Virus record (IMG/VR): IMGVR_UViG_2778261164_000001
Location: 20,803-84,802 of that record
Reading direction: 5' to 3' (one strand)
DNA length: 64,000 nucleotides
Source of the DNA: a virus
Taxonomy: Duplodnaviria; Heunggongvirae; Uroviricota; Caudoviricetes
How positions within the stretch are numbered: the first letter of the stretch is position 1; each line of letters opens with the position of its first letter. The notes under the pieces were generated by a model. It ran no database searches and was not told where the DNA came from. It saw nothing but the letters and a program-made list of their open reading frames with translations. A program made the position numbers and the translations under genes. Below are positions 1-64,000 of the stretch, in pieces.

Positions 1-12055: not shown

Positions 12056-12659
12056 GACTGTTTTTTGTGTCGGTAGCGGTCCTTCACTCACTCGTGAGGA
12101 CTGTGCTGCTATAGAAAAAACTGGCTGTTCAATCATCGCGGTTAACAATTCCTGGCAGATGTTCGATGACATTTATGCCTTATACGCCGGTGATTTGTCA
12201 TGGTGGAAGCAATACGGTTCCACCATACCGGGAGGGAGGTTCCGCAAAGTGACAGCCAACCTGGCAGCGGCGAAATCATTTTCGTTGGAGTACAGGCGAT
12301 ATTGTGGACCGGCGGAAGGGGTAAATAGCGGCGCGCAGGCTATCAGTCTGGCGGCTGAATCAGGGGCTGAAGTAGTTGTATTAGTCGGCTATGACTGTTC
12401 TCTGCAAAACGGCCTTCATTGGCATGGGGCGCACCCTCAAGCACTACGGAATCCAACGCAGGTATCTATTTCAAAATGGCAACAGCAGTTCCTGGATACC
12501 CGCAAAAAACACGCAGATTTACATATTTTGAATGCAAGTAGGAGCAGTGCAATTCAATGTTTCCCAAGAATAAATTTAGAGGCAGTGATCGCGTTATTAT
12601 CGTCGGCAGTGGCCCAAGCGCCGCAAACTTTGTTGCGCCGCGCGGAGTGCCGATTATAG
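11997..12659 (+). CDS. GSGPS-motif protein (DUF115/Maf-like putative transferase)
   Basis: VFCVGSGPS...IIAVNNSW motif; paralogous to the next gene; start uncertain, C-terminal tail overlaps the paralog. Confidence 0.45.
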   Translation: MLAWRLNLQLRMNIPPRATRTVFCVGSGPSLTREDCAAIEKTGCSIIAVNNSWQMFDDIYALYAGDLSWWKQYGSTIPGGRFRKVTANLAAAKSFSLEYRRYCGPAEGVNSGAQAISLAAESGAEVVVLVGYDCSLQNGLHWHGAHPQALRNPTQVSISKWQQQFLDTRKKHADLHILNASRSSAIQCFPRINLEAVIALLSSAVAQAPQTLLRRAECRL

Positions 12660-13183
12660 CGGTCAATGGGGCCATCGACTGGCTTAACCGCGCTTCTTAT
12701 TTTTTCACACTTGATCCATCGCCAGACAATATGCGGCGCGTTGGTCGTGGCCGCCGTCGCCGTGGTGTTTGTTATTGCATGGCACTACCCGATGTTAAAG
12801 AACGTGAAGTCAGAGATGGCGTTCTGTGCTTCCGTCGTGTGGCTGAACGCGGCACGGAGCCAAAAAATACGAATTCTCCCGAGTGGTGGGCGTGGCGCTG
12901 GTCCGCACATTTCGGCCTTTGCGAAGATGAGAATGAAATTGCCAGCGGCAATAGTGCATATGGTGCTCTGAACCTGGCTTTCCATATCGGATTCAAACAT
13001 GTAGCCCTGGTGGGCGTTGACGCTACGCAAGAACCACGCGTTCACTCCGGCGGCACGCCAAAAAATCTAAGTCACCTGCCTTTGTTATTCCAGTCTGCGC
13101 GTGAACAGATTGACGTTGTTTCATGCGGGAAAATGGGAGGTATTCCGCAGATGACTCTTAAAGAATGGCTGAAGAATACATGA
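12557..13183 (+). CDS. GSGPS-motif protein, paralog of the preceding gene
   Basis: [10 protein letters not shown]...[10 protein letters not shown] mirrors the upstream paralog; overlaps it by about 100 nt in another frame. Confidence 0.45.
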
Positions 13184-13857
13184 TGGCACCCACAATTTAT
13201 CACCGTATCGACGGTACCAAATACAGGAATGTCTGGGTTGTTGGTGATCTGCATGGTTGCTACACCAGACTGATGTCCGAACTCCATCGTGTGGATTTTG
13301 ACCCGGCGCAGGATTTACTGATATCGGTCGGCGACCTTATCGATCGCGGTACTGAAAATGTCGAATGTCTGGAACTATTGCAGATGCCCTGGTTCAGGGC
13401 AGTGATGGGGAACCATGAGCGGTTGATGCTCGATGCGTTAAGTCCTGATGGCAACGTGAATAACTGGCTAATGAATGGTGGACAATGGTTCTTCATGTTG
13501 GACACTGATCAGGAAATATTAGCCAGGGTGCTGGTGGAGCTGGTAAGACGTCTGCCCTATATCATTGAGTTGAACACCGGGCAAGAAACTATCGTTATAG
13601 CCCATGCCGACTATCCGGATAATGAATATCAATTCGGTAAGGAGGTGCCGCTTTTCAACGTTGTCTGGGCGCGCGAGCGTATCAGTGATTCGATGGATGA
13701 TATTGGTGGCGAAATTTCTGGCGCAGATCGTTTTATCTTTGGTCACACTCCGGTGAAAAGCCCGAAGACATTCTGGAATCAGCATTATATCGACACTGGT
13801 GCCGTATTTTGCGGAAACCTGACATTGATGAAAGTGAAAGGTGATGGTGCAGCATGA
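13180..13857 (+). CDS. ppp: serine/threonine protein phosphatase, lambda PPase family
   Basis: Near-collinear with lambda phosphatase as recalled: [37 protein letters not shown] metallophosphoesterase motifs. Confidence 0.85.
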
Positions 13858-14555
13858 AGATTGCTTTAGTTCTTCGCTCTGGTGGTGACTATAACGCTTC
13901 CGATGTGCAGTGGCTGGTTAATCAACTGCCAAAAGGCTATGAAATTATTTGCCTGACAGACCTGAAGCGTTTACATGTACCTGGCGTCAAAGTTGTCCCA
14001 TTGATCAACCAGTGGCAAAAGTGCCGTGGCTGGTGGGCGAAAATCGAGTTGTTCCGACCGGATATAACCGATGATCTGTTCTATCTGGATTTGGACACAG
14101 TTATTGCCGGTGATATACGCCCAATCCTTGAGAATCCACCAACCAGCTTCACCATGCTTAGGGATTTTTACCATCCACAATATCGTGGTAGCGGTGCCCT
14201 GTGGATACCAAATAGTGTAAAAGCACATATCTGGAGTTCATTCTGGCAAGATCCGGAAGGTTGGATTTCTCGTTGTGTCACTACTGAGTGCTGGGGTGAT
14301 CAGGGGTTCTTACGGAAGGTTATGGGCGATGATACACCAGCATTTCAGGATCTGTATCCAGGATGGTTTGTAAGTTACAAGGCCGATGTTGTGGAACCTG
14401 GTTCAAAATATGCGAGCGCGCGTTACTCCAGGGGGAATGGGACATTACCAAAGGACTGCCGAATAATCTTTTTCCACGGCAAACCGCGGCCTCGCGAAGT
14501 GTCAGAGGATTGGCTTCCCCTCATTAGCTCGTTTTTTGAGCGAGAATCAGAATAA
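13854..14555 (+). CDS. hypothetical protein (weak DxD-like motif YLDLDTVI)
   Basis: 233-aa ORF coupled to the phosphatase gene (ATGA overlap). Confidence 0.5.
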
Positions 14556-14556
14556 T

Positions 14557-14624
14557 ATTGCTCTAATAATTCCATATTTTTAAAACGTGATGTACACTCA
14601 TCACGTTTTTTATTAGAGCAATCT
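14557..14624. promoter_or_regulatory. pair of inverted C1 operator-like sites flanking a terminator hairpin
   Basis: ATTGCTCTAATAATTCC (14557-14573) and the reverse complement of AGATTGCTCTAATAAAA (14608-14624). Confidence 0.5.
14582..14612 (+). terminator. rho-independent terminator (symmetric, possibly bidirectional)
   Basis: AAAACGTGATG-TACACT-CATCACGTTTT followed by a T run. Confidence 0.55.
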
Positions 14625-14636
14625 ATAAGGTGCACT

Positions 14637-14855
14637 ATGTGGCCATTCCGACGGAAATATCACTACTGGCTGATCGCCTTTGTTACGCCGACCGGCGGTA
14701 TCAGGCATGTCATCACCAGGTATCGCAACAAGAGACTCACCTTAGCCAGAATTTTACAGGCTGCCATAGGTGAGGGACTGGATACAAATTGCGTAGTCCT
14801 TCCTCCTTCATACTTAGGAAAAATGACCGAAGCACAAGCTAATACGGAACTTTGA
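14637..14855 (+). CDS. small hypothetical protein
   Basis: 72-aa ORF directly after the operator/terminator module; stop abuts the next start. Confidence 0.35.
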   Translation: MWPFRRKYHYWLIAFVTPTGGIRHVITRYRNKRLTLARILQAAIGEGLDTNCVVLPPSYLGKMTEAQANTEL

Positions 14856-14856
14856 A

Positions 14857-16119
14857 ATGAGCACTTCAGCACAAAACCAATCAATCGAAAATGTATCTAT
14901 TCCTGATGTCCTGAATGCCGGTATTCCGGCCATTATCCAGAACATCCGGGCCGCGCAACGCCGCGTTAGTTGTGATGACCTCACAGCACGTTTTTTTGAT
15001 AATGCGGTTCAGTCAGCGGAGATGCTTCACGCACAGCTTATTGATGTTTATAACGCAGAAGCTGATAGCCATAACTCCCTGGTAGATGCAGCTGAAAATA
15101 TGCAGTTGGATCTCGGTCTGAAGGGTAAAGAAATTGAAGAGCTTCAGCTGGAAATTGAACATTTGAAACGCCAGCAACAGGACGCGATCGAAGATGCGAC
15201 GCATGACGCCAACCAGCGTGCTGATAATGCCGAACGTATAAGCATTGAGCTGGAAACAAAACTCAATGAAATGACCGCGATGGTTGTGCTGCGGAACTCA
15301 CAGATTTCAACTCTAAAATCTCAATATAAAGAGATCATGAAACTTGATCCTTTTAACCTTGAGAAACGCTATAACAAAGCTAAAAGCGAGCGACAGGAAC
15401 TGCGTAAGCAGGTCGCCGACCTTAACCAACAGCTCAAAAAAACTATTAAAGATGCAAGCGAGGCGCGCGTGGCATTTGCTAATAAAAAAGCAGAGGTTAC
15501 CGCGCTGGTTAATGAGAATGCCAAATTTGCGACGCTCAAGAAGGAAATGTATGGCATTACTGAGCGCCGTTTCCCTGCAAGCAAACTTCATCCGACGTTA
15601 GGGCAAATCTCCTTCTTCCCGCGCCTCCTGGCTTATGGGATCTCATCGCCTAAAGAGTTCAATAACGAGCGTCCTTATATCGTTTCTAAGCTGGACTTTG
15701 CTTATCAGTTCTGCTGCGACATGGGCTATGCCATTGATATCCGAATCAACGAATGGTTGATGCCAAACTTCCAGCCGTTGGCAATTTTCCGCGAGTTCCA
15801 GCCGGAAGGTTGGGTAGAGTTCTTCCATGAATTGATCTGTAAAGAAATGGAAAGCCGCCGCCCGGAATTGGTCCGTCGAGTTGAGTGGGCGCAAGAGGTT
15901 ATGTTGGCAGATGCAGAGCTGCCGTTCGAACCGGAATTCATTGATGATCTGGCAACTAAAGGGTTGCATACCCTGTTTGATGTGGTTACCCGCCGTCATG
16001 AGCAGTTGGTTGTCGAATTGGGTTTAGAGAAAACAGCGGCAAGAAGACTTCTTGATGTTTGCTATGCACGTAGCGATGCATGGGAAAAAGAGAACGGCGG
16101 CACTATTTACGTTCGCTGA
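14857..16119 (+). CDS. hypothetical protein with N-terminal coiled coil
   Basis: 420 aa; residues about 60-230 are heptad-rich (Glu/Leu/Lys/Gln); distinct C-terminal globular region. Confidence 0.55.
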   Translation: MSTSAQNQSIENVSIPDVLNAGIPAIIQNIRAAQRRVSCDDLTARFFDNAVQSAEMLHAQLIDVYNAEADSHNSLVDAAENMQLDLGLKGKEIEELQLEIEHLKRQQQDAIEDATHDANQRADNAERISIELETKLNEMTAMVVLRNSQISTLKSQYKEIMKLDPFNLEKRYNKAKSERQELRKQVADLNQQLKKTIKDASEARVAFANKKAEVTALVNENAKFATLKKEMYGITERRFPASKLHPTLGQISFFPRLLAYGISSPKEFNNERPYIVSKLDFAYQFCCDMGYAIDIRINEWLMPNFQPLAIFREFQPEGWVEFFHELICKEMESRRPELVRRVEWAQEVMLADAELPFEPEFIDDLATKGLHTLFDVVTRRHEQLVVELGLEKTAARRLLDVCYARSDAWEKENGGTIYVR

Positions 16120-16191
16120 TAGTTACAGTGTCACTTTTAATGCTGGTGGAGTGCGCCCACCAGCATTTTTTTCGTCCAATGAGGAGGGCAT

Positions 16192-16698
16192 TTGAGTATT
16201 TTCAATAAACACGCACGCCAGGAACGTCCGTACATCGTCATAGTAGATATTGATGGGACGATATCAGAGGCAACGGAAGACAGGCTGCATTTGCTTCCAC
16301 CACCAGGTAAAGGTGCATTAACAAAGGACTGGAACGAGTTTAATCTCGCCTGTGACACCGATACTCCCATCACTCCAGTTATTGATATGGTGCGCCAGTT
16401 ATTTAACGTTTACACGGTCTGGTTTGTAACCGGGCGCTGTGAGATCGCAAGGGATAAAACACGAGCTTGGCTGCGGAAGTACGTAACAAACGGGGCTGAG
16501 CCTTTGCTATCTATGCGTCCTGCCACCGATGACAGAAATGACGGCCCAGCAAAGATTGATCTCCTTAAGAAAATTGGTCTAAGTAAAATTGCGTTCGCGC
16601 TGGAAGATAAGATTGAAGTGGCGCGTGTTTTCAGGAGACACGGCGTACTTACGTTAATGGTCAGGGAGTATGAAAATGCGCTTCTCCATCAGCAATAA
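16192..16698 (+). CDS. HAD-superfamily phosphatase (candidate P1 pap-like acid phosphatase)
   Basis: HAD motif I VIVDIDGTI near the N-terminus; TTG start with GGAGGG RBS. Confidence 0.6.
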   Translation: MSIFNKHARQERPYIVIVDIDGTISEATEDRLHLLPPPGKGALTKDWNEFNLACDTDTPITPVIDMVRQLFNVYTVWFVTGRCEIARDKTRAWLRKYVTNGAEPLLSMRPATDDRNDGPAKIDLLKKIGLSKIAFALEDKIEVARVFRRHGVLTLMVREYENALLHQQ

Positions 16699-16714
16699 TT
16701 GCTCTAATAAATCT
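16698..16714. promoter_or_regulatory. C1 operator-like site
   Basis: ATTGCTCTAATAAATCT overlapping the stop codon of the HAD phosphatase gene. Confidence 0.5.
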
Positions 16715-16796
16715 TGATTTTTAAAACAGAGAAAGTGAAAATAAAAACATGCCGCAAGACGCGGCATGTATCCAATCAATCACAGGAGCTGAAAAT

Positions 16797-16883
16797 ATGA
16801 ACACGGCATTCAAAATCATTATGGCCGCGATCTATTTCTGGCTGTTCTCTATCACTTTTGGCGGCATCGTCGCACATGGGTAA
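16797..16883 (+). CDS. 28-aa hydrophobic micropeptide (MNTAFKIIMAAIYFWLFSITFGGIVAHG)
   Basis: ATG preceded by AGGAGCT RBS; single predicted TM helix; below the ORF-track size cutoff. Confidence 0.3.
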   Translation: MNTAFKIIMAAIYFWLFSITFGGIVAHG

Positions 16884-16892
16884 GGGGGATGC

Positions 16893-17618
16893 ATGAAAGG
16901 CGAAGTGAAAGAGCGCGGCATGATTTTCAACGATGAGATGGTCCGGGCCATCCTCGAAGGAAGGAAAACGCAGACGCGGCGGATAATGAAAAATCAGCCT
17001 GCGGAAGTTGGTCCAGAAGCACCAGTGATGGTTAGAAAAATTGGTGCAGGTTTTCAGTGGTACGGGGCTGATGGTGTAAGCAGTGTTTTCAATTGCCCCT
17101 TTGGTATCGTCGGCGATCGAATTTGGGTTCGTGAAACATGGGCGATATTAGGCAATGAGGATGGTTGCAGTGTGGACTGGAACGACAACCTTTGTCGTGG
17201 CGATGAGAAGAACGCAGCAAGGATTTATCGGGCCAGTTGCGAGCAAAAACCTGGTGATTACGGCTTATGGTCGATACCCGATGATGCCGACTGGAAACCT
17301 CACACTGTGAATGAAAAGTTTGATGGTGGGTGGCGTCCATCAATTCACATGCCGCGATGGGCATCACGCATCCTGTTGGAAATTACCAACGTGCGCGTTG
17401 AGCGGTTGAACGATATCAGCGAATGCGATGCAAGGGATGAGGGCGTTCCGCCTGCTGGAAGTTTGCTTCCTGATCACCCGGGAACATTCCTTACTCCCAA
17501 GGGGGATTTCGCAATGGCCAAGGTTGCGTTCCAGCGCCTGTGGGAATCCATCTACGGCGAAGAAAGCTGGAGTGCTAATCCCTGGGTTTGGGTAATCGAG
17601 TTTGAGCGTATTCAGTAG
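16893..17618 (+). CDS. ASCH-like domain protein
   Basis: N-terminal MIFNDEMVRAILEGRKTQTRR is the characteristic start of phage ASCH-type proteins; RBS AAGGGGGAT. Confidence 0.5.
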   Translation: MKGEVKERGMIFNDEMVRAILEGRKTQTRRIMKNQPAEVGPEAPVMVRKIGAGFQWYGADGVSSVFNCPFGIVGDRIWVRETWAILGNEDGCSVDWNDNLCRGDEKNAARIYRASCEQKPGDYGLWSIPDDADWKPHTVNEKFDGGWRPSIHMPRWASRILLEITNVRVERLNDISECDARDEGVPPAGSLLPDHPGTFLTPKGDFAMAKVAFQRLWESIYGEESWSANPWVWVIEFERIQ

Positions 17619-17627
17619 GGCGAGCGT

Positions 17628-17849
17628 ATGCAATCAGTTATTTGTGAGGAAGTCGGCCTGAATAAAGCATCCCCAGCAGAGTTAAGAACAAGTCTCGAAA
17701 TGGCGCATAGCCTTGCTCAAATTGGTGTCAGGTTTGTACCAATTCCAGTTGAAACAGATGAAGAATTTCACAGGTTAGCGGCATCGGCAGCACAAAAGCT
17801 GGAAATCATGGCAGCGAAAGTAGAGAAAGCTGAAGGAGCGACAAAATGA
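17628..17849 (+). CDS. small hypothetical protein
   Basis: 73-aa ORF; compact same-strand packing. Confidence 0.4.
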   Translation: MQSVICEEVGLNKASPAELRTSLEMAHSLAQIGVRFVPIPVETDEEFHRLAASAAQKLEIMAAKVEKAEGATK

Positions 17850-18061
17850 GCAAGCCAACCGACGAAGAAATAGTTCGGGTGTTGGAAGAACACGGGCGCT
17901 GTATGACTTACGTCGTGACCAACTGGCTTAGGGATAAATATCGCACACTCAAAACGGCATACGTTTTGCGTCGTCTAAAGAAACTGGAGTTCGACGGGAA
18001 AGTAAAGCGCGTTAACAGTTCTTATATAAGACAAATTTGCTGGGAGGCATCCAGTGAGTAA
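17846..18061 (+). CDS. small hypothetical protein
   Basis: 71-aa ORF overlapping the upstream stop (ATGA). Confidence 0.4.
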   Translation: MSKPTDEEIVRVLEEHGRCMTYVVTNWLRDKYRTLKTAYVLRRLKKLEFDGKVKRVNSSYIRQICWEASSE

Positions 18062-18698
18062 CCGTTTTTACATGATGTGCTTGCGTGAAACTGTGGGTAA
18101 TAACGCCTCATTCCATTGCCATAACGGCAATGGTTACAGTTCTGATATCGATCGCGCTCATGTTTACACGCTGGAAGAAGCCCAAAAAGCCTGGAATTGT
18201 GGGCGAGATATCGATCAGCCTGTTTGTGCCGATAGTGTGGATGCAATGGCTGTGTGGCACGTTGATTGCCAGTACATCCCTACAGAAAGCCTGATTGAGT
18301 CAGATTGCACTGAGTATGTGGCCTACAAAAAAGGTAGCTGGAACGGCAACGATGTTTACTGGCTTCAACACGGTGGATTGCCAACAGATGACTTCAGTAA
18401 AGCGACCATCTTTAGCGTCGTCAACAAAAACGAACCAGGAATAGTTTGGTTGCCATTTTCCATTGCTGATGCAGCAAAGCGCCGGACGTTCAATATCAAT
18501 AACTTTAACCGCAGAACAATGGTTCAGGGCGCAGGTTTGGTCATGCCTGACTGGTTGAAAGAGCAGAACAGAAGAAAGAAGTCGCGAAGCGGGAAGGTGC
18601 GTTGGAATTGTCCGCATTGCGGAAAAATAACCTGGCAGTACAGCCCATATGATTTTGAAGGCTGTAGTGATTACAACTGTGAAGGATGGCGAGAATGA
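18054..18698 (+). CDS. hypothetical protein with C-terminal Cys-rich zinc-ribbon-like motif
   Basis: CPHCGKITWQYSPYDFEGCSDYNCEGW at the C-terminus; start uncertain (GTG 18054 or ATG 18072). Confidence 0.5.
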   Translation: MSNRFYMMCLRETVGNNASFHCHNGNGYSSDIDRAHVYTLEEAQKAWNCGRDIDQPVCADSVDAMAVWHVDCQYIPTESLIESDCTEYVAYKKGSWNGNDVYWLQHGGLPTDDFSKATIFSVVNKNEPGIVWLPFSIADAAKRRTFNINNFNRRTMVQGAGLVMPDWLKEQNRRKKSRSGKVRWNCPHCGKITWQYSPYDFEGCSDYNCEGWRE

Positions 18699-19348
18699 CA
18701 ATTGACTATCAGGTACTGCGTGAGGCGGCAGAAAAGGCAACACCAGACGAATGGGTCGCATTTATTTCGACGGATACTGGTACTTATGCGGTGCACACGC
18801 CCGGTGATGAACGATGTGAAGACGTTATCAAATGGACCGGCTTTGATGGACAGAAAAATGCAGAGAACAACGCTCGTCATGTTGCCGCGTTCAACCCAAA
18901 GGTTGCACTGGAGCTGCTTGGTGAAATTAAGTGCTTGGAGGACACAAATATTGATGCCACGTGCCGAATTTCAGAGCTTGAGACTAATCTCGCTGCGCTG
19001 GTGGCAGAGAACGCTGGGCTGAAACACGCAATGGCCGTAACTCTTGAGCATGTGTCGGTCACGGATGCAGGGCAGGCCGGAGTTGCTGCAATGATTATCA
19101 ACGATGCCCTGCACCACAGCGAAACTCCAGCTACCGATGCTTTCCTGTCTGAAGTGCGGGCGCAGGGGGTGGATGCTGCTATAGAAGCTGCAAAAAATCT
19201 GGTGGCCCAAGAATATGAGTATAAGGATTTCAAAGCGGCGCAGAGTGATTGCTGTATGCACCCTGGTTCAGACCTGGTAGGGAAGGTTGAAATGACTGAG
19301 TGGTTAGTTGACTTTGCTGCCCAGCTTCGCAAAGGAGGCAACCAGTGA
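18686..19348 (+). CDS. Ead/Ea22-like protein
   Basis: N-terminus IDYQVLREAAEKATPDEW and central coiled coil typical of the lambdoid Ea22/Ead family. Confidence 0.55.
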   Translation: MARMTIDYQVLREAAEKATPDEWVAFISTDTGTYAVHTPGDERCEDVIKWTGFDGQKNAENNARHVAAFNPKVALELLGEIKCLEDTNIDATCRISELETNLAALVAENAGLKHAMAVTLEHVSVTDAGQAGVAAMIINDALHHSETPATDAFLSEVRAQGVDAAIEAAKNLVAQEYEYKDFKAAQSDCCMHPGSDLVGKVEMTEWLVDFAAQLRKGGNQ

Positions 19349-20097
19349 GCGAAATTAATTACCAGGCACTGCGTGAGGCGGCGGAACGTGCAATTCCAGC
19401 AATGGAACGCCTGTTAATGTTGCCAGCTGATGATGATTTGTTAAGTGAACAGGAACTTAAAGATTACGGTGTGGATATTGATGCGCTCAACGCCTTCAAA
19501 TTTCTGACCGGACCAGAAACCGTGCTGGCGCTGCTGGATGAACGGGAAAGAAACCAGCAATACATAAAACGCCGCGATCAGGAGAACGAGGATATTGCGC
19601 TAACGGTAGGGAAGCTGAGAGTTGAGCTTGAGGAAGTAAAACAACACGCTGAAGAATTATCCGAAACCAAGGCTGTTCGTAACCAATGGCGGCCAGATAT
19701 TTGCCCAATAACCGGACGTGCATTTTTCATGTGGATTGAGCATCCAACATTGGGAAATGTGCCGACATATGGTGGCCCATTAGATAGTTACACCATTCCA
19801 ACAAAGGACGGTGACGGTGAGTTTTCATGTGAGCGTTACGATCATGATTTTGGCGGTTGGGTAGAAAGCGAATGTCTTGGGTTATATCTGATTGATGATA
19901 GAGAACAATGCAGGGTCTACGAACTGGAGGAACGCGTTAAGGAACTGGATGCTCGGGAAATATCGCTCCCGGAACGTAGCAGCATGCTTCATCGAACAGA
20001 TTTTCACGATGATTACCAAACGGTAATGGCATACAAAGTTTCTGAAGTCATCGCTGCAATCCGCGCCGCAGGCATTCGCATCAAAGGAGGTGAGTAA
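19345..20097 (+). CDS. Ead/Ea22-like protein, paralog
   Basis: N-terminus INYQALREAAERAIPAME parallels the upstream gene; GTG start with AAAGGAGG RBS. Confidence 0.55.
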   Translation: MSEINYQALREAAERAIPAMERLLMLPADDDLLSEQELKDYGVDIDALNAFKFLTGPETVLALLDERERNQQYIKRRDQENEDIALTVGKLRVELEEVKQHAEELSETKAVRNQWRPDICPITGRAFFMWIEHPTLGNVPTYGGPLDSYTIPTKDGDGEFSCERYDHDFGGWVESECLGLYLIDDREQCRVYELEERVKELDAREISLPERSSMLHRTDFHDDYQTVMAYKVSEVIAAIRAAGIRIKGGE

Positions 20098-20274
20098 TGC
20101 GTGTGGCATGTATCGGCTTGTTACCGTACCCGACTCGTTTTTGGGCTTCTGCGCTAATTGCAAAGCCGTATGTCCTGATGGCTGACAACATCATCCCGGC
20201 ACCAAAGCGCCGCCATACCGGTATTGCAGCGGCACGACGAGCAGCAAAGAGACGCAGGAGAGCAAAGCGATGAA
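20098..20274 (+). CDS. small basic protein (58 aa)
   Basis: ATG overlaps the upstream stop; Arg/Lys-rich C-terminus; stop overlaps the next ATG. Confidence 0.3.
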
Positions 20275-20448
20275 AAACCGTAAGGCAAAACGACTTTTTT
20301 TACAGCGACCTGTGCGTGTGGTGGAGCTGGTTATTAGCAACCATAAGATAGCGGTACTCCATCCATTTGGTCAGGTGGCTTTTGCCGCAAAGCGTAAGCC
20401 TACTGCGTCACAGAACAGGCGGAAGAAAGGGTACGCTGTAAGATGAAA
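20272..20448 (+). CDS. small basic protein (58 aa), N-terminus MKNRKAK
   Basis: Translationally coupled; shares the MKNRKAK start with the next ORF (local duplication). Confidence 0.3.
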
Positions 20449-20631
20449 AACCGTAAAGCAAAGATTCTGTTAGTTCGTAGAAACGCTCCTGGCGTCTGGC
20501 AGTGGGTGAGACTCAGCAACCGACGGATGGGGTTGATGAAATATTACGGGATGATGGATTGTGGTTTTTGCAAAAAGCCCAGCGCGGCGCAAAACCGCTG
20601 GAAAAACCACTTGCGCACTAAAGGAGAGTGA
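20443..20631 (+). CDS. small basic Cys-containing protein (62 aa), N-terminus MKNRKAK
   Basis: Paralogous start to the previous ORF; CGFC motif. Confidence 0.35.
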   Translation: MKNRKAKILLVRRNAPGVWQWVRLSNRRMGLMKYYGMMDCGFCKKPSAAQNRWKNHLRTKGE

Positions 20632-20632
20632 T

Positions 20633-21148
20633 ATGGCGTTAACACACCGCGAACTCTGTCAGATTGCGTATAAGTTCCTTAAGCGCAACGGGTTCAAGGT
20701 TTGTTTTCATGACCGCTTTATAGCTGTAACCAGTACCGGAGAACAGCCAGATGCTATGGGATTCAGAAATTCAGCATCATGCCTGATAGAGGCGAAGTGT
20801 TCTCGTGCTGACTTGTTGGCAGATAGAAAAAAGCGTTTTCGTAAAAATCCATCTCTTGGAATGGGCGACTGGCGATTCTTTATTAGTGAGCCGGGAATTA
20901 TTTCAGTTGAGGATTTACCACCTGGCTGGGGATTACTTCACGTTGTTAACGGAAGAGTACGGAAAGTACATGGGTGGCCCAAGGGTAATTGCTGTTGGGG
21001 TAATCCTGACGATAAGCCATTTACTGGAAATAAGCAGGTTGAATGCGATTACATGTTATCTGCATTAAGGCGCATGGAGTTGAGAGGGCACCTTAATGAA
21101 ATATATGACGGTGTAATTGTTAATAAGAAAGAAGGAAACGCGGCATGA
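20633..21148 (+). CDS. hypothetical protein
   Basis: ATG at 20633 with AAAGGAGAG RBS (track ORF 20561 trimmed); 171 aa. Confidence 0.5.
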   Translation: MALTHRELCQIAYKFLKRNGFKVCFHDRFIAVTSTGEQPDAMGFRNSASCLIEAKCSRADLLADRKKRFRKNPSLGMGDWRFFISEPGIISVEDLPPGWGLLHVVNGRVRKVHGWPKGNCCWGNPDDKPFTGNKQVECDYMLSALRRMELRGHLNEIYDGVIVNKKEGNAA

Positions 21149-21861
21149 TCACTATTACCAAAGAGCGACTACTGACAATCAAGCAGTGGCGCGAAACATA
21201 CGGACCTGGTAGCAACGTTGTACTGCCAGCAGAAGAGGCGGAAGAACTGGCACGAATTGCGCTGGCATCGCTGGAAGCAGATCCAGTTGCTTATATTTTC
21301 AAACATCCGGCCGGGAAATTATTCTGGTCTTTAACGGATGAAAGCAATAAAGAGCAAGCGGACGTTATTCCTGTTTATGCTGCCGCGCCTGCGTCGGTTG
21401 TGCCGGATAATGCATCAGAGCCTCTTGCTTATGCTTACAAAGAGCTTACGCCTGAGATTATGCGCAACCATTTAGCTGTATTCGAGCGATATGGAATAGC
21501 CCCAAACGATAGCTCTACCACAATTCAGGCACTGCGAATCGCGCTGGATGGCATAGAGCGGAGCGACGCCATGCTTCATGGTGCCGAACCTGTAAGCCAA
21601 ACTTACAAGTTGAACCAGCTATCGGGCAACTCTCCGGCAACTCCGGATGGTTGGATAAGCTGTAGTGAGCGAATGCCGAATACCAAAACAGCCGTTCTTG
21701 TTGCCGTGGAGTTTGACAGGAAAGGTGACTGGCGAATGAAATGGGCTACTTACATCCCCGGGCATCCTGACGCTAATGATGGGTGGATAATTCCTGGTGC
21801 GTCGTGGAAACCGTCACACTGGATGCCGCTACCAGAACCGCCGCAGGAGGTGAATCAATGA
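21145..21861 (+). CDS. protein with DUF551-like C-terminal domain
   Basis: C-terminus ...DGWIIPGASWKPSHWMPLPEPP matches the typical DUF551 ending. Confidence 0.55.
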   Translation: MITITKERLLTIKQWRETYGPGSNVVLPAEEAEELARIALASLEADPVAYIFKHPAGKLFWSLTDESNKEQADVIPVYAAAPASVVPDNASEPLAYAYKELTPEIMRNHLAVFERYGIAPNDSSTTIQALRIALDGIERSDAMLHGAEPVSQTYKLNQLSGNSPATPDGWISCSERMPNTKTAVLVAVEFDRKGDWRMKWATYIPGHPDANDGWIIPGASWKPSHWMPLPEPPQEVNQ

Positions 21862-21943
21862 GCTGGCCTGAAGCATTCACCACGGTAGGAATTGTGATGG
21901 CGGCAGCACTGGGTTTGTATTCAATTTGTCGCTGGTGGTAACG

Positions 21944-22177
21944 ATGGGAAAAATAACTTTTGTAGTCGAATTTGAGGATGGCAAAGAGCCACCTGTTAGC
22001 GCCAATCTTGATGTTGCTGGTGGCAGGCTGGTTTCGGTTCTATTTGGTGATTACCGCGACGACTTCTTTCAGCCTGAAGAAGTTGATGTAGTGCGAGAAG
22101 CATTAAACGAGCTAAGTGTTGATAACGATGATGCTCATGCGGAAATCATCAAAAAAATGGAACTGCTAACTCACTAA
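21944..22177 (+). CDS. small hypothetical acidic protein
   Basis: ATG at 21944 chosen over the TTG at 21926; 77 aa. Confidence 0.4.
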   Translation: MGKITFVVEFEDGKEPPVSANLDVAGGRLVSVLFGDYRDDFFQPEEVDVVREALNELSVDNDDAHAEIIKKMELLTH

Positions 22178-22354
22178 ATTATCAATTATGGTGCTATCAC
22201 CTACGACACCGAGAGAAAATTTATAATGTCAAAAGTAAATGTTTTGATTTTTTCAGCAATTGTTGGCTTTGGTTTTACTGCCGGAGTGCAGATTTATATT
22301 GCGTGGGAAAAAATCATCAACTACGCATGGAGTTGTTTTATTAAGTGAGGTAAG

Positions 22355-22649
22355 TATGTGGAGAGGTAATAGTCATGGCAAAAGCCAGATGATACTTACC
22401 GAATATAAGCTAGACCACAAAACCAATAAATCACGCTCAGTATATTTGCTCCGGCACAATAGCCGCGTAAGAAATACCGTGCTGGAACAAAATCTGACAG
22501 TTGAAATGGATAATTACGGTGGATTCAAGCCAACAATTTCGCTTGATGATTTTCCTCGTGGTTTAAGCGAAAGAGAAGCAATGCTGAAATTAGCAGAATG
22601 GCTACAAAGATTAAGCATTGCTATTGAAGATAACTGGTCTGAACCTTAA
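22355..22649 (+). CDS. hypothetical protein
   Basis: ATG at 22355 with GAGG RBS; the track ORF start at 22260 lacks support. Confidence 0.4.
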
Positions 22650-22655
22650 ATTTAT

Positions 22656-23030
22656 ATGATGACACTAAAACATTTTCTTGACCGCCCATTATGGGCGGCA
22701 GCCGCAGGCTATGACTTTAATTATATGGATTGCATGTCTTATACTGCCAATGCATACGACCATTCGTTCAGCCTGCTGTTTAATTCTTTAAGAATATTGC
22801 CGGAAACAGAAGTTGGAGAGCTTCATTTATGGATATTGGGCTTTATCGCGGCTGTCGTTGGTATTGCTGTATGGCCTTTTATTTTCTGGCTGGTGGCTGT
22901 TGTAGTGTGGTTTAAGTGCAAGACATACCGGAGAAAGTATTTCTTAGGTGATGGAATGACCGATATTGCCAAAATGAACATTGAAAAATGGACTAAGGAA
23001 TGTGAAAAGAAATGGCGCAAAAAGAAATGA
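22656..23030 (+). CDS. membrane protein
   Basis: 124 aa; hydrophobic segment LWILGFIAAVVGIAVWPFIFWLVAVVVWF; Lys-rich C-terminus. Confidence 0.45.
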   Translation: MMTLKHFLDRPLWAAAAGYDFNYMDCMSYTANAYDHSFSLLFNSLRILPETEVGELHLWILGFIAAVVGIAVWPFIFWLVAVVVWFKCKTYRRKYFLGDGMTDIAKMNIEKWTKECEKKWRKKK

Positions 23031-23686
23031 CTACTCTAACGACAGCATACTTACAGCAATTGGTATTTTTTGCAGGCGAGGCTACTTGTCATCCTGACGC
23101 AAACTATTTATTGGAATTTGAGAGGTTAGCGTCACCCGGTATCGTTCTGGAACTGGCCCAACAGGTGCTGGCCTTGAGACAAAAAGAGCAACATGAAAGT
23201 AATACGTGTAGATTGAATTTTGAGCAGTGGCTGGAACAGCAACGCGGAAAAATCGATGTGGACTGTGGTTGTGTGTCCACTGAAACATTCATGCACTGGC
23301 TGCGGGTAGCTTACGAGGCTGGCAACTATCCGGATATTCCGGATAGTTCGGTGCCAGCGCCAGGAAAGGGCGTCACCGGTGAACGTATCCGCATTAAGCC
23401 GCATGTTTATCGCGAACTGGTTAACCGTCTCCACGATACAGCGATCAAGTGTGCTGGCACCCAGCAATTACGAGAAAGAATTAGCCGTGTTTTGGGCGAC
23501 GTTATTACGCCAGATCATCATAAACAAGCCGAGAAAAGTGACCTGGAAAGGTGTCACCTTGAGGCGGCATTAAACATTAAGCCGGGGCATACGCTTGGCA
23601 TTATCGATGCTCTGTTGGTTCATAAGATGGCCAGGGCTTTATTGTCGTTGGTGGACGCTGGTGATACAAGCGAGGGTGAAGTATGA
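23012..23686 (+). CDS. hypothetical protein
   Basis: 224-aa ORF overlapping the upstream gene end. Confidence 0.5.
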   Translation: MAQKEMTTLTTAYLQQLVFFAGEATCHPDANYLLEFERLASPGIVLELAQQVLALRQKEQHESNTCRLNFEQWLEQQRGKIDVDCGCVSTETFMHWLRVAYEAGNYPDIPDSSVPAPGKGVTGERIRIKPHVYRELVNRLHDTAIKCAGTQQLRERISRVLGDVITPDHHKQAEKSDLERCHLEAALNIKPGHTLGIIDALLVHKMARALLSLVDAGDTSEGEV

Positions 23687-24045
23687 GAGTTGCAGATCAC
23701 ATCAAACACCTTGAAAGAATTATCGAAAACGGTGAACTCTTAAGAGATCAGATGAGACGCACGGCAGAAGCCAGGGAGGCGATAATCCGCAGTCAGGCTG
23801 GTAAATTAAAGCAATTGTCAGAGATTAACACGCTATACAAGAACAGACGTAACCGGGCGGTGATGCGGCTTCAGAAAGCACGTAATGAAATTAAATTGGT
23901 GGAGGCAAAACTGAAAAAACAGATCCAGCGTTACGATCAGCAAGATGCTTTTTATGCCGCCATCAAGGCGGCTGCTAATGAAATAGGCATCTGGAAGTTG
24001 CTGGTGGAGAAAGCAAAGACGAAGTTAAATGCCAACGAAAGCTGA
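23683..24045 (+). CDS. hypothetical coiled-coil protein (last gene of the rightward operon)
   Basis: 120-aa ORF with ATGA overlap; Lys/Glu/Arg-rich heptads. Confidence 0.5.
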   Translation: MRVADHIKHLERIIENGELLRDQMRRTAEAREAIIRSQAGKLKQLSEINTLYKNRRNRAVMRLQKARNEIKLVEAKLKKQIQRYDQQDAFYAAIKAAANEIGIWKLLVEKAKTKLNANES

Positions 24046-24120
24046 ACTACAGGTGCCCACCAGCACATACAGAAAATGATTGTTTCCACATCAAGGAGAT
24101 TTTAATGTTTCACTGAAACA

Positions 24121-24258
24121 TTAAGTAAGCCAGTGCATAATTCCATTTTTTACTGACCTTAAAAGCAAAATCAAAACGATGATGAGGATAATAGCCAGAA
24201 TCTGGCTAATAATAGGCGCATCTAAAAATGCACTCAGGAACTGAAAAAAAGCGTTCAT
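24121..24258 (-). CDS. 45-aa hydrophobic peptide (MNAFFQFLSAFLDAPIISQILAIILIIVLILLLRSVKNGIMHWLT)
   Basis: ATG-to-TAA frame on the minus strand inside an otherwise non-coding AT-rich stretch; single predicted TM helix; no clear RBS. Confidence 0.3.
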   Translation of the reverse strand: MNAFFQFLSAFLDAPIISQILAIILIIVLILLLRSVKNGIMHWLT

Positions 24259-25119
24259 TCAGGTGGTTCCTTGTCAAATGTAAAGGTGCACTTGCTCACG
24301 TTGACGTAGAAACCCAACCCCTATATAGTTGGATTCGGTGAATGAAAGTCGTTAACGTGAGCTTACGGCACATGTTTTCGGAAAAACATCAGGGAACGGC
24401 TAATTCCTTGATGCGGGTGGGGTCTGTAATGCAGACCCTATCTATTAACGTCATGATTGCATCTCAAATTTTCTCCTTATCTTCAATTAATCTACATTCA
24501 TTTCATCTGTTAGCCACCACAATATGTAGAAAATGGCCCTCTTGCAAGTGCATAACTTTGTGGATAACTCAGGAAGGAAAAAGTGGCTTTCGCGCACCTT
24601 CGGTCAGACAAGGTGTCCGGGAAAGTCAACGCAAAGAAAAAATTGTTAAAAATAACGTTTGTTGGAATTGTATATTTTTATCCCCTTCAATGGTTAGCAT
24701 TCTATTAACATCTTTTTTTAGAGACAGAAAAACATATCGTAACAACATATATACAGTATTAAGAGGCGAGTATTATCCTGCGGTGGGAATTCTGGGCGCT
24801 GTTAGATTCGACTTTCTCAGCAGGATTACATCGTCAACTTGCGACGTTGCCGTATGACTTTCGTGTAATAGGTGACAATGATGCGGCTAGTGAGTTACTT
24901 GTGAAGTTTTTCGGAAAAGGTTTTGTGGCCTCGGATCTTGATGAGCTACAGCAACATGAAGTGTCTAATTTGATTTTTAGCCATAGCCAATAAGCCTCCC
25001 TCCTCCATCAAGGCCACAATTTGTGACCTTAAACAATTTGTTTTCTGCTTTTTCTTATTTGAGAAAATAACGTTGTTGACAGCTAATAGGCTCGTTGTTG
25101 TTATACATGCCTGTATAGA

Positions 25120-25476
25120 TTATGACCGTAAATTATTAGCGGATTTTAAGCCATATTCACCGTTGTAGAAATTACTCATGTTCCATTCATTAGGAAGTTC
25201 TTTTCTGTCCAATGTATAGTGGCGCACGATATAACGATCTTCATCTTCTTCGATGGACAGGCGGACATAGCCAATGTGAATCACCGATACGGGCGGTGTT
25301 CGTATTGCATAGATGTCGCGGAGATATACCGGCAGCTCGACAAATGCATCAGGTGCATCTGTGATGCTCGTTTTTTCACAGTATTCATATAACGCATCGT
25401 TGATATCGTTAAGAGATTCATGATCGTATATTTCCAGGTAATTACCGCGATCGCGATGGTACTCGATTTTAGCCAT
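25120..25476 (-). CDS. hypothetical protein (second gene of a leftward pair)
   Basis: 118-aa ORF; its ATG abuts the upstream stop. Confidence 0.5.
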   Translation of the reverse strand: MAKIEYHRDRGNYLEIYDHESLNDINDALYEYCEKTSITDAPDAFVELPVYLRDIYAIRTPPVSVIHIGYVRLSIEEDEDRYIVRHYTLDRKELPNEWNMSNFYNGEYGLKSANNLRS

Positions 25477-26061
25477 TCAAAATCCCCTGTTATCGTTTTG
25501 CATTTCTCTAATCCGGTTCAGAACTACTTCGTGCTGGACTTGGATAGCGGCTTTTTCGTTTTCAAGCCGGGCAATAGACATCTCTAATTCTTTGCTGTAC
25601 CAGGCGAGCTGGGCCAGGTTCATCCGGTTGTGGTCGAGAGTTGGAGACACTTCGACGCGATCCCTTTCTTCCTGCTTTAATGAGAAGAGATTCATCTCAT
25701 CCCTTGAGGAAAATTCAGCAACAATTTCTTGTTGATGATCCGGTCGCTGCGGCATCCTCGCCAGTATAAATGGCGGTTCTTTTGAAAACATGAATGACGG
25801 TTTAGACCGTGTTTTGACCCATCTAGCTTGCTGTCTTTCGGCAAGTTCACAGGCTTCATCATAGTTATCTACAAAACCAAGCACGGATGGACGGTCCCAC
25901 GCGCCACCATTCAGACAATAAACAAGAATTTTCCCGTCAGGTTCTGTAACTCCATAGGGATGGTCCCACCAGGCGTCCAGCTGGGCTTTGGAGCGTTTCT
26001 CGTTAGGAGTGCAGTCAAAATTTTTGGGCAATGCAGGATCGAGAGGAATGCGGGCAGGCAT
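25477..26061 (-). CDS. hypothetical protein, divergent from humD next to a LexA box
   Basis: 194-aa ORF starting about 135 nt from the SOS box; no motif recognised. Confidence 0.5.
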   Translation of the reverse strand: MPARIPLDPALPKNFDCTPNEKRSKAQLDAWWDHPYGVTEPDGKILVYCLNGGAWDRPSVLGFVDNYDEACELAERQQARWVKTRSKPSFMFSKEPPFILARMPQRPDHQQEIVAEFSSRDEMNLFSLKQEERDRVEVSPTLDHNRMNLAQLAWYSKELEMSIARLENEKAAIQVQHEVVLNRIREMQNDNRGF

Positions 26062-26195
26062 GGCTAATTCCTTATTAATTGATTAGTAACGAGGTTACGC
26101 TGATCCAGCGGTGATGAATAGTAGCAAAGCGCACAAAGTCATCAGAGGGGTTAAGATCCATAACGCGTTTGCACCAAAGGTGTCTCTTTAATGTA

Positions 26196-26215
26196 TACTG
26201 TATAAATGAACAGTA
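26196..26215. promoter_or_regulatory. LexA (SOS) box
   Basis: TACTGTATAAATGAACAGTA fits CTGT-N8-ACAG; 20 nt upstream of the humD start codon. Confidence 0.8.
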
Positions 26216-26234
26216 TTATTGAGGTGAAAACGCT

Positions 26235-26624
26235 ATGGGCTTCCCTTCTCCTGCGGCGGATTATGTTGAAAGCCGAATTTCTCTTGATCAGCAACTAATC
26301 AGGCATCCATCAGCAACCTACTTCATGCGGGCAGCTGATAGCCATCACCGTGAGGGAATATTGCAGGGTGCTTTGCTGGTGGTTGATTCTTCGCTTACTC
26401 CAGTTGATGGTTCGCTGCTTGTGTGCGCTATGGAGGGTGAATATCGCATAAAGAGATACCGAAAGTATCCGCGCCAGCACCTGGAGGATTTAAGCACCGG
26501 GAAGAAAGAGGCGTTACCAGTAGATGACGATGGATGCACGGGCAGTAATGCTGTGTTTGGTGTGATCACTCATGTCATTAATGATGCCCGAAGTGGGGAA
26601 TTTGATGATTGTCCGGTGATTTAA
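26235..26624 (+). CDS. humD: UmuD-like translesion synthesis accessory protein
   Basis: LexA/UmuD peptidase S24-like fold without the N-terminal cleavage arm; GAGGTG RBS; SOS box upstream. Confidence 0.85.
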   Translation: MGFPSPAADYVESRISLDQQLIRHPSATYFMRAADSHHREGILQGALLVVDSSLTPVDGSLLVCAMEGEYRIKRYRKYPRQHLEDLSTGKKEALPVDDDGCTGSNAVFGVITHVINDARSGEFDDCPVI

Positions 26625-26659
26625 GCTGCAAAGTGCTGGTGCTTTATGCCTGTGACGTT

Positions 26660-26690
26660 TATAATTGTGTACACATAACGAGTACACGAG
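26660..26690 (+). promoter_or_regulatory. phd-doc promoter/operator region
   Basis: -10 TATAAT (26660-26665) immediately followed by the perfect palindrome GTGTACAC and a second GTACAC half-site. Confidence 0.55.
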
Positions 26691-26696
26691 GTGTTT

Positions 26697-26918
26697 ATGC
26701 AATCCATTAACTTCCGTACCGCGCGCGGCAACCTTTCTGAAGTGCTCAACAATGTTGAAGCCGGGGAAGAGGTTGAAATCACCCGCAGAGGCCGTGAGCC
26801 AGCAGTAATTGTCAGCAAGGCTACTTTCGAAGCCTACAAAAAAGCGGCGCTGGATGCTGAATTTGCATCCCTGTTTGACACCCTGGACTCCACCAACAAG
26901 GAACTGGTTAACCGATAA
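26697..26918 (+). CDS. phd: antitoxin Phd (prevents host death)
   Basis: 73-aa product [39 protein letters not shown]... matches P1 Phd as recalled. Confidence 0.95.
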
Positions 26919-27298
26919 TGAGGCATATATCACCGGAAGAACTTATTGCGCTTCATGATGCGAATATAAGCCGCTACGGCGGCCTGCCTGGCATGTCAGA
27001 TCCGGGCAGGGCAGAGGCCATTATCGGGAGAGTTCAGGCCAGAGTTGCCTACGAAGAGATCACCGACCTTTTCGAAGTCTCCGCCACCTACCTAGTGGCT
27101 ACAGCGAGAGGGCATATATTCAATGATGCCAATAAGCGTACCGCGCTAAACAGCGCGCTGCTATTTCTACGCCGTAACGGGGTGCAGGTATTTGATTCAC
27201 CTGAACTGGCAGACCTTACTGTAGGCGCTGCGACTGGCGAGATATCTGTATCTTCTGTCGCCGACACGTTACGTAGATTGTATGGTTCTGCGGAGTAG
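26918..27298 (+). CDS. doc: toxin Doc (death on curing; Fic-fold kinase)
   Basis: 126 aa; ATGA overlap with phd; Fic-like motif region [11 protein letters not shown]. Confidence 0.95.
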
Positions 27299-27482
27299 AT
27301 TAATGGCACGTAAATACAACAAGTTGTCCCGTGAAGCGTTAAAGATGCTTCTTGATGGCGTGAGTCGCCGCGAGGTAAAGCAATACCTGGTTGGTAAGCA
27401 AGTTGGTGTCAGGACCGCTATTGCTGTGTTATGCCGTCAGGAAATGGTTGTGCTTAAACAGAGAATGCCGGGCAGCAGATAA
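27282..27482 (+). CDS. small basic protein (post-doc gene)
   Basis: 66-aa ORF (possibly starting at ATG 27303) directly downstream of doc. Confidence 0.4.
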
Positions 27483-27509
27483 AGCCCAATCAGTGATGAA
27501 AGGTGTGAT

Positions 27510-28553
27510 GTGAAAGCCGTAATTACTCCCTTTGTACAAAAAGAGCTTGGCGTCGCCACATTCAAAGTGGATCAGGAGGTCAGAAAGCTGGTGGAGGCTG
27601 GCCGTAAATTTATTATGGAGCCGGTGCCGCGTGAGTTAATCGAGCACATGGACGACGGCCTCGTTGTTTCCGAGCAAACTATGGCAACAAATGAGGCGTT
27701 GCAGCCGTTTTTTAACAGCGATGAACTGTTTCGCCGTATTGGTGGGATTGACTCGCTGGTGGCGTGGTTGCGCAGGAAAGAGGGGCAATGCCAGGCCGCA
27801 GATCGTAGTTGGTGTGACAACCATATTGTCCACGCTGAACGAGACAATAGCGCGGTGTTGTTGTGCTGGCATCACGATAACCATTACCGGATGCGTGGTT
27901 TTAATGAGCTGAAAGAAACGCTGCATAATAATCGCGTTAACTGGATACTGGATGTCGCCCGTCAGGAAATGGGGCTTTCAGATGGCCATGATTTAAGTAT
28001 TCAGGAACTGTGCTGGTGGGCTTTCATGCGCAACATGATGCACCTGATGCCGGAAGAAGTTTGCCGTATATCAATAAATAAGATGAAAGCCGCAACGCAG
28101 GATAGCGGACCTCTGAAAGAGGCGGATATTCGCCCGTATGACGATCGCGCTACAGCATATGTTCAGATGATGGAAGAACGCGCCGCGCCGATGCGTGCAA
28201 AAGTATGCCCTGTGGATGTTGACTCCGACCCTGGCATGGCGCATTTCAAAATACCAAAACTGCAATCGCTAAAATTACCTGAGTACATGGACTTTGTTGC
28301 TTCCCGTCCATGCTGTGGGTGTGGAGCGGCGGGAGCTGGCGCTCACATTATGCCTTATATCGTTCGTCATAGTCGATTATGCGCGCATGACATTTACGCA
28401 ATTCCTCTGTGCCAGTCATGCCAGCGTGATATTGAGCGTGACCGCGATAATTGGGAGAAGACGCACGGTAGGCTGGCGATGCATCAACGATTGTTCTTTG
28501 ATTACGCGCTTGGAGTCGGCGCTATCACAAGTCACTCGTCGAGCGTTAGATAA
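27510..28553 (+). CDS. hypothetical Cys/His-rich protein (post-doc gene)
   Basis: 347 aa; GTG start with AAAGGTG RBS; several Cys/His clusters suggesting metal binding. Confidence 0.55.
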
Positions 28554-28554
28554 A

Positions 28555-28571
28555 ATTGCTCTAATGTATTG
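28555..28571. promoter_or_regulatory. C1 operator-like site upstream of lpa
   Basis: ATTGCTCTAATGTATTG, partial match to the operator consensus. Confidence 0.45.
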
Positions 28572-28641
28572 CTATTTCTTTAATCGATGGTATTATATTC
28601 CACGTTGATTAGTTGACATGGGCTAATCAGTAGGTGACAGG

Positions 28642-29094
28642 ATGTTACTTAACTGGCAGGGACGCCACTTCATGGAAATAAATCACTCACGAATAACATC
28701 GTACGAGATTGCGGATTACATGATCCGCACTAAATCTCTTCTATCAGCGAAAGAACTCGCAGCAATTCTTGAAAAGGAATACCCGCATCTGGATGTCGAT
28801 AAGCGCGATGTTTATCTGCGCTTAAAGGCTATCGCTGTGTCTAAGTATTCGTCTGTTTTGATTGATGACAGTACACGCCCACGTAGATTTCAGATCCACT
28901 CTCTGAATCCTGAATTCTTTCGCCGTAGCCGCGCTCCGCGCCGGTTTGATGAAAAACTCCAGAACGAACTCTATATGACGCAGGACGAAAAGGAACGCCG
29001 GGAGCACCAGCCTTGGGTAATGGCGCGTCAACTTTTCAATAAGGTGGCCCGTCAGCACCGTCATTACGGTAATGCCACATCCGCACGTATCTGA
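28642..29094 (+). CDS. lpa: late promoter activator
   Basis: 150-aa ORF immediately upstream of pacA; operator-like site in its promoter region. Confidence 0.65.
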   Translation: MLLNWQGRHFMEINHSRITSYEIADYMIRTKSLLSAKELAAILEKEYPHLDVDKRDVYLRLKAIAVSKYSSVLIDDSTRPRRFQIHSLNPEFFRRSRAPRRFDEKLQNELYMTQDEKERREHQPWVMARQLFNKVARQHRHYGNATSARI

Positions 29095-29179
29095 TTGATT
29101 GCTTGCCCGTTCCGGGCCTTTTGACATGTGACTTTCGTTACCCTCGCGTCAAAAAGAGTTTTTACGAAAGGAAGCATAA

Positions 29180-30373
29180 GTGACCTGGGACGATCACAAG
29201 AAGAATTTTGCTCGCCTGGCGCGAGATGGTGGTTACACCATCGCACAGTATGCCGCCGAGTTTAATCTTAACCCTAATACTGCACGTCGTTATCTCCGTG
29301 CCTTCAAAGAAGACACCAGGACAGCGGACAGCCGCAAGCCAAATAAGCCAGTCAGGAAGCCACTAAAAAGCATGATCATTGATCACTCTAATGATCAACA
29401 TGCAGGTGATCACATTGCGGCTGAAATAGCGGAAAAACAAAGGGTTAATGCCGTTGTCAGTGCCGCAGTCGAGAATGCGAAGCGCCAAAATAAGCGCATA
29501 AATGATCGTTCTGATGATCATGACGTGATCACCCGCGCCCACCGGACCTTACGTGATCGCCTGGAACGCGACACCCTGGATGATGATGGTGAACGCTTTG
29601 AATTCGAAGCTGGCGATTACCTGATAGATAACGTTGAAGCGCGGAAGGCCGCGCGCGCTATGTTGCGTCGGTCCGGGGCCGATGTTCTGGAAACCACTCT
29701 TCTGGAAAAGTCTCTTTCTCATCTCCTTATGCTGGAGAATGCCAGGGATACGTGTATTCGTCTGGTGCAGGAAATGCGCGATCAGCAAAAAGACGATGAT
29801 GAAGGGACTCCGCCTGAATATCGTATCGCGAGCATGCTAAACAGCTGTTCCGCGCAGATAAGCAGCCTGATCAACACCATTTACAGCATCCGGAATAACT
29901 ATCGAAAAGAAAGCCGGGAGGCGGAAAAGCACGCTTTATCTATGGGGCAAGCTGGCATTGTTAAGCTGGCATACGAACGAAAGCGTGAAAATAACTGGTC
30001 AGTGCTGGAAGCAGCTGAATTCATCGAGGCGCATGGCGGAAAAGTGCCGCCCCTGATGCTGGAGCAAATCAAAGCCGATCTGCGTGCTCCTAAGACCAAT
30101 ACCGATGATGAGGAAAGGCAAACAGCCGTCGGTGGCCCTTCTCTTGAAGATCTGGACAAAGTTGCGCGAGAACGGGCCGCCAACCGCCGCGCCGATGCCG
30201 CATTGTGGATTGAGCAGCGTAGGGAAGAAATCGCCGATATCGTTGATACAGGCGGTTATGGAGATGTTGATACTGAAGGTGTATCAAACGACCCATGGCT
30301 GGAACAAGACCTGGACGAAGACGAGGAGGAAGACGAAGAAGTTACCCGCAAGCTATACGGGGATGATGATTAA
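29180..30373 (+). CDS. pacA: terminase small (pac-recognition) subunit
   Basis: 397-aa ORF containing the pac site; basic N-terminal HTH-like region and acidic C-terminus (DEDEEEDEE). Confidence 0.85.
29373..29531. other. pac packaging site (clusters of 4 and 3 TGATCA/GATC hexamers flanking the cleavage region)
   Basis: GATC at 29374, 29381, 29393, 29408 and at 29504, 29516, 29527, inside pacA. Confidence 0.85.
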
Positions 30374-31857
30374 TGGCCAGAAGTTGCGTAACGGATCCAC
30401 GTTGGCGCGAGCTGGTGGCGCTATATCGTTATGACTGGATTGCTGCCGCTGATGTTTTGTTCGGCAAAACACCTACCTGGCAGCAGGATCTGATTATTGA
30501 GTCTGTGCAGGAACAGGGTAGCAAGACATCTGTTTCGTCTGGTCACGGTACCGGGAAATCAGACATGACTTCTATCATGATCATGTTGTTCATAATCATG
30601 TATCCCGGTGCCCGCGCCATTATCGTTGCGAACAAAATTCAGCAGGTAATGACCGGTATATTCAAGTACATCAAGATAAACTGGGCTACTGCCACCAGCC
30701 GTTTTCCATGGCTTGCTGATTATTTTGTTCTGACAGAAACCGCTTTCTATGAGGTTACTGGTAAAGGTGTATGGACTGTAGTACCGAAGGGCTTTCGTCT
30801 GGGAAGTGAAGAAGCTCTCGCCGGTGAACACGCAGATCATCTTCTGTATATTATCGATGAAGCCTCCGGTGTCAGTGATAGAGCTTTCGGTATCATCACC
30901 GGTGCTCTTACCGGACAGGATAACCGCATCTTATTACTGTCACAGCCTACACGCCCAAGCGGCTATTTCTACGATACTCACCATAAACTGGCCAAGCGTC
31001 CTGGTAACCCTGATGGCGTTTATACGGCGATCACGCTTAACAGTGAGGAATCACCGCTGGTAACGCCAGCATTTATCAAAATGAAGCTGGCGGAGTACGG
31101 CGGGCGTGATAACCCTATGTACATGATTAAGGTACGCGGACTATTCCCTAAATCACAGGATGGCTTCCTTCTTGGACGTGATGAGGTTGAACGTGCGACG
31201 CGGCGGAAAGTCAAGATTGCCAAAGGATGGGGCTGGCTTGCATGTGTGGACGTTGCTGGTGGTACGGGACGGGATAAGTCCGTTATCAATATCATGATGG
31301 TGTCCGGCCAGAGAAATAAACGCCGTGTAATCAACTATCGAATGCTGGAATACACAGACGTTACAGAAACGCAGCTTGCCGCCAAAATTTTCGCAGAATG
31401 TAATCCTGAGCGATTCCCAAATATCACCATAGCGATAGACGGCGATGGGCTGGGTAAAGCAACGGCGGATCTGATGTACGAGTATTATGGTATTACCGTA
31501 CAGCGTATACGCTGGGGTAAAAAGATGCATAGCCGTGAAGATAAGAGCCTGTACTTTGATAAACGTGCTTATGCCAACGTTCAAGCCGCAGAGGCCGTAA
31601 AATCAGGTCGTATGAGACTGGATAAGGGTAATGAAACTATTGAGGAAGCGTCGAAAATCCCTGTAGGGATTAACTCCGCAGGTCAATGGAAGGTGATGAG
31701 TAAGGAGGATATGAAGAAAAAACTCAACCTGCACTCACCAGACCATTGGGATACATATTGTTTCGCTATGCTGGCGGATTATGTTCCCCAGGATGAAGTG
31801 CTTAGCGTCGAAGACGAAGCGCAGGTTGATGAAGCTCTGGCATGGCTTAATGAATAA
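30373..31857 (+). CDS. pacB: terminase large subunit
   Basis: 494 aa; ATG overlaps the pacA stop; Walker A-like SSGHGTGKS and a C-terminal nuclease region. Confidence 0.9.
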
Positions 31858-31881
31858 CTCATTGACCATGCCGGATGGAAA

Positions 31882-32733
31882 CTATTGCGCGCTTTCGGGG
31901 TTGTCGTTTACTGGCTGCCCTTTCTTAGTTTTACGGCTGCGCGTAACTGATGCGGCTGATTTGACCTTTTTCTCTTCGCGAGTGATGGCAATTTGTTTTT
32001 TTACATTTTCAATATCTGCCAGGCGATATATTTTTGCCTGCGGCCAGCGGTCGCAGATGATCGGTTCTATAGAGTCATAAAGGCTAAATTTTGCTTTCTC
32101 GAATTCACCGTTGATGATAATTCCATCACGGAGAGTTTCATCGCAGATAAACACACCACATAGCGGCACATGGTAACTAACTGATTTACCATCATTGTAG
32201 TTAGGGCTACTAGAAATGTAATGGACGCGCAGCATTGTTTCGCTAAAGCCGTGTACGCGCATACGGAATTTTTCATCCTCCGGGTACTGCTTCATTAGCT
32301 CTTTTGTTGCTTCCAGGTTCTCTATGTATTTCGCACTGTGCTCATTGATCCCTGCGCTTTTCTGGATGCGAATGTCCTTATCAATCAGATGAATAATGCG
32401 GCCAGCGGTCATGTTGACGCTGTTCACAGCTTCTGTCTGATAAGTCGTAACCTTACGCACACCGCGAAGGATGTTAGGCACTGGATATAAAATAGTCTTT
32501 GGGATATTGAGGTCTGGGTACTGTTCCAGTTCCCGCGCCATTAAAGTCCATTTATCAATTTCAGCCTGAATGCTGTCAGTTTCTTTGAACGGCAGAACGA
32601 CAACCGGGCGTACAGGACGACCGTCGCTGGCGGCATCAACGTGTTGGGCGCGTGCAACAGCTTTTTTTAGAAAGAGATCCCTGAAGCTGACGAACTCCTG
32701 GTACAGTTGTTCGCCGTAGACATAATTTATCAT
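31882..32733 (-). CDS. c1: C1 repressor of lytic functions
   Basis: 283-aa product from the internal ATG with AGGA RBS begins MINYVYGEQLYQEFVSFRDLFLKKAV...; the track ORF extends 28 codons further upstream. Confidence 0.95.
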   Translation of the reverse strand: MINYVYGEQLYQEFVSFRDLFLKKAVARAQHVDAASDGRPVRPVVVLPFKETDSIQAEIDKWTLMARELEQYPDLNIPKTILYPVPNILRGVRKVTTYQTEAVNSVNMTAGRIIHLIDKDIRIQKSAGINEHSAKYIENLEATKELMKQYPEDEKFRMRVHGFSETMLRVHYISSSPNYNDGKSVSYHVPLCGVFICDETLRDGIIINGEFEKAKFSLYDSIEPIICDRWPQAKIYRLADIENVKKQIAITREEKKVKSAASVTRSRKTKKGQPVNDNPESAQ

Positions 32734-32829
32734 TGATCCTCCTCCAGAATTGACATGGCCAACAACTAACAGCGGATTACACTGGGAGTTGTTGGCCACC
32801 ATTATAGAAGGATCCAACGAAAATAATAG

Positions 32830-32846
32830 ATTTATTAGTGCATTTA
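32830..32846. promoter_or_regulatory. C1 operator-like site between c1 and coi
   Basis: GATTTATTAGTGCATTT, imperfect reverse-orientation operator. Confidence 0.4.
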
Positions 32847-33053
32847 TTGTGAGTCTGGCTGGTTAGTGGCCATGAGATATTCGATTGTGTCAGTGAGATC
32901 ATCCAGGTCGTCTTGAGTGATGCGGTACTCCTGATTGGATATCTTTGAGTAGTGTTCAGCAATGGCGCGGGCAGCGTCGGTTTCGGCGGGGTCTACAGAT
33001 AAAGCGTTAGAGCAATGTCTAACGTCGTCGATGGTTGGTGGAATGAAAGCCAT
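32844..33053 (-). CDS. coi: C1 inactivator
   Basis: 69-aa ORF directly upstream of c1 on the same strand. Confidence 0.85.
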   Translation of the reverse strand: MAFIPPTIDDVRHCSNALSVDPAETDAARAIAEHYSKISNQEYRITQDDLDDLTDTIEYLMATNQPDSQ

Positions 33054-33291
33054 AATTATGCCTCACTGTATTGACAACACAGAGCCTGAAGCTCTGACCT
33101 ACTGTTTCACCCATGTTCCATGCTGGGGTAATCTAACAACATTGCGCTGTGTGTAAGATGAGCAATGCATAGCTGTAATGCCGTTGTATAAGGTTTCCCT
33201 GTTTGCTCATTTCCTTCTGAGCCGCTCTACAACGCTGAAGACACATTAAATAGTGAATCCAAAGTCGTATTACGAAACGGCGGCAAAACTA

Positions 33292-33308
33292 TAATTTATT
33301 AGAGCAAT
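33292..33308. promoter_or_regulatory. C1 operator (reverse orientation)
   Basis: AATTTATTAGAGCAAT is the exact reverse complement of ATTGCTCTAATAAATT. Confidence 0.6.
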
Positions 33309-33374
33309 TGTCAAACAACTATGAAAAACAATCCAGTTTTTAGCTGGTGGAGTGGGATTTTTCTCTCAAAATTT

Positions 33375-33391
33375 ATTGCTCTAATAATTCT
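33375..33391. promoter_or_regulatory. C1 operator
   Basis: ATTGCTCTAATAATTCT. Confidence 0.6.
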
Positions 33392-33434
33392 TGATTTTTG
33401 TGCGCAGCTGGACGTAAACTCCTCTTCGGACCTG

Positions 33435-33468
33435 ATAACTTCGTATAGCATACATTATACGAAGTTAT
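33435..33468. other. loxP site-specific recombination site
   Basis: Exact 34-bp loxP: ATAACTTCGTATA-GCATACAT-TATACGAAGTTAT. Confidence 0.97.
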
Positions 33469-33487
33469 CTTAAGGGTTATTGAACAT

Positions 33488-33560
33488 GATCAATTTACCT
33501 GTAAATCCATACAGTTCAATACCTTATCAGGTCAAATAGTGATCACTTGATCATTTGATC
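33488..33560. promoter_or_regulatory. GATC (Dam site) cluster in the cre upstream region
   Basis: GATC at 33488, 33541, 33549 and 33557 (TGATCACTTGATCATTTGATCA) between loxP and cre. Confidence 0.5.
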
Positions 33561-33657
33561 AAGGTTGTGCTACGTAAAATCTGCGAAATGTTGGCAGTGT
33601 TAGTGCTCCAGATTTCGCGTAGCGCACTTAGCACCACCAATCAATCAGAGGTGAAAA

Positions 33658-33879
33658 ATGGGATATTCAGCTGCTAAAGTGTCCACTCATATTGAGCTTG
33701 AGAAAAACCGTGGTTACTGGCGGGCAAAAGGGTTTGATCGTGATAGTTGTCAACTGTCATTATCGCGCGGTGAAGAGAAAATAGAACGCACGCGCGGTCG
33801 CTGGCGTTTCTATGACGAGAACCATAAACAGGTAAAGGCAGAGCCGATCCTGTACACTTTACTTAAAACCATTATCTGA
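33658..33879 (+). CDS. hypothetical small protein in the cre leader
   Basis: 73-aa ORF ending 8 nt before the cre ATG; may instead be untranslated leader. Confidence 0.3.
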   Translation: MGYSAAKVSTHIELEKNRGYWRAKGFDRDSCQLSLSRGEEKIERTRGRWRFYDENHKQVKAEPILYTLLKTII

Positions 33880-33886
33880 GTGTTAA

Positions 33887-34918
33887 ATGTCCAATTTACT
33901 GACCGTACACCAAAATTTGCCTGCATTACCGGTCGATGCAACGAGTGATGAGGTTCGCAAGAACCTGATGGACATGTTCAGGGATCGCCAGGCGTTTTCT
34001 GAGCATACCTGGAAAATGCTTCTGTCCGTTTGCCGGTCGTGGGCGGCATGGTGCAAGTTGAATAACCGGAAATGGTTTCCCGCAGAACCTGAAGATGTTC
34101 GCGATTATCTTCTATATCTTCAGGCGCGCGGTCTGGCAGTAAAAACTATCCAGCAACATTTGGGCCAGCTAAACATGCTTCATCGTCGGTCCGGGCTGCC
34201 ACGACCAAGTGACAGCAACGCTGTTTCACTAGTCATGCGGCGGATCCGAAAAGAAAACGTTGATGCCGGTGAACGTGCAAAACAGGCACTAGCGTTCGAA
34301 CGCACTGATTTCGACCAGGTTCGTTCACTCATGGAAAATAGCGATCGCTGCCAGGATATACGTAATCTGGCATTTCTGGGGATTGCTTATAACACCCTGT
34401 TACGTATAGCCGAAATTGCCAGGATCAGGGTTAAAGATATCTCACGTACTGACGGTGGGAGAATGTTAATCCATATTGGCAGAACGAAAACGCTGGTTAG
34501 CACCGCAGGTGTAGAGAAGGCACTTAGCCTGGGGGTAACTAAACTGGTCGAGCGATGGATTTCTGTCTCTGGTGTGGCTGATGATCCGAATAACTACTTG
34601 TTTTGCCGGGTCAGAAAAAATGGTGTTGCCTCGCCATCATCCACCAGCCAGCTATCAACTCGCGCCCTGGAAGGGATTTTTGAAGCAACTCACCGATTGA
34701 TTTACGGGGCTAAGGATGACTCTGGTCAGAGGTACCTGGCCTGGTCTGGACACAGTGCCCGTGTCGGAGCCGCGCGAGATATGGCCCGCGCCGGAGTTTC
34801 AATACCGGAGATCATGCAAGCTGGTGGCTGGACCAACGTAAATATTGTCATGAACTATATCCGTAATCTGGATAGTGAAACGGGGGCAATGGTGCGCCTG
34901 CTGGAAGATGGTGATTAG
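33887..34918 (+). CDS. cre: Cre tyrosine recombinase
   Basis: 343-aa product MSNLLTVHQNLPALPVDATSDEVRKNLMDMFRDRQAFSEHTWKMLLSVCRSWAAWCKLNNRKWFPAEPEDVRDYLLYLQARGLAVKTIQQHLGQLNMLHRRSGLPRPSDSNAVSLVMRRIRKENVDAGERAKQALAFERTDFDQVRSLMENSDRCQDIRNLAFLGIAYNTLLRIAEIARIRVKDISRTDGGRMLIHIGRTKTLVSTAGVEKALSLGVTKLVERWISVSGVADDPNNYLFCRVRKNGVAAPSATSQLSTRALEGIFEATHRLIYGAKDDSGQRYLAWSGHSARVGAARDMARAGVSIPEIMQAGGWTNVNIVMNYIRNLDSETGAMVRLLEDGD-type sequence recognised as Cre, with the cognate loxP upstream. Confidence 0.98.
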   Translation: MSNLLTVHQNLPALPVDATSDEVRKNLMDMFRDRQAFSEHTWKMLLSVCRSWAAWCKLNNRKWFPAEPEDVRDYLLYLQARGLAVKTIQQHLGQLNMLHRRSGLPRPSDSNAVSLVMRRIRKENVDAGERAKQALAFERTDFDQVRSLMENSDRCQDIRNLAFLGIAYNTLLRIAEIARIRVKDISRTDGGRMLIHIGRTKTLVSTAGVEKALSLGVTKLVERWISVSGVADDPNNYLFCRVRKNGVASPSSTSQLSTRALEGIFEATHRLIYGAKDDSGQRYLAWSGHSARVGAARDMARAGVSIPEIMQAGGWTNVNIVMNYIRNLDSETGAMVRLLEDGD

Positions 34919-34935
34919 CCGTCAATGTACAATAA

Positions 34936-34952
34936 ATTGCTCTAATTATTTG
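34936..34952. promoter_or_regulatory. C1 operator upstream of cra
   Basis: ATTGCTCTAATTATTTG. Confidence 0.55.
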
Positions 34953-34968
34953 ATATTTATGGTGGCAT

Positions 34969-35280
34969 ATGAGAAAGGATTTCAACATCGACGGAAAATA
35001 TGTAGTGCTGTCTGTAAGCACTAATATTCAGTCGCCAGCCGTCATTGTCACTGTAAAGCTGAGCGATAGAATGCCTGATATTGACTCAATATCCGTTGCG
35101 TTTCCTGTCAAAAGTATGCGTAGTGCTGAACATTTCGTAATGAATGCCACCGAGGAAGAAGCACGGCGCGGTCTTGGTAAAGTGATGTCTGAGTTTGGCG
35201 AATTTCTGGGGCACGTTAACAAAGCCCTCACAATCAGTTCAGCAAGGTCCAAAGCGTTAACAGCTTCCATGATGAAATAA
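34969..35280 (+). CDS. cra: small protein following cre
   Basis: 103-aa ORF at the position P1 cra occupies between cre and ref; operator in its promoter. Confidence 0.5.
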   Translation: MRKDFNIDGKYVVLSVSTNIQSPAVIVTVKLSDRMPDIDSISVAFPVKSMRSAEHFVMNATEEEARRGLGKVMSEFGEFLGHVNKALTISSARSKALTASMMK

Positions 35281-35411
35281 AAAAAGCCTGGCAAGGAGCC
35301 AGGCTGCACAAAAGAGCGGGTTTGTATTCCGCATCCAATCAATCAAGAAGGAGTATAGCACACAGGTACTGAAGTGAAAAAATGTGATTCGCGATAAACA
35401 AAATATCTACC

Positions 35412-35428
35412 ATTGCTCTAATTGATTG
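35412..35428. promoter_or_regulatory. C1 operator with adjacent -10 (TATAAT at 35431-35436)
   Basis: ATTGCTCTAATTGATTG followed by CTATAAT. Confidence 0.6.
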
Positions 35429-35493
35429 CTATAATTGAGCCGCAGTTTTTGTCAACTACGAAGACGTTGCCATTACTTCACTCCTTGACATCA

Positions 35494-35523
35494 TTGGCGG
35501 CCATTAGGCCGCCTTTTTTTTGA
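35494..35523 (+). terminator. hairpin + T8 (terminator or attenuator) just upstream of ref
   Basis: GGCGGCC-ATTA-GGCCGCC followed by eight T residues. Confidence 0.5.
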
Positions 35524-35527
35524 CCAT

Positions 35528-36088
35528 ATGAAAACAATCGAACAAAAAATTGAACAGTGCCGCAAGTGGCAGAAGGCAGCCAGAGAACGAGCGATCGCTC
35601 GGCAACGGGAGAAGTTGGCTGATCCGGTCTGGCGAGAATCTCAATATCAGAAAATGCGGGATACTATCGACCGCCGTATCGCTAAACAGAAAGAACGCCC
35701 ACCAGCCAGCAAAACGCGGAAAAGCGCGGTAAAAATAAAATCTCGTGGCTTGAAGGGGAGAACACCAACGGCGGAGGAACGGCGCATCGCCAATGCTCTT
35801 GGCGCTCTCCCCTGCATTGCCTGCTATATGCATGGAGTAATATCTAATGAGGTGTCTCTGCACCATATCGCCGGTCGTACCGCGCCGGGTTGTCATAAAA
35901 AGCAATTGCCACTTTGTAGATGGCACCACCAGCATGCAGCACCGGCTGAAGTAAGAGCAAAATACCCCTGGCTGGTCCCTGTTCATGCCGATGGTGTGGT
36001 TGGAGGCAAGAAAGAATTCACCCTGCTGAACAAGTCAGAGATGGAGTTACTGGCTGACGCCTATGAGATGGCAAACATCATGCACTAA
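35528..36088 (+). CDS. ref: recombination enhancement function, HNH endonuclease
   Basis: 186 aa; basic N-terminus and HNH-like core (CxxC...HH...CxxH: CIACYMHGVISNEVSLHHIAG...CRWHHQH). Confidence 0.85.
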   Translation: MKTIEQKIEQCRKWQKAARERAIARQREKLADPVWRESQYQKMRDTIDRRIAKQKERPPASKTRKSAVKIKSRGLKGRTPTAEERRIANALGALPCIACYMHGVISNEVSLHHIAGRTAPGCHKKQLPLCRWHHQHAAPAEVRAKYPWLVPVHADGVVGGKKEFTLLNKSEMELLADAYEMANIMH

Positions 36089-36277
36089 TAAATATATTAT
36101 TTTTAATGATAAATGATTGACAACTGACAAGTGACTTCAGTCAGAATCATCACACGCCCGGTACGGATGGATCCCTTTTCAAATATTCCATGGACGGCAC
36201 AGTCTGAGTACCGGGCGCTACCTTCAGTTGTATTGCTAAGCCGCCGCTGGTGGCTTTTCTTTTTTGTAGGGGGCGCT

Positions 36278-36919
36278 ATGGATAAGAAAATATGCGTTGT
36301 TTCGATGAGCGTCGGCAAACCGGCGTCAATGACTGCTGCATGGATCAATAACGAGCTGATAATGGCTGAGCGGACCAGCTACCCTGAACGCCGCCGCGAC
36401 ATGGAACTCCAGCTGCTGCGCGAATTGCGAGAAAAAGAGGAAAAGGGTTTTATCGTGCTGGTGGAAGAGGAAAACAGCTTTATTACTGGTCGAGTTGGCC
36501 AGCGTGTAAGGTTGCGCGATCCCTTCATGAACGGCAGGCCGGTACTAATTGAGGCAATGCAGATTTATAAGGAGCTAGAACGCCAGAAAGCAATCAAGTT
36601 ACCGCGCAAGGAATCCGGCAAATACATCCTCCACCAAAGCATCTTCGATTCCGAACACGATAAAAAAGGCGATGAATTTTTCAACATCAACTGGAGCGAA
36701 ATAACGACAGAGCATGTTCTGACGTTACTATGTTGCTTTGCGACGGAATACAACAACGTTGCCAGCGCCGACTACATCAGGGCAATGGTTGGAGAAATTG
36801 ATGCCCGCCAAGAACCGTCGTTACTAAGCTCCCTTGTGAATATAATTCAAGCTACTCATGAAATGACCGCACGGAAAGTGCCTCAAGGTTCATTAACCGG
36901 CAGAGATAATTATCTTTAA
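36278..36919 (+). CDS. mat: protein at the mat position
   Basis: ATG at 36278 with AGGGGG RBS (track ORF from 36131 trimmed); 213 aa; positional assignment only. Confidence 0.45.
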   Translation: MDKKICVVSMSVGKPASMTAAWINNELIMAERTSYPERRRDMELQLLRELREKEEKGFIVLVEEENSFITGRVGQRVRLRDPFMNGRPVLIEAMQIYKELERQKAIKLPRKESGKYILHQSIFDSEHDKKGDEFFNINWSEITTEHVLTLLCCFATEYNNVASADYIRAMVGEIDARQEPSLLSSLVNIIQATHEMTARKVPQGSLTGRDNYL

Positions 36920-36961
36920 ACTTCTTGGGCGCTAACTATGCGCCCACGCCCATTACATTAA

Positions 36962-37912
36962 TTAATCAATAAATACACGGAATGGCTCAAGCATCCCTTC
37001 AGGATCTTTATCCTCGTCACCAAGTGATATTAGTCTTCTGGCGAGTAGTTTTACGTCATCATCATCTTTAATGAAGCCAACCTGATCATTATTAAAATAG
37101 ATATCGATTATTTTTAGGATTTGCTCTTGTGTAAAATGATTGAATTTTAATAACTTTGCTACAACTCGATGTGTTGTGGCAAAACTGCCTGAGCGGCGTA
37201 ATTCATCTATAGTGAAATTAACTTCCATTTCCGCTAAGTTACTGGCTTGAGGAAAGTGCTCACCTATAAACTCTGATAAGCGGGCATAGATATGTGGTTC
37301 TGAATCTTTCTTCTTTTTCCACTCGTACTTCAAATACTCATTCATATCATCCTTTATAAAGGCACTTTTATAATCACCATCTTCAGTTATAATGTATATA
37401 TCCTCTCCGTTTGGTATCGCCTTTAGCAAACACTCCCAATTGACTGCATCACCATATGATTTATTTTTACCCGGAGGGTTGCCAAGATCGAATCGGCGTT
37501 TCCCTTTTTCTATTGTTTCATCATCAGCCTCTATCTTAGACGCTGCATCAAAAATCCTTTTAATTACAACATCGGCAGCTAAAGACTCTTCTTTAAATAA
37601 GTTCTGTATATCGGTAATAATTTCATTCTTTAGCCGACTAGCTTCTATAACCTTATCATTAAATAGTGAATGTTTTTCATGCTGCCTGAAAATCTGTGGT
37701 AGCGCGGGCTTGTAGTCTTTTGCAATTTCCTTTATGGTTTCAGAGAGAACTTTAGAACGATTTCTCCAGAACTCATTCACTAAAAGTTCTGGCAACCAAA
37801 GTTTTAAACGACCATATTGATGTAAGGCAAATACTTTATCTAGCTCATCTAGTTTATCCTTACCCATTCGATAAAATTCCAAATATAGATTTGTATCAAT
37901 AAAAACATTCAT
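36962..37912 (-). CDS. PIN-like nuclease domain protein with a C-terminal domain of unknown function; candidate defence/abortive-infection cargo
   Basis: 316 aa; N-terminus MNVFIDTNLYLEFY, later YGDAVNWECLL and IYIITEDGDY give the conserved acidic PIN residues; GGA RBS and TATAAT upstream; AT-rich relative to its neighbours (by eye). Confidence 0.7.
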   Translation of the reverse strand: MNVFIDTNLYLEFYRMGKDKLDELDKVFALHQYGRLKLWLPELLVNEFWRNRSKVLSETIKEIAKDYKPALPQIFRQHEKHSLFNDKVIEASRLKNEIITDIQNLFKEESLAADVVIKRIFDAASKIEADDETIEKGKRRFDLGNPPGKNKSYGDAVNWECLLKAIPNGEDIYIITEDGDYKSAFIKDDMNEYLKYEWKKKKDSEPHIYARLSEFIGEHFPQASNLAEMEVNFTIDELRRSGSFATTHRVVAKLLKFNHFTQEQILKIIDIYFNNDQVGFIKDDDDVKLLARRLISLGDEDKDPEGMLEPFRVFID

Positions 37913-37973
37913 ATCACATCCTAATTATAAGTAATTTAGGCCACTCTAAAAAATAAAGTGGCCTAATAAGAAA

Positions 37974-38222
37974 TCAATCAGCATTCAGAAGCAATGCGTT
38001 ATCTATGATGATCTGCTCCCATTCTTCGAATGCCCGATCGCGGACACCTTGGGGAACACTGTTAGTTTTGAAATCGACGACCGTCCGCCATTTCCCGTCC
38101 GGGCGGTACATGCGCAGAGCTTTACTTCCCCCTTCCCTGCGCACCTCAACGTTATGCTTGTCAGCAAACTCTTGTAATGCTCGTAGCGTCCCATGCTTTA
38201 CTGTGTAGTATCGCTTTTTCAA
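37974..38222 (-). CDS. lxc: small basic protein at the lxc position
   Basis: 82-aa ORF overlapping the ulx stop; positional assignment downstream of darB-ulx. Confidence 0.6.
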   Translation of the reverse strand: MKKRYYTVKHGTLRALQEFADKHNVEVRREGGSKALRMYRPDGKWRTVVDFKTNSVPQGVRDRAFEEWEQIIIDNALLLNAD

Positions 38223-38659
38223 GTTTTCTCTCCAGCCTGTGCCAAGGCTTCAACTTCCAAATCGTAAGACTCAAACTCATAGTCCTGGTCGTCAACTTCT
38301 TCAGGCACTGGCAGTAAATGCCAGGCTGAGTATATCTGACCATTATCAAAACGCTCCTGGCTGTAGAGCGTCGCGGCTATGAGTGTTAGCGCCGGGCGGT
38401 CATAACGGTAAATTTTGCGAACGTCACGGTCAACGAGACGACCGAAATTACCATAACCGCGCTCCAGTAATAATTTTTTAATTTCCGGCCAGTATGGACC
38501 ATAGCTGCGGTACAGGCGGGGATTTTTCAGTAATCGCCCGCGTAGCCCTGACAGGAAGAAATCAACGTATTCGTCTTCTGTCTTTCCTAACAACGCCGTA
38601 CGCAGTACCGCCTCAAGATATGTTTTATTCGGTTTTATTGTATCAGATAGTGTGGCCAT
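38219..38659 (-). CDS. ulx: protein at the ulx position (Dar system associated)
   Basis: 146-aa ORF immediately downstream of darB on the same strand. Confidence 0.55.
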   Translation of the reverse strand: MATLSDTIKPNKTYLEAVLRTALLGKTEDEYVDFFLSGLRGRLLKNPRLYRSYGPYWPEIKKLLLERGYGNFGRLVDRDVRKIYRYDRPALTLIAATLYSQERFDNGQIYSAWHLLPVPEEVDDQDYEFESYDLEVEALAQAGEKT

Positions 38660-38692
38660 ATTATGCGACGCCCGGCGAACCGGGCGCTCCTG

Positions 38693-41600
38693 TTATGCGT
38701 ATTGTTGGATGACGGCCAGAACGTCCGCCACGTTGTGTTTTGTCTCGATAATCCACCAGTTACCCGGGAAATCGCTGTTCTTTGCCTTCGCTGGCAGCCA
38801 GCGAGCGCCGAATTTCGCCTTGATTGCGTCTTTCGCACGGAAAAGAATGCCTTTCATGCCGGACGCCTCCTGAAGCCCAAATACCTCGCCAGCGGCGAAT
38901 TTTGGTGCGTACATCATCTTCAGGTCGGCGGTGGATACGCGATAATTCAGACCAAGAGACTGAGCTATGCTGGTGGCATCACCCTGTATTGATGATAACT
39001 CTTCTTGTTTCTCGTTTCTGGCGGCAATTTCTTCCTCCGAGATGTTGCCAAGGGCCAGGTTTATCCGATCAGCGTCTGCCTGTTTCTCTTCATCGGTGCG
39101 CCCGGAAAGTACCGTGTTAATTCTGTGCAATATCTCCACATGATTCTTGCGCATGCTGAGTAATTCCGGCGTAACCTCGTTAAGGTCCACCAGCCCAAGG
39201 ATGGCAAGGTCAGTAAACATTGATACCAGGTTGTAGGTCATGCGATAGCTGAGTTGGCCATAGGCTGATGGCAACTGCACCGCATCCATTTTATAGGCAT
39301 CCATAAATTTAGAGCCGTCGTTTACGACATCCGCAATTGCCGGTGTGATTTTTCCTGTGGTGGCGGCCTCCCTGATTGCTGTTACCCACGATTGAGTCAG
39401 CACGGCGACTGCATGATTCAGATTGGCTTTCCGTTCTGCTGCAATGCGCGCACTTGCTGCGTCCATTGCCTGCTTGATCTCGTCTTTATTACTGTAAATG
39501 CCAATGGTGCCAAACTGTGCTGTGGTGATCTCATAATCTGACGCCCGGAACTCATTGGTACCGAAAATGGCATTGGTGACTTCAAGTTCAGAATCCCCGT
39601 TACGAGTAGCCCCCTGGCTTGTTTTTTCCGGCATTCTGGCGATCGCATCCGCTATTTTCTCCTGAATTGCTTCAGGGGATAGCGTATCTCCGTATGACGC
39701 GATTACATCGCCATAATTGGAGCCAAACAGTTCAACCAGGAATGTTTCTGCCGAACGGATCTGGCGGTTATTCCCTTCCGACATCATACTAAGCACCCAT
39801 TTTGCAATTGACGACTTCAGCGCGCCGTCACGGCGATCCGGGTAAACCGCATGCTTCAGTGGGTCCGTATAGGTACCAACAAAATCAATGCTATAGCCTG
39901 ACTCTGTAGTCTGAACGCCGTATGAGTCAGTGATTTTGATCATGCCGCGCTGCTGGAAACGGTAGAAATCGTCACAGGAAATGATGTCGTTAATCCCGGC
40001 GATGGAGACGCCGCCACTGATTTTCTGCATAACAGCATCTTCATCGGGAGTTACATCAACCTGTTTATCCAGCGTCTTCACATCCCAGTTACCCGATTTG
40101 GTGCCTTTGAAGGTAAAGATGATCTCCACGTCTGCGCGCTGGCTGTCGAAGTCCAGCGACTTAATGCGAACGATATCACCGGCACAATCGTAGTATTGGC
40201 CTACACGCCATGAGCGATCGCCGATAACAAGGAACTCACTCGCATGATTAACCAGGTCAGGATCAACATCCAGAATGCCTTTATTTATTGCATCCTCCAC
40301 CAGCGGGCGCAGGCGTTTGATATCCGTCGCGGCCTTCTGAGTACGGTTCAATAATTTCTCATAGCGGGAGATGGCTTGAGAGATATTAGCCTTGCGCTGA
40401 ATGGCACTTTTCAACGACGCGCGATACTGTGCTAACAACGTACGGTCTGTGTGATGGACGCTACCCCAGCGGGCTTTCCAGTCTGCGTTATCAGCTGCTT
40501 TGGCCTTTACCGCCTGTTTGAATTTAGCTACCTCGGCGGTGGTCTTTTCAAGTTCCGCTTTGCTTCGCTCTAATTCAGCGGTAAGTACCTCCACATCCTC
40601 GCCAGCTGCGTGCTGCGCCTTGATGTAGTTCTGAAGGTCGATAGTAGCCTGTTCTTTCTGGCGAGCGCGTTGCGCGGCTTTCGCCTTATCCATTTGAACC
40701 TGCATCATTGCCAGACGTTCGCCATCATCCTTAGCGGTATACATCTGCATTTCGATCATATCGTTGGCGTCGGCGTTCTCCATTTCTGACTTATCTGAAC
40801 GGAGGATATCGGAGATCCAGCCTGCTTTACGCTTCAGCGTCTTCAGTCGGTATTCATCGAAAGAACCCTTGCCGCAGTAGTAGTGAACGCGAACGCTTGC
40901 ACGGTTGGAGCCAACTCGGGCACCGCGACCGTTACGTTGTGCGATACTGGCTGGAGTCCACGGCAACGTCAGATGATGGATGTCAGTCGTTCCTCGATGC
41001 AGGTTGATACCCACCTCTGCCTTTTTGTTGCAGATGATGATCGGAGTCCGGCCCTCCTGGAAGTCTGCTGCAATCTTTTCCAGACCGCCCAACGACATTT
41101 CATTTTGCTGCGCGATATAGGCGTCATACAGAGCCATTTGCTCGTTGTATTTCGCTATCTGTGCATCTGTTGGTTCATCCGGTAACTCTTTCGGCGGTTT
41201 AACCGCTTTCAGTTTCTTACCGGTTTTACCTGCCTCGGCAACCGTCTGAGCATTCAGGATCCCCACCTTTGAAGGTTCAAGGTTAAGAGCATTGCAGATA
41301 ATGCGCTTGAGCTTCTGGTGCTGCGTTTTTTCGTCCGTGAAGATGATTTGCTTACCTTCCGGGAAAAACTCCTTCAGCGTGGCGATCAGCTTCGCGTATT
41401 TGGGTGTAACGGGGTGAGTTACGGTCTGTTCGTCAATGCCAAAATTGGCCAGGCGCTTATTCACTTCCTGCTCGAACGCTTCCGGAACCTGCAACTGAAT
41501 AAACTCGCCCTTATCTATCAGGGAGTATTGCGATTGCTGCGTGATAGAATCATCACTGTCGTCGTCTTCGCTGGTGGCTTGTTTAGGCAAACTGTCCGCC

Positions 41601-44600
41601 AGCTGCTGCACCGCATCGGCGTACTCCGGCAGGAAACGATAGGTGATCCGGCGATAGTACAGGTCCATGTCAGTACATACGCGGTCCATATCCCTGATTA
41701 TTGAGAAGATCGGACGGGCTTTCTCGTGCTCAATCACGCCGTCTTCATTGACCGAGGACGTTACGCCATTGTTGGCTTTGGCTGCCGCTTCCGCCTGCTG
41801 ACGCAATTCTTCATACGCCGCCAGTTGTTCTTCAGTAAGTGGTGCATCCTGCTGGTGTTCGTCCAGCTCCGGGATCTCCACGGTATCCTTAACGTCTTCC
41901 GCCGTTTTAAGCGTTACCCAGCGATGGAATATACCGCGCAGCGCATCAAGGTTTTCAAAGCCCACCAGCGCCATTTTTTCTTCAACTTCACCGCTGATTT
42001 TCTGTACCGTTTCCAGCCTGGTCTTGCCGAAGAATTTAACGAAGTCATCAGGACTGTAGATCCCCATCTTCTGCCAGTATTCCTTCGGCAGAACATGAGA
42101 AAGCATGTTGTATGCATCGATCGGGGTGTTAACGACTGGCGTTGCAGTCAGGAGAACCGGTCCGCGCCCGCCATTCTTTTTCATCAGGTACGCGTTTTTG
42201 ATTGCCATATCTCGCGCCGATTGCGCCACCGCGCTGGTGGGCAGATAGGCCAACTGTGACGCTTCGCGACCATTTTTATAGCTATTGCGGTAGTTGTGGC
42301 CTTCGTCAACGATCACGCTATCGAAGCCCATATCCTCAAAGTACGGATACTTATCTGATTTTTCGGTGCCGGTATCTGAATACTCCGACAATATACGGCG
42401 ACGCGCGGCCTCTTTGCGGTGGGAGTCGGAGTCCATTGCGCTGGCTACACGCCCGGCGGCAACAAAGTCCAAAAGCATATCTTGAGCATGCTCATCTACG
42501 GTTTCATCGCGTAGAGGAAGGCGGAAGTATTGTTCTTTGGTGAGCACTACAGCACGGTAATTTGAGTGCGGGATAGCGTTTATCCGCGCCGTGATAGTGG
42601 CTTCATCAGCCAGCTTAAGGGCATCGCGCATAACGGGAGTGCCATCTGCACCAACGACAGGTTTACCGTTCTCATCGAGTACCGGCACCTGGCGAATCTG
42701 ATCGCCATCCATCAGCACATCAAGACCGACAAACAGGTAGTTACTGAATGCCTCTTCACTCAGGAACTCTTTTGCCTCGTAATACCAGTTTTCCAGCACT
42801 GATTTAGGTACTACATACAAAGTTCTGGTTGATCGGCCATTCTCATAGTTGAACGCCTCAAGCGCCAGCGCGGTCGTCGTTTTACCCAGCCCGGTGCCGA
42901 AGCCCAGGATGCCGCGCCCATCTTCGGACAGTCGGCGTACCTCGCTATTCTGGTAATCAAATGGCTGGCGCTTACCGCTTAATCCCTTCAACCCAAGCGG
43001 ATCGCCAGAGTGTTCATACGGGATATTGCTATTGAACACATCGTTGTATTTGGCAACCAGTTCATCGTAGCGATCGTGCGTCTTGATCCACTTATTGAAC
43101 TGGTCCTCAAGCAGTGCCATCTGCTCGCGGTAGCCGTTCGCCGTCGCGCTATCTTTGCCACCGATACGCGCACCATTGAGATACTTTTCCAGCTGTGCCG
43201 GGAACCCGGTCGCGTTTTCTCCTGATTTACGGTCCCACTCGTAGCGGATCTCGCCTGTTTCTTTATCCTTGCGCTGGACGACACCGTATCGGTGCCCGAC
43301 GAACAGGCCATCACCACCGTGATAGGTGTCAGAAACCATTTCGTCGCCTTCCAACTGCACTGACTGCACATAGCGCAGATCCGGATAGCCGTTTTCCTGC
43401 AAAAACTCCAGAATGACGGAACGGTCGAACCAACGGCTATTGAGCTTAAACCGGATATTCTCTGCTGGCGTCTTGATGCGCTTCTCTTCGATCGCTGCCA
43501 GCTGATTAAGGACGTTGTTCTTTACTGGACCGTCGGGGAGCGTGGCGAGGAATTCCTGTTTTGGAGCCACTATCTCGTTAATGTCGCCGCTGGTGGCGCG
43601 GGCGAACGGAACAATCCCGCCATACGGTGAAACCGCAATGCCAGGGGTGCTGGCCAATAAATTAAGCAACTCGTCATCACTGGCTGGCAGTTCGCCGGTA
43701 AACGCAAGGCGGAAATCATCGAGCTGGATTGGATCGCGAGTGAGATCACTGTAGAGATAACGCAGGGTGTCCTGATAGCTGGTGGAGTCATAACTGGCGC
43801 TGGAATCATGCGTAACCAGTTTTCCTGTCAGCTCGTCAGAAATAGTGCCATCCAGCTTAATTGCACCACGGAAAGCAAACCAGGCGCGCGCACCGCTCCC
43901 CGATAATTTCGCTATCGGACCGCGACCGGGGTTACCAAAACGGTCAATCTCTGCCTGCAAACGGGATACCAGAGAAAGGCGCTGCTGTTCGATTTGTTCA
44001 GCACTATGCCCGGCGGCCTTCATGTCCTGATATTCAATTAACATCCGGCCAATCATCGCCCCGCGATACAAGCGTTCACGGTATTTTTCAGGCTGGCTGT
44101 TAATCCAGTCCACCAGCTGCACCATATCGTCGCTGATTGATGTGGTGTACTTATCGCGGACATTTGCCATCTGGGTAAATGTCATACCGAGACGGCCTTC
44201 TGTTGTAGTCAGGTTACGCTGAAGAGCCTCCCAGCTGTCCGCGCCATAACTGGCAACATCAATCTTCAGCTCCTTCCCGGCATCAGATTCAATCCAGCGA
44301 CCACCAGCATATTTTTGCCATACGCCATTAATCAGGCGCATTTCCCCCTCATCAACAACGTCTGCGGTCGGTGACGGTTCAGCCATATCGAGCAAAGACC
44401 AGTCGATACGACTTTCGAAACGATGAATCAGCTTCGCTTTAAGAGCCTGGTTATCAATCTGCCCGTCGGCACGAACCTCAATACGCCCCTGGAAGCCCTT
44501 TTCCTGGGTACCATGAACAAACCGGCGGCCGTCCTTTTCAAACCACTTGCCAGAAATAAACGTTGGACAAATCACATTTGCCGATTCAAGAGTGCTTTCA

Positions 44601-45460
44601 TCCACCAGGGGGATTTTCTCAGCCATCTCTGCCGGATGCTTGCGCATCAGCACCACATCAACGACCGTACTGGTCCCGTTTGCGTCAAAAGTACCGGTAG
44701 GCAAGCGGTGGGCACCAAGAAATTCAGCTTTACGGGATAGGCGCAGGCGCAACCGCTTCATGTTTGAACCTGAAACAATGGACGGCGGCACAATCACACA
44801 CATGAATCCGCCTGGCTTTATCTTGTCCAGCATGCGGAGCATGAAGTAAGACCCCATATCCGTTTCTTCTGCGTAAGGCTTATCGATGTTGCGTGTGTTA
44901 TCACGACCGCCGAACGGAACGTTACCCACAACATGGTCGAATGAATCGTTAGGTGTGCTTATAGCCAGCTGTTCGAACGGGGAAATCTGTACGCTGTCTT
45001 CCGGATGTAACAGCTGGTTTATACGACCGGAAACACTGCTGATCTCAGTCGCGGTCATCACCGTACCAACCGGTTTTGTCTCATTAAAAACGCCGGTGCC
45101 CGCCGATGGTTCCAGAGTGTTACCTACGTCCGCGCCATAGAGCTTCATGATCTCCCAGACGCCTTCAGCGATAGGCTTTGGTGTGTAATATTCGGAGACG
45201 GACCCGCCAATGCCGCCTTCACCGGTGTACCCAGCCAGGATCTGGCGCTGTTCATCTGTCAGTGTCGCGCCGTCCACCAGTGAATTAAGCAAATCTATCG
45301 CCTTCTGATTCGCCTCCCGGCGCAGTCGGTCATAGCTTTTGCCTTCCACCTTTTCCACGCCGTATCTAATCGGCGCTCGGTGAGATGTTATTGCCCTAAT
45401 GTATTTCAATATTTCGCTGACACTTGAACAGCGAAACACCCCCATAGATAGCTTGTTCAT
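38693..45460 (-). CDS. darB: DarB antirestriction protein: N6-adenine methyltransferase fused to an SF2 helicase
   Basis: 2255 aa; SAM-MTase region with motif IV variant GNVPFG; helicase motifs ILGFGTGLGKTTTA (Walker A) and DEGHNYRN (DExH). Confidence 0.9.
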   Translation of the reverse strand: MNKLSMGVFRCSSVSEILKYIRAITSHRAPIRYGVEKVEGKSYDRLRREANQKAIDLLNSLVDGATLTDEQRQILAGYTGEGGIGGSVSEYYTPKPIAEGVWEIMKLYGADVGNTLEPSAGTGVFNETKPVGTVMTATEISSVSGRINQLLHPEDSVQISPFEQLAISTPNDSFDHVVGNVPFGGRDNTRNIDKPYAEETDMGSYFMLRMLDKIKPGGFMCVIVPPSIVSGSNMKRLRLRLSRKAEFLGAHRLPTGTFDANGTSTVVDVVLMRKHPAEMAEKIPLVDESTLESANVICPTFISGKWFEKDGRRFVHGTQEKGFQGRIEVRADGQIDNQALKAKLIHRFESRIDWSLLDMAEPSPTADVVDEGEMRLINGVWQKYAGGRWIESDAGKELKIDVASYGADSWEALQRNLTTTEGRLGMTFTQMANVRDKYTTSISDDMVQLVDWINSQPEKYRERLYRGAMIGRMLIEYQDMKAAGHSAEQIEQQRLSLVSRLQAEIDRFGNPGRGPIAKLSGSGARAWFAFRGAIKLDGTISDELTGKLVTHDSSASYDSTSYQDTLRYLYSDLTRDPIQLDDFRLAFTGELPASDDELLNLLASTPGIAVSPYGGIVPFARATSGDINEIVAPKQEFLATLPDGPVKNNVLNQLAAIEEKRIKTPAENIRFKLNSRWFDRSVILEFLQENGYPDLRYVQSVQLEGDEMVSDTYHGGDGLFVGHRYGVVQRKDKETGEIRYEWDRKSGENATGFPAQLEKYLNGARIGGKDSATANGYREQMALLEDQFNKWIKTHDRYDELVAKYNDVFNSNIPYEHSGDPLGLKGLSGKRQPFDYQNSEVRRLSEDGRGILGFGTGLGKTTTALALEAFNYENGRSTRTLYVVPKSVLENWYYEAKEFLSEEAFSNYLFVGLDVLMDGDQIRQVPVLDENGKPVVGADGTPVMRDALKLADEATITARINAIPHSNYRAVVLTKEQYFRLPLRDETVDEHAQDMLLDFVAAGRVASAMDSDSHRKEAARRRILSEYSDTGTEKSDKYPYFEDMGFDSVIVDEGHNYRNSYKNGREASQLAYLPTSAVAQSARDMAIKNAYLMKKNGGRGPVLLTATPVVNTPIDAYNMLSHVLPKEYWQKMGIYSPDDFVKFFGKTRLETVQKISGEVEEKMALVGFENLDALRGIFHRWVTLKTAEDVKDTVEIPELDEHQQDAPLTEEQLAAYEELRQQAEAAAKANNGVTSSVNEDGVIEHEKARPIFSIIRDMDRVCTDMDLYYRRITYRFLPEYADAVQQLADSLPKQATSEDDDSDDSITQQSQYSLIDKGEFIQLQVPEAFEQEVNKRLANFGIDEQTVTHPVTPKYAKLIATLKEFFPEGKQIIFTDEKTQHQKLKRIICNALNLEPSKVGILNAQTVAEAGKTGKKLKAVKPPKELPDEPTDAQIAKYNEQMALYDAYIAQQNEMSLGGLEKIAADFQEGRTPIIICNKKAEVGINLHRGTTDIHHLTLPWTPASIAQRNGRGARVGSNRASVRVHYYCGKGSFDEYRLKTLKRKAGWISDILRSDKSEMENADANDMIEMQMYTAKDDGERLAMMQVQMDKAKAAQRARQKEQATIDLQNYIKAQHAAGEDVEVLTAELERSKAELEKTTAEVAKFKQAVKAKAADNADWKARWGSVHHTDRTLLAQYRASLKSAIQRKANISQAISRYEKLLNRTQKAATDIKRLRPLVEDAINKGILDVDPDLVNHASEFLVIGDRSWRVGQYYDCAGDIVRIKSLDFDSQRADVEIIFTFKGTKSGNWDVKTLDKQVDVTPDEDAVMQKISGGVSIAGINDIISCDDFYRFQQRGMIKITDSYGVQTTESGYSIDFVGTYTDPLKHAVYPDRRDGALKSSIAKWVLSMMSEGNNRQIRSAETFLVELFGSNYGDVIASYGDTLSPEAIQEKIADAIARMPEKTSQGATRNGDSELEVTNAIFGTNEFRASDYEITTAQFGTIGIYSNKDEIKQAMDAASARIAAERKANLNHAVAVLTQSWVTAIREAATTGKITPAIADVVNDGSKFMDAYKMDAVQLPSAYGQLSYRMTYNLVSMFTDLAILGLVDLNEVTPELLSMRKNHVEILHRINTVLSGRTDEEKQADADRINLALGNISEEEIAARNEKQEELSSIQGDATSIAQSLGLNYRVSTADLKMMYAPKFAAGEVFGLQEASGMKGILFRAKDAIKAKFGARWLPAKAKNSDFPGNWWIIETKHNVADVLAVIQQYA

Positions 45461-45526
45461 TGGTAATCCTTAACAAGTGACTAGTGTTAAATTCCGTTCA
45501 AACACGATGCGAATTATTCTAATTAA

Positions 45527-48257
<2,731 letters not shown>

Positions 48258-48266
48258 CCACCAAAA

Positions 48267-48290
48267 ATAACCCCGGCGGCTGCCGGGGTT
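48267..48290. terminator. bidirectional hairpin terminator
   Basis: TAACCCCGGC-GGCT-GCCGGGGTTA between convergent pro and lysis genes. Confidence 0.5.
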
Positions 48291-48301
48291 ATCGTTAACT
48301 A

Positions 48302-48562
48302 TTATCGCCTTCGTCTGCGTGCCATATATTTGCGCACCGCGCGACGTGGGCAATCTGAAGCGGTTTCTTTCTGCTGCATCAATCTTGCAGCCATGCTCAA
48401 AAATGTCAGGCACAGCCGAAGCCCGGCATATAATAGCGGTTCCAGTGGCCACGTCTCATTGAGCACATATACCGCCATGAAAATCGAGTCAAAAACTATC
48501 GCCGCCAGCGATAACTTCATTGTCGAAAGTCGGCGGAGCTGCCGGAGTTTATTCATTGACAA
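48302..48562 (-). CDS. putative lysis accessory membrane protein (spanin/LydD-like)
   Basis: 86-aa ORF overlapping the lyz stop; TM segment LSLAAIVFDSIFMAVYVL; Arg-rich C-terminus. Confidence 0.4.
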   Translation of the reverse strand: MSMNKLRQLRRLSTMKLSLAAIVFDSIFMAVYVLNETWPLEPLLYAGLRLCLTFLSMAARLMQQKETASDCPRRAVRKYMARRRRR

Positions 48563-49106
48563 GCCCCGTCAGGCAAAGCTGGCGTTCTTCTTCACGGCGA
48601 ATCTTTAACCCGGGCAGGGGGACGCCGTTACTGTTCACAAAATCAGGGAGATGGTTACACATATTCACCCATTCCCCTTTCTGCGCCCACTTGTGGATGG
48701 ACGTTTCGACTCGCATGCCTCGCGCTTTGCTGTAGTAGGTCCGTAAACTATTGCATCCCATATTGAATGCCGCGCTTGTCATTGCGCTGAAGGCATTATC
48801 GGGCATGTCTTTGCCCCGGAAGTGCTGGTTAATACAGCGTTCAGCGATCAGGATATTCTTTTCCCAATCAGCGGCGATTTGCTGGTCGGTTTTTCGCGCG
48901 CCTGGCGTTACCCCGTGTGTATTACCAATCCCGTCAGTCCATACACCCGCCGGGCACTTGTATGGATCACGTCGGCAACCTTCAGCGTTTCCGATAAGCT
49001 CAAGCCCCGCCTGGTTGGTTCGCACATTGCCATTACCCATCACGATGGTAATCATCATCGCGATAGCGCAAATTGCACCGCCTCCTGCGGCTGTTTTTCC
49101 CTTCAT
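48549..49106 (-). CDS. lyz: SAR endolysin (T4-lysozyme-like muramidase)
   Basis: 185 aa from the internal ATG: MKGKTAAGGGAICAIAMMITIVMGNGNV... (signal-arrest-release segment) then catalytic region with ...GIGNTHG... Confidence 0.9.
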   Translation of the reverse strand: MKGKTAAGGGAICAIAMMITIVMGNGNVRTNQAGLELIGNAEGCRRDPYKCPAGVWTDGIGNTHGVTPGARKTDQQIAADWEKNILIAERCINQHFRGKDMPDNAFSAMTSAAFNMGCNSLRTYYSKARGMRVETSIHKWAQKGEWVNMCNHLPDFVNSNGVPLPGLKIRREEERQLCLTGLVNE

Positions 49107-49239
49107 AAAGACCTCATAAGCGAATTTTTTACGCTCCAGGACAAACACCCATTCACAGCCAATACCGACTGACTCGATCCCTTTAGAAGGCACAGGATAA
49201 TGCAAATCACTTGTTAGCTACGTTTCAAAGATATACATT

Positions 49240-49256
49240 ATTGCTCTAATTAATTT
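49240..49256. promoter_or_regulatory. C1 operator upstream of ssb
   Basis: ATTGCTCTAATTAATTT. Confidence 0.6.
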
Positions 49257-49275
49257 ATTTTATTAGGTAAGATAA

Positions 49276-49764
49276 GTGGCACAACGCGGTGTAAACAAAG
49301 TCATCCTGATTGGTACCCTGGGGCAAGACCCGGAGATCAGGTATATACCAAATGGCGGAGCGGTCGGAAGACTTAGCATCGCAACGAATGAATCATGGCG
49401 CGACAAGCAAACGGGCCAACAGAAAGAGCAAACAGAATGGCATAAAGTCGTTTTGTTCGGAAAACTTGCTGAAATTGCGAGTGAGTATTTACGAAAAGGT
49501 TCTCAGGTCTACATCGAAGGGAAACTTAAAACCCGTAAGTGGACAGATGACGCCGGTGTAGAACGTTACACGACGGAAATTATCGTCAGCCAGGGCGGCA
49601 CCATGCAAATGATCGGCGCTCGCCGTGACGATTCACAGTCCTCAAATGGCTGGGGGCAATCAAACCAACCTCAAAACCACCAGCAATACAGTGGTGGCGG
49701 TAAACCTCAGAGCAACGCCAATAACGAACCTCCAATGGACTTTGACGACGATATTCCGTTTTGA
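49276..49764 (+). CDS. ssb: single-stranded DNA-binding protein
   Basis: Close to E. coli SSB throughout the OB fold ([17 protein letters not shown]...); Gly/Gln-rich linker; acidic tail DFDDDIPF. Confidence 0.95.
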
Positions 49765-49961
49765 ATGTGTAAAAAACGACTGAAAGAAAAGCGGTGGTCC
49801 AGACGCCGACAAAAGCACGAACTCGCAAACAAACGCCAAAGTTGGCAATGGCACGCGCTTTTAACGAATAGAACACCCCGAGATATTGCTTTCGCTGGTG
49901 GGAAAACATTCCTGACCCACCTGAAGGCGCAATACATCAGGTTTTAAGCAGAGGAAAGACT

Positions 49962-50639
49962 ATGAATAACATGACAACGAAAGAGCTTTTGACGGTACTT
50001 CCAAAATACAAAAGCCATAAAACAGTTCGTGCCTCAAAAATCAAAGATATCGAAATTATCGCCCTAATGGATGTGGTCCTTTTTTGCAACATCGAAGTCG
50101 TTGAGCCAGAAGGGGTAAAAGTCCATGTTGATAAAATGTTTTTGCAAAAACACCGACCAGAAATTGGCGGATATCTGGTCGCTTATGAGGACGGATCTCT
50201 GTCCTATTCACCAGAAAAAACATTTGAAGAAGGCTTTAGTCGGACTAACGACTTCTTCGAAAATGGGGTATCGCTCAGTATTGAAGGTCACAATGGGGTG
50301 ACATTCATTACAGCCAGGGACGTAACTATTGCTGCCAGTGGCATCATTACCACACAAGAAGAAATCGACCTTGAAGCAGCCGACTTTTCTGACGCGCTGA
50401 TGTGGCTGAAGGATGGCAAGAAAGTTGCTCGACGCGGGTGGAACGGCGAAAACCAATTCTGCTGGCTGGTTCCTGAAGGACAGTACCCGGCACGAATGGA
50501 AGCCATTAAGGGATATTTCCCCGGCGACCTCGTTCCGTATGGTGCTTATTTCGCCTTAAAAAATGCACAAGGTGTAGTTGTTCCGTGGGTTCCTTCTGTA
50601 GGCGACTTACTGGCATGTGACTGGTTTGTAGTGGAGTGA
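49962..50639 (+). CDS. two-domain protein with C-terminal DUF2829 (Tad2-like) domain
   Basis: C-terminal ...FSDALMWLKDGKKVARRGWNGENQFCWL...PWVPSVGDLLACDWFVV fits the DUF2829 pattern (GWNG ... PW.PS..DLLA.DW); N-terminal roughly 135 aa unassigned. Confidence 0.6.
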   Translation: MNNMTTKELLTVLPKYKSHKTVRASKIKDIEIIALMDVVLFCNIEVVEPEGVKVHVDKMFLQKHRPEIGGYLVAYEDGSLSYSPEKTFEEGFSRTNDFFENGVSLSIEGHNGVTFITARDVTIAASGIITTQEEIDLEAADFSDALMWLKDGKKVARRGWNGENQFCWLVPEGQYPARMEAIKGYFPGDLVPYGAYFALKNAQGVVVPWVPSVGDLLACDWFVVE

Positions 50640-50645
50640 TTTAAC

Positions 50646-51434
50646 GTGGAAAATACTAAAGCAATTCAATACCGCCTGCGTAATGGTCAGAGTGTCGAAG
50701 TGACCATCAATAATGATGGTGTGCCTGGCGAAAAGGTTTCGATCTCTGATCTGGCTATCGAAAAAACCATCATGTGCCACCTTGGCTTTACTGAAGAAGT
50801 GAGCAAAAAGCATGGTGTAGCTATCTGGCGCACAATGGATACTGGCATGCGCAGATTCATTACTGCTCGTACCCCTGGTATGACCATGATGGACCTCATG
50901 CAGATTGCGCCGCTGTTTGAGTGTGAACCTTTGGATGTATTCAGCAATCCAGCTATCTGCCAGCAGTTATATGGTGAGATGAAACTCGCGGTTACCCCCA
51001 TTGTGCTGCATGAAGGATCGCTTGCTGGCGTGTGGAAAGTAGAGCGTATTTCAAGTTACATGCCCTTCCATTTCCACGTCAACGGCATAATCACTGGTGA
51101 AAACCAACCTGTTTCCGTTACAAAGTCAGACCTCAAGCGCGCAATTCTTGAAGCAAGTTGTCGAGTTATCGGCCTGGGCAAACAGTCTTATGTTTCCTTC
51201 CCGGCTGGCCCTGAAGGCCCGGCAGAAATTCTGATTATGGATGCCGATCTGCTCTGGCAAATACAGTTTCTGATTGGCAAAAGCATCATCCGCGCTGAAG
51301 AACTCGATCAGTACATTACCTGCACGATGACGGATGAAGTCAAAAGTGTGGCTATAGCCAATGCCCGGAACCTATGTCGTGCTGCATTAACAGAACTGCA
51401 AGAAAACACCACGGAAGAAGTGGAAAGCGATTAA
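50646..51434 (+). CDS. hypothetical protein
   Basis: 262 aa; GTG start 6 nt after the upstream stop. Confidence 0.5.
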   Translation: MENTKAIQYRLRNGQSVEVTINNDGVPGEKVSISDLAIEKTIMCHLGFTEEVSKKHGVAIWRTMDTGMRRFITARTPGMTMMDLMQIAPLFECEPLDVFSNPAICQQLYGEMKLAVTPIVLHEGSLAGVWKVERISSYMPFHFHVNGIITGENQPVSVTKSDLKRAILEASCRVIGLGKQSYVSFPAGPEGPAEILIMDADLLWQIQFLIGKSIIRAEELDQYITCTMTDEVKSVAIANARNLCRAALTELQENTTEEVESD

Positions 51435-51437
51435 AAA

Positions 51438-51463
51438 AATCCCGCCAATCGGCGGGATTTCTT
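51438..51463. terminator. bidirectional hairpin terminator
   Basis: AAATCCCGCC-AAT-CGGCGGGATTT between convergent genes. Confidence 0.5.
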
Positions 51464-51774
51464 CAATATACGATCTGGTCTACATGATCACCAAAATCAT
51501 CGTCGTCGTCGTCCTCATCGCCACCATCTACTGCTGGCCAATCAACAAACCAGCCAGCGTAAAGATGCAGCGTTCGGAGAACATCACTTGCGGGAGCATC
51601 AAGGGTGTTAACGAATCCCATATAGCTATTGGGATTTGCCCCAGCTATGGCTTCAGCGATCATGTCCTCGGTAATGTCACCGGAGATAATGCTTAAACGC
51701 CCGGAAACTTCTTCATTATCATCAAATTCGATAATGGCATCTCCGCCTAATGGCGCTGCGATTTTAATCTGCAT
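51463..51774 (-). CDS. hypothetical acidic protein (last gene of the dar operon)
   Basis: 103 aa; poly-Asp tract DGGDEDDDDDDFGDH; overlaps the ddrB stop. Confidence 0.45.
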   Translation of the reverse strand: MQIKIAAPLGGDAIIEFDDNEEVSGRLSIISGDITEDMIAEAIAGANPNSYMGFVNTLDAPASDVLRTLHLYAGWFVDWPAVDGGDEDDDDDDFGDHVDQIVY

Positions 51775-54751
51775 TATTTAGCTCCTTTGCCACACCTAAT
51801 AACAGTTCCAGCAATCCGTCACCATTCATCAGTGATGCGGCAGCGGCCTCTTTGTCATGATACAACTGAAGAGCCATAGAGAATACTTCCGTTGCTGACG
51901 TTTTGGAAATAGTCGGTGATTTCTGCCGAATTTTCCCGGTGTTACTTACTGAGGCTGGCGGGTATACCTTCGCCATATAAATATTACTCAATCGAGATCT
52001 GAAGCACCATTCAGGCTTGCCACGCCCACCGATATTAACGAAAGATGGCTTATCCCCTTCAACATTGGCCTTCAGGAATGACCGGGCTTTCTCTAACAAA
52101 CCAGGGTTACTGTACTCAAGATGATGACCCAGCTCGTGCCACAGTGCACTTGCATTTTCATCGTTCAAATTGACAGCAACAACACCATTAAGATTTGCAT
52201 ATGCCCTTCCCTGGTGGTGAACCACCTTTGATAAGGTCGAAATTTTACCGCCGGTCAGGCGATAAATATCAGCAAGTTCCTTGCGCAGGTCTATCCCACC
52301 ATTCTGTCCAGCGCGGGCTTCTTCCACTTCTTCCGTGATAAAAGAGTCGGCCCACTCAAGAGCTTTTTCTTCAGATACGGATGAGTTTGCGATCGCACTG
52401 TTCATGGCAGATAACACTTTCTCGTGGACCGAACCCATACTTCGCTGATTCATTTGCCAGCGTGTCTGCGGGTTATATGAGAATCGCTTAAGTAGTTGGT
52501 CAAGCTGCTCAAGTTCTTCTTCGCTGACATACTTTTTAGCCTCACCAATAATGCCGGGGAGAATATTGCCGTTAGGATTAAACGCTCGCGAAAGGAAGAG
52601 TTTCAGCGCCCCCATGCCCTCCGATGCTTCAATATCACCAATAACACGGTTAACAATGGCCGCACTCTTCGGATTAGCATCCGCCAACGCTCTGGCTACG
52701 ATTTGCAGTGACGATACGACCTCACGCTGCATATCAGTCCTGATCTCATCAATAAACTCTGGCGTTATGCCGTGCTCTTTAAGGATATCCCTGCCTTCCG
52801 CCGTTACCCCATCGATATCACCGACATGTTTATTAACCTGACTTTGCAATGCCTTAAATGCCTTCAGAATTCCACGGGCATCATCAGCTTTACTAACGGC
52901 CTTCCTGAATGCTGGCAAGAAGTCAGAGTTAACCTCATTTTGTTGATCGGCCCACTGAATGGAGGCTTCTTTCATCTCGTCCAGAGTCAGATCACCCAAC
53001 GCGGTATGGTCTGTGAATATGAGCGACAACCTCTGAACCATTTCTGCCAATGGTGATGCCGTATGCGCCGCGCTAAGGAATGCTTTCACCCTGGTTGGGC
53101 GAATGGAAAACCAGTCAATAGCTGGTGGCATATCTCCGTTTTTTATCGCCTGCGCTATCTCGTCAAAGCCATCGCGCCCAAGGGAGGATGCGTGATTTAA
53201 CAAGCCGCGAAGTAACGAATTGCTGATACCGAATAATCGGCACCATTTTTTCACGTCGGCAACAGGCATTCGAACAAAATGCGCAAGCACTTGAACAAGC
53301 TGTTCATCCTGGGGATCTGTACGGGAAAGCAGCCTGATCAGATGAATAATGTCTTTGGTGCCGGATGCCCGATGCAATAGCAAACTGGTATATGGAGCAA
53401 CGCCGTTGTAACTACCGCCGGAAACGGACTCGAAAAGACCGCCGGATATCCCTTGCATGCCTTCGTTTTCCAGTTCCTGAGACACCTGGCGAAGGATATC
53501 CTGTAACGACACATCACCACCGCCAAACATATCCCCCAGCGCCTGGCCCTGGTGCTGTAACTCATCATTGATACGTTGAGCCATCAATTTAAAGGCGGTG
53601 GCCATACGCTTCGCGCTACGGTTATTCGCGACGATGAACAACGCGAGAGCTTTCACTTCCGGGGCTGTTTCGCTGAACATATCCCCCTGAGCAATAACAT
53701 CGTTAATATGTTGGCCTGACTCCTTCGATTGCCTTACCAGGTCTACCGCATCTTTCAATGCCGCCAGCGCCTTTTTATCGAGGCTATCCGCTGTTTCAAT
53801 ACCATCAACGATAGTTGTCACAGCCTGCTTGTGCGCTTCTCCTGATAAAGCCTGCATCTGGACAAAATCATTGGCTGCCGCATTAAGCGCCGTCAGAACA
53901 TTACGCATATCCGGATCAGGTTCTTCTGCAACCATTCTTACCAGGCGCGCATCCTTATATGCCTTGGCAAAGATCGCGTTTTGTATACGGTCAACAAGTT
54001 GTCGTGTTGGTCGCCCATCTTCCGTTACAAGGCCAGCAGCCTGTGTGGCACCAACTTGCGTCATGAATCCGCGAATAAACGCGTCATTACTGCGGCTAAG
54101 CAGATCTCCGCTTTCTGATGGGTTAAACAGCGCCATCATCGCCGGAGTTATGCTGTCGGCATCAACAAAAGCCTTTTCACTGGCTGCCATTTCCTGGAGA
54201 TCAGAAATATTTGAGTCCTTGGCAAACTGAACACGGTCAACCTTCGTTAACCGGCGGCGCACCAGTACCGGAGCCGTCATTGATTCAACCTTTTCAGGTC
54301 GTATGCCGAATTCGGTCGCATGTTCAATCAGGTACTCACGATACCGATCCGCATTGCCGTCCTGATAGGCTTTGATGATCCCCATGGTCCGTCCATTACC
54401 TGACTCAACGGCATTGTCCTCACCAATTATCGGCGCGCCATGGCTGGATAAACCGGAATCGGTAAGCTGAGCAGGCCGCAAATCCTTGGATATCTGGTTG
54501 ACCTGAAGAAGGCTGGATGCGCGGGTCCGGTCGCGCGGCTGAAGTTCCTGGGGATAGTCCGGATTAATTTTCCCGTCCAGAGTATTGGATACCAAAAGAG
54601 CTGAGGCATCGACGATATCAAACGCTGTTTTTACCTCGTCTCCCTTCGCTGTCACCACATACGAAACCCGCCCGTAATCGGGCAGGTTTTTTAGCAGCTC
54701 GATCAGCGTTTCTATGCTGGTGGCCATCACCACCTGATCGCTTAAGCTCAT
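51764..54751 (-). CDS. ddrB: large Dar-system virion protein
   Basis: 995-aa ORF directly downstream of the ddrA/darA ORFs; positional and size assignment. Confidence 0.65.
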   Translation of the reverse strand: MSLSDQVVMATSIETLIELLKNLPDYGRVSYVVTAKGDEVKTAFDIVDASALLVSNTLDGKINPDYPQELQPRDRTRASSLLQVNQISKDLRPAQLTDSGLSSHGAPIIGEDNAVESGNGRTMGIIKAYQDGNADRYREYLIEHATEFGIRPEKVESMTAPVLVRRRLTKVDRVQFAKDSNISDLQEMAASEKAFVDADSITPAMMALFNPSESGDLLSRSNDAFIRGFMTQVGATQAAGLVTEDGRPTRQLVDRIQNAIFAKAYKDARLVRMVAEEPDPDMRNVLTALNAAANDFVQMQALSGEAHKQAVTTIVDGIETADSLDKKALAALKDAVDLVRQSKESGQHINDVIAQGDMFSETAPEVKALALFIVANNRSAKRMATAFKLMAQRINDELQHQGQALGDMFGGGDVSLQDILRQVSQELENEGMQGISGGLFESVSGGSYNGVAPYTSLLLHRASGTKDIIHLIRLLSRTDPQDEQLVQVLAHFVRMPVADVKKWCRLFGISNSLLRGLLNHASSLGRDGFDEIAQAIKNGDMPPAIDWFSIRPTRVKAFLSAAHTASPLAEMVQRLSLIFTDHTALGDLTLDEMKEASIQWADQQNEVNSDFLPAFRKAVSKADDARGILKAFKALQSQVNKHVGDIDGVTAEGRDILKEHGITPEFIDEIRTDMQREVVSSLQIVARALADANPKSAAIVNRVIGDIEASEGMGALKLFLSRAFNPNGNILPGIIGEAKKYVSEEELEQLDQLLKRFSYNPQTRWQMNQRSMGSVHEKVLSAMNSAIANSSVSEEKALEWADSFITEEVEEARAGQNGGIDLRKELADIYRLTGGKISTLSKVVHHQGRAYANLNGVVAVNLNDENASALWHELGHHLEYSNPGLLEKARSFLKANVEGDKPSFVNIGGRGKPEWCFRSRLSNIYMAKVYPPASVSNTGKIRQKSPTISKTSATEVFSMALQLYHDKEAAAASLMNGDGLLELLLGVAKELNNAD

Positions 54752-54763
54752 CCCTGTTACGCC

Positions 54764-55129
54764 TTATGCTGCCTCTTTAATGTTAGCGGCTATCCATGCC
54801 GCCGTGTGTTGTTTAACCTGGTCCAGATCGATGTATGTGCCAACATATTGACTCAAGTCCTGCAACGTACCGATAAATGCATCGGTGCTCTGATCGACGA
54901 ATTTATCAGCCAGGAAATCAGCAACCAGTTTTGGCACACCATCATGTACCGAAGGTTGTTTTTCCTCGCCACTACCGCCGCCGGACGCGCCGTACCCCAT
55001 CTGTTGCATGATCTGGTCAATTTCATCGCTGATATCCAGCAACTCCATGCCACTCGCGGTAGCCGCTTTGGACATCAGAGCATCCAACTTATCGCTGAGA
55101 TCCATTAACTCAATAGCTGATAGTGTCAT
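54764..55129 (-). CDS. ddrA: small Dar-system protein
   Basis: 121-aa ORF overlapping the darA stop. Confidence 0.55.
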   Translation of the reverse strand: MTLSAIELMDLSDKLDALMSKAATASGMELLDISDEIDQIMQQMGYGASGGGSGEEKQPSVHDGVPKLVADFLADKFVDQSTDAFIGTLQDLSQYVGTYIDLDQVKQHTAAWIAANIKEAA

Positions 55130-57045
55130 GCCGCTACCCCCGCTTTCTGGATTGCTACCAGCAGATCAGCCAGGTGGCGAGCAGCGCCATTAACCAGCTC
55201 TTCGTTTTCCTCAAAACGCCCGGCAGCCTGAAGGGCTGCAATCGCTTCCCGGACATTGCCCCGGGCGTTACGGATCTCCGCCATGTCAGTGCTTTGCATA
55301 TCCATCACGTTATTGAGATATTCAATGGCTTTATTAGCCTCTGCATCTGCTTCGCTAACCGTTTCATCAGGCTGTGCCGGGGCCGGTTCTGGCTGAGTAA
55401 TCTCACCGACTTCGGCCTGCAATGCATTGATCATGCTCTGCACCATTTTCTCGGTGCCAGCGCCACCCGGAAACGCAATATTGGGGAAAGTTTTTTGAAA
55501 CTGAGTTTTCAGCATTACGCGGAACTCGTCTGGTGAGCTGGTGGCCAGATCCAGAGCTTTTTGTGCATATTTGCCAAACGGACCATTAGTAAGTGTCTTC
55601 GCCAGGAAGTCGAAAGAATCCTCGCGAGGCAATAACTTCAGGTCGTACTCACTCATTTGCTGATCAGAAAGCGGGGTATCGTAAGTAGCAATGCCGTAGC
55701 GTGCATATTCATAATACGGGTCACCTTCATCAGGGCGCGGCAGAATTGCTTTGTTGCCTTCAGGTATTGCGCCAGGGGCCGCCGGACGCATTTGCAAGGC
55801 ATATCGATATGCACCTACAGAGACTTCTGGTTCAGGCGAAGAGCTACCGGTATCCTCCGCTGGTTCAGGTTCGACGTTTTCCGGTTTATGTTCTTCTGGT
55901 TGGACCAGATATTCCGATACATTACCCGCTTTATAGGCTTTAAACAGCTTGCCGATCGCATCTGCCATGTCCACACCCTGTATGGATTTAGCCTTGATCA
56001 TGTACACGCTGCCATCCGAATCGGTTAACTGGATATACCCTTCGCCGTCCTCAATGAATTGCTTCATTGATGCTCCATTACTGAGCGTCACTTCCCCGTT
56101 CATATGCATACGATTTTTGATACTGGCAAGGCGATCCGTCAGCGCGCGCGAGTGCCCACCAGTCATCCCCGCTGGATCAATGGTATCGCGCCCACCTGTG
56201 CGATTGAGCTGATCAATCTCCGTCTGCAAACGCTCATTCTCTTCATAAAGAGAATCCGCTTCCGATGCAACAGCGTTAATTTTCTGCTCCAGATCTACCT
56301 TCTGCCCTTCTACCGCTGCCACCTGATCCGCGAGGTCGCTCATGGCATCCTCTTTCTGGTCACTGTCAGCCTGTAGTTGGGTTATTTCATCAACCAGGGC
56401 TTTTTTCTTCTTCTGCGCACGCTGGAATTTTGCCGAGTTTTTCTCTGCAAGGTTGGCAAGTTTCATGGTGACCTGCGCCAGCGTCATATCACGTCCACTC
56501 ATCGGAGCAACGGTGTGAGTAACGTCTTTTTTATTCAGTAAGAACTGGAAAGCAACCAGCGTATCGCTATTGGTGATCCGGTTTTCCGCTGTCGGGCTAT
56601 GAAACAGAATGCTGATAGTCTGACCATCACTGAGCGGAATAATGGCTGGCAGGACCGGCAGCCCGTTAACGTTACGTGCCCGGCCAATTTCAGCACCGCC
56701 GATCGCGCGCGCACCGCTCTGGGCCACCTCCCCCGTTTTATCACTCCCCGCAGAGATTCCGGTACCATTCAGCTTCTGGTTCAATGCCCGGACAAATGCC
56801 TGCATGGTCCGGTGTAACTGCAAACGAGTAGAACTAATCGCCTCCAGTAAATCCGTAGCACACCAGTGGATCGGCGTGTCATAGAAGAACGTAGCCTCGA
56901 TTTCCTCCAGGGTGTTGGATTCCGTCATCAGATAGCGGTCCTCACCGGCCATTAATGCGCGATATTCATCATCAGTCACTGGCGGGGGAAGCACGTCAAG
57001 CCCAGGCTTGATCGTCACCCCTTTATTGATATTTAACTGTTCCAT
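55126..57045 (-). CDS. darA: DarA internal head protein (defence against restriction)
   Basis: 639 aa; shares a region with the upstream hdf product (EKNSAKFQRAQKKKK vs RKNSAKFQKSLIAKAKR); coiled-coil middle. Confidence 0.7.
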   Translation of the reverse strand: MEQLNINKGVTIKPGLDVLPPPVTDDEYRALMAGEDRYLMTESNTLEEIEATFFYDTPIHWCATDLLEAISSTRLQLHRTMQAFVRALNQKLNGTGISAGSDKTGEVAQSGARAIGGAEIGRARNVNGLPVLPAIIPLSDGQTISILFHSPTAENRITNSDTLVAFQFLLNKKDVTHTVAPMSGRDMTLAQVTMKLANLAEKNSAKFQRAQKKKKALVDEITQLQADSDQKEDAMSDLADQVAAVEGQKVDLEQKINAVASEADSLYEENERLQTEIDQLNRTGGRDTIDPAGMTGGHSRALTDRLASIKNRMHMNGEVTLSNGASMKQFIEDGEGYIQLTDSDGSVYMIKAKSIQGVDMADAIGKLFKAYKAGNVSEYLVQPEEHKPENVEPEPAEDTGSSSPEPEVSVGAYRYALQMRPAAPGAIPEGNKAILPRPDEGDPYYEYARYGIATYDTPLSDQQMSEYDLKLLPREDSFDFLAKTLTNGPFGKYAQKALDLATSSPDEFRVMLKTQFQKTFPNIAFPGGAGTEKMVQSMINALQAEVGEITQPEPAPAQPDETVSEADAEANKAIEYLNNVMDMQSTDMAEIRNARGNVREAIAALQAAGRFEENEELVNGAARHLADLLVAIQKAGVAA

Positions 57046-57046
57046 G

Positions 57047-57658
57047 TTAATTTCCTGCTTTCAGTTGCTTAAGACGACGTTTGAGTTCGCCATTCCGTGC
57101 CTTTTCGTTATTGAGTCGGCCCGTCTCCTTATCCAGCTTCGCCCGCAAATCAGTGATCTGCTGTTGGTTGAAAGACACCGAATTCTGCGCGGACTTATAA
57201 GCGGCAACCACCTGAGCATTCCGCTGTTTTGCTTCTTGCAGGCGCTGAAAGTTGGATTTAACTGCCGGTTTCTTGTCTACCGGATTGGCAACACGCTTCG
57301 CTTTGGCGATCAGTGATTTCTGGAATTTTGCGGAGTTTTTGCGGGCCGCCTGTCCCATGACGGTACCAAGCGTCTTGATATCCGGCGACTGAGCGTTAGG
57401 AATAGCTTTTCCATTCAGCTTCACAGACGATATATCGCCAGTATCGTTTACCTGTATGGCAAGAATTTGTCCGTCGTTAAGAACCAGCTTTGCGGTTTTA
57501 ACTTTAACGCCATCTTTCGTTGTTGCGCGGTTGCTGGAGTCAACCTCAATTACCGTAACACCGGTTTTATTGATCGCCGCGATAAGGGATTTCAGCCCCT
57601 TTTCATTAACCTGGTCAAAATCGACCGTTGCATACTTATTTTTCGTCATCTGACACAT
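57047..57658 (-). CDS. hdf: Hdf, homolog of a DarA fragment
   Basis: 203 aa with local similarity to the DarA N-terminal half (DGQILAIQVND vs DGQTISILFHS; KNSAKFQ box). Confidence 0.7.
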   Translation of the reverse strand: MCQMTKNKYATVDFDQVNEKGLKSLIAAINKTGVTVIEVDSSNRATTKDGVKVKTAKLVLNDGQILAIQVNDTGDISSVKLNGKAIPNAQSPDIKTLGTVMGQAARKNSAKFQKSLIAKAKRVANPVDKKPAVKSNFQRLQEAKQRNAQVVAAYKSAQNSVSFNQQQITDLRAKLDKETGRLNNEKARNGELKRRLKQLKAGN

Positions 57659-58079
57659 CCTGTGCGAGATTTATTACGTAACTTCTGCGGATTTGCTGAG
57701 TAACAGGGAAAATCCGATACAACGGGTTAATGAACGAGTCGCCATGCGTAACCATGACGTTGAAATGCCACAGTCGCTCTCCTTTACCCATATATTCAGT
57801 GGGTATGTACAACCATTCACTGTTTTCGCCCTGTTCAGCCGACGTCAGACAACGTTGTTCACCTTCAATCACTGTCGTCGGCTTCTGAACATCGCGGATC
57901 CAATATCTGACCGTTGCGCCGCGCAAAAACGGGAATTTAGACCGGTACTTGAACGGCACCCGGATGAAACCCGGTTTAATTTCCACATCACCAAGTTCTA
58001 AATGCGTGATGTCCTTGCGTTTTAGCAAATAGCGATCGGCTAAGGCTAACGCAAGAACGCATACACCCCAGCCAATCAT
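57636..58079 (-). CDS. lydB: antiholin-like lysis regulator
   Basis: 147-aa ORF coupled downstream of the holin gene. Confidence 0.55.
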   Translation of the reverse strand: MIGWGVCVLALALADRYLLKRKDITHLELGDVEIKPGFIRVPFKYRSKFPFLRGATVRYWIRDVQKPTTVIEGEQRCLTSAEQGENSEWLYIPTEYMGKGERLWHFNVMVTHGDSFINPLYRIFPVTQQIRRSYVINLAQDVSDDEK

Positions 58080-58405
58080 TTCCCGCCTCCCTTTTTCACC
58101 AAACTTGTAAGAACATTCAGAATGCTATCGATATTCACTCGTTTCATCCCTGAAATCACCTCATGACCGTTATTGCTGGCTATCGTTACCATTAAGTACG
58201 TAATTGATAACTCCCAGCCCTCGTGTTGCCCCAATAGGTACGCCACCGCGCCAGCTGTCACTGCAACAAAGATCTCCGTAACCAATCCCAACAAATTGCC
58301 AGACTGGCGACCGTCTCGGACATCCATCAGGAACGTGCCTATCCCACCAATTACTGAAAGCAGGAGCGCAATAGCAACTGGAGCTAATTCCTGTGTGTCA
58401 AGCAC
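58076..58405 (-). CDS. lydA: holin
   Basis: 109 aa with 2-3 predicted TM helices and a charged C-terminus (KKGGGK). Confidence 0.65.
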   Translation of the reverse strand: MLDTQELAPVAIALLLSVIGGIGTFLMDVRDGRQSGNLLGLVTEIFVAVTAGAVAYLLGQHEGWELSITYLMVTIASNNGHEVISGMKRVNIDSILNVLTSLVKKGGGK

Positions 58406-58472
58406 AAGTTCCCTCCTACGTTGTCAGGAGGTAATGGTATGCAAAGTAACTTCTCAACCGGTCATTTGTTGC

Positions 58473-58823
58473 TTAAGAGGCATTTCTATTGAGGTACGAA
58501 TCGATAATCCTTTGTAACTTTTCAAGAATGAGCCTGTTATTGATGCTGCAAATAATAGTCACGCAATTCTGAAGACTTTCATCCATGCCCTTATATTCCG
58601 CGAAATACATGCCAATAAAGCCTGCAAGTACGGCAGCAATACACTCGGCCATCAATTGCCTGCATGACGCTTCGTAACGTTTTTCACGAACCCCATTCAG
58701 AAACGAATGCACCCCGCCAAGGATGGTTATAAAAAATATGGTTAAATCAAACATTAAAGTAACCCCGCTTTTCAATAAAACATCATTGGGGCACGGTATG
58801 CACTTTGTGATTTCCACACACAC
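58473..58823 (-). CDS. holin-like small membrane protein
   Basis: TM segments (FDLTIFFITILGG, IAAVLAGFIGMYF); first gene of the leftward operon; start uncertain. Confidence 0.45.
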   Translation of the reverse strand: MCVEITKCIPCPNDVLLKSGVTLMFDLTIFFITILGGVHSFLNGVREKRYEASCRQLMAECIAAVLAGFIGMYFAEYKGMDESLQNCVTIICSINNRLILEKLQRIIDSYLNRNAS

Positions 58824-58881
58824 TGGTTTCTGTTAATTAAAATCCGCAGCTTGCTATGAATAACTATGGTGAGCAGAAAAT

Positions 58882-59442
58882 ATGCTAATTGGCTATGTAC
58901 GCGTATCAACAAATGAACAAAACACTGCTTTACAACGAAACGCTCTTGAAAGCGCAGGATGTGAGCTAATTTTTGAGGACAAGGCGAGCGGCAAAAAGGC
59001 TGAGCGCCCTGGGTTAAAAAAGGTACTCCGTATGCTTTCCAGAGGTGATACCCTGGTCGTATGGAAGTTAGACCGTCTTGGGCGCAGCATGCGTCACTTA
59101 GTTGTGCTGGTGGAAGAGCTGCGTGACAGAGGCATTAACTTCCGGAGTCTCACTGACTCCATCGACACCAGTACACCAATGGGGCGCTTTTTCTTTCACG
59201 TAATGGGGGCGCTGGCAGAAATGGAACGTGAACTTATTGTTGAACGTACACGAGCTGGACTTGATGCAGCTCGCGCAGAAGGTCGAATAGGTGGGCGTCG
59301 GCCTAAATACCAGGAAGAAACATGGCAGCAAATGCGGCGATTGCTGGAGAAGGGCATCCCCCGTAAGCAGGTTGCAATCATCTATGATGTGGCTGTTTCC
59401 ACTCTTTATAAGAAGTTTCCGGCGTCATCATTTCAATCCTAA
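58882..59442 (+). CDS. cin: Cin DNA invertase (serine recombinase)
   Basis: 186 aa; MLIGYVRVSTNEQ... resolvase/invertase catalytic domain with C-terminal HTH. Confidence 0.95.
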   Translation: MLIGYVRVSTNEQNTALQRNALESAGCELIFEDKASGKKAERPGLKKVLRMLSRGDTLVVWKLDRLGRSMRHLVVLVEELRDRGINFRSLTDSIDTSTPMGRFFFHVMGALAEMERELIVERTRAGLDAARAEGRIGGRRPKYQEETWQQMRRLLEKGIPRKQVAIIYDVAVSTLYKKFPASSFQS

Positions 59443-59624
59443 ACCTTGGTTTAAGAGAACTCGGTACCAGCGGTGAAAAGATCCCCCTGTTGAGCACGGC
59501 TAACACATGGAGTGCGCGCCAGACTTTCAACGGCGGGATCACCGGGGCGCTGACAGGGAACGCCGACACCGCGACGAAATTAAAAACAGCCATAAACATT
59601 AATGGCGTCAGGTTCGATGGTTCT
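59443..59624. repeat. left inverted repeat of the invertible C segment (contains a cix crossover site)
   Basis: Matches the reverse complement of 63819-64000 over the compared stretches; encodes the shared fibre segment ...[44 protein letters not shown]. Confidence 0.8.
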
Positions 59625-61004
59625 GGTGACATTAATATCAATACTCTGGTATCGCGCGGTCGCGTAACGGCCTTGGAGGCGAATGCACAGGGAACATCTG
59701 GGATTCAGCTGTATGAGGCATACAACAATGGCTACCCTTCCCCCTATGGCAATGTGCTTCACCTTAAAGGTGCCACCGCTGCTGGCGAAGGTGAGTTATT
59801 CATTGGCTGGAGTGGCACGAGCGGTGCCCATGCGCCCGTACATATCCGTTCGCGGCGGGATACTGATTCTGCCAACTGGTCTGAATGGGCGCAGGTCTAT
59901 ACGTCAAAAGATTCAATTCCCGGCGTCAATGCCAAAGGGGATCAGGATACCTCCGGCAATGCTGCTACGGCGACCAGATTGCAGACGGCGCGCACTATTA
60001 ACGGTGTTTCGTTTGATGGTTCTAAAAATATTGAGCTAACGGCTGAAAATTTAAATCTTGAGCAAACCGTAGAACTAGCCGCTGGATCATTGCAGAAAAA
60101 CCAGAATGGCGCGGATATTCCTGGAAAAGATACCTTCACTAAAAATATTGGTGCATGTCGCGCTTTTCACAGTTCTATTAGTACAGGTGCAGGGAACTGG
60201 ACAACGGCACAATTGATTGAATGGCTGGATTCTCAAGGGGCATTCAATCACCCATACTGGATGTGCAAATGTTCATGGTCGTACGGCAATAATAAAATTA
60301 TAACCGATACTGGCTGTGGAACTATTCATCTTGCAGGTTGCGTTATTGAGGTTATGGGTAATAAAGGTGCCATGACCATCCGTGTAACAACACCAAGCAC
60401 TTCCACCGGAGGTGGCACCACTAATGCGCAATTTACTTATATAAACCATGGTGCAGATTACGCCCCAGGCTGGCGGCGCGACTACAGCACAAAAAACCAG
60501 CAACCTGCATTTGCTTTAGGGCAGACAGGAAGCACAGTTGGAAATGACAAAGCTGTTGGATGGAACTCGATTAGCGGGGTTTATAACGCTAATATTGGTG
60601 GAGCATCTACGTTGATTCTCCATTTTTATATGGGAGCTGGTAGTTGTCCGGCTGTTCAGTTCCGCGTGAATTATAAGAACGGCGGTATTTATTATCGTTC
60701 TGCGCGTGACGGTTATGGTTTTGAAGCCGACTGGTCGGAATTTTATACTACAACACGTAAACCATCTGCGGGAGATGTTGGGGCATATACCAAAGCAGAA
60801 TGTAATTCACGATTTATTACAGGTATTCGATTAGGTACAAAATCGTCTGTGCAAACATGGAATGGTCCTGGATGGAACGATAAATCTGGTTATGTTGTTA
60901 CTGCCTCAATTAACTCAAATAAGGACGAACTTATTGATACAACTCAGGCAAGGCCGGTGCAGTATTGTATCAATGGTACATGGTATAACGCGGGAAGTAT
61001 TTAA
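59490..61004 (+). CDS. alternative tail-fibre variable segment Sv' (currently unexpressed orientation)
   Basis: Shares the first 45 codons with the minus-strand S segment, then diverges; TTG at 59490 is only an ORF-finder start. Confidence 0.8.
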
Positions 61005-61006
61005 TT

Positions 61007-61540
61007 ATGCAGCATTTAAAAAACATCAGATCAGGTAATCCAAAAACTGTTGAACAATATGAATTGACGCGACAATTTGGTGTTGTCTGGTTGTATTCTG
61101 AAGACGGTAAAAACTGGTATGAGGAACAAAAGAACTTCCAGGATGACACTATAAAAATTGCTTACACATCAGATGGAGTTATTGTGGCTATAAATAAAGA
61201 CGTATCTACAATAAATCCAGAAGGTTTAAGTGTGGTTGAGGTTGCTGACATTACTGCAAATCGCCGTGCTGACATTTCTGGTAAATGGATGTTCAAAGAT
61301 GGCGTAGTGATAAAGCGAACTTATACCGAGGAAGAACAGAGGCAACAAGCTGAAAATGAAAAGCAAAGCCTATTGCAACTTGTCAGGGATAAAACCCAAC
61401 TGTGGGACTCACAGCTACGGCTGGGCATCATTTCCGATGAGAATAAACAGAAATTAACCGCGTGGATGCTATATGCGCAGAAAGTAGAATCTACAGATAC
61501 CTCCATCCTGCCAGTAACGTTTCCCGAACAACCAGAATGA
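61007..61540 (+). CDS. tail-fibre assembly protein U' (alternative)
   Basis: 177 aa, paralogous to minus-strand U (GNPKTVEQY...[18 protein letters not shown]...). Confidence 0.8.
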
Positions 61541-61567
61541 GAAAAGGCCCGTTATCGGGCCTTATTT

Positions 61568-62095
61568 TTACTCAGGTTTTTGTGGCCATTCTGGCTTTGC
61601 TGTATCCACGCGGCTTACAAGAACGCTGTAGCGTTCCCATGCTTCCAGTCGGCTGTGGTCCTCATCCGTTGCCATATTCAGCCTTACTGCACGCTCTAGT
61701 AGTTGAATGACTGATTCAGCATCAGCAAGAAGTCTGGCTTTCTGATTTTCTACCTGCTGCTGTAATTCCTCTGCCGTATAAATACGTTTAATAACTGCGC
61801 CATCCTTAAACATCCAGTTACCAGAAATGTCGGCACGTCGGTTAGCAGTAATATCCGGCACTTCAACAACACTTAATCCATCCGGTCTGATAGCTGTTAC
61901 ATCCTTTTCCACATAGCGGATGATGTTATCTTTGTCATACGCTAATTTTATCGTGTCATCCTGGAAGTTCTTTTGTTCCTCATACCAGTTTTTACCGTCT
62001 TCTGTAAAAAACCAGATGACATCAAAATGTTTCGTCAGCTGGTATTGCTCAACTGTTTTTGGATTACCCGCTGTTATATTGATCAAATGCTGCAT
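61568..62095 (-). CDS. U: tail-fibre assembly protein U
   Basis: ATG at 62095 gives [19 protein letters not shown]..., 175 aa, homologous to U'. Confidence 0.8.
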
Positions 62096-62099
62096 AAAT

Positions 62100-64000
62100 T
62101 TAAACCTGTGCCACGTTATACCATGTTCCATTAATCTGTTTCTGAACCGGCCTGTAATATACACCTCCAATATTATCGGCAGAATTCGAGCCGGTATCCT
62201 GGACTATAATGCCAGTATAAACGCAGCCTGATGGTGCCTGATGCGTCCATGTCGAGGTGTTATTTGCTGGTTTATATGTAGATGCTCCACCAAGTCGCAT
62301 GTCTCTTACATAACGAGAATCAAAGTTACCGTAATCCGAGGGGTTAACACGCCCTGTAATATTTATGGTTTTATTACTTTGAATGCTGCCGGAGACAAAG
62401 CGCATAACATGAACGTTATTAGCATAAACGTCCAGATTACCGTCGCCATTTTGTTTAAAGCCCGTGTCATTATCACCCAAAACAATCGAGTTACCGCCAA
62501 GAGCACTGGATGTTCCGATACCCAATGCACCATTCAATTGACCGCCAGATAATGACAATGCCCCAACCTCAGCAGCAGTCGGTTTAATGTGCGAACTGTA
62601 AATTACATATACAGTTCCATCTGTCAGGCCTGTTGGTTTATTCGCTGTATAAGTTGGTGATGTATGAATTTGTACAGTTGCATCCTTTGTATAATCCCAC
62701 TGGATATTAACACCTGTGGCGTAATTACCTATTTCTACATAAATGTCATAGGTATCACCGGATGTATTCACCCATGCAAAATTAGTAAATCCAACCGAGG
62801 TCCGTCGCCATAATGCACCAGTAATACCTTTTGGATTTCCATTTCCTGCACGCAGAACCAGCTCAGAGATGCCTGCTTGCTGCGGGGAGCCAACGTTATA
62901 CCCTGCGCCACCAATCAGGTTTATGTAAACCACGGAACTGGCTTGTGGCATTGTTACAGTTGCCAGCTTGAACCATCCAGCACCACCACTAAAAGACATT
63001 GTTGTGGAGTTGATCGTGCCTATAGACCGTGGGTTAAGTTCAATATCTTTAGAACCATCAAACGAGACGCCGTTGATAGTACATGCTGTCTGCAACTTGG
63101 TCGCTGTCGCTGCATTACCGGTAGTGTCTTGATTACCTTTTGTATTCACACCAGGCAAATCTATATCGGCTGAACCATCAAAGGATACACCACCTATGTT
63201 TATTGAACTTGCTAATTTCGTTGCTGTTGCTGCATTTCCTGAAAGGCTTGAAACAAACTGATGTGAGCAGTAATAACCACGTCCATTTTTAAAATCCAGA
63301 ATGGTTTGAGTATTTGTACTTTCTGCTACTGGATCTGTGGCCCCCCACTTATAGGTGGCTTGACCAACGGTATAGTCAGTAGTTGGAACAATTACGTTCA
63401 AGCCCTCCTCAGCAAATATCTTGATAGGAAATGCTCTGGCTTCAACGTAAAATACACTACACAAATCGTCATCTTTCACACTTGAAATAATCGAGTGTAT
63501 AGCTCGCTCAGCAGTAGAATATATTGAGAAAAAACCAGCCGCATATGAACCGCGATCAGACCAACCGCCAGGCATAACAAACCCATTAAATTCACAATTA
63601 TTCATGGCGTATCCGCCAGCTGAGGAATAAGTAGTTATCACAACTCGTGAGGCTAATTCATCGGTACTGCCTCCAGATCGGCGAAAGACTATAGGATACC
63701 ACTTACCGCTTACTGCATTTGCAGGCGCTGAAAAAGTGTATTTTCGCATCCCTTTTTTATTGTCTATTTCGCTTTTGCTGTAAACGTCCAGATCTTTAGG
63801 AGTCAACGTAATGTCAGCCGAACCATCGAACCTGACGCCATTAATGTTTATGGCTGTTTTTAATTTCGTCGCGGTGTCGGCGTTCCCTGTCAGCGCCCCG
63901 GTGATCCCGCCGTTGAAAGTCTGGCGCGCACTCCATGTGTTAGCCGTGCTCAACAGGGGGATCTTTTCACCGCTGGTACCGAGTTCTCTTAAACCAAGGT
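62100..64000 (-). CDS. S: tail fibre protein S (variable part Sv plus start of constant part); 5' end outside the window
   Basis: Frame stays open to the window edge; repeated fibre motifs ([17 protein letters not shown]). Confidence 0.85.
63819..64000. repeat. right inverted repeat of the C segment (cix-containing; continues beyond the window)
   Basis: Reverse complement of 59443-59624 over the compared stretches. Confidence 0.8.

Follow-up and report, generated by a model that had tools for sequence, protein, structure and literature searches.

What, if anything, is encoded in the roughly 1 kb (positions 24046–25119) of a P1-family genome in which a first inspection found no convincing protein gene? 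P1 is a textbook phage, and research on plasmid addiction began with its phd/doc pair. The window, by which we mean the whole stretch of 64,000 nt that was analysed, comes from a P7-type member of the phage P1 family; it is 99.9% identical to P7 once the IS903 of the latter is set aside, and 96% identical to P1 over 24046–24597. The original prediction described the interval as AT-rich and non-coding and offered three readings of it: a type I toxin-antitoxin, a small RNA (sRNA) locus or a decayed cargo scar. The AT-richness is real but mild (GC content of 0.36–0.42 versus 0.45–0.52 in the flanks), whereas "non-coding" must be given up, because the interval includes a small ORF that is conserved, a piece of promoter derived from the host and a fragment of a gene. 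The interval is divided in two, a left module (~24050–24600) that fits the first two of the three options in its architecture and conservation, and a right half (24600–25119) that corresponds to the third. We tentatively favour, at somewhat below an even chance, the view that the region is a composite of a type I toxin-antitoxin-like module and a non-functional scar of SSU5-type origin (Table 1).

The left module is conserved in three lineages, namely the P7-type, P1-type and SSU5-type phage-plasmids, and it moves in one piece between backbones of the P1-type and the SSU5-type. Among complete E. coli genomes it is present in 216 of 5,426, and 222 of the 223 places in which it was found are on plasmids. 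Sampling for diverged copies covered 52 IMG/VR loci, 20 metagenome loci, two genome-collection scans and plasmid blastn searches; the two collection scans gave zero matches each, and all sampled loci represented the three lineages or recombinants, leaving no extra lineage for covariation analysis. No paper in the literature searched ties a toxin, small protein or small RNA to this locus.

Table 1. Features of the interval, in window coordinates
Feature	Position	Strand	Detail or basis
Hairpin over the stop codon	24098–24124	-	UUAAUGUUUCA-GUG-AAACAUUAA; z -4.7
Candidate-toxin ORF, 45 aa, predicted single transmembrane helix	24121–24258	-	translation MNAFFQFLSAFLDAPIISQILAIILIIVLILLLRSVKNGIMHWLT
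Shine-Dalgarno AAGGAA, 8 nt 5' of the 45-aa ORF ATG	24267–24272	-	read from sequence
Ultraconserved non-coding block, 187 nt	24295–24481	both	-, peptide mRNA leader; +, candidate antisense gene
25-codon mini-ORF	24296–24373	-	spans the long leader hairpin almost exactly
Long leader hairpin		-	arms CUCACGUUAACG / CGUCAACGUGAG; inner stem AUCCAAC / GUUGGGU
Candidate antisense promoter ("PupfN" in the P1 annotation)	24301–24329	+	TTGACG-17 nt-TATAGT
Candidate antisense RNA, ~110 nt, three stem-loops	24336–24447	+	predicted fold
Core hairpin of candidate antisense RNA	24420–24438	+	GGGTCTG/CAGACCC
Conserved translation-start region, 5' edge of block	24389–24478	-	same start and stop in all lineages
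AAGGAG, then 3-codon ORF	24478–24473; ATG 24462–24460	-	
21-codon mini-ORF	24454–24389	-	start overlaps the 3-codon ORF by ATGA
nrdA-type promoter toward the peptide ORF	24519–24547	-	-35 TTGCAA 24547–24542, 17 nt, -10 TATTGT 24524–24519
Two DnaA boxes	24547–24567	-	TTATCCACA 24567–24559; TTATGCACT 24555–24547
Captured host DNA	24529–24665	-	72 nt (24529–24600) 100% identical to ypaB/nrdA upstream of many E. coli chromosomes
Remnant leader of SSU5-type umuD-like gene	24600–24776	+	alignment with Cyrano
Half LexA box after 11-nt deletion; RBS; no ATG	24751–24758; 24761–24766	+	ATACAGTA; AAGAGG
3' fragment, last 66 codons of 174-aa Toprim/primase-like gene	24777–24993	+	
Downstream region of Toprim-like gene, decayed terminator-like hairpin	24994–25071	+	hairpin AAGGCCAC-aattt-GTGACCTT at 25010–25030
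TTGACA hexamer of the original prediction	25076–25081	+	no support

The 45-aa ORF and the annotation of P1

The minus-strand frame that had been read from ATG to TAA does encode exactly the 45-aa peptide first described. With a GRAVY of 1.56, an 11-residue hydropathy of up to 4.0 and one hydrophobic span of ~20–30 residues followed by RSVK, this peptide fits the size and hydrophobicity of type I toxins, which are shorter than 60 aa, hydrophobic and membrane-targeting. Its 45 residues and 12-residue polar tail place it at the long end for such toxins, which counts against the model developed below. The Shine-Dalgarno (SD) sequence that precedes the ORF has a counterpart, GAGGA, at the equivalent position of the SSU5-type copy.

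The length of the ORF is by itself unremarkable, since three ORFs of at least 45 aa were observed in the region versus 2.7 in shuffled sequences, and the frame thus becomes meaningful only through comparative data. Its start, stop and length are identical in the P7-, P1- and SSU5-type copies, and frame, length and hydrophobicity are retained at 76% DNA identity. It is intact in all 66 translatable full-length copies (68 full-length copies in all) and no other ORF of more than 25 codons retains both frame and stop across all lineages. Its dN/dS is 0.41–0.44, moderate at most, and a neutral simulation that scored an intact ORF, no more than 19 amino acid changes and retained hydrophobicity jointly gave p ~0.0035. 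A peptide not conserved in relatives would have told against the original prediction; the relatives checked carry it in three lineages, and these comparisons show that it is maintained there under protein-level constraint.

Searches of Pfam, NCBIfam, PHROGs and PADLOC for known families returned noise only (phrog_1184 at E 0.058), and the Hok/Gef, TisB, DinQ/DqlB, ShoB, Ibs and ZorO models in Pfam and NCBIfam gave no match to the peptide at E values up to 10. A wider search for homologues, by word index and exhaustive HMMER over 1.84 billion representatives, recovered only four proteins, all of them P1-type or SSU5-type copies with frameshifted C-termini; such variants evidently persist in nature. 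The motif AFLxAPxLSQ is found also in a 33-aa ORF of IncFII, an ORF without diverged copies.

The 45-aa ORF is missing from the P1 and P7 records, and in some plasmids it carries the PGAP label "hypothetical protein" (WP_000123562.1). The P1 annotation agrees with ours in that an nrdA-like promoter, a DnaA box and a predicted promoter, PupfN, are already marked there; it differs in naming plus-strand ORFs that are not conserved (upfM, upfN and upfO) and in omitting the conserved ORF on the minus strand. The link from promoter through leader to ORF, opposed by PupfN, is new relative to the records and papers searched. On the plus strand, the 171-aa frame (24342–24857) was rightly doubted from the start: it matches no family, is represented by only 102 aa in P7 (upf91.4) and by a different 65-aa frame in P1 (upfN), is disrupted between lineages by 1-nt and 19-nt indels, and is best regarded as spurious. 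Coding by upfM, upfN and upfO (upf91.3–91.7 in P7) was rejected as well, the frames not being conserved among relatives and upfM being missing from the SSU5-type. So too were the predicted plus-strand promoters P1upfM and P2upfM, located inside or next to the ORF 3' end; one of the two, CTGAAA-17-CATAAT, is listed in the window scan, but the SSU5-type scan lists no counterpart to it and its -10 is lost there.

Promoter, leader and a candidate antisense RNA

A leader of ~250 nt separates the 45-aa ORF from a promoter on the same strand, annotated as "nrdA-like promoter" in M95666. The original prediction overlooked this host nrdA/DnaA-box promoter and its orientation toward the peptide ORF; at 8/12 versus consensus, the promoter is too weak for a consensus scan. 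The 72 nt are perfectly identical to the DNA of many E. coli chromosomes, with a match in 5,426 of 5,426 genomes, under ypaB, and collinear similarity to the region upstream of K-12 nrdA extends over ~135–150 nt, reaching about 24665, with the nrdA upstream region, the two DnaA boxes and the -35 in native order and orientation. Both DnaA boxes are invariant in all lineages. The -35 is identical to that of the host and the -10 is phage-specific (TATTGT, or TACTGT in the SSU5-type); homology ends before the native -10 (TATCTT), which is lost together with the downstream sequence and is kept in Cyrano alone. In E. coli nrdA, the sequence downstream of the -10 contains the NrdR-binding sites. Alignment to a known replication or regulatory element had been named as grounds for abandoning the original reading, and 72 nt do align to the E. 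coli nrdA promoter region; this identity strengthens the case for an expressed module rather than refuting it.

Identity between the window and SSU5-type copies forms a mosaic along the module: 88–92% in the promoter, 43% in a spacer, 89–93% in the ultraconserved block (91% between P1 and SSU5-type), 61% in a second spacer, 76–78% in the ORF, 55–63% in the 3' flank and 88% in the coding sequence of hot, such that the block (91%) is more conserved than the neighbouring gene. Such fine-scale alternation of conserved and diverged sequence indicates selection, not a single recent transfer. The crossover joint of a natural chimera, UTME-7, lies at the edge of the block, and since the block doubles as a recombination joint, gene conversion may add to its uniformity.

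Several structures are predicted for the minus-strand RNA. The hairpin over the stop codon is retained in the SSU5-type copy with one U-A to C-G double change, and UCCUUGAUG, located 3' of it, can pair with CAUCAAGGA in the leader to give a 5'-3' fold-back; the 463-nt RNA contains this fold-back in its minimum-energy structure (z -3.8). The consensus fold also pairs the SD region (GGAAC) with GUUCC further upstream; one double change (G-C to A-U) is seen in this interaction, but two of its pairs are broken in the SSU5-type. The long leader hairpin has z scores of -3.2 in the window and -1.6 in a diverged copy (L007), and its variation is confined to the loop. At the 5' edge of the block, substitutions in the conserved translation-start region give no sign of protein-level constraint, and the SSU5-type counterpart of the 3-codon ORF is a bare start-stop, ATG-TAA. 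The leader mini-ORFs stop short of the 45-aa ORF, leaving a gap of 38 nt and no overlap.

On the opposite strand, TTGACG-17-TATAGT is the top promoter-like site (10/12) both in the window region and in the L007 copy, which is 78% identical, and it is the only site common to the two scans; both hexamers are invariant in all lineages. The RNA that would start there has a predicted fold of -43.2 kcal/mol (z -4.9, and -4.6 in the other lineage) and in both divergent lineages is 13–14 kcal/mol more stable than its exact complement. The consensus comprises 35 pairs, of which 8 are G-U and one shows a compensatory change from U-A to C-G, and variation is restricted to loops. Weakness of the U-tail, UAUCUAUU, leaves the 3' end uncertain, and the terminator scan called no canonical U-rich terminator for this RNA. 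Rfam, searched at a permissive threshold (E up to 1) with the window region and its relatives, gave no match at the module; the same search recovered AgrB beside DqlB in another locus (L064) as a positive control. Of the structural signals for which the original prediction proposed to look, stable folds are present and covariation is small, amounting to 1–2 pairs per strand since only three lineages exist.

From its sequence, then, the left module looks like an undescribed RNA-controlled toxin gene that has acquired a piece of the host nrdA promoter. In this scheme, the nrdA-type promoter would make an mRNA of ~460 nt, whose synthesis would be tied to host DnaA and to replication status. The mRNA would be silenced translationally by its own fold, through the leader hairpin, the anti-SD pairing and the 5'-3' fold-back, and the leader mini-ORFs may gate access of ribosomes. 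The plus-strand promoter would yield an antisense RNA of ~110 nt that pairs with the leader 78–190 nt upstream of the start codon, and such pairing, like that of Rdl on ldr mRNA, would stop expression of the peptide or trigger cleavage of the mRNA. If made, the peptide would enter the inner membrane and inhibit growth. A further extension of this scheme, which is rather unlikely, is an unrecognised type I toxin-antitoxin family carried by P1- and SSU5-family phage-plasmids, in which a promoter captured from nrdA, the ribonucleotide-reductase gene of the host (DnaA boxes plus -35), would sense replication initiation or replication stress in the host and couple it to a membrane toxin restrained by a cis-antisense RNA; the nrdA piece would have been re-converted by the host chromosome in the P7-type, and the module would serve as a second addiction or stress module.

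The same ORF and leader could instead belong to a benign small membrane-protein "moron", for example a host membrane-protein modulator or an exclusion factor, and not to a toxin-antitoxin. The nrdA-type promoter would then drive the peptide, the conserved leader would be a cis-regulatory 5' UTR with mini-ORFs, and the opposing promoter-like site would be unused or merely dampen expression. This is rather unlikely in our estimation, although it would account for the joint conservation of ORF and leader, the lack of similarity to any toxin family, the canonical AAGGAG-ATG start region at the 5' edge of the leader, the candidate antisense RNA without a clear terminator and the survival of frameshifted C-terminal variants in nature. 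What it accommodates poorly is the block itself: identity of 91% across 187 nt, higher than in the neighbouring coding gene, is rarely required of a lone cis-acting UTR, the opposing promoter scores best in both divergent copies with invariant hexamers, and the fold of the plus strand is clearly superior to that of the mRNA strand in this interval.

That the block, and not the ORF, is the most conserved part, that its plus-strand fold is strong and strand-specific, and that its promoter is invariant would all be expected of a trans-acting small RNA with host or phage targets, or of one that works by transcriptional interference with the nrdA-type promoter. Such an RNA would be the main product of the locus and the ORF secondary or incidental. 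We consider this improbable. The ORF retains its frame, length and hydrophobicity beyond neutral expectation, and conservation of the block does not follow the RNA: it continues ~40 nt past the last plus-strand hairpin into the minus-strand SD-ATG region, and also upstream of the plus-strand start, into the left arm of a hairpin that forms on the minus strand only. The RNA moreover is without the terminator or U-tail typical of Hfq-dependent sRNAs.

A third alternative, less probable again, dispenses with gene products. The nrdA copy with its DnaA boxes and the inverted repeats of the block would be protein-binding or recombination sites, functioning in DnaA titration, as an operator or as an exchange hot spot between co-resident phage-plasmids; gene conversion would keep them uniform, and the RNAs and ORF would be functionless. 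Retention of the ORF, the compensatory hairpin changes and the conserved SD-ATG motifs are left unexplained by such an element, a one- or two-copy plasmid would presumably titrate little DnaA, and an alternation every 40–190 nt would need many precisely placed conversion tracts. It does make sense of the 72 nt identical to the host chromosome, of the presence of the DnaA-box piece in SSU5-type phages without the peptide module, of the crossover of the natural chimera at the block edge and of the 12-nt arms, CTCACGTTGACG and CGTTAACGTGAG, that flank the promoter.

The right half and its promoter-like hexamer

The right half is demonstrably a recombination scar, as judged by alignment with relatives. 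Its parts, which would all derive from the SSU5-type, are the truncated leader of umuD with its LexA box, a Toprim-like gene reduced to its 3' third, and the terminator of that gene. In Cyrano, an intact box (TACTGTATGTGTATACAGTA), the RBS and the umuD ATG are present; at 24740–24776 of the window, a CTGT-N8-ACAG box intact with RBS and start was not found, the left half-site having been removed by the 11-nt deletion, and a functional humD copy lies further right, at 26235. The Toprim-like fragment, joined at a CCTGCGG/GCGG microhomology, is 88% identical at the amino acid level to residues 109–174 of the PhiR41_1 protein XSB42472.1 and matches phrog_17952, "DNA primase", at 6.5e-39; it is the site at which IS903 inserted in P7, after about 24865. 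The region downstream of the Toprim gene is common to PhiR41_1, CMS-2020a, SSU5 and pJN2-26, the window differing by one stem mismatch.

The original prediction placed a near-consensus -35, TTGACA, at 25075–25080, one position to the left of where it lies (Table 1), and suggested that an antisense RNA runs from it into the adjacent 118-aa gene. The hexamer is best regarded as a chance match. Its best -10, TGTTAT (25099–25104), scores 4/6 and has no A at position 2, the promoter scan did not list the site, and the region holds three promoter-like sites versus the 4.1 expected by chance. Support for a promoter, and for an antisense RNA arising here, is thus lacking, and the better candidate for an antisense promoter is PupfN in the left module. 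The 118-aa gene is known only in copies at least 99% identical, with no diverged copies.

That the whole 1 kb is decayed junk between operons is very improbable: the scar in the right half, the lack of conservation of the annotated upf ORFs and the dispensability of the interval for lytic growth (all that CRISPRi and deletion data establish about it) accord with decay, but the left half does not, given its pattern of conservation in three lineages and its transfer from one backbone to another as a unit. Beyond documenting exchange between P1-type and SSU5-type phage-plasmids, the right half is of no significance.

Relation to described type I systems

The proposed toxin-antitoxin arrangement has counterparts among known systems. 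As in ldr/rdl of E. coli K-12, the peptide is small and hydrophobic, its helix has an "AP" core (LDAPIISQIL versus LAAPILAGII), the leader is long and structured, and the opposite strand holds a short antisense gene, here a candidate, that starts a few dozen nt upstream of the toxin start (48 nt upstream of ldrA for K-12 rdlA, ~78 nt for the candidate here) and runs away from it; with this geometry the partner of the antisense RNA is the 5' leader, and the coding region is left unpaired. Kinship with Ldr by sequence was rejected (hhalign probability of 2.5% over 10 columns), and no match was found to Pfam Ldr_toxin, NCBIfam or Rfam RdlD. The systems differ further in peptide length (45 aa here versus 35 aa), in location (phage-plasmids versus chromosomal long direct repeats) and in the promoter, which here is a captured nrdA/DnaA-box sequence; in the present case, toxicity and the antisense RNA are both putative.

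The likeness to hok/sok lies in a plasmid-borne locus with a long structured mRNA and a predicted 5'-3' fold-back, in upstream leader frames that could gate translation as mok does, in a candidate antisense promoter inside the leader and in a very highly conserved regulatory region. In contrast to hok/sok, the module has no Hok/Gef domain and no match to Sok RNA, and its mini-ORFs do not overlap the toxin ORF. With the SOS-induced tisB/istR-1 and dinQ/agrB it would share a small membrane peptide and a promoter wired to replication or DNA-damage status. Here, however, an nrdA-type promoter with DnaA boxes would take the place of a LexA box as the control element, the antisense candidate overlaps in cis instead of being divergent, and there is no sequence or Rfam match to either system.

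If the left module proves to be a toxin-antitoxin, the reference annotation of P1 would be corrected, as a conserved gene lies on the strand opposite upfM, upfN and upfO. Some ~4% of complete E. coli genomes would carry a new toxin family on phage-plasmids, by which resistance genes are spread as well, and the locus would offer a clean example of a mobile element that copies a host cell-cycle promoter to time a gene of its own. Should the module encode no more than a small membrane protein, the reference records still lack a real, conserved gene. As to its surroundings, the module adjoins the LexA-controlled lxr-like and humD genes, the syntenic spot in relatives adjoins a LexA box, and phd/doc is located ~2.5 kb away.

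Composition of the interval

From 23900 to 25300 the window is 99.9% identical to phage P7, the sole difference being an IS903 inserted after ~24865 in P7, and 99.7-99.8% identical to several 'P1' and SJ46 records. P1 proper has in common only the first ~550 bp of the interval (24046-24597, 96% identity), past which it carries a late promoter and the gene hot where the window carries other DNA. The interval is mildly AT-rich, as originally predicted, and its content is real but composite: a conserved, unannotated small gene with toxin-antitoxin (TA)-like architecture is followed by a recombination scar. Among the three origins proposed for the whole stretch (type I TA locus, small RNA locus or decayed cargo scar), the scar fits the right half, and the left half agrees in architecture and conservation with the first two.

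Features of the interval and its neighbours
Feature	Position	Strand	Remark
pmgV homologue (upf90.8)	23683-24045	+	left neighbour of interval
45-aa peptide ORF	24121-24258	-
Conserved non-coding block	24295-24481		187 nt
Sigma-70-like site TTGACG-17-TATAGT (PupfN of the P1 annotators)	24301-24329	+	best of region, 10/12
Predicted stem-loops (three)	24336-24450	+	-43.2 kcal/mol, z -4.9
GC-rich hairpin	24420-24438
Short frame after AAGGAG	24451-24462
nrdA-type promoter segment	24529-24600	-	72 nt
Segment aligning with umuD-like leader	24529-24776
Gene relic	24761-24993	+	primase-like frame 24763-24993
3' flank of primase-like gene	24994-25071
TTGACA	25076-25081
upf93.6, 118 aa	25120-25476	leftward	right neighbour of interval
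lxr-like gene, 194 aa	25477-26061	leftward	adjoins upf93.6; LexA box, humD, phd and doc beyond

In the right half, the primase-like frame matches PHROG 17952 ('DNA primase', 6.5e-39), and its product shares 88% identity with residues 109-174 of a protein (174 aa) from PhiR41_1, an SSU5-type phage. That protein, which gives a faint DnaG/Toprim-like signal, is encoded by the gene that closes an Ea22/EaA accessory operon, with a umuD-like gene immediately downstream. The DNA preceding the frame can be aligned with the umuD-like gene leader of phage Cyrano, where a DnaA-box segment is followed by a perfect LexA box (TACTGTATGTGTATACAGTA), the ribosome-binding site (RBS) AAGAGG and the umuD ATG. 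The window retains the LexA box minus 11 nt, and has lost the ATG; a CCTGCGG/GCGG microhomology marks the junction of this remnant with the gene fragment. The DNA that follows matches the 3' flank of the same gene in PhiR41_1, CMS-2020a, SSU5 and pJN2-26, with a stem mismatch in its hairpin. Given these matches of leader, fragment and flank, 24600-25071 represents debris of an exchange with SSU5-type phage-plasmids, and it is within this debris that the IS903 of P7 landed.

The gene relic itself has a strong RBS (AAGAGG), then ATT ATC CTG at the expected ATG and 70-odd in-frame codons, a frame that IS903 interrupts in P7; low-level translation from a non-canonical start is conceivable. The rightward accessory operon (~20500-24045) consists of Ead/Ea22/EaA-like genes by P7 annotation, and SSU5-type phages (L004 and Cyrano, L005) have its counterparts ahead of their umuD-like gene. 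The P7-type and SSU5-type families thus share, beyond fragments, the whole variable neighbourhood of an accessory operon followed by SOS genes.

Two further elements of the original prediction concern protein-coding and promoter content. The 171-aa plus-strand ORF it had discounted is indeed spurious: it matches no family, measures 102 aa in P7, is replaced in P1 by a different 65-aa frame, and is broken by indels between lineages. The TTGACA proposed as the -35 of an antisense promoter directed into upf93.6 lies one base from the position first assigned to it (25075-25080), and such a promoter is unsupported, as the best -10 (TGTTAT) is poor and the site is absent from the promoter-scan list; promoter-like sites number 3 by scan, against 4.1 expected by chance. 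Because upf93.6 is known only as copies at least 99% identical, comparison teaches nothing about it.

The peptide gene and its conserved module

The 45-aa minus-strand ORF was found exactly where it had been predicted. ORFs of at least 45 aa number 3, against 2.7 in shuffled sequences, and the 45-aa ORF alone is not unusual here; the case for both halves is built on comparison with relatives. Copies of 24046-24600 occur in P1-type elements (95-96% identity), in SSU5-type plasmids such as CP082122 (with apbC and metG; ~78%), where they are flanked by a type I restriction-modification system and by hot, and in an IncFIB plasmid. Of 5,426 complete E. coli genomes, 216 carry the module, which sits on plasmids in 222 of 223 places. 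No further lineages emerged from IMG/VR (52 loci) or metagenomes (20 loci), and two scans of species-representative genomes gave zero matches.

Read along the minus strand against the SSU5-type copy, conservation is a mosaic: 92% in the promoter and DnaA boxes, 43% with a 19-nt indel in the spacer before the block, 89-93% in the block, 61% in the spacer between block and ORF, 76% without indels in the ORF, and 55-59% in the 3' flank. P1 and the SSU5-type copy share 91% identity in the block and 88% in the adjoining hot coding sequence. That a non-coding block equals or exceeds a real gene in identity, between spacers at neutral-looking divergence, indicates selection rather than a single recent transfer.

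A natural chimera is found in the E. coli UTME-7 plasmid pUTME-7-2 (2440-3020, aligned with window 24040-24620). Its promoter and block, of P7 type, hardly differ from the window, and it switches to SSU5-type exactly at the block end (after CGTCAACGTGAG, window ~24295) for the spacer, peptide ORF and 3' hairpin. The block acts as a joint at which the two phage-plasmid families exchange DNA by homologous recombination.

The ORF's conservation in relatives, whose absence would have counted against the original prediction, is borne out: a length of 45 codons and the same stop are kept in every lineage, no other ORF longer than 25 codons keeping its frame and stop throughout, and the ORF is intact in 66/66 translatable full-length copies (68 collected). 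The annotated ATG is conserved, with an extra in-frame upstream start codon in some SSU5-type copies. The SSU5-type protein (MIVFFQFLSAFLNAPVLSQVLAIVFIVVLIWFFKSVINRGVRWLI) differs mostly by I/V, L/F and R/K exchanges, and dN/dS is 0.41-0.44. When 33 substitutions were simulated neutrally with the observed base-change spectrum, the ORF stayed intact in 11% of runs, intact with at most 19 amino-acid changes in 4.9%, intact with hydrophobicity kept in 0.75%, and satisfied all three jointly in 0.35%. On this comparative evidence, the ORF is concluded to be a real gene. Its product consists of one long hydrophobic span, then RSVK and a polar tail that is short; PGAP calls it in some plasmids (WP_000123562.1), and the P1 and P7 record annotations lack it. 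It gave nothing beyond noise in Pfam, NCBIfam, PHROG or PADLOC, and an exhaustive protein search returned its own lineages only.

The intact form is mostly missed by gene finders; the only database representatives (P0001-P0004, two P1-type and two SSU5-type) have frameshifted or interrupted C-termini, which show that the tail is sometimes lost in nature. A putative, unannotated 33-aa ORF (MVLLLDAFLSAPLLSQCAATVFLLLLIWLKKME) in the K. pneumoniae IncFII plasmid pNDM4-191773 (2492-2593, plus strand) has in common with the peptide an AFLxAPxLSQ motif and the start context ACAAGGAA...ATG (tblastn E 0.1); it is carried by only ~30 near-identical plasmids, and any kinship is likewise putative.

Promoters and predicted RNA folds

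An 'nrdA-like promoter' and DnaA box on the minus strand were already marked by the P1 annotators. Read from 24600 to 24529, this strand recurs with 100% identity in the ypaB/nrdA upstream region of many E. coli chromosomes, and the segment has a match in 5,426/5,426 E. coli genomes. Collinearity with the K-12 nrdA upstream region extends over ~135-150 nt, covers both DnaA boxes (TTATCCACA, TTATGCACT) and the -35 TTGCAA, and ends just before the -10, which is TATTGT in the phage, TACTGT in SSU5-type copies and the host's TATCTT in Cyrano. By this match, the promoter directed at the peptide ORF is host DNA. In nrdAB regulation DnaA acts at these boxes, and expression from the promoter follows the cell cycle and rises on replication block; the module may inherit part of this control. 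Alignment to a known regulatory element, which the original prediction had listed as refuting it, is thus seen for the nrdA upstream segment, where it strengthens the case for an expressed module. Neither strand of the module matched an Rfam family; the same search recovered AgrB beside a DinQ-like toxin in a plasmid used as control. P1- and SSU5-type copies are clearly more diverged from the host ahead of the DnaA boxes than the P7-type copy, which over its 72 nt is identical to many host chromosomes; this suggests that conversion by the host chromosome has reset the phage copy.

Opposing this promoter is the sigma-70-like site PupfN, whose hexamers are invariant across all lineages and which is the sole site common to promoter scans of the window and the divergent SSU5-type copy. 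Downstream of it, the SSU5-type counterpart of the plus-strand stem-loops folds at -37.5 kcal/mol (z -4.6). Exact complements are 13-14 kcal/mol weaker (z -3.4 in the window and -3.1 in the SSU5-type copy), largely because 8 of 35 consensus pairs are G-U. Between lineages the loops vary and a few pairs break, and the GC-rich hairpin shows one compensatory U-A to C-G change. The 463-nt minus-strand RNA also folds better than chance (z -3.8), with a long hairpin that has its arms on either side of the opposing promoter, a pairing of the ORF's Shine-Dalgarno region with an upstream GUUCC (one G-C to A-U double change, two broken pairs), and a 9-bp fold-back of leader CAUCAAGGA with UCCUUGAUG just past the stop-codon hairpin. 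The original prediction had called for structure and covariation analysis; with three lineages, the predicted structures of both strands are suggestive, not conclusive.

At its 5' edge the block has a canonical AAGGAG-N10-ATG start region, and mini-ORFs of 21 and 25 codons hold their positions in all lineages, across which their substitutions make no case for protein function. P1 and P7 types have ATG CAA TCA TGA as the frame after AAGGAG, against no more than a start and a stop (ATG TAA) in the SSU5-type copy; in both cases it abuts the ATG of the 21-codon mini-ORF, a pattern reminiscent of start-stop or reinitiation control elements.

A type I TA-like reading and its alternatives

Type I TA loci, especially ldr/rdl, have the layout that is predicted for the module: a membrane-peptide ORF, a long structured leader and, inside the leader, an antisense promoter (here a candidate) firing away from the ORF. 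From this layout follows the proposal that the nrdA-type promoter would drive an mRNA that encodes a membrane-active peptide and is translationally inert, and that a constitutive ~110-nt cis-antisense RNA would silence it by pairing to the mini-ORF start regions of the leader. To the observed conservation, ORF constraint, host-promoter capture, promoter motifs and fold statistics, this adds production of either RNA, toxicity of the peptide and its neutralisation by the RNA, which we infer. We hold this antisense-silenced membrane-peptide reading tentatively, at a little short of an even chance. Movement as a unit between backbones and the plasmid habitat fit an addiction or stress module. CRISPRi and deletion screens found the annotated plus-strand P1 ORFs upfN and upfO dispensable for lytic growth, as would also be expected of a TA module. 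In K-12 the rdlA start, on the strand opposite ldrA, precedes the ldrA start codon by 48 nt, versus ~78 nt for the candidate here. The Ldr segment LAAPILAGII aligned with the peptide core LDAPIISQIL at 2.5% probability, so the peptide is not a demonstrable Ldr member; lacking any Pfam, NCBIfam, PHROG, PADLOC or Rfam match, the module is type I TA-like on paper and outside every described family. The papers searched gave no account of this locus.

A benign small membrane protein with a cis-regulatory leader, which is unlikely but the readiest alternative, accounts for the ORF and some of the leader while leaving unexplained the invariance of the opposing promoter and the stronger plus-strand fold. 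That a plus-strand small RNA is the main product seems improbable, given the retention of the ORF and conservation past the RNA ends. The chance is slimmer still that the module is purely a DNA-level element kept uniform by conversion: the host-identical segment and the UTME-7 crossover exactly at the block edge favour it, but the ORF, compensatory changes and fine-scale mosaic are left unaccounted for. Pure junk merits hardly any credence and is excluded for the left half. In sum, the left half is a conserved, unannotated small gene, type I TA-like in architecture, with a promoter borrowed from host nrdA.

Cyrano (3390-3960, minus strand) has, at the corresponding position ahead of its umuD-like gene, an nrdA-type promoter that retains the host -10. 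Beyond it come a strong bidirectional terminator (AAAAAGCCCAGTTGACTAGGCTGGGCTTTTT), two copies of a GCCAGATACTTA(C/T)GGC repeat and a short hydrophobic ORF (3445-3540, ...MVNLLFKIVPPMFAIIKAIIEYVNQRP) that differs from the peptide ORF and has a terminator of its own. NCBIfam and Rfam gave no match to this arrangement, which may represent a second small-toxin-like cassette occupying this hot spot.

Follow-up and report, generated by a model that had tools for sequence, protein, structure and literature searches.

In umuDC-type operons, such as umuDC of E. coli and the plasmid-borne mucAB and samAB, a near-consensus CTG-N10-CAG operator lies directly upstream of a gene of the S24 UmuD family. A related arrangement has been annotated in phages P1 and P7, where a LexA site is recorded as a protein_bind feature before humD (positions 87545-87564 in P1 and 94404-94423 in P7) and lxr lies on its other side. 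The P1 record describes this element as 'LexA binding site in the regulatory region of lxr and humD' and gives lxr, which encodes 190 aa, the product 'LexA regulated function'. The pmgT...hot-lxr-humD interval was one of eight highly variable regions in a survey of P1-like phage-plasmids (PMC9603915), and lxr, hot and humD of P1 were found by CRISPRi to be non-essential for lytic growth (PMC10695390).

The window (the whole stretch of DNA that was analysed, 64 kb) is, judged from its sequence, a P1/P7-like phage-plasmid, and the locus described here is its known humD-lxr divergent region in the P7-type configuration. The window was collinear with many E. coli and Salmonella P1-like plasmids at 98-100% identity, and pairwise blastn showed it to be collinear with P7 except for the IS903 of P7. 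Positions 24000-27400 were 98% identical to phages P7 and SJ46 and to several isolates labelled 'P1', and two E. coli plasmids matched them at 100%; 1434 plasmids in PLSDB share at least part of this interval. Three tRNA genes, which are expected for a P1-like genome, were detected on the plus strand of the window with Rfam (872-944, 950-1022, and 3065-3137). The features of the locus are:

24666-25493, no strand: replacement segment of 828 bp, delimited by blastn against P1, which holds upf93.6 and the last lxr codons
24793-24993, plus strand: remnant of a Toprim-like gene (residues 118-183 of 183 aa), convergent on upf93.6
25120-25476, minus strand: upf93.6, 118 aa, acidic alpha+beta protein, start codon abutting the lxr stop
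25477-26061, minus strand: lxr (upf94.2 of P7), 194 aa, acidic alpha/beta N-terminal domain (about residues 1-130) and a C-terminal long helix (149-192)
26118-26126, minus strand: predicted promoter candidate, extended -10 TGcTACTAT, the best leftward one (PWM 7.4), about 70 bp leftward of the LexA box
26169-26199, plus strand: putative humD promoter, sigma-70-like TTGCAC-19-TATACT, overlapping the left half of the box (PWM 7.4, close to a background of 2.5 per kb and so suggestive only)
26196-26215, no strand: predicted LexA (SOS) operator TACTGTATAAATGAACAGTA, a near-consensus 20-bp palindrome
26235-26624, plus strand: humD, 129 aa, UmuD'-like protein of the S24 peptidase family (Pfam Peptidase_S24, E 5.7e-9), annotated in P1 and P7

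Alignment with the humD upstream regions of P1 and P7, which the original prediction had proposed as a check, recovered lxr, the LexA site and humD in the same orientation in both. In P7 (AF503408, 93327-94832) the genes, their order and the position of the box are those of the window, and the DNA is about 97-99% identical across the region. P7 differs in carrying IS903 just beyond upf93.6, at the place that corresponds to window position ~24857-24865, where the window has no IS903. P1 (AF234172, 86567-87973) has homologs of lxr, the LexA box and humD in syntenic positions, but its hot, which encodes a homolog of theta, is convergent on lxr, whereas the window has a segment with upf93.6 and the Toprim remnant instead. 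Homology to P1 in blastn stopped at 24665 and restarted at 25494, and the 828 bp between them stand in place of the 306-bp hot cassette of P1. Because the right breakpoint falls in the last lxr codons, the Lxr of the window has a slightly different C-terminus that is four residues longer than that of P1. With this exchange of segments, the variable region, which is a known one, has its P7-type layout.

The original statement that P1 carries hot and lxr in this neighbourhood agrees with the annotated P1 record, and the statement that no theta-like gene is in sight also held: a tblastn search with P1 Hot across the whole 64-kb window found no theta or Hot homolog (best E 0.98), and blastn of hot against the whole window gave only matches of 13-16 nt (E 0.69). 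Hot is missing here because the segment with upf93.6 sits where P1 has the hot cassette, and its absence is the normal P7-type state. Seven other loci (L023, L026, L029, L033, L046, L067, and L084; about 3586-4211) have lxr, then a 115-120-aa variant of Upf93.6 with a different C-terminus, then a convergent hot. Since this arrangement exists, upf93.6 and hot are not mutually exclusive. To the left of upf93.6, the 48-aa open reading frame at 24793-24993 is the C-terminal third of a 183-aa Toprim-like protein with the motif VIGDNDAAG (DNDAAG), which is intact in other P1-like elements (tblastn, 88% identity to 3643-4194 of locus L056). This remnant marks the stretch left of upf93.6 as a recombination scar. 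The IS903 of P7 is inserted in the same Toprim remnant.

The leftward unit of two coupled genes, predicted at 194 aa and 118 aa, was confirmed. At the junction, which reads AACAGGGGATTTTGAATGGCT on the minus strand, the TGA stop of lxr is followed directly by the ATG of upf93.6, and a Shine-Dalgarno-like AGGGGA motif lies inside the 3' end of lxr, six bases upstream of that ATG; the arrangement fits translational coupling. By comparison with relatives of 58-68% identity and unsaturated dS, which gave dN/dS of 0.04-0.12 for the two genes (about 0.1 for lxr), lxr and upf93.6 are evidently real genes under purifying selection. The 194-aa product is 94% identical to Upf94.2 of P7 and 92% identical to Lxr of P1 over its full length, and matches PHROG 6164 over residues 1-194 of 194 (E 2.8e-132). 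The 118-aa product is 99% identical to Upf93.6 of P7, matches PHROG 5797 (E 3.8e-77), and is encoded directly downstream of upf94.2, as in P7. Divergence of lxr from humD across the LexA box is the synteny of the annotated P1 and P7 records. One of the two readings originally offered, that these are P1 lxr-region genes of unknown function, is thus the one that GenBank annotation bears out for the pair, with Lxr/Upf94.2 as the first gene and the Upf93.6 of P7 as the second. Both leftward genes, the LexA site and the missing hot are all present in the reference annotations of P7 and P1, and the locus is in this respect known and ordinary.

In some P1-like lineages (L056, 3001-3582) lxr is split into reading frames of 111 aa and 71 aa that fall into separate PHROGs (17145 and 10721), and in others (L086-L091, 3001-3084) it is truncated to 28 codons. 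That humD and the box are intact where lxr is split or truncated is evidence that lxr can be dispensed with and that its decay is independent of humD.

The box itself lies exactly where it had been placed, between humD and the leftward unit, and was rightly called strong. With three mismatches to the 20-mer consensus, TACTGTATAAATGAACAGTA is the sole site in the 64 kb with three or fewer mismatches to the LexA consensus TACTGTATATATATACAGTA, and none was expected from 100 dinucleotide-preserving shuffles. The CTG-N10-CAG pattern occurred 38 times in the window, against 13.75 +/- 3.6 expected from dinucleotide shuffles, and only two of the occurrences had AT-rich cores. This excess is probably an effect of codon usage (CTG for Leu, CAG for Gln), not a sign of extra LexA sites. 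As the loose pattern is so frequent, only the full 20-mer is diagnostic. Elsewhere in the window loxP (ATAACTTCGTATAGCATACATTATACGAAGTTAT) and cre are present (region of 33436-33469, 33497-33516, and 33887-34918). The CTG-N10-CAG site between loxP and cre, ACCTGTAAATCCATACAGTT, is the counterpart of the second LexA site of P1, which lies over promoter P2coi and is linked to lytic induction; through this match the element has two LexA sites.

The start of humD is 20 bp beyond the box. Compared with the umuDC operator of E. coli, the humD box differs at about 3 of 20 positions. Differences from the umuDC-type operons are that the humD product is already truncated to a UmuD'-like form and has no polymerase partner gene, and that its operator lies in a divergent intergenic region. 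Two rightward promoter candidates lie on the box, the better at 26169-26199 and the other at 26191-26219, both with sigma-70 PWM scores near background. A search of the intergenic region with Rfam found no structured RNA.

Whether the box also controls the leftward genes was addressed with 70 IMG/VR loci that encode Lxr relatives, in each of which the presence of hot, humD, and upf93.6 was recorded, together with that of any LexA box in the 400 bp upstream of lxr. The box was present in all 57 loci with a divergent humD, at 125-137 bp from the lxr start (136 bp in most), and occurred in seven sequence variants that all kept CTG-N10-CAG. It was absent from all 12 evaluable loci without humD. 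Three of the more distant P1-like elements (L072, L073, and L075) retain lxr and upf93.6 and have neither humD nor box, and an independent contig (L019) agrees with the absence of the box where humD is absent. Conversely, box and humD are kept in six loci with lxr cut to 28 codons, and in phages RCS47 and D6 the order is hot, box, humD, with no lxr and with homology to the window starting 9 bp left of the box. The genes for short Lxr homologs on Salmonella, Klebsiella, and Pseudomonas elements had no LexA box in their upstream regions. Nearly all of the humD loci are close relatives (at least 90% identity); the 57 cannot be counted as independent events, and the co-segregation of box and humD is partly phylogenetic linkage. 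The comparative evidence that the operator belongs to humD is moderately strong. Since the box tracks humD and not the lxr pair, SOS control of lxr-upf93.6, which has been deduced from position alone, looks doubtful.

The main alternative is a bidirectional SOS operator, in which one LexA dimer at 26196-26215 would repress both humD and a divergent leftward promoter, making lxr-upf93.6 a damage-induced operon with a leader of about 135 nt. The box does lie in the sole intergenic region between the two units, almost every locus has it at 135-137 bp from lxr, and the authors of the P1 record annotated the site as regulatory for both lxr and humD and named lxr accordingly. Weak leftward hexamer pairs also overlap the box, with PWM scores of 4.1-4.7 (the lowest being TTCACC-18-TATACA, 4.1), but candidates with such scores occur at a background of about 16 per kb, and the best leftward candidate is about 70 bp away; promoter predictions on both strands are at background level. 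A shared operator does not sit well with a box that is missing wherever humD is missing, even where lxr and upf93.6 persist, and that is retained where lxr is deleted or truncated. Literature searches found no experimental report of SOS control, nor any study of the function of lxr, upf94.2, or upf93.6. A bidirectional operator is therefore a serious candidate, though somewhat unlikely. The damage-induced part of the other reading originally offered, that of a damage-induced module specific to this lineage, is unsupported, as the box co-segregates with humD and no convincing leftward promoter overlaps it.

The explanation that best fits the locus as a whole, and that is considered likely, is a P7-type humD-lxr region whose operator is primarily that of humD and whose leftward pair probably has its own promoter. 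Bound LexA would occlude the humD promoter, and cleavage of LexA mediated by RecA* would then release HumD for translesion synthesis. The lxr-upf93.6 pair would probably be read from a promoter nearer to lxr and translated as a coupled unit, under weak LexA control or none.

As to the products of the pair, the earlier observation that neither shows a recognised motif was upheld by profile and structure searches, which gave no known family and no convincing fold. Lxr and Upf93.6 had no match in Pfam, NCBIfam or PADLOC beyond sub-threshold noise (for example DUF7491 and DUF7588), searches of the PDB by sequence, whether started from single sequences or from a profile, brought no significant match, and the only profile matches, PHROGs 6164 and 5797, are families of unknown function. 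A profile search of 1.84 billion representative sequences placed 480 clusters (50% identity) in the Lxr family at E<=1e-3, and the family was found on plasmids, ICEs, and phage-plasmids. It has two forms, the P1-like form of about 190 aa with a C-terminal extension of about 60 residues and a stand-alone form of about 130 aa, which share a conserved N-terminal domain (IPLDPxLPxNFDxTPNxxRSKxQLDAWWDHPYG...VRCLNGGAWDR...QRPD). The most conserved motifs, LDxWWDxP, CLNGGAWDR, and QRPD, are not basic. The AF2 model of Lxr (pLDDT 89.9) consists of two beta3-alpha units followed by the long helix 149-192, and this coiled-coil tail is limited to the P1-like members. The sequences examined, 41 of the Lxr family and 9 of the Upf93.6 family, were acidic without exception (pI 4.5-5.6). 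The Lxr N-terminal domain thus belongs to a widespread and uniformly acidic family, newly described here, that is carried by mobile elements, is not represented in Pfam and resembles no known fold convincingly.

Many distant members carry an extra helical N-terminal segment of about 60 residues, and one of them has a PaaA2 'stability determinant' motif. In many distant Lxr-domain proteins from Burkholderiales and Rhizobiales (P0122-P0174 of alignment A5) a conserved helical segment at residues ~1-55 reads TATLxAxxKRxAKxxAR...HxxALExxARxAGYxSWHxL and weakly matches the N-terminus of Glyoxalase_8 in Pfam. Two details of Lxr were considered and rejected: a Cys-His-Asp catalytic triad (C49, H34, D33/D56), as distant relatives have other residues in place of H34 and C49, and a beta-clamp-binding motif in QLDAWW, which is inside a folded helix of the AF2 model.

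The neighbours of Lxr relatives vary with the element. The gene lies between a 67-aa open reading frame and a resolvase gene on a PromA-like plasmid, near Fic/VbhA, RepA, SNase, and ArdC; near umuDC-like genes and Tus on a large Salmonella plasmid; beside RecA, gp32, Pol III alpha, and a HEPN-Toprim gene on a Klebsiella phage-plasmid; adjoining integrases in Burkholderiales genomic islands; and adjoining traA/traCDG, SNase, a methyltransferase, and ArdC in a Rhodopseudomonas conjugative element. On PromA-like plasmids of Pseudomonas and Xanthomonas (L004-L007, 5787-7040) a 66-67-aa open reading frame, the Lxr-like gene and the resolvase gene form an apparent three-gene operon with overlapping stop and start codons, which recalls the accessory genes of multimer-resolution (parCBA-type) operons.

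The Upf93.6 family is narrow, with 18 clusters, and its model is of moderate quality (pLDDT 66), with no informative fold match. On a Salmonella plasmid a Upf93.6 homolog is encoded beside a gene for a 320-aa protein that bears no relation to Lxr and contains no Pfam domain. Protein p0100 of RCS47 (116 aa) was considered as a Upf93.6 homolog and rejected as not homologous.

These properties suggest, tentatively and at less than the likelihood given to the shared operator, that Lxr is not a DNA-binding regulator but an acidic, protein-binding accessory factor that acts on a component of host DNA metabolism or defence. In P1-like elements it may be oligomerised by the added coiled-coil helix; it would act during establishment or stress, and the acidic Upf93.6 could be its lineage-specific partner. 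The proposal is drawn from the charge of the proteins, their genomic surroundings and the absence of matches, and the partnership is putative, given that upf93.6 occurs without lxr in L016 and Lxr occurs mostly without Upf93.6. Small acidic proteins of establishment and anti-defence (the ArdA, KlcA/ArdB, PsiB, and Ocr class) are comparable in size, in charge and in their occurrence on plasmids, ICEs, and phage-plasmids, and Lxr relatives often lie beside ArdC, SNase, methyltransferase, and transfer genes, but no similarity in sequence or fold was detected between that class and Lxr or Upf93.6.

The product name used by NCBI, 'DNA-binding protein', implies instead that Lxr is a DNA-binding regulator, with AP2/integrase-like units of three strands plus a helix and a coiled-coil dimer, which perhaps controls its neighbours. 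No Pfam, NCBIfam or PDB sequence match supports this for any of the 41 members, even at E<=10; structural scores were below the usual significance, and HicB-N and coiled coils scored equally. In profile, fold and basic surface Lxr did not correspond to an AP2/ERF-type or other known DNA-binding domain. The uniform acidity of the family argues against the label, as every member has a pI of 4.5-5.6 and the conserved motifs are not basic, and a role as DNA-binding regulator is distinctly unlikely.

A highly unlikely reading of the two genes is that they form a toxin-antitoxin, abortive-infection or other defence cassette in the variable region beside phd-doc. A small, tightly coupled pair in a recombination hot spot of P1-like plasmids would suit such a cassette, as would the PaaA2 motif of one distant Lxr relative and the HEPN-Toprim gene beside the Klebsiella homolog, but neither PADLOC nor the toxin and antitoxin families gave a match, Lxr is mostly found alone (in the P1 type and in the ~130-aa homologs) and Upf93.6 sometimes without Lxr. 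In addition, several lineages that keep its neighbour carry lxr as a pseudogene or in truncated form, which is unexpected for an antitoxin.

A novel damage-induced module of this lineage, the reading to which the absence of upf93.6 from the P1 reference genome and the narrow Upf93.6 family might point, has almost no probability left, because both genes are conserved and already annotated (in the 2003 GenBank record of P7) and the pair also occurs in SJ46, in about 131 PLSDB plasmids and in 35 of the 70 IMG/VR lxr loci (megablast of PLSDB at >=80% query coverage found 131 plasmids with upf93.6, 184 with lxr, and 367 with hot), which makes it a common annotated variant and not a lineage novelty.

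Returning to the acidic accessory factor, a more specific and still more tentative version of that proposal is that the Lxr N-terminal domain is a family of host-factor inhibitors, either anti-defence proteins or modulators of the replisome or of repair, spread across Proteobacteria, to which P1-like phages may have added a coiled-coil helix and the P7 lineage Upf93.6; the term 'LexA-regulated function' would then be a misnomer that arose from proximity to the humD operator. Nothing but the position of lxr underlies that label, and the comparison of related loci speaks against it. Screens for anti-defence or establishment functions could reasonably include the Lxr domain.

Follow-up and report, generated by a model that had tools for sequence, protein, structure and literature searches.

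Cosus (Brc24) is a defence encoded by a single gene that travels as a mobile-integron cassette, with the protein ALG87191.1 encoded on plasmid pKAZ2 (bioRxiv 10.1101/2024.07.02.601719). It defends E. coli against T7, and this activity needs the PIN residues T12, D14, and D96 (bioRxiv 10.1101/2024.07.02.601719). A second one-protein system, the abortive-infection protein DARNA or PD-T7-3 (accession RCP48690.1), combines a HEPN RNase with an all-helical, HEAT-like C-terminus (Vassallo 2022, PMC9519451; bioRxiv 10.64898/2026.02.22.705581). DARNA forms a dodecamer that is activated by ssDNA presented by the phage SSB and cleaves the tRNA anticodon (bioRxiv 10.64898/2026.02.22.705581). In addition, the PADLOC profile PDC-S34 belongs to a set of 145 untested candidates obtained by "guilt-by-embedding" (Payne 2024, bioRxiv 10.1101/2024.01.29.577857).

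The DNA analysed here, referred to as the window, is a 64,000-nucleotide stretch of a P1-like phage-plasmid (Salmonella Typhi), in which a cassette at 36920-37973 lies between mat and lxc and measures 1,054 bp from the mat stop codon to the lxc stop codon. Its sole gene, on the minus strand, encodes a 316-aa protein that joins an N-terminal PIN_12 domain to a C-terminal helical-repeat domain (C-domain); the combination is new, but it belongs to a known kind and introduces no new principle. This protein is probably a self-contained, single-protein defence of the abortive-infection type, directed against phages (or other mobile elements), that replaces the type III restriction-modification (RM) system in the mat-lxc hotspot.

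The mat-lxc slot and its occupants

The cassette is flanked on the left by cra (33658-33879), cre (33887-34918), c8 (between cre and ref), ref (35528-36088), and mat, which ends at 36919. On the right it is followed by the conserved C1 modulator gene lxc (37974-38222, minus strand, in the same orientation as the PIN gene), ulx (38219-38659), and darB (38693-45460). A preliminary description of this DNA had recognised the synteny with P1 on both sides and had placed about 5 kb of res and mod between mat and lxc in P1, with which the reference coordinates agree (mat 2716-3468, res 3544-6456, mod split by IS5 at 7652-8846, and lxc 9750-9998). The proposal that the PIN gene was swapped into this locus is in keeping with reference P1, from which the gene is missing and where EcoP1I res and mod, together with IS5, occupy its slot. 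The cassette had also been judged AT-rich by eye, an impression borne out by its GC content of 0.356, versus 0.463 in the 5 kb to the left and 0.512 in the 5 kb to the right.

In an alignment with the empty site of RCS47 (39 bp) and four other occupants, homology on the right stops exactly at the lxc stop codon (37974), while homology on the left decays within the 3' end of mat. This mosaic 3' end (36788-36919, plus strand), in which the last ~45 mat codons vary with the type of cargo, forms the left recombination zone. Among 709 P1-like plasmids, the slot is either empty or occupied by type III RM, CapRel-like, SIR2, DUF2971, or other genes, and the PIN gene is found in 22 (3%). The PIN gene is also present in 30 of 5,426 complete E. 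coli genomes and, within E. coli, is confined to P1-sized plasmids. A RelA/SpoT gene that matches PDC-S33 occupies the slot in phage SJ46 and in many plasmids, and DefenseFinder reports CapRel in P1-like elements; we take the SJ46 gene to be the published CapRelSJ46. Further occupants are SIR2/ThsA-like (PDC-S25) and DUF2971 (PDC-S31) genes. The slot qualifies as a cargo site, as its flanks are conserved, the low-GC DNA that they enclose is unrelated, and one allele is an empty site, and its alternative occupants, including EcoP1I, the SJ46 RelA/SpoT gene, and the SIR2 and DUF2971 candidates, identify it as a swap site and a defence hotspot. The same slot has been published as a variable low-GC region, named RD-1 (PMC6906374) or region 1 (PMC9603915), and its variability is therefore not new.

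EcoP1I of P1 and CapRel of SJ46 are validated defences that share with the PIN gene both the slot and the character of exchangeable AT-rich cargo, and CapRel further resembles the PIN protein in uniting effector and sensor in one protein. However, neither is related to the PIN protein in sequence or fold, and they act through DNA restriction and tRNA pyrophosphorylation, respectively. The PIN gene follows immediately after the lxc-ulx-darB anti-restriction operon and is read in the same direction, a location that could also fit an RNase that serves the P1-like element's own cycle, through host shut-off or transcript processing, or that takes part in counter-defence in the manner of the anti-restriction genes ulx and darB. 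The GNAT, EAL, and YaaC occupants of the slot, which match no defence model, are compatible with such a function. Nevertheless, it is very unlikely, given that the gene occurs in only ~3% of P1-like elements and is replaceable by unrelated genes or by nothing, that most of its relatives are found in non-phage contexts, and that its C-domain is common to TIR-fused proteins typical of host immunity.

The cassette gene and its expression signals

The PIN gene (36962-37912), a minus-strand gene for a 316-aa protein as originally described, is 951 bp long, with an ATG start and a stop codon at 36962-36964, and its product is identical in sequence to RefSeq WP_023153803.1. Full-length homologues of the 316-aa ORF amount to 157 matches, with identity down to 35%. 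Comparison with a 91%-identical P1-borne allele (WP_111952764.1) gave a dN/dS of 0.067 at a dS of 0.44. Moreover, the 22 plasmids and 29 genomes all carry the gene at full length, and its catalytic and motif residues are all intact. The PIN gene is under purifying selection, and pseudogene status was rejected on the basis of the dN/dS. A decaying or inert hitch-hiker with no current function, to which the AT-rich foreign DNA and the absence of a clear promoter might point, is extremely improbable, since the dN/dS largely refutes it and the intact residues and full-length frames also speak against it. A 107-aa antisense ORF at 37392-37715 found no support and is treated as spurious.

The search for a partner gene yielded no second plausible ORF of at least 20 aa in the cassette, in which the spacers measure only 42 and 61 nt. 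An Rfam scan of the cassette gave no RNA match, and the cassette contains no repeats; tandem or type III-TA-like repeats cannot fit into spacers of this size. The family of the PIN gene has itself been called mono-cistronic (PMC5499597). In comparison to VapC, a compact single-domain toxin of ~130-150 aa, the 316-aa protein is twice as long and is distinguished by an ~80-residue helical insert and the fused C-domain, and its gene has no adjacent, co-oriented VapB antitoxin gene. A classical VapBC module was rejected, as the cassette holds no antitoxin.

VapC-type PIN domains are well known as type II toxins, which favours a role in plasmid addiction, whereby the fused C-domain would act as an unstable cis-antitoxin, the PIN toxin would kill cells that have lost the P1 plasmid, and the cassette would replace res-mod in this capacity. 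The discussion of res-mod as an addiction module of P1 (PMC6906374) and the confinement of the E. coli PIN gene to P1-sized plasmids agree with this role. Addiction is quite unlikely, however, because the cassette carries neither an antitoxin gene nor an antitoxin RNA, homologues, close and distant alike, reside where addiction would be useless (integron arrays, defence islands, and chromosomes), and 97% of P1-like plasmids lack the PIN gene. Furthermore, P1 has an addiction system of its own, phd-doc.

Both of the palindromic hairpins said to bracket the cassette are real, with their coordinates (36926-36945 and 37933-37960) needing slight correction. The first, GGGCGC-N7-GCGCCC at 36927-36945, lies between the convergent mat and PIN genes and has a 6-bp all-GC stem and a 7-nt loop (dG -14.2 kcal/mol, z -3.8 on the plus strand; -15 kcal/mol, z -2.2 on the minus strand); it is likely a bidirectional transcript end. 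The second, at 37936-37966 on the minus strand, directly follows the lxc stop codon, ahead of the PIN gene, and consists of a 13-bp stem closed by a 5-nt loop (dG about -20 kcal/mol, z -4.9). This hairpin is specific to the PIN cassette, with different hairpins at the equivalent place in other slot occupants, and its predicted structure is terminator-like or attenuator-like.

The gene had been credited with its own ribosome-binding site (GGA) and a TATAAT promoter element. A Shine-Dalgarno-like AGGA (37922-37919, minus strand), read from the sequence, is indeed present 6 nt upstream of the ATG, as is a TATAAT hexamer (37929-37924, minus strand) that ends 11 nt before the ATG. However, the hexamer lacks an acceptable -35 element, a promoter scan upstream of the PIN gene returned no sigma-70-like site, and a transcript initiated from TATAAT would exclude the AGGA, so that the two cannot both hold as described. 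The hexamer is a doubtful promoter. As no convincing promoter was found, expression of the PIN gene in the lysogen is an assumption, with lxc being a possible source of read-through transcription. Of the 14 C1 operators detected in the window, none lies between 35428 and 45390, and direct C1 control of the PIN gene was rejected because operators are absent near the cassette.

The PIN_12 domain and the C-terminal helical-repeat domain

The PIN domain (37250-37912, minus strand; residues 1-221) is of the VapC type and contains a long helical insert that spans roughly residues 42-123. Residues 3-181 match the entire Pfam PIN_12 profile (PF16289, formerly DUF4935; positions 1-172 of 172) with 65.9 bits against a cut-off of 32 (E=7.6e-18). 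The PIN alpha/beta/alpha fold is present in the N-terminal region, and the PIN-like N-terminus of the preliminary description is confirmed as a genuine PIN fold whose acidic site, predicted to be catalytic, is intact. All 72 homologues retain the acids D6, E47, D114, D155, D178, and D180, and equally invariant are R50-N51-R52, R140, P146-P147-G148-K149, S152, G154, and E197-W198. The motifs FIDTN (4-8), GDAVNW (154-159), and IITEDGDY (174-181) occur as reported, with D6 and D155 invariant, whereas the third residue singled out, D181, is in fact a tyrosine, and the invariant acids there are D178 and D180. Profile searches, proposed as a check at the outset, returned neither a characterised housekeeping protein nor a validated defence model. 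An NCBIfam search assigned the 316-aa protein to no family, PHROGs matched it only to a family of unknown function, and no PADLOC model spans its whole length. Additionally, when the PDB was searched by sequence with profiles of the full-length protein and of the C-domain, and with the C-terminus of the TIR relative, there was no significant match and no DARNA chain.

The PIN protein resembles Cosus in its N-terminal PIN_12 domain, which covers the full profile in both (E=2.4e-36 in Cosus versus 7.6e-18), and in being encoded by a single gene without a partner on mobile cargo, with relatives of the PIN protein also found as integron cassettes. D14, D153, and D177 of Cosus correspond approximately to D6, D155, and D178. 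On the other hand, Cosus, a classical DUF4935 protein, is 382 aa long, and its ~200-aa C-terminal half is unrelated to the 95-aa all-helical C-domain and does not match PDC-S34. Furthermore, resistance to T7 is a measured phenotype of Cosus, whereas defence by the PIN protein is a prediction. Direct comparison of the two gave no match in tblastn (with the OCR'd supplement sequence), a probability of 0.1 in hhalign, and an E of 0.11 with the family HMM. Orthology with Cosus was rejected because all three comparisons failed, leaving shared Pfam PIN_12 membership as the sole link. Neither a 2026 domain-centric E. coli screen nor a chromosomal-integron screen mentions PIN or DUF4935 proteins.

The C-domain (36965-37249, minus strand; residues 222-316) comprises ~95 aa, is all-helical, and folds alone in prediction (pLDDT 95.8, pTM 0.87). 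Its conserved residues are S241, F244, T247, H/R248, N275, Q277, W/Y280, I281, D284, and D286; most relatives have W or Y at position 280, which is F in the P1-like plasmid allele. No Pfam family covers the C-domain, which is found in 1,345 representative clusters and is fused to TIR_2 in the protein P0208 and to a two-helix membrane segment in P0267. It is an autonomous, portable module common to different effector domains, and we propose that it serves as a sensor or regulatory module.

These fusions also bear on whether the PIN protein might be a direct, non-abortive exclusion nuclease, which would cut incoming phage or plasmid nucleic acid to protect the lysogen or to compete with other mobile elements, with the C-domain recognising the substrate and no suicide involved. 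PIN-like domains may also be DNases. Such a direct nuclease is nonetheless unlikely, as the TIR and membrane-spanning segments that bear the same C-domain are cell-killing effectors rather than cutters of invading DNA, and VapC RNase toxins give the best matches to the PIN domain.

The C-domain is clearly homologous to the C-terminus of PDC-S34. Residues 226-297 align with positions 298-369 of the 384 in this profile (E=1.4e-11), and the stretch ~298-372 is matched by 25 of 25 family members, the lowest E being 3.7e-16. Over its first ~290 positions, PDC-S34 has no match to the PIN domain and, thus, the N-terminal effector differs. Six independent C-domain proteins match the PD-T7-3 model in one register (positions 295/346-413/429), the matches being individually weak (E 0.001-0.009). 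In this register, F244, Q277, and W/Y280 fall at profile positions of about 359, 394, and 397, and the F/Q/W spacings (35 and 3) are the same as between the ssDNA contacts F368, Q403, and W406 of DARNA, whose ssDNA-binding site reads F...NQxYW, with residue numbers taken from the preprint. DARNA shares the one-protein plan of an N-terminal nuclease effector followed by C-terminal HEAT-like helical repeats. However, its effector is HEPN (Rx4H motif) and not PIN, its C-terminal part spans ~300 aa versus ~95 aa, and the C-domain family has H or R where DARNA has D372. In PADLOC, the N-terminal part of PD-T7-3 is unmatched by the PIN protein, and a large-database search with the wHTH and C-domain region of P0208, as a bridge to HEPN/DARNA-type proteins, gave no match.

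It is possible, if somewhat doubtful, that the C-domain is a portable infection sensor, a miniature of the ssDNA-reading claw of DARNA mounted on at least four killing modules (PIN_12, TIR, membrane-spanning helices, and HEPN in DARNA). It would then define an unrecognised superfamily of one-protein immune sensors with more than 1,300 representative clusters, in which the PIN version would abort phages whose SSBs expose ssDNA, and the host-like SSB of the P1-like prophage would keep the sensor silent.

Homologue neighbourhoods and the proposed defence

In a context survey of ten distant homologue loci, made without a statistical control, eight were located in defence islands, prophage ends, or integron cassette arrays, and two among housekeeping genes. 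One homologue lies between a type I RM system and HNH/Mrr/ScoMcrA nucleases, another adjoins Hachiman HamA/HamB, and a third overlaps a type IIG RM gene by 4 bp. Others adjoin EndoU or sit beside a MutH and methylase pair in a recombinase-bearing element. In a Vibrio integron array, and likewise in a Flavobacterium cassette array that also contains AbiGi, Zeta, and NERD, homologues form single cassettes. Slot swapping and the predominance of defence-island or cassette-array homologues support the earlier proposal of a single-gene anti-phage or abortive-infection candidate; the defence function, its trigger, its substrate, and the abortive outcome are inferred.

The abortive defence may proceed as follows. 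Production of the protein in the lysogen would most likely depend on read-through of the attenuating hairpin by transcripts of the lxc operon, and the protein would stay inactive until the C-domain senses an infection cue. By analogy with the related end of DARNA/PD-T7-3, this cue may be ssDNA exposed by the SSB of a foreign phage. Sensing would activate the PIN_12 nuclease, probably via a change in oligomeric state, and the nuclease would cut nucleic acid, most likely host or phage RNA (tRNA or rRNA), as VapC-type PIN domains do. The infecting phage would be stopped and the cell sacrificed.

The mat-lxc slot of P1 behaves like the defence hotspots of P2 and P4, and its uncharacterised occupants (YaaC and its partner, EAL, GNAT, and two unnamed gene pairs) are ready further candidates. 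If the PIN protein is a defence, a compact one-gene system of 951 bp joins the arsenal that P1-like phage-plasmids carry between E. coli, Salmonella (S. Typhi in this case), and Klebsiella, with consequences for phage therapy and for how phages compete. The shared C-domain would also make infection sensing by single-protein systems approachable: as the same small module is found on PIN, TIR, and membrane effectors, and probably in DARNA, one trigger could be tested across four outputs.

The mat–lxc slot and its cargo

The window matches a 97-kb unannotated plasmid, plasmid 1 (LT905089.1) of the Salmonella Typhi strain ty3-243, with 100% identity across the cassette and 99.6% across 3 kb. The backbone of this plasmid is of the P1 type, and the P1 synteny described earlier is present on both sides, with cra, cre, c8, ref and mat to the left (plus strand, as far as 36919), and lxc (37974-38222), ulx and darB (product of 2,255 aa) on the minus strand to the right. 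The P1 C1-operator consensus has 14 matches in the whole window at three mismatches or fewer (0.29 expected by chance), which at the sequence level confirms that this unannotated S. Typhi plasmid record has an intact immunity circuit of the P1 type; none of the 14 lies within 35428-45390. Reference P1 carries res, mod and an IS5 between mat and lxc (3469-9749), in agreement with the position given earlier for its restriction-modification genes. In the window, the 1,054 bp from the mat stop to the lxc stop (36920-37973) have a single reported ORF, the expected minus-strand gene for a 316-aa protein (36962..37912), and the AT-richness previously ascribed to this interval is reflected in a GC content of 0.356 versus 0.463 in the left 5-kb flank and 0.512 in the right one. 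A 107-aa antisense ORF inside the gene (37392-37715, plus strand) has neither homologues nor signals and is most likely spurious.

The cassette junctions were aligned with those of phage RCS47, whose slot is empty (mat and lxc 39 bp apart), and of four further occupants. To the right, homology breaks off precisely at the stop codon of lxc; to the left, it fades within the final ~130 nt of mat. Each aligned occupant comes with spacer DNA and a hairpin peculiar to it. The mat 3' end itself (window 36788-36919; last ~130 nt, ~45 codons) is mosaic, and each cargo type is accompanied by a distinct variant of the Mat C-terminus; recombination breakpoints thus lie inside mat, and Mat varies together with the cargo type.

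Of the 709 records of P1-like plasmids that match the flanks, 22 carry the PIN cassette, while in the rest the slot is empty or holds genes annotated as SIR2, RelA/SpoT, YaaC, DUF2971, EAL, GNAT or DUF4145, or larger inserts. PADLOC matches the SIR2 gene to PDC-S25 and ThsA, the DUF2971 gene to PDC-S31 and the RelA/SpoT genes to PDC-S33. Phage SJ46 has a RelA/SpoT gene at exactly this position, and a DefenseFinder survey of clinical P1-like elements reported type III RM, CapRel, dGTPase and PrrC. Taken together, these observations identify the slot as a hotspot for defence cargo. It has been published as 'RD-1' (PMC6906374) and as 'region 1, res-mod' (PMC9603915), with its low GC noted in both; neither mentions the PIN gene, and phage JL22, the subject of the latter, has this cassette with 98% identity.

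In phage vB_EcoM-673R5 (L002 1520-2619), the annotation divides the RelA/SpoT cargo into two ORFs of 182 and 180 aa that correspond to the N- and C-terminal halves of one PADLOC profile, PDC-S33; either a CapRel-like gene is split or frameshifted here, or the pair is an artefact of annotation or sequencing. Several other occupants (loci L019, L021, L022 and L004) match no PADLOC model. They comprise YaaC together with a partner of 169 aa; an EAL fragment of 149 aa, after which ~1.2 kb has no annotated genes; a GNAT acetyltransferase; and, in phage Ro157c2YLVW, two unnamed genes in divergent orientation. In view of what else the slot contains, these are further defence candidates.

The PIN_12 gene: domain, expression and selection

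Residues 3-181 match the full Pfam PIN_12 profile (PF16289, formerly DUF4935), scoring 65.9 bits where the cut-off is 32, with PIN_8 as an additional match, and both domains occur in all 120 homologues among the matches listed from a search that found 157. Across an alignment of 72 full-length sequences (33-95% identity), D6, N8, E47, R50-N51-R52, D114, R140, P146-P147-G148-K149, S152, G154-D155, D178, D180, E197-W198 and N275 are invariant. Because of the profile match and the invariant acidic positions, the PIN-like N-terminal region of the preliminary description is soundly assigned, and its catalytic site is intact. Two of the acidic residues named there, D6 and D155, are among the invariant positions; residue 181 is a tyrosine, and the third should read D178 or D180. 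A sequence search for a solved structure of the protein gave no detectable match. In the classification of PIN-like domains, DUF4935/PIN_12 is placed in the VapC group as a usually mono-cistronic family of unknown function (PMC5499597).

That a PIN_12 protein can serve alone as a defence follows from Brc24, or 'Cosus', a single-cassette PIN12 gene of mobile integrons, which confers complete T7 resistance that is >10^5-fold weaker with T12A, D14A or D96A (bioRxiv 10.1101/2024.07.02.601719). Residues 11-180 of Cosus (plasmid pKAZ2, ALG87191.1, 382 aa) match PIN_12 (E=2.4e-36). Direct comparison with the 316-aa protein detects no similarity, and their C-terminal halves are unlike, ruling out orthology. 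A direct exclusion nuclease is an unlikely alternative for the gene.

Hairpins do bracket the gene, at coordinates slightly different from those first proposed: a 6-bp GC stem at 36927-36945 (dG -14.2 kcal/mol, z -3.8) and a 13-bp stem at 37936-37966, just past the lxc stop codon (dG about -20 kcal/mol, z -4.9). The putative ribosome-binding site and promoter are likewise present as motifs on the minus strand, AGGA (37922-37919) lying 6 nt ahead of the ATG and TATAAT (37929-37924) ending only 11 nt ahead of it. A transcript started from TATAAT would therefore begin at or past AGGA, and the two appear too close to act as -10 element and ribosome-binding site on one transcript. The TATAAT has no -35 element, and a promoter scan found none upstream of the gene. 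As the gene is co-oriented with lxc with only a hairpin intervening, the simplest reading is that it would be expressed by attenuated read-through from the lxc operon. The 13-bp hairpin may be the attenuator that sets the amount of this read-through. It is very unlikely that the gene serves the phage-plasmid itself or acts in counter-defence.

Of 5,426 complete E. coli genomes, 30 have the gene, in every case on a plasmid of 90-108 kb rather than the chromosome. It is improbable that it encodes an addiction toxin. The E. coli copies form two allele groups (≥98.5% and ~91% identity), between which dS is 0.44 and dN 0.030. The resulting dN/dS of 0.067 demonstrates strong purifying selection and contradicts the idea of inert cargo, which is scarcely credible.

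A C-terminal domain shared among effectors

The C-terminal helical domain (C-domain, residues 222-316) is best conserved at S241, F244, T247, H/R248, N275, Q277, W/Y280, D284 and D286. Because these residues are polar or aromatic, the pattern suggests a predicted binding surface. A profile of the C-domain alone recovered 1,345 representative clusters from a library of 1.84 billion proteins (816 at E≤1e-10), the majority combining PIN and C-domain in ~320-340 aa. Other proteins join it to an N-terminal TIR_2 domain (P0208, E=3.6e-27) or to a segment with two hydrophobic helices (P0267). In P0190 (428 aa) and P0243 (404 aa), an extension of ~85-145 residues without a Pfam match follows, so the domain can be internal as well as terminal. 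In single-protein abortive-infection systems, a small module that recurs on nuclease, TIR or membrane-helix partners is typically the part that senses or regulates. In PADLOC, the 316-aa protein has a single significant match, to the final ~75 positions of PDC-S34 (E=1.4e-11), which all 25 C-domains tested also match; the PDC models are 145 untested candidates found embedded within known systems (bioRxiv 10.1101/2024.01.29.577857).

Five of the 25 C-domains also touch the PADLOC PD-T7-3 model. In individual scans, six independent proteins, the TIR and TM fusions among them, match its positions 295/346-413/429 in one register (E 0.001-0.009 each). PD-T7-3, renamed DARNA, consists of an N-terminal HEPN RNase and a C-terminal helical, Pds5-like domain whose distal part reads ssDNA through F368, D372, N402, Q403, Y405, W406 and N408; ssDNA on phage SSB activates cleavage of the tRNA anticodon loop, and F368A or W406A abolishes defence (bioRxiv 10.64898/2026.02.22.705581). 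In the common register, F244, Q277 and W/Y280 correspond to profile positions of about 359, 394 and 397, and their spacings of 35 and 3 are exactly those of DARNA F368, Q403 and W406 as numbered in the preprint, whereas the residue four after F244 is H/R248 in the PIN protein and D372 in DARNA. Homology of the two domains seems probable from these alignments; that they also share an identical trigger is less so. Position 280 (window 37073-37075) is F in this protein, Y in the 91% allele and W in 48 of the 72 relatives, and, as it aligns with W406, the F may alter ligand affinity.

Homologue neighbourhoods and the proposed role

Eight of ten loci with homologues at 35-67% identity, a small sample without statistical control, have a defence or mobile-element setting; the other two (L029 and L030) have solely housekeeping neighbours. 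The homologue lies between type I RM and HNH, Mrr and ScoMcrA-type nucleases in enterobacterial integrative islands, in a Pantoea prophage at its recombinase end, beside EndoU and DUF3800 in Salegentibacter, beside Hachiman in Serratia, and with MutH, a cytosine methylase and an AAA/DUF6414 pair in a recombinase-bearing element. In an uncultured genome (L013 7287-10990), with Fic upstream, it overlaps by 4 bp the stop codon of a gene for a 905-aa MmeI-like type IIG RM protein, suggesting an operon or embedding in the RM system. It is one cassette of a Vibrio europaeus array (L011 9835-11080), bounded by ~130-nt VCR/attC-like repeats of a 7-copy family, and a single cassette in a Flavobacterium sp. 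MAG (L027 7844-9129), whose array has at least 18 cassettes bounded by attC/VCR-like repeats of a family with at least 18 copies, alongside NERD, DUF3800, CAT, Zeta toxin and AbiGi cargo. So large a cassette array in a Bacteroidota genome is notable in itself.

With minor corrections the original observation stands, and the best-supported reading remains the one first proposed, a candidate single-gene nuclease defence swapped into the P1 defence slot, and the gene is probably an abortive-type defence. The domain combination is new and its kind already known, namely a one-protein effector-plus-sensor candidate immunity gene in a known phage hotspot; a specialist would not be astonished. Its value lies in a compact, directly testable candidate and in a portable C-domain that may bring PIN, TIR, membrane and HEPN effectors under a single principle of sensing.

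Follow-up and report, generated by a model that had tools for sequence, protein, structure and literature searches.

The window, which is the whole 64,000-nucleotide stretch analysed here (positions 20,803 to 84,802 of IMG/VR record IMGVR_UViG_2778261164_000001), has a backbone 97-99% identical to those of phages P1 and SJ46. On its plus strand lies an ORF of 225 codons that opens with an ATG behind a ribosome-binding site (GAGGA, 49951-49955) and closes with a TGA stop codon at 50637-50639. As the initial annotation had stated, the ORF adjoins ssb in a P1-like element: ssb lies upstream on the same strand at a distance of 197 bp, and the two genes would share an operon. The GTG start codon of the downstream gene isaA follows 6 nt past the ORF stop, and a GGAG sits in the last codons of the ORF. 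Given this short gap and the GGAG within the end of the ORF, translation of isaA is probably coupled to that of the ORF. The locus comprises the following features.

49240-49256, plus strand: C1 repressor operator (Ossb/Op21), ATTGCTCTAATTAATTT, overlapping the ssb promoters
49276-49764, plus strand: ssb (PF00436, E=7e-40; 97-98% nucleotide identity to P1/SJ46 ssb)
49765-49961, plus strand: spacer between ssb and the ORF, carrying an in-frame TAG (49869-49871) and the ribosome-binding site
49962-50639, plus strand: 225-aa ORF made up of OB module, linker and Tad2 domain (PHROG 872, full-length, E=6.8e-60)
49962-50249, plus strand: OB-fold module, aa 1-96, homologous to the OB domain of phage L Dec; family without a Pfam model
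50250-50369, plus strand: beta-rich linker, aa 97-136, of low confidence in the monomer model
50370-50636, plus strand: Tad2-like (DUF2829) sponge domain, aa 137-225, ModTad2-like
50646-51434, plus strand: isaA, 262 aa (phrog_2326, E=5.6e-151)

Searches against NCBIfam profiles returned no match for the ORF, isaA or hxr, and isaA was likewise without a match in Pfam. Hxr, a 103-aa protein encoded at 51463-51774 on the minus strand, carries a strongly acidic tail, GGDEDDDDDDFGD; the P1 annotation lists it as a possible Xre-like repressor, and it might instead be, for example, a DNA mimic at the head of the dar operon.

The corresponding gene models of SJ46 (gp048, 281 aa) and P1 (isaA, 320 aa) begin at a GTG 30 nt past ssb. 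Their N-terminal extension corresponds to window positions 49794-49871 (plus strand), where it is broken by the in-frame TAG, and the 225-aa product is therefore the relevant one. PGAP, too, calls a 225-aa product, whose cluster has 453 members. The longer P1 IsaA and SJ46 gp048 models are probably annotation artefacts, and the true start of P1 IsaA is probably the ATG equivalent to 49962.

The P1 genome (NC_005856) aligns to window positions 49200-49965 and 50650-51434, and the ORF is exactly absent from it: bases 49966-50649 form a cassette of 684 bp where the P1 reference has 6 bp. Consequently, the ribosome-binding site and ATG serving the Tad2 gene in the window are those used by isaA in P1. 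IS1 and isaB, which P1 carries between isaA and hxr (positions 4557-6272), are absent from the window (51434-51465). At the same site downstream of ssb, P7 carries the nmpC porin moron, and the P1-like phage-plasmid RCS47 (FO818745) has the same OB-Tad2 gene in two parts, 15495-15794 and 25583-25813, which lie about 10 kb apart and are annotated as 'part 1' and 'part 2' with inverted repeats at the junctions; the RCS47 gene is interrupted by a transposon insertion of that size. D6 has a shorter Tad2 protein, positioned after dUTPase. As P1, the window, P7, RCS47 and D6 differ in what they carry, the site 3' of ssb is a cargo hotspot, and it adjoins the hxr-ddrB-ddrA-darA anti-restriction operon (dar). 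At positions 1875-2824 of D6 (P0056), dUTPase lies directly upstream of the 146-aa Tad2 protein, and other E. coli elements encode a single protein of 241 aa in which dUTPase is fused to Tad2.

The ORF was found in 229 PLSDB plasmids, compared with 500 that have a P1-type ssb. This agrees with a DefenseFinder survey of about 1,600 P1/D6 phage-plasmids, where 'Tad2 AcrIIA7 (anti-Thoeris)' was reported for 56% of the P1-like and 93% of the D6-like elements (bioRxiv 10.1101/2025.09.12.675607). The ORF is thus an accessory gene cassette of P1-like phage-plasmids with an arms-race character. NCBI/RefSeq names its product 'DUF2829 domain-containing protein' and UniRef 'Thoeris anti-defense Tad2 family protein'; the Tad2 call itself is accordingly not new, having been made by routine annotation and in the published population survey.

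We examined the surroundings of the ORF for signals governing its expression. The C1 operator upstream of ssb reads as intact in the window; its position was carried over from the P1 annotation (P1 positions 3041-3057) through the alignment of 49200-49965 with P1 3001-3766, which is 98.96% identical. The spacer between ssb and the ORF has no terminator-like site on the plus strand, only terminator-like hairpins on the minus strand. It also lacks a match to a P1 late-promoter pattern, a weak negative as the pattern was built from a single example, LPlyz. Across the window this pattern matches only at 49194-49212 (minus strand), 45475 (plus strand) and 9185 (minus strand); one of these matches is LPlyz itself and another lies upstream of the portal gene. 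A sigma-70 consensus scan of 49100-51800 returned zero promoters and is uninformative, since even the annotated ssb promoters escaped detection. Taking the timing from the P1 annotation, we infer that the C1 operator is the control point of the transcription unit holding the ORF, and that the ORF is co-transcribed with ssb early, under C1, and repressed in the plasmid state. The homolog in SopranoGao likewise lies in an early region, beside divergent regulators.

The C-terminal part of the ORF had been read as a DUF2829 domain of about 85 residues, and this reading is borne out by a significant profile match (PF11195, 80 bits against a cutoff of 25, E=1.9e-22, profile positions 2-73 of 73). 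The predicted structure likewise has the Tad2 fold, with an N-terminal helix, an antiparallel sheet and a beta2-beta3 insertion. ModTad2 is the top PDB match both by sequence (49% identity) and by fold, and a fold search of BFVD returned Tad2-like matches only. In SPO1 Tad2, gcADPR is contacted by W25, N26, W73, S76 and D79 (bioRxiv 10.1101/2023.05.01.538930), which align with W160, N161, W209, S212 and D215 of the ORF. In HgmTad2, the substitutions W21A/N22A and S90A/T92A/D93A abolished gcADPR binding (bioRxiv 10.1101/2023.11.15.567273); here, W21/N22, S90 and D93 align with W160/N161, S212 and D215. W160, W209, S212 and D215 are invariant in 39 of 39 homologs, and N161 is replaced by lysine in nine of them. 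The threonine (SPO1 T78, HgmTad2 T92) is G214 in the ORF, and peripheral adenine and water contacts differ as well, SPO1 D67 and H71 being replaced by Q203 and V207. In length, the beta2-beta3 insertion (aa ~171-198) matches that of ModTad2, with one gap in the alignment of the two. By sequence and predicted fold, the C-terminal 89 residues are thus a Tad2-family domain nearest to ModTad2 that retains the core residues for ADPR binding, and the counter-defence sponge proposed in the initial annotation stands as a candidate.

At 225 aa and with two modules, the ORF does not have the short single-domain form (about 90-100 aa) of the Tad2 family. Such a short size is typical of the family and not strictly defining, since functional fusions exist. 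ModTad2 itself (MoTad2, from a Myroides odoratus prophage; PDB 9EIB, 8V3E) is a standalone protein of 88 aa, to which the ORF adds a 136-aa N-terminal extension. It sequesters His-ADPR, the type II Thoeris signal, and leaves type I Thoeris uninhibited (bioRxiv 10.1101/2024.01.03.573942); a second pocket binds cUMP/cCMP, by which Pycsar is blocked (bioRxiv 10.1101/2025.08.24.671296). Both binding activities were demonstrated on ModTad2 alone, to which the ORF is likened by sequence and insertion length. The founding member, SPO1 Tad2 (Gp34.65; PDB 8SME-8SMG), has the fold and the pocket core in common with the ORF at lower similarity (E~1e-9); its insertion is shorter, and stacked F44 residues occlude the second pocket.

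These features also bear on a quite different role, in which the Tad2-like domain would sequester c-di-GMP or another host nucleotide unrelated to immunity, or act as an AcrIIA7-type anti-CRISPR, and so alter host physiology or CRISPR activity. We consider this highly improbable. HgmTad2 builds its dinucleotide pocket from an insertion about double the length of the one here, which is of the ModTad2 type; no mechanism was ever attached to the anti-CRISPR activity of DUF2829, which has since been reinterpreted; and the gene would be repressed in the plasmid state. Type II CRISPR-Cas is not known from E. coli and Salmonella, which we count against the anti-CRISPR version.

Upstream of the Tad2 domain, an additional N-terminal domain of about 135 aa had been noted and left unassigned. 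The extra domain is indeed present, but it can be assigned: aa 1-96 are homologous to the OB fold of phage L Dec (PDB 6E3C; profile E=1.9e-5, 30% identity over 86 aligned residues), and the two have in common the motif PE[IV]GGYL...G.L.Y...AFE..Y. Searching the PDB with this module by sequence and by fold returned only Dec and generic OB folds, on which ground its identity with Lockin (a hexamer, reported absent from model phages) or another solved sponge was rejected. The module matches no model in Pfam. The BLASTP alignment to Dec runs through aa 139 and so includes the linker, whose motif TARDVTIAASGIITT resembles the trimerising spike of Dec (TARTITL-TGAVTGS); this is a short motif similarity only (TARDVTIAASG versus TARTITLTGAV). 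In the monomer model, pLDDT is below 50 for aa 97-137, and some homologs have a helical linker or none.

Owing to the Dec-like assignment of the OB module, capsid decoration became a rival to weigh. In a Dec-type decoration protein, the OB domains would be legs on the capsid, the linker would form a trimeric spike, and the Tad2-like tip would be an adhesin, a cross-linker or another extracellular ligand-binding head. The Dec layout, an OB fold followed by a linker motif that may correspond to the spike, can be made out as a whole in the ORF; the low monomer confidence of the linker would suit a segment that acquires its fold only on trimerisation, like the C-terminal spike that Dec requires for capsid binding; and some databases name homologs 'capsid decoration protein'. 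However, dec belongs to the late genes, lying at the end of the lysis/late region, and its product ends after the spike, whereas the gene in the window would belong to the C1-controlled ssb unit, with the late-promoter match absent and outside a late or structural context. Furthermore, P1 builds virions without the ORF and has no decoration protein (PMC9024508), an argument drawn from the proteome of a phage that itself lacks the ORF. Capsid binding by Dec depends on K30 and Y49 (PMC6449081), which correspond to E31 and H55 here and fall in hypervariable columns of the OB family (139 representatives); E31 is a charge reversal of the kind that weakened binding in Dec K30D (PMC6449081).

The breadth of that family puts the resemblance to Dec into perspective. 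Searching for homologs of the first 100 aa with a word index returned fragments only, and an exhaustive profile search was used instead. It returned 4,891 representative clusters with the OB module, of which 2,439 had E<=1e-10, and most members are standalone proteins of 85-130 aa. The family has the signature PxYx[CS]HKVxAxKI ... KHxP ... GGYxVxYEDGYxSYSPxxAFExGY, which is present in the window protein. Its positions (P14, Y16, C/S18, H19, K20, V22, A24, K26, I27, K63, H64, P66, G69, G70, Y71, Y75, D77, G78, Y79, S81, S83, P84, F88, E89, G91 and Y92) are conserved in 115-137 of the 139 representatives, and the window protein retains every one of these residues apart from three exceptions, S18, S79 and F92. 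Ser79 (codon 50196-50198) replaces a near-invariant family tyrosine (133/139), and Y, S, C, H and R all occur there among P1-like alleles, which may point to relaxed constraint or a changed specificity in the P1-like lineage. Dec is without at least 12 of the signature positions and matches the family model at E=1.3e-7, compared with 1e-20 to 1e-42 for other members. Because of these missing residues, Dec is, on sequence grounds, a divergent outlier of the OB family rather than its model, which counts further against decoration.

Gene contexts of the OB family are mostly early or associated with nucleotide metabolism (SopranoGao, Dolphis, BCSR129, which has an OB-Sequestin fusion, Jess A, PCSE1 and PaBG). 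The exception is Ralstonia phage GP4, where a standalone OB gene (gp05) lies between the portal and major capsid genes, a position in keeping with decoration. The cement protein resolved in the GP4 capsid structure is another one, gp1, which has an Ig-like fold, and the equation of the OB module with the GP4 cement protein was rejected. A standalone OB representative that was also examined for context lies on a contig of 958 bp. A rare chimera (P0023), in which a tail-fibre N-terminus is joined to a truncated OB-Tad2, is the only structural association seen.

Among 86 of the best-scoring OB representatives with lengths of 135-500 aa, the Pfam-detectable partners were Tad2 (16), PF21825 (Sequestin; 16), PF13876 (Acb4; 3) and Acb2_Tad1_hairpin (1), the Tad2 count being biased by the construction of the OB profile and the other counts unbiased. 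All of these are sponges; no other Pfam partner was found among the 86, and none that is structural, contrary to what decoration would lead one to expect. With local HMMs, 138 representatives yielded 10 OB-Sequestin, 9 OB-Tad2 and 3 OB-Tad2-Sequestin proteins, 3 with Acb4 and 6 with tandem OB modules, and the OB module was invariably N-terminal in the fusions. About half of the longer OB proteins end in tails without an assigned family. Unassigned tails of at least 60 aa occur in 45 OB-bearing representatives, are nearly all singletons on clustering and never contain the spike motif.

A precedent for reading such fusions functionally comes from Sequestin, which was discovered through its fusion to Tad2 and Acb4 in a Pfam-based search and proved to be a sponge (PMC12265669). 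In the known fused sponges, Acb4-Tad2 of Pasteurella phage Pm86, Tad2-Sequestin and Sequestin-Acb4 (PMC12265669), Tad2 or its counterpart is joined to a small phage module, as Tad2 is in the ORF; the partner here is neither Acb4 nor Sequestin, but an OB fold that precedes the very sponge domains found in those fusions. Having no Pfam model, the OB module would be invisible to a Pfam-based fusion search. The largest experimental Tad2 screen, by Hadary et al., deliberately removed proteins combining a sponge with a 6E3C-like (Dec) domain from the tested set; the OB-sponge architecture had therefore been noticed before but stayed outside the published screen. A literature search combining sponge, OB-fold, Thoeris and phage, with most subscription journals outside its scope, returned no paper. 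Since its recognisable fusion partners elsewhere are only immune-signal sponges, the OB module may be an undescribed counter-defence part.

Comparison of P1-like alleles revealed how differently the segments of the protein evolve. The Tad2 core is 85-100% identical among them, the OB module 50-68% and the linker 38-95%; the linker and the beta2-beta3 insertion exchange independently of other segments, and the two halves of the protein differ in GC content (39.6% versus 51.9%). By their sequences, the alleles are mosaic, with OB module, linker and insertion exchangeable. Such divergence of the OB module on near-identical P1-like backbones is hard to square with docking onto a conserved capsid, and the invariance of the Tad2 pocket residues is a further point against decoration. 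Taking both sides together, we regard a Dec-type decoration protein as improbable; the OB module is probably not a capsid anchor, the least supported of the roles considered for it.

Fast divergence of the OB module could equally be expected if the Tad2 domain alone were anti-defence, and the OB module and linker a passive scaffold for oligomerisation, solubility or avidity. The replacement of the near-invariant Tyr79 by serine and the dispensability of the linker in some homologs point the same way, as does phage D6. The Tad2 domain of D6 orf114 (DUF2829, 146 aa) is 100% identical in protein sequence to that of the ORF, and an isaA homolog follows in both. In D6, however, the gene lies after dUTPase near cre and not after ssb, and the OB module is reduced to a 29-residue remnant; the Tad2 protein is nonetheless of working length, and it is kept in 93% of D6-like elements. 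If the module were a passive scaffold, one would not expect some 25 positions, H19, K20, K26, H64, D77, S81 and S83 among them, to be conserved in 115-137 of the 139 representatives, nor the module to occur mostly as a standalone protein of about 90 aa, and Sequestin, with the same fusion pattern, turned out to be a sponge. We therefore find a purely passive role doubtful, though less so than decoration.

The reading we favour, and think probable, is that the ORF encodes a two-module counter-defence protein: a Tad2 sponge for ADPR-type signals, made early with ssb, in which the OB module serves as a second head or as an adaptor. The Tad2 domain would oligomerise with its pockets at subunit interfaces, as in other Tad2 proteins, and would sequester TIR-made ADPR-type signals, such that the Thoeris effector is never activated. 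The favoured ligand is His-ADPR, of type II Thoeris, by nearest-neighbour extrapolation from nothing but the 49% identity to ModTad2. Because the beta2-beta3 insertion has ModTad2 length, a second pocket for cUMP/cCMP is possible. Thoeris, and possibly Pycsar, would be blocked in Enterobacteriaceae hosts. Transcription with ssb from C1-repressed promoters would supply the protein right upon infection or induction, when the sponge is needed. That Tad2 can work inside a fusion protein follows from the activity of the Acb4-Tad2 fusion, by which Thoeris and CBASS were both blocked (PMC12265669). Less certainly, the OB module of this two-module protein would act as a second head that binds or degrades signals, or else help sponges to oligomerise as an adaptor. 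Stoichiometry introduces a tension, as Tad2 needs a tetramer, and fused Tad2 proteins have been modelled as tetramers (PMC12265669), whereas the linker resembles the trimerising spike of Dec.

A bolder form of this proposal, which we put forward tentatively and as the less likely outcome, is that the Dec-like OB module represents an unrecognised counter-defence family, either a fifth sponge or a signal-degrading enzyme acting through its His/Lys/Asp/Ser/Tyr signature. The P1-like protein would then be a two-headed inhibitor, and Dec an exapted, degenerate descendant.

The value of the locus accordingly lies in its N-terminal module rather than in the Tad2 call: the module recurs in thousands of phage proteins with a sharp polar and aromatic signature and no Pfam model, in the same fusion pattern that led to the discovery of Sequestin. 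If it is active, a widespread counter-defence family would be added, Dec would be recast as a derived offshoot, and the mosaic cassette in about half of the P1-like phage-plasmids of E. coli, Salmonella and Shigella would be explained. If it is instead a capsid anchor, the ORF would encode the first decoration protein of P1-like phages, displaying a nucleotide-binding domain.

Two further observations concern the wider OB family. In P0057 and P0066, an extra Cys/His-rich domain of about 130 aa (…CIRCRKIMHVHGW…GGHIVCPGDW…) lies between the N-terminal part and the Tad2 domain; this insert and the tails of at least 60 aa are possible further partner modules. Moreover, six giant proteins of 1,781-4,559 aa (P0129, P0130, P0131, P0138, P0143 and P0147) each contain 10-28 matches to a portion of the OB profile that corresponds approximately to the GGYLVxYxDGYxSY hairpin.
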